DNA of 32,000 nucleotides from Propionibacterium freudenreichii subsp. freudenreichii (lineage in GTDB: Bacteria; Actinomycetota; Actinomycetes; Propionibacteriales; Propionibacteriaceae), in contig NZ_CP010341.1 of assembly GCF_000940845.1 (NCBI RefSeq), positions 660,001 to 692,000 on the forward strand, given 5' to 3'. This document shows positions 1-32,000 of the stretch, one piece after another. How positions within the stretch are numbered: position 1 is the first letter of the stretch; each line of letters starts with the position of its first letter. Made by a program: the position numbers and the translations under genes. The notes beneath the pieces were generated by a model. The model saw nothing but the letters and a program-made list of their open reading frames with translations. It was not told the origin of the DNA and did not search any database.

Positions 1-903
1 AAAGGCGGCCACCGCCACCACGCCATGGATGTCGTTCTTCGCGATGGTGGTGACGAAATAGTCACCCATGCCCTGCCAGCCGAAGATCTTCTCGGTGAGT
101 ACCGCGCCGGTGAAGATGCCCGGAATGGCGAACGCCACCTGGGTGGCCACCGGAATGATCGAGGTGCGCAGTGCGTGGCGGCGGATGGCCTGGGGCTTGG
201 TCAGGCCCTTCGCCCGGGCGGTGCGCACATAGTCGGCATTGATGTTGTCAAGCAACAGGGAGCGCTGCATGAAGTGATAGCTGGCGTAGTTGATGAACAA
301 CAGGCACAGGGTGGGCAGGATGAGGTGCTGCGCCTTGTCGAGCAGCACCGGGAAGAAGCCGTGCACCCCGATGCTTGCCGAGCCGGTGACGAAGAAGATG
401 CGCTGGCCGGCGGCACCGTTGATGGCGATGGCGGCGATCACGGCCACCATGGACGCCACGACGATGTGGGTGTTCATGGCCACGATCGAGAGCGCCTGGA
501 AGATGCGGTCACCCAGCTTGTACTGGCGCGAGGCAGTGTAGACGCCCACCGCGATGCCCACCGCGCAGGCCAGGATGGTGGCCCCGAGCATGAGCTGGGC
601 GGAGTTCCACACCCGGAATGCCACCTGGGTGTTGACGGCCTGGCCGTCGGGTGACATGCCCCAGTTCCAGTGCAGCAGCACGTCTTGCAGCCAGGTCCAC
701 CAACGATCGATCAACGAGACCGTGGGATCCAGGTTGTAGGGATGCAGCATCCGGTCGATCTGGTCATCGGGAATTGGGGGATTCCGTTCGAGATAGTTCG
801 CCCTTGGGTCAAGGAACAGGCTGGCGAGGAAGTAGGTGAGGTTGGTGGCCAGGAAGATCATTCCGATCCAGCCCAGCACCCGGCGCAGCAGATACTTGAT
901 CAC
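1..903 (-). CDS. ABC transporter permease, OppB/DppB (peptide/nickel) family; C-terminal end lies beyond the window start
   Basis: No stop in the window, so it is absent from the ORF track. Manual minus-strand translation from GTG at 903 reads VIKYLLRRVLGWIGMIFLATNLTYFLASLF...LLLDNINADYVRTARAKGLTKPQAIRRHALRTSIIPVATQVAFAIPGIFTGAVLTEKIFGWQGMG. The N-terminal xxYLLRR and the DYVRTARAKGL...HALR..IP EAA-loop are hallmarks of OppB/DppB-type permeases. The + strand ORFs 25-654, 290-541 etc. are antisense shadows. The start codon is uncertain (see IS finding). Confidence 0.8.
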   Translation of the reverse strand, partial: MIKYLLRRVLGWIGMIFLATNLTYFLASLFLDPRANYLERNPPIPDDQIDRMLHPYNLDPTVSLIDRWWTWLQDVLLHWNWGMSPDGQAVNTQVAFRVWNSAQLMLGATILACAVGIAVGVYTASRQYKLGDRIFQALSIVAMNTHIVVASMVAVIAAIAINGAAGQRIFFVTGSASIGVHGFFPVLLDKAQHLILPTLCLLFINYASYHFMQRSLLLDNINADYVRTARAKGLTKPQAIRRHALRTSIIPVATQVAFAIPGIFTGAVLTEKIFGWQGMGDYFVTTIAKNDIHGVVAVAAF

Positions 904-955
904 GCCGGCACCCCGCGGCCGACGCGCAGTGCGTGACTGCTCAGCAGCGTCGCTT

Positions 956-963
956 TCGGTTGC
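956..963. repeat. Target-site duplication TCGGTTGC, left copy
   Basis: An identical octamer at 2443-2450 abuts the other IS terminus. Confidence 0.85.
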
Positions 964-994
964 GTAACTGTTCAGGTGGTGGCTGGGGTCCAGG
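964..994. repeat. IS66 left terminal inverted repeat (imperfect beyond the first 12 bp)
   Basis: GTAACTGTTCAGGTGGTGGCTGGGGTCCAGG compared with the reverse complement of 2411-2442, GTAACTGTTCAGCTGGTGGGTTCGGGGGTCTG. Confidence 0.7.
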
Positions 995-2351
995 CCTGTC
1001 CGTTGAACAGGTCGACGAGGACCTGGTAGGTGTTGCAGGCCTGCTTGGTGGCGGTGGACAGGTAGGAGCGCAGCCGGAGGAAGCCCTCGGCGCCGGTCAG
1101 AGTGCGGTGGCATCCCGAGACCTTCTGATGCACCTTGACCATGCGGATCTCGCGTTCAGCGGCGTTGTTGTCGGGTGCCAGGCCCGGTGTGGTGGCGAAG
1201 CGCAGGTAGTCGTCGATCCGGGCACTGATCCGCCGGGCCAGGGCGCGGTGCTTCGCCCCGACCTTCCCGGGCACTCCCGAATCCGCACCCAGTCGTGCTG
1301 CGTCGACGATGAGACGCCGCCCGGCCTCCAGCAGTCCGGGGTCGGCCTGTCCTGCGGCGGCGTGGGGATCGCGGATCAGCGGCAGGAGGGCGTCGAGGAC
1401 CTGGCGGGCCCAGCAGAACGCCCCGGGCGGGTCGTGGGCGTCGTGGTGGTCGGCCACCGCGACCAGTTCGCGGATCAGGTGGGCGCAGCACAGTTGGTGG
1501 TCCACGTGCTCGTAGGTGTCGTAGGGGGCCCACGCGTCATGGACCAGCACACCGGTGCAGCCGGGCAGGATGCCGGCGGCATCCATCCCCGCCCGGCCCC
1601 GCCGCCGGTGCACACTGATATGCGAGTACTGACCGGTGGAGGCCGAGTGGACCCAGTGCAGCTTCCCAGCGACCCGCAGCCCGGTCTCATCGGCGTGGAC
1701 GACAGGGGATGCGGCGATCCGGCCCGCCACCTGGCCGGTGAAGGCGTCCAGGGGCTCACCGCCCGCCTGTTCGACGGCGGCGGCCACCGCCCCGGTCGAC
1801 ACGGGCATCCCCAGCAGGTCGGCCATGGTCACCGCGACCCGCCTGATCGGTATGTACTGGCCGGCGGCCAGGTAGACCATCGCCGCACGGGCCGCCGGCC
1901 CGTAGGAGACCGGCGCGGCCACCCCGGCCGGAGCCGTCCCCGCCGTCAGGTGCCCGCAGGCGCACCGGCGGGTGAGGATCTGGTGCTCGGTCACCACCGC
2001 GCGCACCTGGGGCAGGTCGACCACCTGCCGGGCCACCACACCCACGTCGCAGCACTCGTCCAGGACCCCGCCGCAGGCCGGGCACCGGTCCGGGGCGTGG
2101 GTCACGATGTGATCGGGATGATCGACCTGGCGCAGGGCCGCACCCGGATGGCCGGGCTGGCCGCCCGGGTGCCGTTCTGAGGGGCGCCGCAAGGATTTCG
2201 GGGCCGGCTTGGCCAACCCGTCTGCCGAGGGTGGCTTCGACGAGTTGCGCGAGGTCGACCCGAGTTGGCGTTCCAACTCAGCGATCTGGGCCGCCTGGGC
2301 GGCCACCAGCCCGACCAGCTCGTCATAGGTGGGTTTACGCGACCGCGGCAT
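972..2351 (-). CDS. IS66-family transposase (TnpC-like), 459 aa
   Basis: ORF 972-2405, with the start trimmed to ATG 2351 (MPRSRKPTYDEL). It has an N-terminal coiled-coil-like AAQAAQIAELERQL, Cys pairs DRCPACGG and RRCACGH, and HADETGLRV, HWVH, CCAHLIRE and DNNAAEREIR motifs typical of IS66 TnpC. Confidence 0.88.
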   Translation of the reverse strand: MPRSRKPTYDELVGLVAAQAAQIAELERQLGSTSRNSSKPPSADGLAKPAPKSLRRPSERHPGGQPGHPGAALRQVDHPDHIVTHAPDRCPACGGVLDECCDVGVVARQVVDLPQVRAVVTEHQILTRRCACGHLTAGTAPAGVAAPVSYGPAARAAMVYLAAGQYIPIRRVAVTMADLLGMPVSTGAVAAAVEQAGGEPLDAFTGQVAGRIAASPVVHADETGLRVAGKLHWVHSASTGQYSHISVHRRRGRAGMDAAGILPGCTGVLVHDAWAPYDTYEHVDHQLCCAHLIRELVAVADHHDAHDPPGAFCWARQVLDALLPLIRDPHAAAGQADPGLLEAGRRLIVDAARLGADSGVPGKVGAKHRALARRISARIDDYLRFATTPGLAPDNNAAEREIRMVKVHQKVSGCHRTLTGAEGFLRLRSYLSTATKQACNTYQVLVDLFNGQAWTPATT

Positions 2352-2410
2352 GCCCCGAATACTCCACCTCCAGCCCCCGGACCAGCGACGCGACACGCCG
2401 CACACCCCGC

Positions 2411-2442
2411 CAGACCCCCGAACCCACCAGCTGAACAGTTAC
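2411..2442. repeat. IS66 right terminal inverted repeat
   Basis: See left IR; the terminal 12 bp are a perfect inverted match. Confidence 0.7.
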
Positions 2443-2450
2443 TCGGTTGC
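2443..2450. repeat. Target-site duplication TCGGTTGC, right copy
   Basis: Identical to 956-963. Confidence 0.85.
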
Positions 2451-2779
2451 ATTGTCTGCCAACCCCCTTGTAGGCGTCATGACATTCTGGGACGCCGCTG
2501 TGGCCTCTTGTACCGGATGCGCACCGTCATGGGACGCTGTGCGCACAACCACTGTTGTGGCCGGCTCGCGCTGACAACTTACTGATAAAACGCCGCGTCC
2601 GGCAAGGCTCGATGCGGTACGGCGACGCTTCCGCAAGTTTGTAGCACCTCCTCTGGGAGGATGTGCGCGCGGGGTTTGGCTAGGCCAGACCCCCCTTGGG
2701 CGTTAGCATGACAGGGTTGCCCGTGCGCTTGCGTGTGCCCGCGGCGCCAACAGCATGGCCATCAACAGAGAGTGCAGAT

Positions 2780-4089
<1,310 letters not shown>

Positions 4090-4093
<4 letters not shown>

Positions 4094-4665
4094 GACTGCT
4101 CATCATGGGCGCCCCCGGCGCCGGCAAGGGCACGCAGGCAGTGGGCATCGCCAAGCACTACGGTGTGCCAGCGATCTCAACCGGAGACATGTTCCGCGAC
4201 AATGTGAAGAATGGCACCCCGCTGGGCAAGCAGGTGGACGCCATCATGAAGGCCGGCGACTTCGTGCCCGACGAGCTCACCGAGCAGATCGTGGCGGATC
4301 GACTTGACCAGCCGGACGCCCAGGGTGGCTTCCTGCTCGACGGCTTTCCGCGCACCATGCACCAGGTGGACGCGCTGGATGACTACCTCGACAAGCATGG
4401 GCACTCCCTCGACGCGGTGATCAGCCTGGACGTCGATCCCGAGGACCTCATCGCGCGCCTGCTCAAGCGGGCCGAGCTCGAGGGTCGCGCCGACGACAAT
4501 GAGGAGACCATCCGGCACCGCATGGAGGTCTACACCTCCAGCACTGCGCCCCTGCTCGACGCCTACAAGTCACGCGGCCTGCTCGTGGCCGTCGATGGCA
4601 ACGGCACGGTCGACGAGGTGGGCGCCCGGATCGCCGCCGCCGTCGATGCCAAGGTCGGGCGTTGA
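4090..4665 (+). CDS. adk: Adenylate kinase (short-lid type), 191 aa
   Basis: P-loop [10 protein letters not shown], and the conserved secY-adk-map order. Confidence 0.95.
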
Positions 4666-5507
4666 GCCCGTTGCACGTGGAACGCATTGAGGTCAAGAGC
4701 CTCGACCAGATCAAGGCCATGCGCGTGGCCGGCCTGGTCGTGGCCGAGGGGCTGGCGGCGATGGGCGACGCGGTGCGTCCCGGCATCACCACCGGCGAGA
4801 TCGACCAGATCGGCCGGGACGTGCTGGCTGCGCATGGCGCCACCAGCAATTTCCTGGGCTATGGCACCGAATGGGGCCTGCCGCCCTATCCCGGGGTCGC
4901 CTGCATCAGCGTCAACGAGGTGGTGGTGCACGGCATCCCCGGAAGCCGCGTATTGCAGCCCGGCGACATCGTCTCCATTGACTACGGCGCCATCGTCAAT
5001 GGCTGGCACGGCGATGCTGCCCGCACCTTTGCCGTGGGCGAGATCGACTCCGACTCACAGCTGCTCAGCGATGTGACCCGTGAATCCATGTGGGCCGGTA
5101 TCTCCACCATCGGCACCGGACGGCGCATCGGCGACGTCTCGCACGCCGTGGAGGAGTCGATTGACTCCCACGGACGTGACTTCGGCATCATCCGCGACTA
5201 CACCGGCCATGGCATCGGTACCGCCATGCACCAGGCGCCCGATATCCCGAACTACGGCAAGGCCCACCGGGGTCCGAAGATCGGCCCCGGCATGTGCCTG
5301 TGCGTCGAGCCGATGGTCACCCTGGGCATGGATGACACGGCGGTGCTCGACGACGAGTGGACCGTGGTCACGGTTGATTCGTCGCGTGCGGCGCACTGGG
5401 AGAACACTACCGCAGTGCTTCCCAATGGACTGTGGGTGCTGACCGAGCCGGACGGGGGCCGCGCGCAGCTGGAGGCCCATGGCGCCAGCTATGCCGGCCT
5501 CGACTGA
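4662..5507 (+). CDS. map: Methionine aminopeptidase type I
   Basis: Motifs [23 protein letters not shown] and CVEPM. The start is either TTG 4662, overlapping the adk stop (TTGA), or GTG 4674. Confidence 0.92.
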
Positions 5508-5532
5508 CATCCGCCTGACATAGGCTGGGCCC

Positions 5533-5919
5533 ATGAGCCAATTGCCGATCGGATCACGGCCGCCCCGCGATCCCCAACGGCCGGTGGCCGATGCCCAGCG
5601 TGACGACCTCACCCAGCGGCTCAACACCGCCTACGAGCGCGGTGACCTGTCCCTGGAGGACTATCAGGGCCTGCTCGCGCAGCTCTTCGAGGCGCACACC
5701 ACCGGCGATTTGGTGCCGGTGGTGCAGGCACTTCCCGCGCAGTACCGGGTGCCCTCGGCCCCGCAGGGGGCCGAGGTGGACACGAACCTCGCGCCCGGCG
5801 AGGTGAACCAGTCGCGCAAACGCGCCGATCTGAGCCTGCCGATGGCGAAGGTCGGCATCGGCATCGCTGCCGTACTGGCCATCATCGTGGTGGCGATCGT
5901 GATCGGCGTCGCGCTCTAG
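5533..5919 (+). CDS. DUF1707-like protein with C-terminal TM anchor, 128 aa
   Basis: N-terminal RPVADAQRDDLTQRLNTAYERGDLSLEDYQGLLAQLFEAHTTGDLVPVVQALP resembles the DUF1707 repeat (RxSDxDRExxxxxLxxAxxxGRLxxxEfxeR). The C-terminal stretch VGIGIAAVLAIIVVAIVIGVAL is hydrophobic. Confidence 0.6.
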   Translation: MSQLPIGSRPPRDPQRPVADAQRDDLTQRLNTAYERGDLSLEDYQGLLAQLFEAHTTGDLVPVVQALPAQYRVPSAPQGAEVDTNLAPGEVNQSRKRADLSLPMAKVGIGIAAVLAIIVVAIVIGVAL

Positions 5920-5949
5920 CCGGGCATCGCGCCCTGCCTGGGGGGGCGC

Positions 5950-6234
5950 TCAGACCGCGAAGATTCCGATCACCGGGTTCCACTCGAGGATCTCGCGCAC
6001 CTTGAGGATGTCCTCGGTGTGCATCGGGTCCTGGTCCAACAAGGTGGCCACTTCCTCCGCGCTGTCGGCCTCGAAGATCAGCAGGGCCCGCTGGGGCTCC
6101 AGGCCGGGGAACGGCCCCGAGGCGCGCAGCACGCCGCGCTCGGCCAGTCCGCGCAGGAACTCACGGTGTCGGGGGCGTACTGCCTCGACGTCCTTGGCGG
6201 GATCGTAGGTGTAGTTCACGGCGAAGAAAGCCAT
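5950..6234 (-). CDS. YciI-family protein, 94 aa
   Basis: Only the C-terminal part of ORF 5950-6687 looks coding. ATG 6234 is preceded by GGAGG. MAFFAVNYTYDP...RPRHREFLRGLAERGVLRASGPF is YciI-like in length and pattern. Confidence 0.7.
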   Translation of the reverse strand: MAFFAVNYTYDPAKDVEAVRPRHREFLRGLAERGVLRASGPFPGLEPQRALLIFEADSAEEVATLLDQDPMHTEDILKVREILEWNPVIGIFAV

Positions 6235-6445
6235 GGGTTGCCTCCAGCAGCTCGATGCGTGGTGGCCGTTGTCTCCAACGGCGGTGTTGGTGCCCGTCAG
6301 ACTACCGGTCTGCGCCGGCAATGGCGCAGTGAGTTGCCGGGTCGGGCACAGGCGGGGGCGCATGGCGGGACGGATCAGTGGGCAGGGCGAGCAGGGCCAT
6401 GGATGGGGCGGTGGAGGGCACCCATCAGGGGCCACGCCGGGAGAT

Positions 6446-6474
6446 TTGAGCGTGGTTGCCGGGCGACGTATAGT
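6446..6474 (+). promoter_or_regulatory. Candidate sigma-70-type promoter for infA operon: TTGAGC-17 nt-TATAGT
   Basis: -35 TTGAGC at 6446-6451, a 17-nt spacer, and -10 TATAGT at 6469-6474. It lies about 119 nt upstream of the infA ATG. Sequence match only. Confidence 0.45.
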
Positions 6475-6592
6475 GGACCGTCGGTCACTCGTGTCCGAAC
6501 GCGTTCGCGTGCTCGTAATCCCACACCGCAGTTTTCTGCTCGTGGGACACGGTACGCACTGTGCGCGACGGCGATCAAGAGATTGAGAGTTA

Positions 6593-6814
6593 ATGGCGAA
6601 GAAAGAGGGAGCCCTCGAGTTGGAGGGCACCGTGGTTGAGGCTCTGCCCAATGCGATGTTCCGCGTTGAGCTGGACAACGGCCACAAGGTGCTCTCGACG
6701 ATCAGCGGGAAGATGCGTCAGCACTACATCCGCATCCTGCCCCAGGACCGTGTGGTCGTGGAGCTGTCCCCCTACGATCTGACCCGTGGGCGCATCGTCT
6801 ACCGGCATAAGTGA
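6593..6814 (+). CDS. infA: Translation initiation factor IF-1, 73 aa
   Basis: [34 protein letters not shown]...GRIVYRHK is the canonical IF-1 sequence. Confidence 0.97.
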
Positions 6815-6906
6815 TCAACGATCACGCGATCGAAGATCACGCGATTTGGCAAATACATCCATGACCAAGGGGCCTGTGCCCCGAGGTTGAGCAGAGGAGA
6901 GGCTCG

Positions 6907-7020
6907 ATGAAGGTTCGTCCGAGCGTCAAGAGGATGTGCGAGCACTGCAAGGTGATCCGTCGCCGCGGTGTCGTGCGGGTAATTTGCACCAACCCGCGCC
7001 ACAAGCAGCGTCAGGGCTGA
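6907..7020 (+). CDS. rpmJ: 50S ribosomal protein L36, 37 aa
   Basis: Below the ORF-track size cutoff. Manual translation gives [37 protein letters not shown], with the RBS GAGGAGAGG upstream. Confidence 0.95.
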
Positions 7021-7272
7021 GCACGCGCAGTCCGTCTGGACAATTGAACAACCCGGCCGCAAGGCCGGTCCACCCGCTGGACCAATCATCCGGCGGGCGG
7101 AAACAACACAACACAACGTGAGAGCAAGGCCGCAGGAAACTAGTGGTCGAACCCCCGGGCGAAGGCCGGGGCCCGCTGCCGGTGAGTATTGCCGGGAGGC
7201 CGACGGGAACGCCTCACGCCGTACACCTTCGCAGCCGGGGGACCGGCTGAAAACCAAGAAAGGTACCGCCTG

Positions 7273-7647
7273 ATGGCACGCCTCCAAGGTGTAGACCTCC
7301 CACGCGAAAAGCGCCTGGAAGTCGCACTGACCTATATCTTCGGCATCGGGAAGACCCGAGCCGATGCAATCCTGGAAGCCACTGGAATCAGCCCCGACAT
7401 CCGCGTGAAGGACGTCACGGATGCCCAGCTGGTCGAACTGCGTGACTTCATCGACGCCAACTACGAAGTCGAAGGCGATCTGCGCCGCTCCGTGGACGCC
7501 GACATTCGACGCAAGATCGAAATCGGCACCTACCAGGGCCGTCGCCATCGCGCTGGCCTGCCCGTGCGTGGACAGCGCACCCGCACCAATGCGCGCACCC
7601 GCAAGGGCCGCAAGAAGGCCGTCGCCGGCAAGAAGAAGGCCCGCTGA
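7273..7647 (+). CDS. rpsM: 30S ribosomal protein S13, 124 aa
   Basis: ORF 7189-7647 trimmed to ATG 7273 ([26 protein letters not shown]). Confidence 0.96.
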
Positions 7648-7692
7648 TCCCCCGCAGGGACGCGGAACTAGGACTCCAGGAGAACAGGATTC

Positions 7693-8100
7693 ATGGCAAC
7701 AACTAGTCGTAAAGCCGCCTCGAAGACCAAGGTGCGGCGCAAGGTCAAGAAGAATGTGGTGACCGGTGAGGCCCACATCAAGAGCACGTTCAACAACACG
7801 ATCATTGCGATCTCCGATCCCAATGGCGCGGTGATTGCCTGGGCCTCCGCCGGCACCGTCGGCTTCAAGGGCTCGCGCAAGTCCACCCCGTTCGCTGCCC
7901 AGATGGCTGCCGAGGCAGCCGGACGTCGCGCGATGGATCACGGCATGAAGCGCGTTGACGTCTTCGTCAAGGGCCCCGGCTCCGGTCGCGAGACCGCGAT
8001 CCGCTCGCTGGGCGCCATCGGCCTGGAGGTCGGCACGATCTCCGACGTCACGCCCGTGCCCCACAACGGCTGCCGCCCACCCAAGCGCCGCCGCGTCTGA
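7693..8100 (+). CDS. rpsK: 30S ribosomal protein S11, 135 aa
   Basis: [30 protein letters not shown]...[12 protein letters not shown] is the canonical S11 sequence. Confidence 0.97.
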
Positions 8101-8130
8101 TCCGAACCGACTGAAAAGGACTGAAGAACA

Positions 8131-8736
8131 ATGGCCCGTTATACCGGCCCCATGACCAAGAAGTCCCGTCGCTTCGGGACGGACCTGGTTGGCAATGACA
8201 AGGCTTTCGAGCGTCGCCCCTATGCACCCGGTGTGCACGGTCGCGGCCGTACGAAGGATTCCGAGTACTCGCTGCAGCTCAAGGAGAAGCAGAAGGCTCG
8301 TTACGCCTACGGTGTGCTCGAGAAGCAGTTCCACCGCTACTACGAAGAGGCCTCGCGTCGTCCCGGCCGCACCGGTGACCTGCTGCTGCAGATCCTGGAA
8401 TCGCGCCTCGACAACGTCGTGTATCGCGCCGGCTTCGCCTCCACGCGTCGCCAGGCCCGCCAGATGGTGAGCCACGGTCACATCCTCGTGAATGGCAAGA
8501 AGGTGAACATCCCCAGCTTCCGCGTGACTCCGCTCGACATCATCGACGTGCGCGCCAAGAGCCAGGAGATGACCCCCTTCGTCATCGCCCGCGAGACCTT
8601 CGGCGAGCGCGACGTGCCCGGCTGGCTGACCGTCAAGCCGAACAAGATGCGCGTGCTCGTGCACCAGCTGCCCACTCGCGAACAGATCGTCCTGGACGTG
8701 AACGAGCAGGAAATCGTCGAGCTCTACTCGAGGTAG
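8131..8736 (+). CDS. rpsD: 30S ribosomal protein S4, 201 aa
   Basis: MARYTGP...KSRR, the LESRLDNVVYRAGFA S4 domain, and conserved gene order. Confidence 0.97.
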   Translation: MARYTGPMTKKSRRFGTDLVGNDKAFERRPYAPGVHGRGRTKDSEYSLQLKEKQKARYAYGVLEKQFHRYYEEASRRPGRTGDLLLQILESRLDNVVYRAGFASTRRQARQMVSHGHILVNGKKVNIPSFRVTPLDIIDVRAKSQEMTPFVIARETFGERDVPGWLTVKPNKMRVLVHQLPTREQIVLDVNEQEIVELYSR

Positions 8737-8860
8737 GTCGCTCTGGCCGGTGTCGCCCTGCGGCGCCGGCCACCGGCTGCTTCGCCGAAATATCCGGGAT
8801 CTCCCGGAACCCACCTGTCGCCTCGTCATATAGCGGTCGAGGCCGAAAGGAAACGAAAAC

Positions 8861-9880
8861 ATGCTCATTGCCCAGCGTCCGACGTTGTCGGAAGAAGTCG
8901 TCAACGACTTCCGCTCACGGTTCGTCATCGAGCCCCTGGAGCCCGGTTTCGGGTACACCCTGGGAAATTCACTGCGTCGCACCCTGCTGAGCTCCATTCC
9001 CGGAGCCTCCATCACCTCGATCAAGATCGAGGGGAACCAGCACGAGTTCAGCACCCTGCCCGGTGTTGTCGAAGACGTCACCGAGATCATCCTCAACCTC
9101 AAGGGCCTGGTGCTCTCGAGCGAAGAGGATGAGCCCGTGGCCATGTACCTGCGCAAGTCGGGTGCAGGCGAGGTGACCGCCGCCGATATCGCGGTGCCCA
9201 CCGGCGTTGAGATCTACAACCCCGACCTGCACATCGCCACCCTGGCCGATGATGGTTCCATCGAGATGGAGCTGGTCGTCGAGCGCGGCCGCGGCTATGT
9301 GTCCAGCACGCTGAACAACAACCCGGATGCAGAGATCGGCCGCATTGCCGTCGACTCGCTGTATTCGCCGGTGCTCACCGTGAGCTACAAGGTCGAGGCC
9401 ACCCGCGTGGAAACCCGCACTGACTTCGATCGCCTGATCGTCGACGTGGAGACCAAGCCGTCGATCCGTCCGCATGACGCGGTGGCGTCGGCCGGCAAGA
9501 CGCTGGTTGAGTTGTTCGGCCTGTTCCGCGAGCTCAATGTCGAGGCCGAAGGCGTCGAGATGGGCCCGAGCCCGGTTGATGAGCAGCTGGCCGCCGACAT
9601 GGCGCTGCCGGTTGAGGACCTCAACCTGTCGGTGCGCTCGTACAACTGCCTCAAGCGCGAGGGCATCCACACGGTGGGTGAACTGGTGAGCCGTTCCGAG
9701 CAGGATCTGCTCGACATCCGCAACTTCGGATCCAAGTCGATCGACGAAGTCAAGGAGAAGCTCGGCGACCTGGGCCTCACGCTGAAGGACAGCACCCCGG
9801 GCTTCGACCCGCTGGCCGCTGCCGATCGCTTTGAGGACGAGGACGACGGCGCGGACTACGCCGAAACCGAACAGTACTGA
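8861..9880 (+). CDS. rpoA: DNA-directed RNA polymerase subunit alpha, 339 aa
   Basis: N-terminal [28 protein letters not shown] and C-terminal-domain [21 protein letters not shown]. Confidence 0.97.
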
Positions 9881-9923
9881 TCTGGTGCGCCCTCCGGCGC
9901 TCCCAACATTTGGAGATTAAGAC

Positions 9924-10511
9924 ATGCCAAAGCCCACAAAGGGTCCCCGTCTCGGCGGAAGCCCGTCGCATCAGCGGATCATCCTGGCCAACCTGGCCAC
10001 GCAGCTGTTCGAGCACGGCAAGATCACGACCACCCAGACGAAGGCTCGTCGGGTGCAGCCGTTCGCTGAGCAGCTGATCACCAAGGCCAAGCGCGGCGAC
10101 CTGCACTCGCGTCGCCTGGCGGCGAAGACCGTCAAGGACAAGTTCGTGCTGCACCGTCTCTTCGACGAGATCGCCCCCACGATGGCTGAGCGCGAGGGTG
10201 GCTACACGCGCGTCACCAAGATCGGCAACCGCAAGGGCGACAACGCCCCCATGGCCGTGATCGAACTGATCACCGAGAAGCCCTCTGTGAAGGCAGCTCC
10301 CAAGGCCGCCGACAAGGCTGCCGACGTGAAGGCCGACATCGAGACCAAGGCCGAGAAGAAGGCCGACAAGGCCAACGAGGCCTCCTCCGAGAAGGTTGAA
10401 GCGGTGGAGGAGAAGGCCGAGGAGGCCAAGGCCAAGAGTGCCGAGGTGAAGGAAGCCAAGAAGGCGGAGCGCACCGTTCAGGAGTCCGTGGAGAAGTCCG
10501 ACCACGAGTGA
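9924..10511 (+). CDS. rplQ: 50S ribosomal protein L17 with Lys/Ala/Glu-rich C-terminal extension, 195 aa
   Basis: [18 protein letters not shown]...[24 protein letters not shown] core, followed by about 75 aa of low-complexity KAE-rich tail. Confidence 0.95.
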
Positions 10512-10534
10512 GCTTGAACACCAAGCACTGAACT

Positions 10535-10576
10535 GACCCGGTCAGGGCCCCGTGCGGGGCACCGACCGGGTCTTTT
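10535..10576 (+). terminator. Rho-independent terminator after rplQ
   Basis: GACCCGGTC (10535-10543) pairs with GACCGGGTC (10564-10572). There is an inner GCCCCG/CGGGGC stem, and TTTT follows at 10573-10576. Confidence 0.75.
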
Positions 10577-10647
10577 CACGTCCCGGGCCGGGCGCCGCCG
10601 GTGGTGCCTACGTGGCGGGCCTGCGCCCGGGCGACCACAATGGGCCC

Positions 10648-11793
10648 ATGAGGATTGCCCAGCTTGCCAATTTCGTGGCGCCCCACTCGGGCGGAATGCG
10701 GGTGGCCCTGGACGGGCTGGGACGCGAATACGTGGCCGCGGGCCATGAACGGATCCTCATCGTGCCCGGCCTGCGGGACGCGGAGGTGGAAACCGCCTCG
10801 GGCGTCGTCTGCCAGATCGCTTCGCCCCGGGTGTCGGGCACCTATCGGATGATCGTGCGCCCGGGCGCCGTGCGTCGCGCCCTGCGCCGCTTCCGGCCGA
10901 CGAACGTGGAGTGCTCTGATAAGTGGACGCTGGCCTGGACCGGCCGGTGGGCGACCCACCACGGGGTGGGGTCGGTGCTGTTCAGCCACGAGCGCCTCGA
11001 CGACATGTTGGCCGGCTGGCTGCGGACGCGCCGCCCCATGCGACGGATGGTGGGGTTCCTCGACCGCCGGATCGTGCCCCGCTTTGATCGGGTCGTCGTG
11101 GCCTCCCAATATGCGGCCGAGGAGTTCGCGGCATGGTCGCCGCGCGTGCGCGTGGTGCCGCTGGGCGTGGACCTCAGCGAGTTCCGCCCGCTGCCGCGGA
11201 CGCCCCGCGACGCCGGAGCCGCCCTCAGGTTGGTGCTCGTGTCACGCTTGTCGCGTGAGAAGGATCCGCAACTGGCCATTGATGCGGTGCTGGAGCTCCA
11301 TCGACGCGGCGTGCCGGTGCGCCTGGACGTCTTCGGCAGTGGGCCCGACGAGGAGGCCCTGCGCAGCCGGGCCCGCGGCGGACCCATCACCTTCCACGGC
11401 TTCATCGCCGATCGCGGCGAGCTGTCGGCCCGGCTGGGTGCGGCCGACCTGTCCCTGTCCGTCTCACCGAAGGAGACCTTTGGACTCGTGGTGCTCGAGG
11501 CGTTGGCCAGCGGGACGCCGGTGCTCACCTCCAACCGCGGGGGAGCGCGCGAGATCATCACTCCGGGAGCCGGCGTGGTGGACGAGCCTGCCAGCGGCCA
11601 TGTTCCCTGGGGCGCGTGGGCGCCGTCGCGTCCGACCGCACTGGCCGAGGCGATCGAGCAGCTGATCGGTCGACTGGGACCCGGGATGCGTCGGGCGGCA
11701 CGCCAACGTGCCGAGCAGTTCAGCTGGCAGGATTGTGCCCACCGCATGCTGCAGGTGCACCAGGAGACGCTGGGGGATGGGGGACGTCAATAA
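10648..11793 (+). CDS. Glycosyltransferase family 4 (GT-B fold), 381 aa
   Basis: ORF 10552-11793 trimmed to ATG 10648, because the longer start lies inside the rplQ terminator. It has the typical GT4 N-terminus MRIAQLANFVAPHSGGM and the EX7E motif ETFGLVVLEALASGTPVL. No clear RBS. Confidence 0.8.
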   Translation: MRIAQLANFVAPHSGGMRVALDGLGREYVAAGHERILIVPGLRDAEVETASGVVCQIASPRVSGTYRMIVRPGAVRRALRRFRPTNVECSDKWTLAWTGRWATHHGVGSVLFSHERLDDMLAGWLRTRRPMRRMVGFLDRRIVPRFDRVVVASQYAAEEFAAWSPRVRVVPLGVDLSEFRPLPRTPRDAGAALRLVLVSRLSREKDPQLAIDAVLELHRRGVPVRLDVFGSGPDEEALRSRARGGPITFHGFIADRGELSARLGAADLSLSVSPKETFGLVVLEALASGTPVLTSNRGGAREIITPGAGVVDEPASGHVPWGAWAPSRPTALAEAIEQLIGRLGPGMRRAARQRAEQFSWQDCAHRMLQVHQETLGDGGRQ

Positions 11794-11902
11794 GACGTCA
11801 ATAAAGGGTGAGGCCCCCACCCGGCGCCATCCGCGAGATCGCGGACTGCGCACGGGCAGGGGCCCCACACACCAAAGACTCAGTTCAGGCCTTCGGCCCT
11901 GA

Positions 11903-13093
<1,191 letters not shown>

Positions 13094-13164
13094 CTAAGTT
13101 AACCGGCCCCGTGGCGTGTCGGGGAGGGCGCACGGGCTTGGGTCTGAGATTCCTCAGCAGACAC

Positions 13165-13203
13165 GGAACGGCCCCGCATCCACGAGGGATGCGGGGCCGT
13201 TCC
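13165..13203 (-). terminator. Perfect 17-bp hairpin downstream of sodA (probable intrinsic terminator, no clean U tract)
   Basis: GGAACGGCCCCGCATCC-ACGAG-GGATGCGGGGCCGTTCC, located 80 nt after the sodA stop. Confidence 0.55.
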
Positions 13204-13282
13204 CCGGTGCGCCGCCGGTCACCAGCGGACTGGGCACACGGGCTGCCCAGTCGATGCGGGTTGTTCAGGCGATGCGGTGTGC

Positions 13283-13891
13283 TCAGGCAACGCGTGCCTC
13301 GGAGAAGCGCAGGGCGACGTCGTCCCAGTTGACGACATTCCACCAGCTCTTCACGTAGTCACCCTTGACGTTCTTGTACTGCAGGTAGAAGGCGTGCTCC
13401 CACATGTCGAGCTGCAGCAGCGGGATGGAGCCGGCCGGCAGGTTGTTCTGGTGATCGTAGAACTGCAGGGTGTTGATGCGCTTGCCCAGCGGATCCCACA
13501 CCAGCGAGGCCCAACCGGAGCCCTGGATGCCGGTGGCGGCAGCGGTGAACTGGGCCTTCATGTTGTCGAAGGAGCCGAAGAACTCATCGATCGCGGCGCC
13601 CAGCTCGTCGGTGGGACGCTCGGGGGCCGAGCCCTTGGGGGCCATGTTCTTCCAGAACACCGAGTGGTTCACGTGGCCGGCGAGGTTGAACGCCAGGTCC
13701 TTCTCAAGCTTGTTGATGGCACCGAAGTCGGCCTTGTCGCGGGCCTCGGCCAGCTTGTCGAGTGCCGTGTTGGCGCCGTCGACGTAGGCCTTGTGGTGCT
13801 TGTCATGGTGGAGCTCCATGATCTCACCCGAGATGTACGGCTCCAGGGCCGAGTAGTCGTAGGGAAGTTCCGGCAGAGTGTAAACAGCCAT
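13283..13891 (-). CDS. sodA: Fe/Mn superoxide dismutase, 202 aa
   Basis: ORF 13283-14002 trimmed to ATG 13891 (RBS AAGAGGA). Metal-ligand motifs [13 protein letters not shown] and DMWEHAFY. From memory, the sequence appears identical to the P. freudenreichii subsp. shermanii cambialistic SOD. Confidence 0.95.
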
Positions 13892-14088
13892 GTTGTCCTC
13901 TTTCAGTTGCGTTGCCTTACGTACCTGGTCTTGCGTGGCGCGCCGCGGGCCCGGAACCGGGTCCCTCCAACACTGGGGTGACGCGCCCTTCACTTGGAGC
14001 AACCTCCTGTCGATGGGGGATTATTCCCGGGCCCGCCAGTTTCGCGGGCAGGGAAAGGCCGAACTTGATCCAATGGTAGGAAAGGTCC

Positions 14089-15129
14089 GTGAGCGAACAG
14101 ACACCGCCCCCGGGCGGCACATCCGGTCCGGACCCTGCGCGCGAAGAGCCGGTGATCAGTGCCTTCACCGAACCCCAGGAGAGCGCCACGACGCCATCGG
14201 GGGCCCACATCCCCACCCCCGTGCCCATGCCAGGATTCGCTCCACCACCGCCGATGCCCGCGCCCACTGCGGCGGGGATCATCGGCGACGACCCGTCGCT
14301 GGATGAACCGGTGCCCACCTCGGTCGCGCCGGGACGGACCCGTCCCGTGCGCCCTCCCGGCCCGCCCGCACTGAGCATCGTCGGATTGCGCAAGGCCTTC
14401 GGGGCCAAGCTCGCCGTCGCCGACCTGTCCATGGCCGTGCCGCGGGGCTGCATGTTCGGACTCGTCGGCCCCAACGGTGCCGGCAAGACCACCACCCTGT
14501 CGATGGCCACCGGATTGCTGCGCCCCGACGCCGGGCAGGTGCTGGTGGGCGATGTCGACGTCTGGGCCGACCCGGCCCGCGCCAAGGCCCTGATGGGCGT
14601 GCTGCCCGACGGCCTGCGCCTGTTCGACCGCCTCAGCGGACGCGAGCTGCTCAAGTTCGTCGGCCAGATGCGCCGCATGGACGAGGCCACCATCACCGAT
14701 CGCAGCAACCAACTCCTGTCGACCCTGGGCCTGTCCGAGGACGCCAACACGATGGTGGCCGACTATTCGGCCGGCATGACCAAGAAGATCGGCCTGGCCT
14801 GCGCGCTGATCCACCGCCCGCGCCTGCTGGTGCTCGACGAGCCCTTCGAATCAGTCGATCCGGTGTCGGGCGAGACCATCCGCGAGATCCTGCACGATTT
14901 CGTCGCCGGCGGCGGCACCGTCGTGCTGTCAAGCCATGTGATGGAACTGGTGGAGACACTGTGTGACGCCGTTGCGGTGATGGCGGCCGGACGCCTGCTG
15001 GCGATCGGCGACACCGACGACGTGCGCCAGGGCAAGCCCCTGCAGCAGCGCTTCCTCGAGCTCGTCGGGGCCCATCACCTCGAGGGAGGTGGCCTTTCAT
15101 GGTTGGGACGCTCGCAAAGCTCCAACTGA
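14089..15129 (+). CDS. ABC transporter ATP-binding protein (ABC-2/DrrA-like) with about 100-aa Pro-rich N-terminal extension
   Basis: Walker A GPNGAGKTT, signature YSAGMTKK, Walker B LLVLDEP, H-loop SSH. GTG 14089 is preceded by AGGAAAGG. The true start could be further downstream. Confidence 0.82.
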   Translation: MSEQTPPPGGTSGPDPAREEPVISAFTEPQESATTPSGAHIPTPVPMPGFAPPPPMPAPTAAGIIGDDPSLDEPVPTSVAPGRTRPVRPPGPPALSIVGLRKAFGAKLAVADLSMAVPRGCMFGLVGPNGAGKTTTLSMATGLLRPDAGQVLVGDVDVWADPARAKALMGVLPDGLRLFDRLSGRELLKFVGQMRRMDEATITDRSNQLLSTLGLSEDANTMVADYSAGMTKKIGLACALIHRPRLLVLDEPFESVDPVSGETIREILHDFVAGGGTVVLSSHVMELVETLCDAVAVMAAGRLLAIGDTDDVRQGKPLQQRFLELVGAHHLEGGGLSWLGRSQSSN

Positions 15130-16691
15130 CGCTCGCCTGGCGGGGCGTCCGCTCCAGCACGGGGCGCATCATCGGCACCGTCATCATGGGCATCTACGGG
15201 CTCGGGCTGACGGCATTGCTGGTCTTCGGCCTGGTGATGATGCGCACCCCCGCAATGGACGCCTGGCGCGGGCCGGTGCTCACCCTGGCCTTCGGCCTGG
15301 TCACCCTGGGCTGGCCGCTGATCACCATGTTCACCGCCGGCAGCAACGAACTGCTCGATCCCGGACGCTTCGCCCTGTTCCCGGTGACCGCCCGCCAGCT
15401 CATCCCCGGCCTGTTCGCGGCGGCCATGCTCGGCGCCGGCGCCCTCGATACGGCACTGCTGGCGCTGGGCACCGTCATTAGCTGGTCGGGCGGGCTCGGC
15501 ACCGCCGTGGCCGCCGCAGTGGGTGCGGTGCTCGGCGTCGCCACCTGCGTGATCAGCGCCCGTGCCCTCACCGCGCTCATGTCGCGGGTGCTGGCCTCGC
15601 GCCGCTTCCGTGACGTCGGGGGCGTGGCCTTCTTCGCCGTGATCATGGCGGTGAGCTTCGGCATGCAATTCGGATCGCGGATCTTCGCCGACTCGGGTGC
15701 CCCGCAGGACGTCATCTTCATCGCGGCGCGGATCACCTCGTGGACCCCCTTCGGCTGGGCGTGGGCGCTGCCCTGGGACGTCGCGCAGGGGGCATGGTTG
15801 CCCGCGGCGGCGCACCTGGTGCTTGCTGCGGCACTGGTCTGGGCGCTGCTGCGGCTGTGGGAACGCAGCCTGGCCCGGGCCCTGGTCTCACCGCTCGACA
15901 GCGCCGCCGTCGGCGGCACCGTGAAGTCCGGACGCTTCGACTTCCTGGCCCCGCGTGGCCCGATCGGTGCCGTGGCGCGCCGCGACCTGCGGTATTGGCG
16001 ACGCGACCCGCGCCGGCTCATCCAGCTGCTGGCCGTGATCGTGGTGCCGGTGTTCATGTTCGCGCCCGGACTGGCCCAGGGGATGTCGCAGGGTTCCAAC
16101 TTCGCGGTGGACTTCGCCGCGGTGCTCGGCGGCGTGATCGTGGCCTCCACGCTGGCCTGGAGCATCAGCTATGACGGCTCCGCCCTGTGGATGCAGGTGC
16201 TCAGCGGCGTCACCGGACGCGAGGACCGGATCGGACGCTGCTGGAGCGTCACCATCGTCACCGCGCCCTATTTGTTGGTGGTGCTGTTCGGCTCGCTGTT
16301 CCTCACCGGTGACTGGCAGTTGCTGCCCGGCCTGATCGGGGCGTTGATCGCCGCCTTCGGATCATCCCTGGGTGTCGGCTCGCTCGTGGGCGCCCTGTGG
16401 CAACAGGCGATGCCCGCGCCCGGCGGCAATGTCTTCTCGCGCGGCTCGGGAACCACCGCCGAGAACTTCCTCGGCTCGATGGTTGCCATGATCGCGCCGA
16501 TCGTGCTCACTGCACCCAGCCTGGCGTTGGCGATCGTCTCGTGGTGGAAGCCGTGGGCCGGGTGGGCCGCCATCGTGGTGGGCCTGGTCATCGGCTCGCT
16601 GGCCTGCTGGGCCGGCGTGCGGCTGGGCGGACGCCATCTGGACAAGCACTGGCCCGAGGTGCTCAACAAGGTGAAGGAGACCCACGCCTGA
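15099..16691 (+). CDS. ABC exporter permease, large polytopic membrane protein, 530 aa
   Basis: Overlaps the ATPase gene by 31 nt, with GGGAGG upstream of ATG 15099. About 12 hydrophobic segments in two halves. No specific family recognised. Confidence 0.7.
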   Translation: MVGTLAKLQLTLAWRGVRSSTGRIIGTVIMGIYGLGLTALLVFGLVMMRTPAMDAWRGPVLTLAFGLVTLGWPLITMFTAGSNELLDPGRFALFPVTARQLIPGLFAAAMLGAGALDTALLALGTVISWSGGLGTAVAAAVGAVLGVATCVISARALTALMSRVLASRRFRDVGGVAFFAVIMAVSFGMQFGSRIFADSGAPQDVIFIAARITSWTPFGWAWALPWDVAQGAWLPAAAHLVLAAALVWALLRLWERSLARALVSPLDSAAVGGTVKSGRFDFLAPRGPIGAVARRDLRYWRRDPRRLIQLLAVIVVPVFMFAPGLAQGMSQGSNFAVDFAAVLGGVIVASTLAWSISYDGSALWMQVLSGVTGREDRIGRCWSVTIVTAPYLLVVLFGSLFLTGDWQLLPGLIGALIAAFGSSLGVGSLVGALWQQAMPAPGGNVFSRGSGTTAENFLGSMVAMIAPIVLTAPSLALAIVSWWKPWAGWAAIVVGLVIGSLACWAGVRLGGRHLDKHWPEVLNKVKETHA

Positions 16692-16705
16692 GCCGATGCG
16701 GGACG

Positions 16706-17557
16706 CTAGTCGAACCGGGCCTGGCGCGAGGTGCGCCGCAGGATGCGCATCAGGGGTCTGCCCAACAGGGCGATGAGTACGGCATTGGTCAGGGCACGGC
16801 CCATGTTCCAGCCGGCCGAGGTGACCGTGTCGAGCACGAAGAAGGTGTGCAGGTTGCGCCAGGGACTTGCCTCGGGATCGAAGCCGGGTGCGCCCATGCC
16901 CAGGCCGGTGGTGAAGGGCCAGAACGCGAAGTCCAGCAGATATCCGTAGCCGAAACCGGCGACGAAGCCGTAGAGGCACAGCACCACGATCTCACCGACC
17001 GACCCGGGACGCGGCCGGCGGCGGGGCAACAGGCCGGGCAGCAGCCCCACGAAACCGGCCCCGAGCATCTGATAGGGCAACCAGGTGCCCACCCCGCCGG
17101 TCAGGAGCGCCGAGGAGAACATCGTGAGGATGCCCAGCATGAATCCGAAGCTCGGGCCGAAGACGCGCCCGGCCAGGATCAGGAGCACGAAGACGGTTTC
17201 GATGCCGGCGGTGCCCGCGCTCACCGGCCGCACCGCAGTGCCCACGGCGGCCAGCACGCCCAGCATCGCCAGGGCCTTCACGTCCAGGTCCTCATTGGAC
17301 AGCTCGGCAATCAGCAGGGCCAGCACCACGGCCATGATGGCGCCCATCACGAAGGGGGTGGCGGTGCGTCCGGAGGAGTCGGAGCCCAACACGGCTCCGG
17401 GACGCACGAACAGCGGCCAGCAGAAGGCCACCAACCCCAGCACGGCGGTGACGGCGAGCATCACCGAGGTGCGGGCGGACAGCCGCTTGCGTGGCTCCAG
17501 GGGCATCAGATAGCCACCGGCCGTCGCCGGCTCGCGGTGGCGCGTCAGCAGGTTCAT
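16706..17557 (-). CDS. Putative ECF-transporter substrate-specific (S) component, 283 aa
   Basis: ORF 16706-18040 trimmed to ATG 17557, which overlaps the ATPase stop (ATGA). It is a small polytopic membrane protein and the last gene of the ECF operon. The S-component assignment is by context and topology, not by motif. Confidence 0.6.
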   Translation of the reverse strand: MNLLTRHREPATAGGYLMPLEPRKRLSARTSVMLAVTAVLGLVAFCWPLFVRPGAVLGSDSSGRTATPFVMGAIMAVVLALLIAELSNEDLDVKALAMLGVLAAVGTAVRPVSAGTAGIETVFVLLILAGRVFGPSFGFMLGILTMFSSALLTGGVGTWLPYQMLGAGFVGLLPGLLPRRRPRPGSVGEIVVLCLYGFVAGFGYGYLLDFAFWPFTTGLGMGAPGFDPEASPWRNLHTFFVLDTVTSAGWNMGRALTNAVLIALLGRPLMRILRRTSRQARFD

Positions 17558-19170
17558 GGCCGTATCGCCCCGTCTGCCTGCTGACGGCGTCCACGACGCA
17601 CATCGGCCACCGTCAGGATCGGCTGCGGCCAGAACACCTTGGCCAGCTGCGGGGAGAAGGTCGGGGAGGCGGTGCATGCCTCGCGGGTGGTGTCGTCGGC
17701 GATGATGTCGCCCTCGGCCATCACGATCGTGCGGTCGGTGCTGGCGGCGGCGAACTCGACATCGTGGGTGGCCACCACGATGCACACACCGCGGGAGGCC
17801 AGGGTGCGCACCATCGTGGCCAGGTGGGCCTTCGTCGTGTAGTCCAGGCCGCGCGTGGGTTCGTCCAGCAGCACCACCCGCGGCCGCGAGGACAGTTGGA
17901 TCGCCAACACCAGCGCCAGGCGCTGTCCCTCGGACAGGTCGTGCGGGTCGCGGCCCATGTCCAGTGCCACGCCCAGCTCGGACAGCAGGCCGGCAGTGGT
18001 GCCCTCGTCGCGGCCGCTCTCCTTGTCGGCCTGGCGGCATTCATCGCCCACGCTGGGCAGGTAGAGCAGGTCCGCCGCCGTCTGCGGCACCAGGGTGACC
18101 AGTTCACGGGCCTTCTCGACGCTGACAGTGCGGGGATCGGCTCCGGCCACCTCCAGGGTGCCGGAACTCGCGACGGCCCCCTGCATCGCCCACATCAGCG
18201 AGCTCTTGCCAGCACCATTGCGTCCCATCAGGGCGGTGATCTCACCGGCGCGGAAAGCCGTGGTCACCGCATTGACCGCCCGCGTCTCGCCGTAGTCGAC
18301 GACCAGCTTGGTGGCGGTCAGCACCACGGGCCCGTCAGGCGCGGGTGCCTGCGGTGGGTCGGTGAGCACGATGTGCTCGGCCTTGACGCGTCGGCGCGCA
18401 TCGCGCACGGTGAGCGGCACGGTGCTCCAACCCAGCGCCTGTGCCAGGCCCACCAGGGGCGGACGTACATCGGCGCGGGCCAGGACGTCTCCGGCGGGGC
18501 CCACCTGCACCGACCCGTCACCGGGCAGCCATGCCACCGAGTCGGCGAAGGCCATGACGCGTTCCAGACGGTGCTCGGCCACCACGACGGTCAGCCCCAC
18601 CTCGTGCACCAGGGTGGTGATGGACGACAACACATCCTGGGCGGCCGTGGGATCCAGCGCACTGGTCGGTTCGTCGAGGACCACCACGCGCGGCTGGGCC
18701 GCCAACACCGCGGCGATCGCCACGCGCTGCTGTTGGCCGCCGGACAGGTCGGCCAGGGGCCGATGACGCAGGTCCGCGATGCCCATCAGGTCGAGTGTGT
18801 CCTCCACCCGACGTCGCATGGCCGGCTGGGCCACCCCCAACTGTTCCATCCCGTAGGCGATCTCGTCCTCAACCTTGTCGGTGACGAAACCGGCCAGTGG
18901 GTTTTGGCCGACGCTTCCCACCACGCGCGCCAGGTCGCGGGGGCGGTGTTGGCTGGTGACCATCGTGTCGACCTGCACCGTGCCGGTCAGGCGGCCGCCG
19001 TCGAACCAGGGAACCAGGCCGTTGATCGAGCGCAGCAACGTTGACTTGCCGGTGCCGGTGCGTCCCACCAGCAGGCACAGGTCGCCCTCGGGGATCTGGA
19101 AGCTGACATCGTGCAGCACCGGATCGCTGGCGCCGGTGTAGGTGAAACTGACATCGCGGAATTCGATCAT
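17554..19170 (-). CDS. ECF transporter fused double ATPase (EcfA-EcfA'), 538 aa
   Basis: Two complete ABC cassettes: GRTGTGKST / LSGGQQQRVAIA / VVVLDEPTSALD and GRNGAGKSS / LSEGQRLALVLA / VVLLDEPTRGLD. The start overlaps the T-component stop (ATGA). Confidence 0.9.
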   Translation of the reverse strand: MIEFRDVSFTYTGASDPVLHDVSFQIPEGDLCLLVGRTGTGKSTLLRSINGLVPWFDGGRLTGTVQVDTMVTSQHRPRDLARVVGSVGQNPLAGFVTDKVEDEIAYGMEQLGVAQPAMRRRVEDTLDLMGIADLRHRPLADLSGGQQQRVAIAAVLAAQPRVVVLDEPTSALDPTAAQDVLSSITTLVHEVGLTVVVAEHRLERVMAFADSVAWLPGDGSVQVGPAGDVLARADVRPPLVGLAQALGWSTVPLTVRDARRRVKAEHIVLTDPPQAPAPDGPVVLTATKLVVDYGETRAVNAVTTAFRAGEITALMGRNGAGKSSLMWAMQGAVASSGTLEVAGADPRTVSVEKARELVTLVPQTAADLLYLPSVGDECRQADKESGRDEGTTAGLLSELGVALDMGRDPHDLSEGQRLALVLAIQLSSRPRVVLLDEPTRGLDYTTKAHLATMVRTLASRGVCIVVATHDVEFAAASTDRTIVMAEGDIIADDTTREACTASPTFSPQLAKVFWPQPILTVADVRRGRRQQADGAIRP

Positions 19171-20300
19171 GCCTCGCCTGCCGGGGGAGTGGTGGTGGCC
19201 GCAATCGGGGCCAGGATCAGCCCGATGATCACGATCATCAGAGGGTCAAGGGCCGGCCAGGTGGCGGGCTGGGCCGGCGGGGTGAGCACCTTCGGCGCGA
19301 TGATGCCGAGCTGCACCGTGATGCCGATCACGGCCAGGCCACACAGGGCCGTGATGGATTCACGGGCCCGCCAGGGGTCGGGGCGGTAGTGGGTGACCGC
19401 GAGTTGCCGGCCCGACGAGCGCAACGCGATCACGGCGGCCACCACTCCGGCGCCGAGCGTCGAAATGCCCAGCGCCGCGCCGTTGGCCAGCGACAGTAGC
19501 GAGAAGGCACCGAAACACAGCAACGCCAGGGAGGCGAGCATCGCGAATCCGGCGCCCCGTCCCACGCGGGCCTTGTCGCGGGTGGAGCCGTAGCCGCGCG
19601 ATTCCATGGACGCGGCCAGGCTCATCGAGCGTTCGATGGAGTCCTGCAGCACGGGGATGATGAGCGCGCCCAGGCCACGTAGCCCCCGCACGGTGCCACC
19701 GCGTAGCCGACGTGCCCGGCGGATGCGCAGCAGCGACTCGACCAGTTGGGGTGCCACCGACATGGCGATCACCAGCGCCGTGGACACCTCATAGAGCGCG
19801 GAGGGCACCGAACGCAGGGCCCTCTTGGGATTCGCCAGTGCATTCGCCGCACCCAGGCAGATGATCATGGCGCCGAGCCGTCCCGCATCGGCGGCGGTGT
19901 ACACCAGGCCCTCCAGCGTCACCGGGCCGCCCAGCCTGATGCCGGCCATCCAGCCGGGCAATTGCAGCTGGGGCAGCGTGAAGAGCACCCTGCCGTACCG
20001 GATGCCACCGATGGTGATCTGGAAGAGCATTCGGATGGTGACGATCACCAGCGCCAGGGTGATGTAGAGGCCCATGGCGCGGGCCCACGGCGCGTCGCTG
20101 CGGCGCACCATCACCACCGTGATCACGGCGGCGCAGACCAGCACGATGAGCGCCAGGTTGTGGGTGAGGCTCACTGCCGCGGCGGCACCGATCGCCCAGC
20201 ACCACCATGCCCAGGGGTGGGTGCTGCGACGCGCCATGCGGTGGACGCTGGCCGGGGCGGCGACCACCGGTGCCGCAAGCCGCGGCAGGAGCCTGCTCAC
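19167..20300 (-). CDS. ECF transporter transmembrane (T) component, CbiQ/EcfT family, with extra C-terminal TM region, 377 aa
   Basis: Coupling-helix Ala-Arg-Gly-type motifs (LLRIRRARRLRGG, AASMESRGYG). Polytopic. It is about 100 aa longer than typical EcfT proteins. The GTG 20300 start is uncertain. Confidence 0.78.
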   Translation of the reverse strand: MSRLLPRLAAPVVAAPASVHRMARRSTHPWAWWCWAIGAAAAVSLTHNLALIVLVCAAVITVVMVRRSDAPWARAMGLYITLALVIVTIRMLFQITIGGIRYGRVLFTLPQLQLPGWMAGIRLGGPVTLEGLVYTAADAGRLGAMIICLGAANALANPKRALRSVPSALYEVSTALVIAMSVAPQLVESLLRIRRARRLRGGTVRGLRGLGALIIPVLQDSIERSMSLAASMESRGYGSTRDKARVGRGAGFAMLASLALLCFGAFSLLSLANGAALGISTLGAGVVAAVIALRSSGRQLAVTHYRPDPWRARESITALCGLAVIGITVQLGIIAPKVLTPPAQPATWPALDPLMIVIIGLILAPIAATTTPPAGEA

Positions 20301-20312
20301 GCGAGGGGCCGA

Positions 20313-20855
20313 TCAGGAACCGGAGACGGAGCTCGTGGCGGAGCTGGCCTCGGCGCTCTGGCTTGCACTCGCCGCAGCGGACACGCCGTCGAGCTTGGGC
20401 GTGCAGGTGGTGCCGTAGCACCAGCCCTCGATCGAGCCGGCCTTGGGCGATGAGTCGTCGGCGCCCTTGTCGGAATAGGTCCAGCTGCCGTTGGGCGTGG
20501 CCGTGTAGTACTGCCAGTAGGCGCCGGTGAAGGTGGCCGGGCACGGGTTGGGGTAGTCGCCCAGGGTGCAGATCATCTTGCCGTCGGAGCTGCGTCCGAT
20601 CGCCACATTGGCGGCCTCCAGGGCGGCGGTGCCGGTGCTTGGCGTACCGACGCACTGGTTGGCAAGCGTCTTGTCCTGGTCGGTCTGCACGACGAGCCAC
20701 ACCTTGCCCTGGCTGGTGCAGTCCTTCATCGACAGCGCCGTGGCGGTGTTCGACGGTGAGCTCGACGAGCCTGACGTCGACGAGGAACAGCCCGCCAGGG
20801 CGGTGATGGCGCACAGTCCGAGGGCTGCGACGGCAAGGGTGGGTGAGGACTTCAT
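20313..20855 (-). CDS. Secreted Cys-rich lipoprotein (possible DUF4430/transcobalamin-beta-like fold), about 180 aa
   Basis: Signal peptide plus lipobox (AITALAGC), then a Ser/Thr linker, a core with 6 further Cys, and an Ala/Ser tail. ATG 20855 has the RBS AAAGGAAG; the alternative ATG 20870 has none. The core pattern VWLVV...TGTAALEAANV...ICTLGDYP...YWQYY...GSWTYSDKGA...GSIEGWCY resembles DUF4430 from memory only. Confidence 0.7.
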   Translation of the reverse strand: MKSSPTLAVAALGLCAITALAGCSSSTSGSSSSPSNTATALSMKDCTSQGKVWLVVQTDQDKTLANQCVGTPSTGTAALEAANVAIGRSSDGKMICTLGDYPNPCPATFTGAYWQYYTATPNGSWTYSDKGADDSSPKAGSIEGWCYGTTCTPKLDGVSAAASASQSAEASSATSSVSGS

Positions 20856-20870
20856 GGTGCTTCCTTTCAT

Positions 20871-20930
20871 GGGCGGCGGACCGGAGCCCGCCGGCTTTCC
20901 TGGGCGGCGGTACGGAACCCGCCGGCTTTC
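20871..20930 (-). repeat. Two tandem 29-nt repeat units (period 31) in the riboswitch expression platform, each able to form a GGCGG-N8-CCGCC hairpin
   Basis: RNA-sense unit A (20930-20902) is GAAAGCCGGCGGGTTCCGTACCGCCGCCC. Unit B (20899-20871) is GAAAGCCGGCGGGCTCCGGTCCGCCGCCC. They match at 26/29 positions, and unit B ends directly at ATG 20870. Confidence 0.8.
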
Positions 20931-21004
20931 ACGGGGCTCCGGAGAGGAGCGCGCCCGGGGGAAGCGGCTACTCCTCGGCCGTTGCCTCGACGGTACGGAG
21001 TACG

Positions 21005-21092
21005 GACCCCATGAGGTGCTCCGGCTTGCCGCGCAGGCGGCTCACGGTTGCGGGACAGCTCCGGTTTCACACCGGCTTTCCCTCATCGGGTC
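21005..21092 (-). promoter_or_regulatory. Cobalamin (B12) riboswitch aptamer core
   Basis: Minus-strand RNA reads GACCCGAUGAGG-GAAAGCCGGUGUGAAACCGGAGCUGUCCCGCAACCGUGA-GCCGCCUGCGCGGC-AAGCCGGAGCACC-UCAUGGGGUC. It carries the conserved cobalamin core (AGGGAA..GGUG.GAA.CCGG..CUG.CCCGCAAC.GU) and a B12-box-like AAGCCGGAGCACC (21027-21015). The outer arms 21092-21081 and 21016-21005 pair with one mismatch. Recognised by eye, not by a covariance model. Confidence 0.8.
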
Positions 21093-21146
21093 ACGCAGCA
21101 CAATCTAGCCCAGCAGGGACGCCGCGAGGCGAGGGTTTGTGCTTGC

Positions 21147-21746
21147 TCAGTGCCGGCGCGTGACGTCGAACACCCGATAGCCCTTCGCTGAGCCGAGGCG
21201 ATCGACCTGCCAGCCCTGGCCGGTCAGCCATTTCGCCAGCGAGTCCGAGCCGAGGTTGTGGGCCACCACCAGGTGGGCGACACCATCCTCGGTGAGGCGG
21301 TTCAGCCAGGTGTCCAACAGCTCGTGCAGCGCGGCCTTGCCGATGCGGATCGGCGGGTTCGACCAGATTTCGTCGTAGCGCACGTCGGCGGGCACCTGAT
21401 CGGGGGCCGACGCGCTCACCCGACTCGCCACCCCCAGGGCCTTCGCGTTCATGGCGGTGAGTTCCACCGCACGCTCGTTCACGTCGATGGCGTCCACCCG
21501 GGCCCGGGGGCACTCGGTGGCAAGGGCGACGGCGATCGGTCCGAAGCCGCAGCCGAGATCGAGGAAGCGCGCCGGACGGTCCGCCGGCGGATCCAGGGTG
21601 CGCAGCAGCACCGAGGTGCCCAGGTCCAGGCGGTACTGGCTGAAGACGCCATTGGAGCTGCGGAACTCGTAGTCATGTCCCCAGATGGTGGCGTGCAGCT
21701 GGTGGTACTTGGCCGGGCCCTCGGGGTTGACGAAGTACTGGGTCAT
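21147..21746 (-). CDS. Class I SAM-dependent methyltransferase, RsmC/RlmG-like (MTS domain), 199 aa
   Basis: ORF 21147-21866 trimmed to ATG 21746 (GAGGAG 6 nt upstream). Motif I is FLDLGCGFGPIAVALA and motif IV is NPPIRIG, typical of N2-guanine rRNA methyltransferases. Confidence 0.75.
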   Translation of the reverse strand: MTQYFVNPEGPAKYHQLHATIWGHDYEFRSSNGVFSQYRLDLGTSVLLRTLDPPADRPARFLDLGCGFGPIAVALATECPRARVDAIDVNERAVELTAMNAKALGVASRVSASAPDQVPADVRYDEIWSNPPIRIGKAALHELLDTWLNRLTEDGVAHLVVAHNLGSDSLAKWLTGQGWQVDRLGSAKGYRVFDVTRRH

Positions 21747-21783
21747 CTGTGGCTCCTCATCGTGGCGGATGTCCATGATCGGC

Positions 21784-22659
21784 TCATCCCTCGAATCCGC
21801 AGCCGCAGTCGTCGCTGTCGACGGGGCCGGTGGTTTCCGGGCCAGCAGGCAGGGAGCGTCGCGCATGCGCCGCCCGTGCCCGCTGGGCCAGTTCGTGGTC
21901 GGGGGCGTAGGCGACCTGCTCGAGGCACAGGCCGCGGGCCGGCATGACGGTGACCGACCCGGCGCGCGTTGGGCCGGCGGCCACCTCGTCGAGCCAGTCC
22001 ATGGATTGGGTGCCGGAGCCGACCGCCACCAGCGCGCCGGTCAGCGAACGCACCATGGAGTGGCAGAAGGCGTCGGCCCGCACGGTGAGCTCGATTGTGC
22101 CGCACCCGTCCGCCACCCGGTGCGCCTCGCACTGCAACAGCGTGCGGATGGTGGTGGCGCCCTCGCGGCGACGGCAGAACGGCGCGAAATCACGCAGGCC
22201 CAGCAGCCGCGACCCGGCGGCGGTCATCAGTTCCGGGTCGAGGTCCAGCGACTTGGTGGTGACCATGCCGCGCAGCAGGGGATCGGGATGCGAGGAGAGG
22301 TCCCACAGCCGGTAGACATAGCGCCGCCAGATCGCCGCGAACCGGGCGTCGAAACCGGGCGGCGCCACGGTGAGGCGACGCACCACGATGTCGGGGGGCA
22401 GGGCCCGCAGGAGTCGGCGCTTCAGTTCCGCGGCGTCCATCGTGGCGGGCAGGTCGGCGTGGGCCACCTGGCCGCGCGCGTGGACGCCGGCGTCGGTGCG
22501 CCCCGCCACGACGAGCCGGACGGGTTGTGCGGTGCCGGCGATGCGGGTGAGCCAGGTGGCCAGCTCACCCTCCACCGTGCGTTGGCCCGGCTGCATCGCC
22601 CAGCCATGGAAGTGGCTGCCGTCATAGCTGAGGTCAAGGCGGAAGCGGCGATCACCCAT
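21784..22659 (-). CDS. truA: tRNA pseudouridine(38-40) synthase TruA, 291 aa
   Basis: ORF 21784-22800 trimmed to ATG 22659 (alternative 22668). RFRLDLSYDGSHFHGWAMQPGQRTVEGEL and the catalytic AGRTDAGVHA. It overlaps the trmB stop by 8 nt. Confidence 0.9.
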   Translation of the reverse strand: MGDRRFRLDLSYDGSHFHGWAMQPGQRTVEGELATWLTRIAGTAQPVRLVVAGRTDAGVHARGQVAHADLPATMDAAELKRRLLRALPPDIVVRRLTVAPPGFDARFAAIWRRYVYRLWDLSSHPDPLLRGMVTTKSLDLDPELMTAAGSRLLGLRDFAPFCRRREGATTIRTLLQCEAHRVADGCGTIELTVRADAFCHSMVRSLTGALVAVGSGTQSMDWLDEVAAGPTRAGSVTVMPARGLCLEQVAYAPDHELAQRARAAHARRSLPAGPETTGPVDSDDCGCGFEG

Positions 22660-23539
22660 TCTCGCCATCCCCCTCGGGGTGGACGCGACGGTAGGCCAGA
22701 TCGCGCACCTCGCGCCCGGCGTCCAGCCCACGCTTCTCGAAGCGGGTGAAGGGGCGGTCCGGGCGTGGCGCCCAGCCGCCGGGACGATCAGAGTAGACAT
22801 TGGTCAAGCCGGGCTCGGCGTCGAGCACCTCACGCATCTGGTCGGCATAGTCGGCCCAGTCGGTGGCCAGTCGCCACAACCCCCCGGGTGCCAGCCGGTC
22901 GGCCACCAGCGCCGCGAAGCCCGGCTGCACCAGGCGTCGCTTGTGGTGGCGCTTCTTCGGCCACGGATCGGGGAAAAAGGTCCACAATTCGCTCAGCTCA
23001 CCGGGCCGGACCAGTTCGCGCAGGCCCTCGCCACCATCGGCGACGACCAAGCGCACATTGTGCACATCGGCGCGGGCGAGCTTGCCCATCGTCGAGGCGA
23101 CGGCGGTCAGGTACACCTCGAAGGCGATCACATTGTCACTGGGGCGGGCACCCGCCATGGCCACCAAGGAGTCACCGACCCCCGAGCCGATCTCGGCGAC
23201 CAGGGGAGCTTGTCGCCCGAAGACCTGCGGCCAGCTCATGGTGGCGCCGTGGCGCACCGAGGTGGACAGCCGGTCGTGGGGCACCTCCACCAGGTATTCG
23301 CTGCTGTGGCTGGCCAGGGCCTGGCGCTGGGATTCGTTCATCCGCGGGCTGCGTCGTACGAAGGAGACCACGCCGCGGCGCCCATTGATGGGATCGACGC
23401 TTGAGTGACTGGTGCCGGAGGGGTCGGAGCTGGTTCCACCGGGGCCGAACCGGCCGCCAGCAGAGCCGTCTGCCATGGCATGGTGCACGCGCGCGTTGTC
23501 CGACACGGGATAGCAGCCTACTTTGCCCGCGCCCGACAT
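22652..23539 (-). CDS. trmB: tRNA (guanine46-N7)-methyltransferase TrmB
   Basis: SAM motif EIGSGVGD and the TrmB signature FFPDPWPKKRHHKRRL. The N-terminal Gly/Ser-rich region leaves the start uncertain (23539 or 23476). Confidence 0.85.
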   Translation of the reverse strand: MSGAGKVGCYPVSDNARVHHAMADGSAGGRFGPGGTSSDPSGTSHSSVDPINGRRGVVSFVRRSPRMNESQRQALASHSSEYLVEVPHDRLSTSVRHGATMSWPQVFGRQAPLVAEIGSGVGDSLVAMAGARPSDNVIAFEVYLTAVASTMGKLARADVHNVRLVVADGGEGLRELVRPGELSELWTFFPDPWPKKRHHKRRLVQPGFAALVADRLAPGGLWRLATDWADYADQMREVLDAEPGLTNVYSDRPGGWAPRPDRPFTRFEKRGLDAGREVRDLAYRRVHPEGDGENG

Positions 23540-23660
23540 GCCGTGGACGGCCCCGGACGCGTCGGCTGAAAAGGGGGCATGGGGGACCTAGGCTCACAAG
23601 AAGTGTTCGATCCGTGGGCACACAGGGCCTGCGGGAGGCGCCCCGACCCATGGAGGAACG

Positions 23661-24056
23661 ATGCCCAAACCACTGGCCACACTGCTCAATGTCATCTGGC
23701 TCGTCCTGGGCGGCGTCTGGCTCGCGCTGGGATATGTGGTGGCCGGGGTGATCGGTTGCGTGCTCATCGTCACCATTCCCGCCGGCATCGCATCCTTGCG
23801 CATGGCCCGCTATGTGCTGTGGCCCTTCGGGCGCACCGTCGTGCCCAAGCCGGGTGCCGGTGCGGGCACCGCCGCGATGAACGTCATCTGGATGATCGTC
23901 GCCGGCTGGTGGCTCGCCCTGCTGCACATCATCAGTGCCCTGGCCCAGGCCGTCACGATCGTGGGCATCGCCAACGCGGTGGTGTCCCTCAAGATGATCC
24001 CGATCAGCGTGATGCCCTTCGGCAAGCAGATCGTCAGCACGACCTCGAACCGCTGA
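23661..24056 (+). CDS. yccF: YccF-like inner membrane protein (DUF307), 131 aa
   Basis: Duplicated NVIWLVLGGVWLALGYVVAG / NVIWMIVAGWWLALLHIISA modules with IPxG...SLKM, as in YccF. RBS GGAGGA. Confidence 0.7.
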   Translation: MPKPLATLLNVIWLVLGGVWLALGYVVAGVIGCVLIVTIPAGIASLRMARYVLWPFGRTVVPKPGAGAGTAAMNVIWMIVAGWWLALLHIISALAQAVTIVGIANAVVSLKMIPISVMPFGKQIVSTTSNR

Positions 24057-24128
24057 CTGTCGGGCTGCTGGGGTTCGGACTGCAGAGGGCCGGACCGGCG
24101 GTCGCCCGTCGCCGTGGCACCGCATCAG

Positions 24129-24173
24129 GTCCCATGGGGAGGGTCCCCGCCCGGGGGACCCTCCCCATGGGAC
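24129..24173. terminator. Perfect 20-bp hairpin between convergent yccF and EF-G-like genes (bidirectional terminator candidate)
   Basis: GTCCCATGGGGAGGGTCCCC-GCCCG-GGGGACCCTCCCCATGGGAC. Confidence 0.6.
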
Positions 24174-24187
24174 GCGTGAGCCGGGGC

Positions 24188-26305
24188 TCAGCCCCGCTCG
24201 TCCAGCACCTGCTGCGCCAGCTCGGGCGGCATCAGTTCATAGCCGGCCGGCTCGCGTTCGAAGCGTCCGGTGCCGTGCGAAAGGCCCCGCAGGTCAATGG
24301 CATAGCGGGTCAGCTCGCTGGCGGGTACCAGTGCCGTCACGGTGGTGCGCCCGTCGTCACCGCCGTGCTGGCCGGTCACGCGTCCGCGCCGTGAGCCGAG
24401 GTCAGTCATCACCGCGCCGACGTATTCGTTGCCGCAGACCACGGTGACCTCGTCGAAGGGCTCCAGCAGCGCCACCGTCTCCGCGCTGGCCGCATCACGC
24501 AGCGCCGCGGCCCCGGCCGCCTGGAAGGCCATGTCGGAGGAGTCCACCGAATGCGCCTTGCCGTCGGTGAGGGTGACCTTCACGTCCACCACGGGGTATC
24601 CGCTGAGCACGCCGCGATCCAGCTGGGTGCGCACGCCCTTCTCGACCGACGGGATGAACTGCCTGGGCACCGAGCCACCCACCACCTCCTCGGCGAAGAC
24701 GAAGCCCGAGCCGCGCTCACCGGGTTCGATGCGGACGTTCGCCAGGGCGTACTGCCCATGCCCGCCGGACTGCTTCACATGGCGTCCATGGCCCACCGTC
24801 TCGGCGATGAAGGTCTCGCGCAGGGGGATCTTGATCTCCTCGCGCTCGACGTTGACGCCGTAGCGGCCGGTCAGGCGGGCCAGCAGCAGGTCGAGGTGGG
24901 CCTGGCCCATCGTCCACAGCACCAGCTGGTCGGTGGCGGGGTCCCGTTCCACGCTCACGGTGGGGTCCTCCACCAGCAGTCGCTGCAGGGCATTGGACAA
25001 CTTGTCGTCGTCGTTGCGGCTGGTGGCATGCAGCGCCAGGGGCAACAGGGGGCGGGGCAGCGGCCAGGGCTCCACCACCATGGGGGCGTCGGTGTCCGAC
25101 AGCGTGTCGGAGGTCTGCGCGTGCGCCATCCGGGCCACATAGACGATCTGGCCGGCGATGGCGGCATCCTGCACGGCGGTGTCGGTGCCCACCGGCACGG
25201 TGATCTGGCCGACGCGCTCCTCGTCATCGTGGTCGGGATGGTGATCCAGGGCGCGGCCGGTCATCGCCTCACGGTGCCCGGCCACGTGCACCGTGGCATC
25301 GGTGCGCAGGGTGCCCGAATAGATGCGCACCATCGACAGGCGCCCGGCGTAGGGGTCGGCCACCGTGCGGATCACCTGCGCCACGAGCGGTCCGGCGGGA
25401 TCGCCCAGTTCGGGTTCCACCAGGTCGTTGCCGGCCGTGGTGATCGCGGGCAGCACGCGACGGTTGGGCATCGGGAAGCCGCGATGGATCATGCCGAGCA
25501 GTTCCTCCACGCCGATGCCGTCCATCAGCACGGGGATCACCGGGAAGAAGGTGCCGTGGTAGAGCGTCCGGAACAGCGCCTCCACGACCTTGCCGGTCTC
25601 GAGGTCGTCGCCGTTGAAGTAGCGCTCCAGCAGGTCCTCATCCTCGGACTCGGTGATGATGCTCTCGACGTAGTCGGCGCGGAAGGCATCCATCTCCGCG
25701 CGTTCCAGTGGGGTGGTGTCGCGGGTGACGCGCTGGCCGGACGAATAGTCGTGCACATGGCCGGTGAGCAGGCTGATGTTGCCGATCACCTCGCCGCCCT
25801 CCTCGCGCAGCAGGGGCAGGTATGCCGGATGCGTGCCGGCACCGAAGGCCTCGTGGATGAGCTCGGTGGTGGCGAAGAAGTCGGCCTTGTCGGTGTCGAG
25901 CTTGGTCACCACGATCGCCCGCGGCTTGTTCACCTCGGCACACTCGGCCCACAGGGCGGCCGTGATGGGGTCGGCGCCATCGGCGGCACTCACCACGAAC
26001 ACGGCCCCATCGGCGGCCCTCAACCCGGCACGCAGGTCGCCGTAGAAGTCGGGATGGCCGGGGGCGTCCAGCAGGTTGATCACCACATCGGAGCCGGCGG
26101 TGTCATTGTGGTTGCCGATCGTGGCAAGCGTCAGGGCCGAGGCGCGCTCGGCATCGTCACGTTCGCCGCGATAGCCCGGTATGCGGGCCCGCAGGAGGTT
26201 CTCGAACAGGGTGGTCTTGCCCGACCCTGCGGAGCCGACGAGCACCACATTGCGCAGGTCGGTGGGGGAGGAAACGGTTCTCATCGCGTTCGCCTTTGAA
26301 CTCAT
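24188..26305 (-). CDS. Elongation factor G paralogue (EF-G2-like translational GTPase), about 700 aa
   Basis: G1 VGSAGSGKTT, G3 DAPGHPDF, G4 TKLD, and EF-G-like domains II-V by length and patterns. It lies outside the str operon context. The start is ATG 26305 or 26284. Confidence 0.8.
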   Translation of the reverse strand: MSSKANAMRTVSSPTDLRNVVLVGSAGSGKTTLFENLLRARIPGYRGERDDAERASALTLATIGNHNDTAGSDVVINLLDAPGHPDFYGDLRAGLRAADGAVFVVSAADGADPITAALWAECAEVNKPRAIVVTKLDTDKADFFATTELIHEAFGAGTHPAYLPLLREEGGEVIGNISLLTGHVHDYSSGQRVTRDTTPLERAEMDAFRADYVESIITESEDEDLLERYFNGDDLETGKVVEALFRTLYHGTFFPVIPVLMDGIGVEELLGMIHRGFPMPNRRVLPAITTAGNDLVEPELGDPAGPLVAQVIRTVADPYAGRLSMVRIYSGTLRTDATVHVAGHREAMTGRALDHHPDHDDEERVGQITVPVGTDTAVQDAAIAGQIVYVARMAHAQTSDTLSDTDAPMVVEPWPLPRPLLPLALHATSRNDDDKLSNALQRLLVEDPTVSVERDPATDQLVLWTMGQAHLDLLLARLTGRYGVNVEREEIKIPLRETFIAETVGHGRHVKQSGGHGQYALANVRIEPGERGSGFVFAEEVVGGSVPRQFIPSVEKGVRTQLDRGVLSGYPVVDVKVTLTDGKAHSVDSSDMAFQAAGAAALRDAASAETVALLEPFDEVTVVCGNEYVGAVMTDLGSRRGRVTGQHGGDDGRTTVTALVPASELTRYAIDLRGLSHGTGRFEREPAGYELMPPELAQQVLDERG

Positions 26306-26424
26306 GACCCAACATTGCCCGCACCCCGTCGCGACGCGCAAGGTTTTGGCACATTCTGCAGGCCCTATTACGCCTGTCATGGGCATGTACGGCCCCGAAC
26401 CGGGGAAAAGTCGGCTATGCGAGT

Positions 26425-26454
26425 TTGACCGGGGTACATCCGGCGGACTACCTT
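26425..26454 (+). promoter_or_regulatory. Candidate promoter for rplM-rpsI: TTGACC-18 nt-TACCTT
   Basis: -35 TTGACC at 26425-26430 and -10 TACCTT (TANNNT) at 26449-26454, about 130 nt upstream of the rplM GTG. Sequence match only. Confidence 0.35.
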
Positions 26455-26584
26455 AGATAGCTGTTGCGCCCCTGCGTCGGGTGACGTCGCGCTCGGGTTT
26501 CACTCTTGTGACCCCGAAGCCGTGCGAGCCGGACGGAGCGCTCTCAGAATTCGTTGTGAACCTAGTGGAAGATGGTCTGCGACC

Positions 26585-27028
26585 GTGTCAACCTACAGCC
26601 CGAAGCCTGGCGACATCACCAGGACCTGGCATGTCATCGATGCCGAGGATGTCGTGCTCGGACATCTCGCCGTGGCCGCTGCCACTCTGCTGCGCGGCAA
26701 GCACAAGCCGACGTATGCGCCTCATATGGATACCGGCGATTTCGTCGTCATCGTGAATGCCTCGAAGATCGCCATCAGTGGCAACAAGCGCGAGGGTTCC
26801 CTGCGCCACCGCCACTCCGGCCGTCCCGGTGGCCTGCACACGACCTCGATCGGTGAGCTGCTCGACAGCGATCCGCGCAAGGCCGTCGAGCTCGCCGTGT
26901 GGGGCATGATGCCGAAGAACAAGCTGAGCCGTCAGCAGATGTCGAAGCTGAAGGTTTACGCCGGGCCTGATAACCCGCACAAGGCTCAGAATCCTGAGCC
27001 CTACGAAATCAAGCAGGTTGCGCAGTGA
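26585..27028 (+). CDS. rplM: 50S ribosomal protein L13, 147 aa
   Basis: ORF 26522-27028 trimmed to GTG 26585 ([26 protein letters not shown] is the canonical L13 N-terminus). Confidence 0.95.
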
Positions 27029-27576
27029 GCGCGCCGACCAACGAGGATTCGACTGTGTCACAGACCACCAATGACGACGTCGAGACCGGCACGACGCCGT
27101 TCACCGACGAGAACAACCGCGAGATCGCCTATCGCGCTGACTCCACCGGAGCTGCTCCGAACGCCTCAACGTCGCGTTCGGCTGTCATCGCTCCCGGAAT
27201 CGGCCTGGGTCGCCGCAAGGAAGCCGTCGCCCGCGTGCGACTGACTCCCGGCACCGGCAAGTACACCGTCAACGGCAAGACCCTTGAGGCGTACTTCCCC
27301 AACAAGCTGCACCAGCAGCTGATCAACGAGCCCTTCGTGGTGTCCGGCTCCGCCGACGCCTATGACGTCGTGGCCCGCATCGTTGGTGGCGGCATCTCCG
27401 GTCAGGCCGGCGCCCTGCGCCTGGGCATCGCCCGTGCGCTCAACCAGATCGACGAAGAGGTGAACCGTCCCGGGCTGAAGAAGGCCGGACTGCTCACCCG
27501 CGATTCGCGCGCCGTCGAGCGCAAGAAGGCCGGCCTGAAGAAGGCCCGCAAGGCCCCGCAGTACTCCAAGCGCTGA
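27025..27576 (+). CDS. rpsI: 30S ribosomal protein S9 with acidic N-terminal extension, 183 aa
   Basis: [17 protein letters not shown]...RKAPQYSKR core. GTG 27025 overlaps the rplM stop (GTGA). Confidence 0.93.
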
Positions 27577-27591
27577 TCCACGCGCCCACTT

Positions 27592-27626
27592 CGAATGGCT
27601 CGACCCCGCTGGGGCCGAGCCATTCG
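27592..27626 (+). terminator. Hairpin terminator candidate after rpsI
   Basis: CGAATGGCTCG (27592-27602) pairs with CGAGCCATTCG (27616-27626), with an inner CCCC/GGGG stem. It is followed by GCGTTGTGG, a weak U tract. Confidence 0.55.
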
Positions 27627-27700
27627 GCGTTGTGGGGATATCCCCTTGTCACGGCCTGCCCCCGCGCGGCAGGGGGCGCTGTCAGCGTAAAGTTCGGCGC

Positions 27701-29071
27701 ATGTCTCGACTTTTCGGAACCGACGGCGTGCGCGGTGTCGCCAACGACGATCTGACCCCAGAGCTGGCCTTCAAGCTGTCCGTGGCGGCGGCCCATGTGC
27801 TGGGTGAGGCAGGTGCCTTCGACGGGCGCCGTGCCGTGGCGATCGTGGGACGCGACACCCGGATCTCCGGTGAGTTGCTGCAGGCCTCCGTGATGAGCGG
27901 CCTGGCCAGCGCCGGCGTGGACGTCATCGATGTGGGTGTCATCCCAACCCCCGGCCTCGCCTACCTGGTGGAGTCGCAGGGCGTTGACGTGGGCGTCATG
28001 CTGTCGGCCAGCCACAATCCGATGCCCGACAACGGCGTGAAGTTCTTCCAGCGCGGCGGCGTCAAGCTCGACGACAAGATCGAGGACGTCATCCAGGAGC
28101 GCCTTGATGAGGACTGGGTGCGTCCCGTTGGTGCCGCGGTGGGACGCATCAAGCCCGATTCCAGCCTCATCCAGACCTATATCTCGCACCTGGTGGGTTC
28201 CCTGCGCGGCGTGAGCCTCAAGGGCCTCACGGTGGTGCTCGACTGTGCCAATGGCTCGTCGTCGGTGACGGCGGTGCCGGCCTTCAGCTCCACCGGGGCA
28301 CAGGTGCTGGCCATCAACGGCCAGCCCAATGGGCTCAACATCAACGAGAATGCGGGTTCGACCCATATCGGGGGACTGCAGAAGCGCGTCGTGGCCGAGG
28401 GGGCCGACATGGGCTTCGCCTTCGACGGGGACGCCGACCGCTGCCTGGCCGTGGACGCCGACGGCCATGTCGTGGACGGCGACCAGATCATGGCCATCCT
28501 GGCGCTGGCCCTCAAGGACGAGGACTCCCTGGCCGAGGACACGCTGGTGGCCACCATCATGAGCAACCTGGGGCTCATCCAGGCGATGCGCGCCCACGGC
28601 GTGAAGGTTGACCAGACCAAGGTCGGTGACCGCTATGTGCTGGAGGACATGGTGGCCAATGGGTTCTCCCTGGGCGGCGAACAGTCCGGCCATGTGATCA
28701 TGAGCGAGTTCGCCACCACCGGCGACGGCGTGCTCACCGCCCTGCACGTGGCGTCCCGGGCTGCCCAGACCGGCAAGAGCCTGGCCGAGCTCGCCGGAGT
28801 GATGCACCGCCTTCCCCAGGCACTGGTGAATGTGCCGAATGTGGACAAGTTGCGTGCGGCCCTCGACCCGGTGATCCAGTCGGAGGCGAATGCCGCCAAC
28901 AAGAAGCTCGGCAATTCCGGACGCGTCGTGTTGCGTCCCAGCGGTACCGAGCCGCTGGTGCGGGTGATGGTGGAGGCCGCCACGCAGGACGAGGCCGATG
29001 AGATCGCCAATGCCCTGGCCAAGGTCGTCGCCGAGCGGGTGGGACTGAGCAAGGCGGGCCGGGCGAGCTAG
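27701..29071 (+). CDS. glmM: Phosphoglucosamine mutase, 456 aa
   Basis: ORF 27632-29071 trimmed to ATG 27701 (MSRLFGTDGVRG). Phosphoserine loop SASHNPMPDNG, Mg site FDGDADRC, and GGEQSGH. Confidence 0.95.
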   Translation: MSRLFGTDGVRGVANDDLTPELAFKLSVAAAHVLGEAGAFDGRRAVAIVGRDTRISGELLQASVMSGLASAGVDVIDVGVIPTPGLAYLVESQGVDVGVMLSASHNPMPDNGVKFFQRGGVKLDDKIEDVIQERLDEDWVRPVGAAVGRIKPDSSLIQTYISHLVGSLRGVSLKGLTVVLDCANGSSSVTAVPAFSSTGAQVLAINGQPNGLNINENAGSTHIGGLQKRVVAEGADMGFAFDGDADRCLAVDADGHVVDGDQIMAILALALKDEDSLAEDTLVATIMSNLGLIQAMRAHGVKVDQTKVGDRYVLEDMVANGFSLGGEQSGHVIMSEFATTGDGVLTALHVASRAAQTGKSLAELAGVMHRLPQALVNVPNVDKLRAALDPVIQSEANAANKKLGNSGRVVLRPSGTEPLVRVMVEAATQDEADEIANALAKVVAERVGLSKAGRAS

Positions 29072-29140
29072 CCGGACCAGCTAGCCGGACGCGACCGGAC
29101 CAGACGGCCGGACGCCGGCCCACACACATCAGGACCAGCA

Positions 29141-29186
29141 GAGACGGGAGGGGCCGACAGCGTGAGCTGTCGGCCCCTCCCGTCTC
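29141..29186. terminator. Perfect 21-bp hairpin between convergent glmM and coaA (bidirectional terminator candidate)
   Basis: GAGACGGGAGGGGCCGACAGC-GTGA-GCTGTCGGCCCCTCCCGTCTC. Confidence 0.6.
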
Positions 29187-29209
29187 GTGCTTGCCGAGTG
29201 CGGAGCGCC

Positions 29210-30292
29210 TCAGATCTTGCGGATGCGCACGCTCTCGATGCGATGATCCGAGCCCTTGCGCAGGATGGCGGTGGCCCGTGGCTTGGTGGGGGCGATGTTG
29301 TCGCGCAGGTTCGGCCCGTTGATCGCCTCCCAGACCTTCCTCGCCTCGGAGCGGTATTCCTCGTCGCTGAGCCCGGCATAGGTCTTGAAGAAGCTGTCCG
29401 GGTCGTCGGCGCTGGCCCGGAAGGCCACGGCACGCTCGACGAACCAGCGTTCGATGTCGGCCTCGTCGGCGTCGACGAAGACCGAGAAGTCCATGAAGTC
29501 GCCGACGGTCAGGCCGGTGTGCCCGTCGGGGCCCACCACTGCGGGCTGCAGCACATTGAGGCCCTCGAGGATCACGATGTCGGGGTTGTGGATGCGGTTC
29601 AGCTCTCCGGGAACGATGTCATAGAGCACCTGCGAGTAGACCGGCACCGACAGGTCGGGGCAGCCCGACTTCACGTCCACCACGAACTTGAGCAGGGCAC
29701 GGCGGTCATAGCTCTCGGGGAAGCCCTTGCGGGCCAGCAGGCCGAGGCGCTCCAGCTCGGCGGTGGGGTACAGGAAGCCATCGGTGGGCACCAGCGCCAC
29801 ATTGGGGTGGGCGGCGTCGCGCGACAACAGCTCCTGCAGCAGGCGAGCGGCGGTCGACTTGCCCACGGCCACCGAGCCGGCCACGCCGACAATCAACGGC
29901 GTGCGCTCGGCGTCGAGCTGCAGGAAGTCGTTCTGGGCGGAGAACAACCGGCCACGGTTCTTCAGCCGCAACGAGATCAGCTGGGCCAGCGGCAGGTAGA
30001 CCTCTTCGACGTCACGCTCGTCGGTCGGGTCCTGGCGGCTGCGCAGCCGCTCGACGGTCGCCTGGTCCAGCGCGATATGTGAGTCATGGGCCAACTGCGA
30101 CCACTTCGCACGCGGCAGCTCGATCCACGGGCTGTCGGGCGTCGTGCCCTGCGAGGGCGACGCCGTGACATCGGGTTCGTCGACCCCCCGGGCGGCAAGC
30201 GCCTTGGCCAGGGCCTGCTCATGGGCCGTTGCATAGGCGGCGCGGAAGGGACTTCCGGACGCGGCGCCGGGGGCACCGTCAGGATTGCTCAT
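29210..30292 (-). CDS. coaA: Type I pantothenate kinase with about 50-aa N-terminal extension, 360 aa
   Basis: P-loop GVAGSVAVGKST, SPWIELPRAKWSQL and IVILEGLNVLQ are typical of CoaA. The ATG 30292 start has no nearby RBS, so it is uncertain. Confidence 0.88.
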   Translation of the reverse strand: MSNPDGAPGAASGSPFRAAYATAHEQALAKALAARGVDEPDVTASPSQGTTPDSPWIELPRAKWSQLAHDSHIALDQATVERLRSRQDPTDERDVEEVYLPLAQLISLRLKNRGRLFSAQNDFLQLDAERTPLIVGVAGSVAVGKSTAARLLQELLSRDAAHPNVALVPTDGFLYPTAELERLGLLARKGFPESYDRRALLKFVVDVKSGCPDLSVPVYSQVLYDIVPGELNRIHNPDIVILEGLNVLQPAVVGPDGHTGLTVGDFMDFSVFVDADEADIERWFVERAVAFRASADDPDSFFKTYAGLSDEEYRSEARKVWEAINGPNLRDNIAPTKPRATAILRKGSDHRIESVRIRKI

Positions 30293-30446
30293 GGGATCCC
30301 CGAGGGGGTCACCTCCTAGGTTGGCTTCCGCCTGACCGGGTCAATCATGCCCGTCCGCGGCAACACCGCGCACATCCACCCCCCGCCGGCGCCTGCCCAC
30401 GCGTGCCGTGACCCAAGGAATTGAGTGAGTCCGTACTCTTATGGGC

Positions 30447-32000
30447 ATGTGCGGAATCATCGGCTATATCGGGCCTGAGCAGGCTACCGGAGTGATCCTC
30501 GACGGACTGCGGCGACTGGAGTACCGCGGATACGATTCGGCCGGCATCGCCGTGCAGGACAACGGGCGGCTCGAATATCGCAAGAAGGCCGGCAAGCTGG
30601 CCAACCTCGATGCGGAGCTCGCGGAGCGTCCACTGCCCGAATCACACGCCGGTATCGGACACACCCGGTGGGCCACCCACGGCGTTCCCAACGACGCCAA
30701 TGCCCATCCCCAGCTGTCGAATGACGGTCGGGTGGCCGTGGTGCACAACGGCATCATCGAGAACTTCGCCACACTGCGCGCCGAGTTGGGTGCCGAGGGC
30801 GTCGAGTTCACCTCCGATACCGACACCGAGGTGGCGGCCGCCCTGCTGGGCAGGGCCGTCAACCGGGGCAACGACCTCACCGTGGCGATGCGCGAGGTCT
30901 CCAAGCAACTGCACGGTGCCTTCACGCTGGTGGCCATCGACTCGCAGGAACCCGATGTGATCGTGGCCGCACGACGCAACTCACCGCTGGTGGTCGGCGT
31001 CGGGCAGGGCGAGAACTTCGTCGCTTCGGACGTCGCGGCGTTCATCGACCACACCCGCGAGGCCATCGAGCTGGGCCAGGACCAGGTGGTGACCATCACC
31101 GCCAACGACATCACCGTGACCGACTTCGACGGCGGCCCGGCCGAGACCCGCGCCTATCACGTCGATTGGGACACCACCGCAGCCGAGAAGGATGGCTACG
31201 ACTGGTTCATGCGCAAGGAGATCTTCGAGCAGCCGAAGGCCATCTCCGACACCCTGCTGGGACGCTATTCGCCCCAGGGTGAGCTCACGCTCGACGAGAT
31301 CCACATCAGCCCCGAGACGCTGCGTCGGGTGAACAAGATCATCATCCTGGGCTGTGGCACCGCCCACTACGCGGGCATGGTGGCCAAGTACGCCATCGAG
31401 CACTGGGTGCGCATCCCCTGTGAGGTGGAGCTCGCCAGCGAATTCCGCTATCGCGATCCGATCGTCGATTCGCAGACCTTGTGCGTGGCGATCAGCCAGT
31501 CGGGCGAGACGGCCGACACCCTGCAGGCGATCCGCCACGCCCGCGAACAGGGCGCCAAGGTGATCGCCATCTGCAACACCAACGGCTCCACGATTCCGCG
31601 CGAATCCGATGCCGTGATCTACACCTACGCCGGCCCCGAGATCGGGGTGGCGTCCACCAAGGGCTTCACCACCCAGCTGATCGCCTGCTACCTGCTCGGG
31701 CTCTACCTCGCACAGGTGCGCGGCATGAAGTTCGGCGACGAGATCCGCACGATCATGGACGAGCTCGAGGCCATGCCGGCCAAGATGCAGTCCGTGCTCG
31801 ACCATGCCGACCAGATCTACACGCTGGCCAAGGGCATGGAGGACGAGGAGGACTTCATCTTCATCGGACGCCATGTTGGCTATCCGATCGCCCTGGAGGG
31901 CGCGCTGAAGCTCAAGGAGATCGCCTACCTGCACGCCGAGGGCTTTGCCGCCGGCGAGCTGAAGCACGGACCCATTGCGATCATCAACCCGGGCATGCCG
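30447..32000 (+). CDS. glmS: Glutamine--fructose-6-phosphate aminotransferase, N-terminal 518 codons (continues past the window end)
   Basis: No stop in the window, so it is absent from the ORF track. MCGIIGY carries the N-terminal Cys nucleophile, so ATG 30447 was chosen over the in-frame ATG 30441. RWATHG, and the SIS motif SQSGETADT. Confidence 0.95.
   Translation, partial: MCGIIGYIGPEQATGVILDGLRRLEYRGYDSAGIAVQDNGRLEYRKKAGKLANLDAELAERPLPESHAGIGHTRWATHGVPNDANAHPQLSNDGRVAVVHNGIIENFATLRAELGAEGVEFTSDTDTEVAAALLGRAVNRGNDLTVAMREVSKQLHGAFTLVAIDSQEPDVIVAARRNSPLVVGVGQGENFVASDVAAFIDHTREAIELGQDQVVTITANDITVTDFDGGPAETRAYHVDWDTTAAEKDGYDWFMRKEIFEQPKAISDTLLGRYSPQGELTLDEIHISPETLRRVNKIIILGCGTAHYAGMVAKYAIEHWVRIPCEVELASEFRYRDPIVDSQTLCVAISQSGETADTLQAIRHAREQGAKVIAICNTNGSTIPRESDAVIYTYAGPEIGVASTKGFTTQLIACYLLGLYLAQVRGMKFGDEIRTIMDELEAMPAKMQSVLDHADQIYTLAKGMEDEEDFIFIGRHVGYPIALEGALKLKEIAYLHAEGFAAGELKHGPIAIINPGMP

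Follow-up and report, generated by a model that had tools for sequence, protein, structure and literature searches.

A candidate corrinoid importer in Propionibacterium freudenreichii: a riboswitch-led operon for a putative ECF module and a lipoprotein with a predicted transcobalamin beta-domain-like fold

Gene content of the locus

Inspection of a 32-kb stretch of Propionibacterium freudenreichii DNA (32,000 nucleotides; hereafter the window) reveals four same-strand genes at 16706-20855 (-), arranged in the order lipoprotein, T component, ATPase (A) and S component, with a riboswitch 5' of all four (Table 1). ATGA start/stop overlaps, read from the sequence, join T to A (19167-19170) and A to S (17554-17557), where the 4-nt A/S overlap is also annotated in relatives. 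Two starts are ambiguous in public annotation. T may begin at GTG 20300 (377 aa) or ATG 20237 (356 aa), with both forms deposited, and S may begin at ATG 17557 (283 aa) or ATG 17506 (266 aa), the latter of which would remove the A/S overlap. For the lipoprotein, a start at 20870 was displaced by ATG 20855, which is most likely given the Shine-Dalgarno (SD) sequence upstream, a deposited protein of 180 aa and the conserved position of this start in relatives. An earlier note on this DNA had described four co-directional genes 3' of a leader, with T, A and S joined through ATGA overlaps and no CbiN gene, in a B12-producing propionibacterium. Open reading frames and domain matches bear out this arrangement, the overlaps are visible in the sequence, CbiN is absent from the locus, and the host is P. 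freudenreichii.

Table 1. Features of the locus, with positions counted within the window.
Feature	Position	Strand	Remarks
Cobalamin-clan riboswitch aptamer	20966..21105	-	best Rfam family RF01482 AdoCbl
Expression platform	20856..20965	-	predicted anti-SD:SD pairing
Two tandem 31-nt GC-hairpin repeats	20871..20930	-	repeat family D1, within leader
Lipoprotein, 180 aa	20313..20855	-	SCO2322 family (PF28005), lipobox LAGC
EcfT/CbiQ-type T component, 377 aa	19167..20300	-	PF02361
Fused double ECF-type ABC ATPase (EcfA-A'), 538 aa	17554..19170	-	two ABC_tran domains
ECF S component, 283 aa	16706..17557	-	PF12822

The leader and its predicted expression platform

An Rfam search of the whole window returned a single match, RF01482 (AdoCbl, clan CL00101), with one overlapping same-clan match of lower score suppressed. 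The score of 52.0 bits (E 5.9e-7) is borderline taken alone, lying 2 bits over the gathering score of 50. With a covariance model trained on 8 instances, homologous elements are recovered 5' of this cassette in 63 further loci, and custom covariance model R1 gives 107.8 bits at 20968-21104. Across an alignment of 68 instances, 91.6% of cells pair, compared with at most 46% in slid controls, and compensatory changes occur in 20 of the 27 pairs. Judged by sequence and covariation, the leader is a cobalamin riboswitch, and the riboswitch core previously placed at 21005-21092 falls inside the significant RF01482 match.

Downstream of the aptamer, folding predicts a pairing between an anti-SD element, GCUUCC (20960-20965), and the SD region, GGAAGC (20859-20864); the full SD, AAAGGAAG, occupies 20860-20867, just 5' of the start codon (20853-20855). 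The MFE and centroid structures of the platform both contain this pairing, with an unremarkable z-score of -1.3 for the SD-sequestering fold. L082 and L002, both close relatives, keep the pairing, the latter through a compensatory change (UCUUCCUUUC:GAAAGGAAGA). An intrinsic terminator was looked for in the leader and none was found. From these features we infer that the leader would exert translational control. The tandem 31-nt repeats of the platform constitute a ~64-nt insertion that is missing, as an alignment gap, from both L082 and L002. Two matches to the repeat are observed versus 0 expected by chance, with none elsewhere in the window.

The ECF module, the lipoprotein and their conservation

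The T component matches CbiQ (PF02361, E 3.4e-12) over aa 35-239 only and contains the coupling motifs ARR at aa 196 and SRG at aa 234. A C-terminal extension of ~130 aa follows, with ~4 hydrophobic segments at aa 246-368. The extension is a family feature, since in most related loci tblastn matches of the T protein run to ~aa 350-377. In the ATPase, both ABC_tran domains have intact Walker A, signature and Walker B motifs; the protein scores ~270 bits against TIGR04520 and TIGR04521, and its deposited name is 'ABC transporter, ATP-binding protein, cobalt'. The S component matches ECF_trnsprt (PF12822) at 33.5 bits versus a gathering score of 30.7, and Foldseek of its AF2 model (pLDDT 79) places FolT, RibU, PanT and ThiT S components as the best structural matches. 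Its scores are sub-threshold for FolT (21.9 versus a cut-off of 60) and RibU (17.1 versus 99). The protein begins MNLLTRH, unlike a CbiM-type N-terminus, and the CbiM Pfam model has no match among the locus proteins. More than 3,400 homologs exist, where the named matches are from Actinobacteria, and the protein matches AJQ90302.1 exactly, an entry named 'CbrT of predicted cobalamin ECF transporter'. Similarity to L. delbrueckii CbrT, the sole experimentally proven B12 S component, is undetectable. The identities read earlier from the letters are confirmed: an EcfT/CbiQ-like T component with an extra C-terminal membrane region, a fused double ATPase, and an S-like protein lacking a CbiM-type N-terminus. 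Sequence and modelled structure together indicate that T-A-S is a dedicated ECF module whose S component is not of the CbiM type.

The lipoprotein, identical to AJQ90305.1, carries the noted lipobox LAGC with Cys23, followed by a Ser/Thr-rich linker, a beta-grasp core (aa ~41-160) and a low-complexity tail. The 6 further Cys noted alongside the lipobox lie in the core and are invariant in 16 homologs. A local copy of Pfam gave no match, DUF4430 included; the score against NF040672 is 32 bits, under the cut-off of 85; and its sequence matched none of the PDB transcobalamin chains, even at E<=10. In contrast, an AF2 model built from 16 sequences (core pLDDT >90) has, as its best 16 Foldseek matches in the PDB, exclusively transcobalamin, haptocorrin or intrinsic factor, followed by the DUF4430 structure 3U7Z (TM 0.71), beyond which probability falls below 0.3. 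The isolated transcobalamin beta domain 5NP4 matches with a TM of 0.58 and a probability of 1.0, while E-values are modest (~1e-3). The topology, beta1-beta2-helix-beta-hairpin-beta3, with invariant G70 right after strand 2 and a hairpin bearing invariant G99 and conserved I95, agrees with the defining features of the transcobalamin-like SLBB clade. The lipoprotein is thus predicted, on its model, to resemble the transcobalamin beta domain. The earlier note's guess of a DUF4430 or transcobalamin beta-domain pattern finds backing in the predicted fold, where top matches are of the transcobalamin and intrinsic-factor kinds, and none in the Pfam DUF4430 model.

Comparison was extended to 71 related loci containing the T gene, 69 of them non-truncated. 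A riboswitch lies 5' on the same strand in 63 (63/69 non-truncated), where the 8 loci without one include the 2 truncated ones. The lipoprotein gene or its paralogs stand directly 5' of T in 64/71 loci (63/69 non-truncated) and 3' of the riboswitch in every locus that has one. The cassette recurs throughout Actinobacteria, with the lipoprotein-T-A-S order kept in Propionibacteriales, Micrococcales, Pseudonocardiales, Streptomyces and Acidimicrobiia. In 48 of the 71 loci, a secreted alpha/alpha-toroid protein with the transcobalamin alpha-domain fold is encoded just 5' of the beta-like gene(s), and in all 46 toroid loci with a riboswitch it lies between the two. Two fusions join such domains in opposite orders: P0185 (SQHop_cyclase_C, SCO2322-like domain, CWB2) and P0245 (SCO2322-like domain, Prenyltrans). 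No alpha/alpha-toroid partner was found in the P. freudenreichii window. The toroid and beta-like proteins would form a 'split transcobalamin' in most other Actinobacteria, of which the P. freudenreichii version is short and comprises the beta-like protein only.

Corrinoid import and its alternatives

We favor, at a probability of roughly 0.7, a dedicated (group I) ECF importer for cobalamin or other corrinoids that is repressed by intracellular B12 and equipped with a membrane-tethered extracellular capture protein. When adenosylcobalamin in the cell is low, the SD would be left free and the four genes translated, with T, A and S possibly coupled through their overlaps. The lipoprotein would be lipidated at Cys23 and tethered on the extracellular side of the membrane by its linker, where its beta-grasp domain, probably held together by as many as three disulfides, may bind corrinoid and concentrate it at the membrane. 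By the general ECF mechanism, the ligand would then be handed to S, moved by the extended EcfT scaffold and driven by ATP hydrolysis at EcfA-A'. Abundant B12 would bind the aptamer, pair GCUUCC with GGAAGC and block translation, as the fold prediction and the one compensatory change suggest. A B12 riboswitch in 63/69 non-truncated loci makes sense only if the product is tied to B12 homeostasis. In transcobalamin, both domains sandwich B12. Human transcobalamin has alpha and beta domains, whereas this lipoprotein has a predicted beta-like domain alone, and so may bind weakly or see only the nucleotide-loop side.

According to a 2025 study, P. freudenreichii takes up B12 by way of a transporter that 'remains to be genetically identified', and its delta-bluB mutant is rescued by external complete B12, which requires that complete B12 can be imported (PMC12307835). 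No other importer candidate is named there, which argues against import of an incomplete corrinoid or B12 building block (cobinamide, cobyric acid, cobyrinate diamide, DMB, alpha-ribazole) feeding late biosynthesis. This alternative is unlikely, even though the host, a complete B12 producer, could finish such precursors. ECF-CbrT carries cobinamide as well as cobalamin (PMC5997447), SEED-derived signatures label cbrUVT 'cobyrinate diamide uptake' (PMC8123684), and the transcobalamin beta domain, the only part with a counterpart in the window, touches the nucleotide/base side of cobalamin. In most relatives, however, the beta-like protein comes with an alpha-toroid, an arrangement like that of transcobalamin, whose ligand is whole cobalamin.

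A second alternative retains T-A-S as a corrinoid importer and makes the lipoprotein an assembly or stability factor, another receptor or a co-transcribed surface protein. ECF-CbrT is active in proteoliposomes without an accessory protein (PMC5997447), and Cutibacterium, at the corresponding position on its chromosome, has T-A-S but neither riboswitch nor lipoprotein, so at least some function can do without the lipoprotein. LRR/Ig surface modules occur fused to some SCO2322-like domains, and sequence-level matches to B12-binding proteins are absent. We nevertheless consider a non-capture role quite unlikely, as the gene keeps its place between riboswitch and T in most loci, its predicted fold is specifically the one seen in B12-binding beta domains, and pairing with, or fusion to, an alpha-toroid recurs.

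B12 riboswitches commonly act on cobalt transporters. A divergent CbiMNQO analogue, with the Cys-rich lipoprotein as extracellular metal binder, would fit this pattern, the deposited name of the ATPase and its good scores with cbiO-type NCBIfam models, the six conserved Cys, and the deposition of 3U7Z as a 'putative metal binding protein'. Cobalt import is nonetheless very unlikely, since P. freudenreichii possesses, apart from this locus, a cbiMNQO under riboswitch control (PMC11494915). The locus lacks a CbiM-type N-terminus, a CbiM Pfam match and CbiN; cbiO-like scores reflect generic ECF ATPase similarity; extracytoplasmic Cys of actinobacterial lipoproteins are likelier in disulfides; and the predicted fold, with the alpha-toroid partners and fusions, indicates a large organic ligand. 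Where the earlier note had left uptake as corrinoid or cobalt, the corrinoid half is favored and the cobalt half weakened. Uptake of heme or another non-corrin tetrapyrrole, proposed by its authors for the homologous L. sakei Lsa1836-1840 ECF system (bioRxiv 10.1101/864751), which has transcobalamin-like alpha and beta subunits where P. freudenreichii has the beta-like one only, is highly improbable given the riboswitch 5' of most cassettes and a Xylanimonas cassette that adjoins an AdoCbl-dependent eut operon.

The novelty of corrinoid import by this system is limited. In 2007, Burroughs et al. assigned a predicted role in B12 scavenging to transcobalamin-like SLBB proteins of CbiO/CbiQ operons (PMC1796856), and the S component is already named CbrT in public records. 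What appears to be new is the model-based assignment of the transcobalamin beta-domain fold to the actinobacterial SCO2322 family, and the naming of a concrete candidate for the P. freudenreichii B12 importer. The locus is the best candidate for the B12 uptake system still sought in this species (PMC12307835).

Riboswitch leader and gene order of the operon

The leader upstream of the lipoprotein gene was compared with the cobalamin riboswitch class, taken as Rfam clan CL00101 (RF00174, RF01482 and RF01689), and returned an RF01482 match that spans the full model (positions 1-149) and is the sole match to an Rfam RNA family in the whole 32-kb window. The earlier note had read this leader as a cobalamin riboswitch ahead of four genes, a reading borne out by a score above the gathering score and by covariation on 68 instances. 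Inspection of ten diverse related loci reveals an upstream cobalamin-clan riboswitch in seven, and homologous elements in relatives exceed the Rfam gathering scores of RF00174 or RF01689. A covariance model built from eight riboswitch instances was used to scan the related loci and gave 66 matches (E <= 3e-10), all on the strand of the cassette and all upstream of the T component (EcfT/CbiQ). The element is present in 63 of 71 T-containing loci; two of the eight loci lacking it are truncated, which leaves 63 of 69 non-truncated loci. Across the 68 aligned instances, standard pairs fill 91.6% of cells versus at most 46% with slid partners, and compensatory changes occur at 20 of the 27 riboswitch pairs. 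The invariant aptamer core, including the B12-box-like segment, reads GGGAA..CGGTG..CCG..CTG.CCCGCAAC.GT...AG.C.G...CC. With these conserved elements and this covariation in related loci, the window's borderline Rfam score gives no cause for doubt. The riboswitch is a conserved part of the importer cassette, with cobalamin binding and repression of the downstream genes as its putative functions. Published riboswitch lists for P. freudenreichii name cbiL, cbiB/cobD, mutA and cbiM, and this locus is missing from them.

The segment GCUUCC (20960-20965), directly 3' of the aptamer, is fully complementary to GGAAGC within the Shine-Dalgarno (SD) region (20859-20864). The two are paired in both the MFE and the centroid folds of the expression platform, the energy z-score being unremarkable, and in P. 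cyclohexanicum UCUUCCUUUC faces GAAAGGAAGA to give a longer helix with a compensatory change. We infer that the B12-bound leader would repress translation through sequestration of the SD. A switch by transcription termination was rejected, as there is no intrinsic terminator within 16500-21400; a sigma-70-like promoter, looked for alongside the terminators, was not found either. The fold of the whole leader is uninformative (z -1.25). The two tandem repeats between the aptamer and the SD form an insertion of ~64 nt that is absent from the leaders of the two close relatives (L082 and L002), and the 31-nt unit has no further copy in the window. Each repeat opens with GAAAGCCGG, which is also present in the aptamer.

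Features of the operon and its leader in window coordinates
Feature	Position	Strand	Evidence and remarks
Adenosylcobalamin (AdoCbl) riboswitch, RF01482 (clan CL00101)	20966-21105	minus	Rfam 52.0 bits vs gathering score 50, E 5.9e-7
Two tandem 31-nt GC-hairpin repeats	20871-20930	minus	GAAAGCCGGCGGG[Y]TCCG[K][W]CCGCCGCCC, between aptamer and SD
Lipoprotein	20313-20855	minus	lipobox LAGC and six further Cys; 180 aa
CbiQ/EcfT T component	19167-20300	minus	377 aa; PF02361 46.9 bits, aa 35-239 only
Fused double ABC ATPase	17554-19170	minus	PF00005 twice; TIGR04520 and TIGR04521 ~270 bits
ECF S component	16706-17557	minus	PF12822 33.5 bits vs gathering score 30.7

Four co-directional genes lie directly behind the leader, as the earlier note had described, and domain matches were found for the T component, the ATPase and the S component. 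The ATGA start/stop overlaps between T and the ATPase (A) and between A and the substrate-specific component (S) are readable in the sequence, and the extra C-terminal membrane region noted in T is an extension of ~130 aa holding about four hydrophobic segments. Walker A, signature and Walker B motifs are intact in both halves of the ATPase. The T, A and S genes have the composition of a group I (dedicated) ECF transporter. The lipoprotein start is most likely ATG 20855, based on an upstream SD (AAAGGAAG), conservation of the position in relatives and a deposited protein of 180 aa. Public annotation disagrees on the other two starts, with T given as 377 aa (GTG 20300) or 356 aa (ATG 20237) and S as 283 aa (ATG 17557, overlapping the ATPase stop) or 264-266 aa (ATG 17506); conservation of both proteins in other genera starts near aa 20-29.

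Exact-sequence look-ups give P. freudenreichii, in agreement with the B12-producing propionibacterium presumed from the sequence; the species serves industry as the food-grade source of vitamin B12. In public records, the lipoprotein appears as 'hypothetical protein / Lipoprotein' (AJQ90305.1) and the ATPase as a 'cobalt' ABC ATP-binding protein. Some records carry S as 'Substrate-specific component CbrT of predicted cobalamin ECF transporter' (AJQ90302.1), so that the core functional guess is already in public annotation.

Predicted fold and family of the lipoprotein

The lipoprotein has no Pfam family at E<=0.1 in a Pfam copy without PF28005, and its sole NCBIfam match is NF040672 'SCO2322 family', at 32.1 bits versus a cut-off of 85 and over aa 118-155 only. 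Precomputed PF28005 (SCO2322) matches are present on 11 of 15 homologs, including the 96%-identity cluster representative, some of them marked weak or faint. The family is large, as a profile of the lipoprotein's subfamily reaches 1,875 clusters (50% identity) at E <= 1e-3. Among 16 homologs, six Cys, several Trp, an EGW motif, G70, G92 and G99 are invariant, and I95 in the hairpin is nearly so.

Inspection of the AlphaFold2 (AF2) model indicates a core at aa 41-160, mostly with pLDDT > 90 and with the topology beta1-beta2-helix-beta-hairpin-beta3 onwards. Its elements are strands 53-57 and 63-68, a helix at 75-81, a hairpin of strands 86-88 and 95-98, and strands 114-119 and 142-147. Foldseek against the PDB places transcobalamin, haptocorrin or intrinsic factor at ranks 1-16, matched over their beta domains, with the isolated human transcobalamin beta domain (5NP4) at TM 0.58 normalised to the target and probability 1.0. 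Ranks 17-18 are 3U7Z, a DUF4430 structure from R. gnavus (TM 0.71). Probability is at least 0.99 through rank 18; beyond it, the matches fall below 0.3 and are ubiquitin/UBX folds. A hairpin insert after the helix is the defining feature of the transcobalamin-like SLBB clade, for which two superfamily-specific conserved glycines and a conserved hydrophobic hairpin residue have also been described (Burroughs et al. 2007, PMC1796856). In position, G70 (immediately behind strand 2), G92 and G99 (near the hairpin) and I95 agree with that description. The core is modelled as a beta-grasp with a hairpin insert, for which transcobalamin-type beta domains are the closest structures.

The resemblance to DUF4430 and transcobalamin beta domains, which the earlier note had proposed, held for the predicted fold and failed for the Pfam family, PF14478 being unmatched. 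PF14478 also has no match in five long-form relatives (a beta-like lipoprotein plus a separate alpha/alpha-toroid gene) or in the SCO2322-like region of ten multidomain relatives. A link at sequence level was likewise rejected, the family profile against all PDB sequences returning only a spurious FlgD match (E 1.2). In the absence of Pfam or PDB-sequence matches, the transcobalamin link rests on predicted structure and genomic context.

Most family members are membrane-tethered, through a lipobox or through a C-terminal TM anchor with a basic tail: 43 of 161 carry a lipobox-like motif and 112 of 161 a C-terminal TM anchor. In three distant members (P0218, P0259 and P0260), large surface proteins of up to 1,497 aa, the SCO2322-like domain is fused to extended leucine-rich-repeat arrays, to which an Ig domain may be added. 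Their architecture suggests that the domain is also used outside ECF cassettes.

Cassette conservation, neighbourhood and the S component

Scanning genomes with aligned S-component homologs yielded 80 actinobacterial loci, and tblastn with the four window proteins revealed the order lipoprotein-T-A-S in almost every locus of sufficient length. The cassette ranges over Propionibacteriales, Dermatophilaceae/Intrasporangiaceae, Nocardioides/Marmoricola, Lentzea, Streptomyces and Acidimicrobiia. Tandem lipoprotein paralogs, two or three per locus, occur in many of the related loci. Just upstream of the beta-like gene(s), 48 of 71 loci encode a secreted protein of ~360-420 aa, and in the 46 of these that bear a riboswitch it lies between the riboswitch and the beta-like gene(s). 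This protein has sub-threshold matches to SQHop_cyclase_C and Prenyltrans, two alpha/alpha-toroid families that share their fold class with the alpha domain of transcobalamin. Fusions of the two parts occur in distant family members: P0185 combines SQHop_cyclase_C (28.5 bits versus a gathering score of 26.1) with an SCO2322-like domain and CWB2 wall-binding repeats, and P0245 joins an SCO2322-like domain to Prenyltrans in the opposite domain order. Based on these toroid neighbours and fusions, the actinobacterial long form is read as a split transcobalamin-like pair with an ECF transporter, and the genomic context supports the fold assignment of the lipoprotein.

The short form, with the beta-like lipoprotein only, comprises the window and 15 other loci, for example in P. 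cyclohexanicum, Xylanimonas, Luteococcus and some Nocardioides/Marmoricola. When two alpha-toroid proteins served as tblastn queries, the window gave no toroid gene of the transcobalamin alpha type. In each of two loci, a single cassette contains two separate copies of the cobalamin riboswitch, at 1855-1991 and 3278-3418 in L059 and at 645-788 and 1587-1731 in L023, such that different genes of these long-form operons may be independently controlled. In Xylanimonas ulmi (L001 1-7600), the short-form cassette adjoins a divergently transcribed, AdoCbl-dependent ethanolamine-utilisation microcompartment operon that encodes EutH, EutN, EutA, EutB, EutC, BMC shell proteins and an aldehyde dehydrogenase.

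No other B12-related genes are present in the window, where the neighbours are housekeeping genes (SecY, Map, RpoA, RpfB-like, EF-G-like, GlmM-like and TrmB/TruA/MTS), together with an ABC-2 exporter and an IS66 transposase. The IS66-family transposase (972-2438, minus; DDE_Tnp_IS66, zf-IS66 and DUF6444) adjoins the SecY-Adk-Map ribosomal-protein region. A mobile-element origin of the cassette was ruled out because it follows TrmB-TruA-MTS at the same site in L082, L083 and Cutibacterium. Converging on the 3' end of the ECF operon are the genes of an ABC ATPase, extended at its N-terminus by ~100 Pro-rich aa, and of a 530-aa polytopic permease (14089-16691, plus); the pair also lies beside the cassette in L082, where the permease homolog has no Pfam match on record. 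Cutibacterium modestum and C. porci (L003 3410-5385 and L005) keep T-A-S directly after TrmB-TruA-MTS with no cobalamin riboswitch (Rfam, E<=1) and no SCO2322-like lipoprotein; the importer of these species appears to have lost its B12 control as well as the capture protein.

The S family has more than 3,400 homologs, and all named matches are Actinobacteria. The AF2 model of S (pLDDT 79) best matches the S components FolT, RibU, PanT and ThiT in Foldseek (probability ~1, TM to target 0.5-0.64). The sequence is below the family cut-offs for FolT and RibU, two of the non-corrinoid S families to which a match would have spoken against the earlier reading. No homology to CbrT of Lactobacillus delbrueckii (ECF-CbrT, PDB 6FNP) was found, either by profile search or by Foldseek: a 23-homolog S profile against all PDB chains (E<=10) returned only the folate S component 5D0Y (E 4.4) and one designed protein, and no CbrT chain is among the best 50 Foldseek matches of the S model. 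S is an S component of its own family, and the deposited 'CbrT' label appears to reflect genomic context or predicted function rather than homology. The B12-related context of S consists of the riboswitch in 63 of 69 non-truncated loci and the eut neighbourhood in Xylanimonas.

Substrate assignment and comparison with known systems

The interpretation first drawn from the sequence is supported overall, and we place at about 0.68 the probability that the four-gene system is a B12-repressed ECF importer for cobalamin/corrinoids with the lipoprotein as its surface capture protein. The lipoprotein would capture corrinoid at the membrane, and B12 would repress the importer through the leader. Cobalamin binding by the lipoprotein is putative, as is ATP-dependent transport of cobalamin or cobinamide by the S-containing system. 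The system may import incomplete corrinoids or lower-ligand precursors rather than complete B12.

The lipoprotein might be dispensable for transport, given that ECF-CbrT of L. delbrueckii is active alone in vitro (Santos et al. 2018, PMC5997447) and that Cutibacterium has T-A-S at the same site without riboswitch and lipoprotein. Transport of cobalamin and cobinamide has been shown for no ECF system other than ECF-CbrT (PMC5997447). Both it and the window system are ECF importers tied to B12 by genomic context, and their S components share a SEED name. However, ECF-CbrT has a group II S component with a common ECF module, whereas the window encodes a dedicated module with a fused ATPase, an EcfT ~130 aa longer, and a longer S (266-283 aa) with no detectable sequence or top-50 structural similarity. 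Comparable to the lipoprotein are the SEED role 'additional lipoprotein component of predicted cobalamin ECF transporter' and CbrS of the L. delbrueckii nrdJ-cbrS-cbrT-pduO cluster.

Heme import has been proposed for Lsa1836-1840 of Lactobacillus sakei (bioRxiv 10.1101/864751), a dedicated ECF operon whose separate transcobalamin alpha-like and beta-like extracellular subunits have the same architecture as the actinobacterial long form. In contrast to that heme linkage, the window has a cobalamin riboswitch and a beta-only short form, and the presence of a cobalamin riboswitch in 63 of the 69 non-truncated loci fits poorly with heme as a substrate. A cobalt importer is unlikely, since the operon has neither CbiM nor CbiN and the species carries cbiMNQO as a separate system under riboswitch control (PMC11494915). 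Of the 'corrinoid or cobalt' substrate first proposed, corrinoid is therefore clearly favoured and cobalt is not. The window system and CbiMNQO are both B12-riboswitch-regulated group I ECF systems with a CbiQ-type T and a CbiO-type ATPase. Identity with CbiMNQO was nevertheless rejected: as the earlier note had seen, S has no CbiM-type N-terminus (it starts MNLLTRH rather than MHxxEG) and no fifth gene encodes CbiN, and S belongs to PF12822 and has no match to PF01891.

The kind of system preferred here, a cobalamin/corrinoid importer with a surface capture protein, is already known as a prediction, and the S name stands in public records. Burroughs, Balaji, Iyer and Aravind (2007, PMC1796856) reported SLBB proteins of the transcobalamin-like type in bacteria. 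These proteins are secreted or anchored and their genes accompany CbiO/CbiQ; a paralog or an alpha/alpha toroid is often their partner, and a role in B12 scavenging was predicted for them. The taxa listed for the clade are Firmicutes, planctomycetes and euryarchaea, Actinobacteria not being listed, and the hosts are usually without B12 synthesis, unlike the B12 producer studied here. DUF4430 SLBB proteins resemble the window lipoprotein as small secreted or tethered beta-grasp proteins with a hairpin insert, in an operon with ECF T and A, and share with the actinobacterial family frequent toroid pairing or fusion and frequent tandem paralogs. The SCO2322 family differs in that PF14478 is undetected and 4-6 Cys are conserved. 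Among the human B12 binders (transcobalamin, intrinsic factor and haptocorrin), the beta domain is matched by the predicted lipoprotein fold and the alpha-domain fold class by the alpha/alpha-toroid partner in relatives. In contrast to the human proteins, the bacterial system has its domains on separate genes or lacks alpha, with no detectable sequence similarity, and its membrane-tethered lipoprotein would pass its ligand to a transporter instead of an endocytic receptor.

Full-text literature searches for SCO2322-SCO2325 found no paper. Relative to the searchable literature, three points appear to be new: the model-based placing of the SCO2322 family of Actinobacteria within the beta-domain fold of transcobalamin, the short and long architectures under a common riboswitch, and the tie between this operon and the missing B12 importer of P. 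freudenreichii. The novelty is modest and would not surprise a specialist; because the general idea was already known, what the operon contributes is a specific assignment together with a candidate open to test, and no new principle. In the usual description, ECF transporters do without extracytoplasmic binding proteins, and to our knowledge the 2007 prediction that transcobalamin-like surface proteins feed ECF transporters has never been tested for B12. Only tentatively, the SCO2322 family could be an unrecognised, disulfide-stapled branch of the transcobalamin beta-fold and a true extracytoplasmic substrate-binding protein that hands corrinoids to the ECF S component, alone in the short form or with a separately encoded toroid in the long form. 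If true, this would be the first demonstrated binding-protein-dependent ECF importer, would supply the identity of the B12 importer in P. freudenreichii as well as in many other Actinobacteria, and would represent a bacterial two-gene precursor state for animal transcobalamin architecture. The presence of the cassette in dozens of actinobacterial genera, in beta-only and alpha+beta forms, offers tractable systems for the 2007 prediction. The operon itself is a concrete, deletable candidate for the B12 importer of P. freudenreichii and, if the cassette role holds, gives a functional context to the SCO2322 family with its 1,875 clusters at 50% identity.
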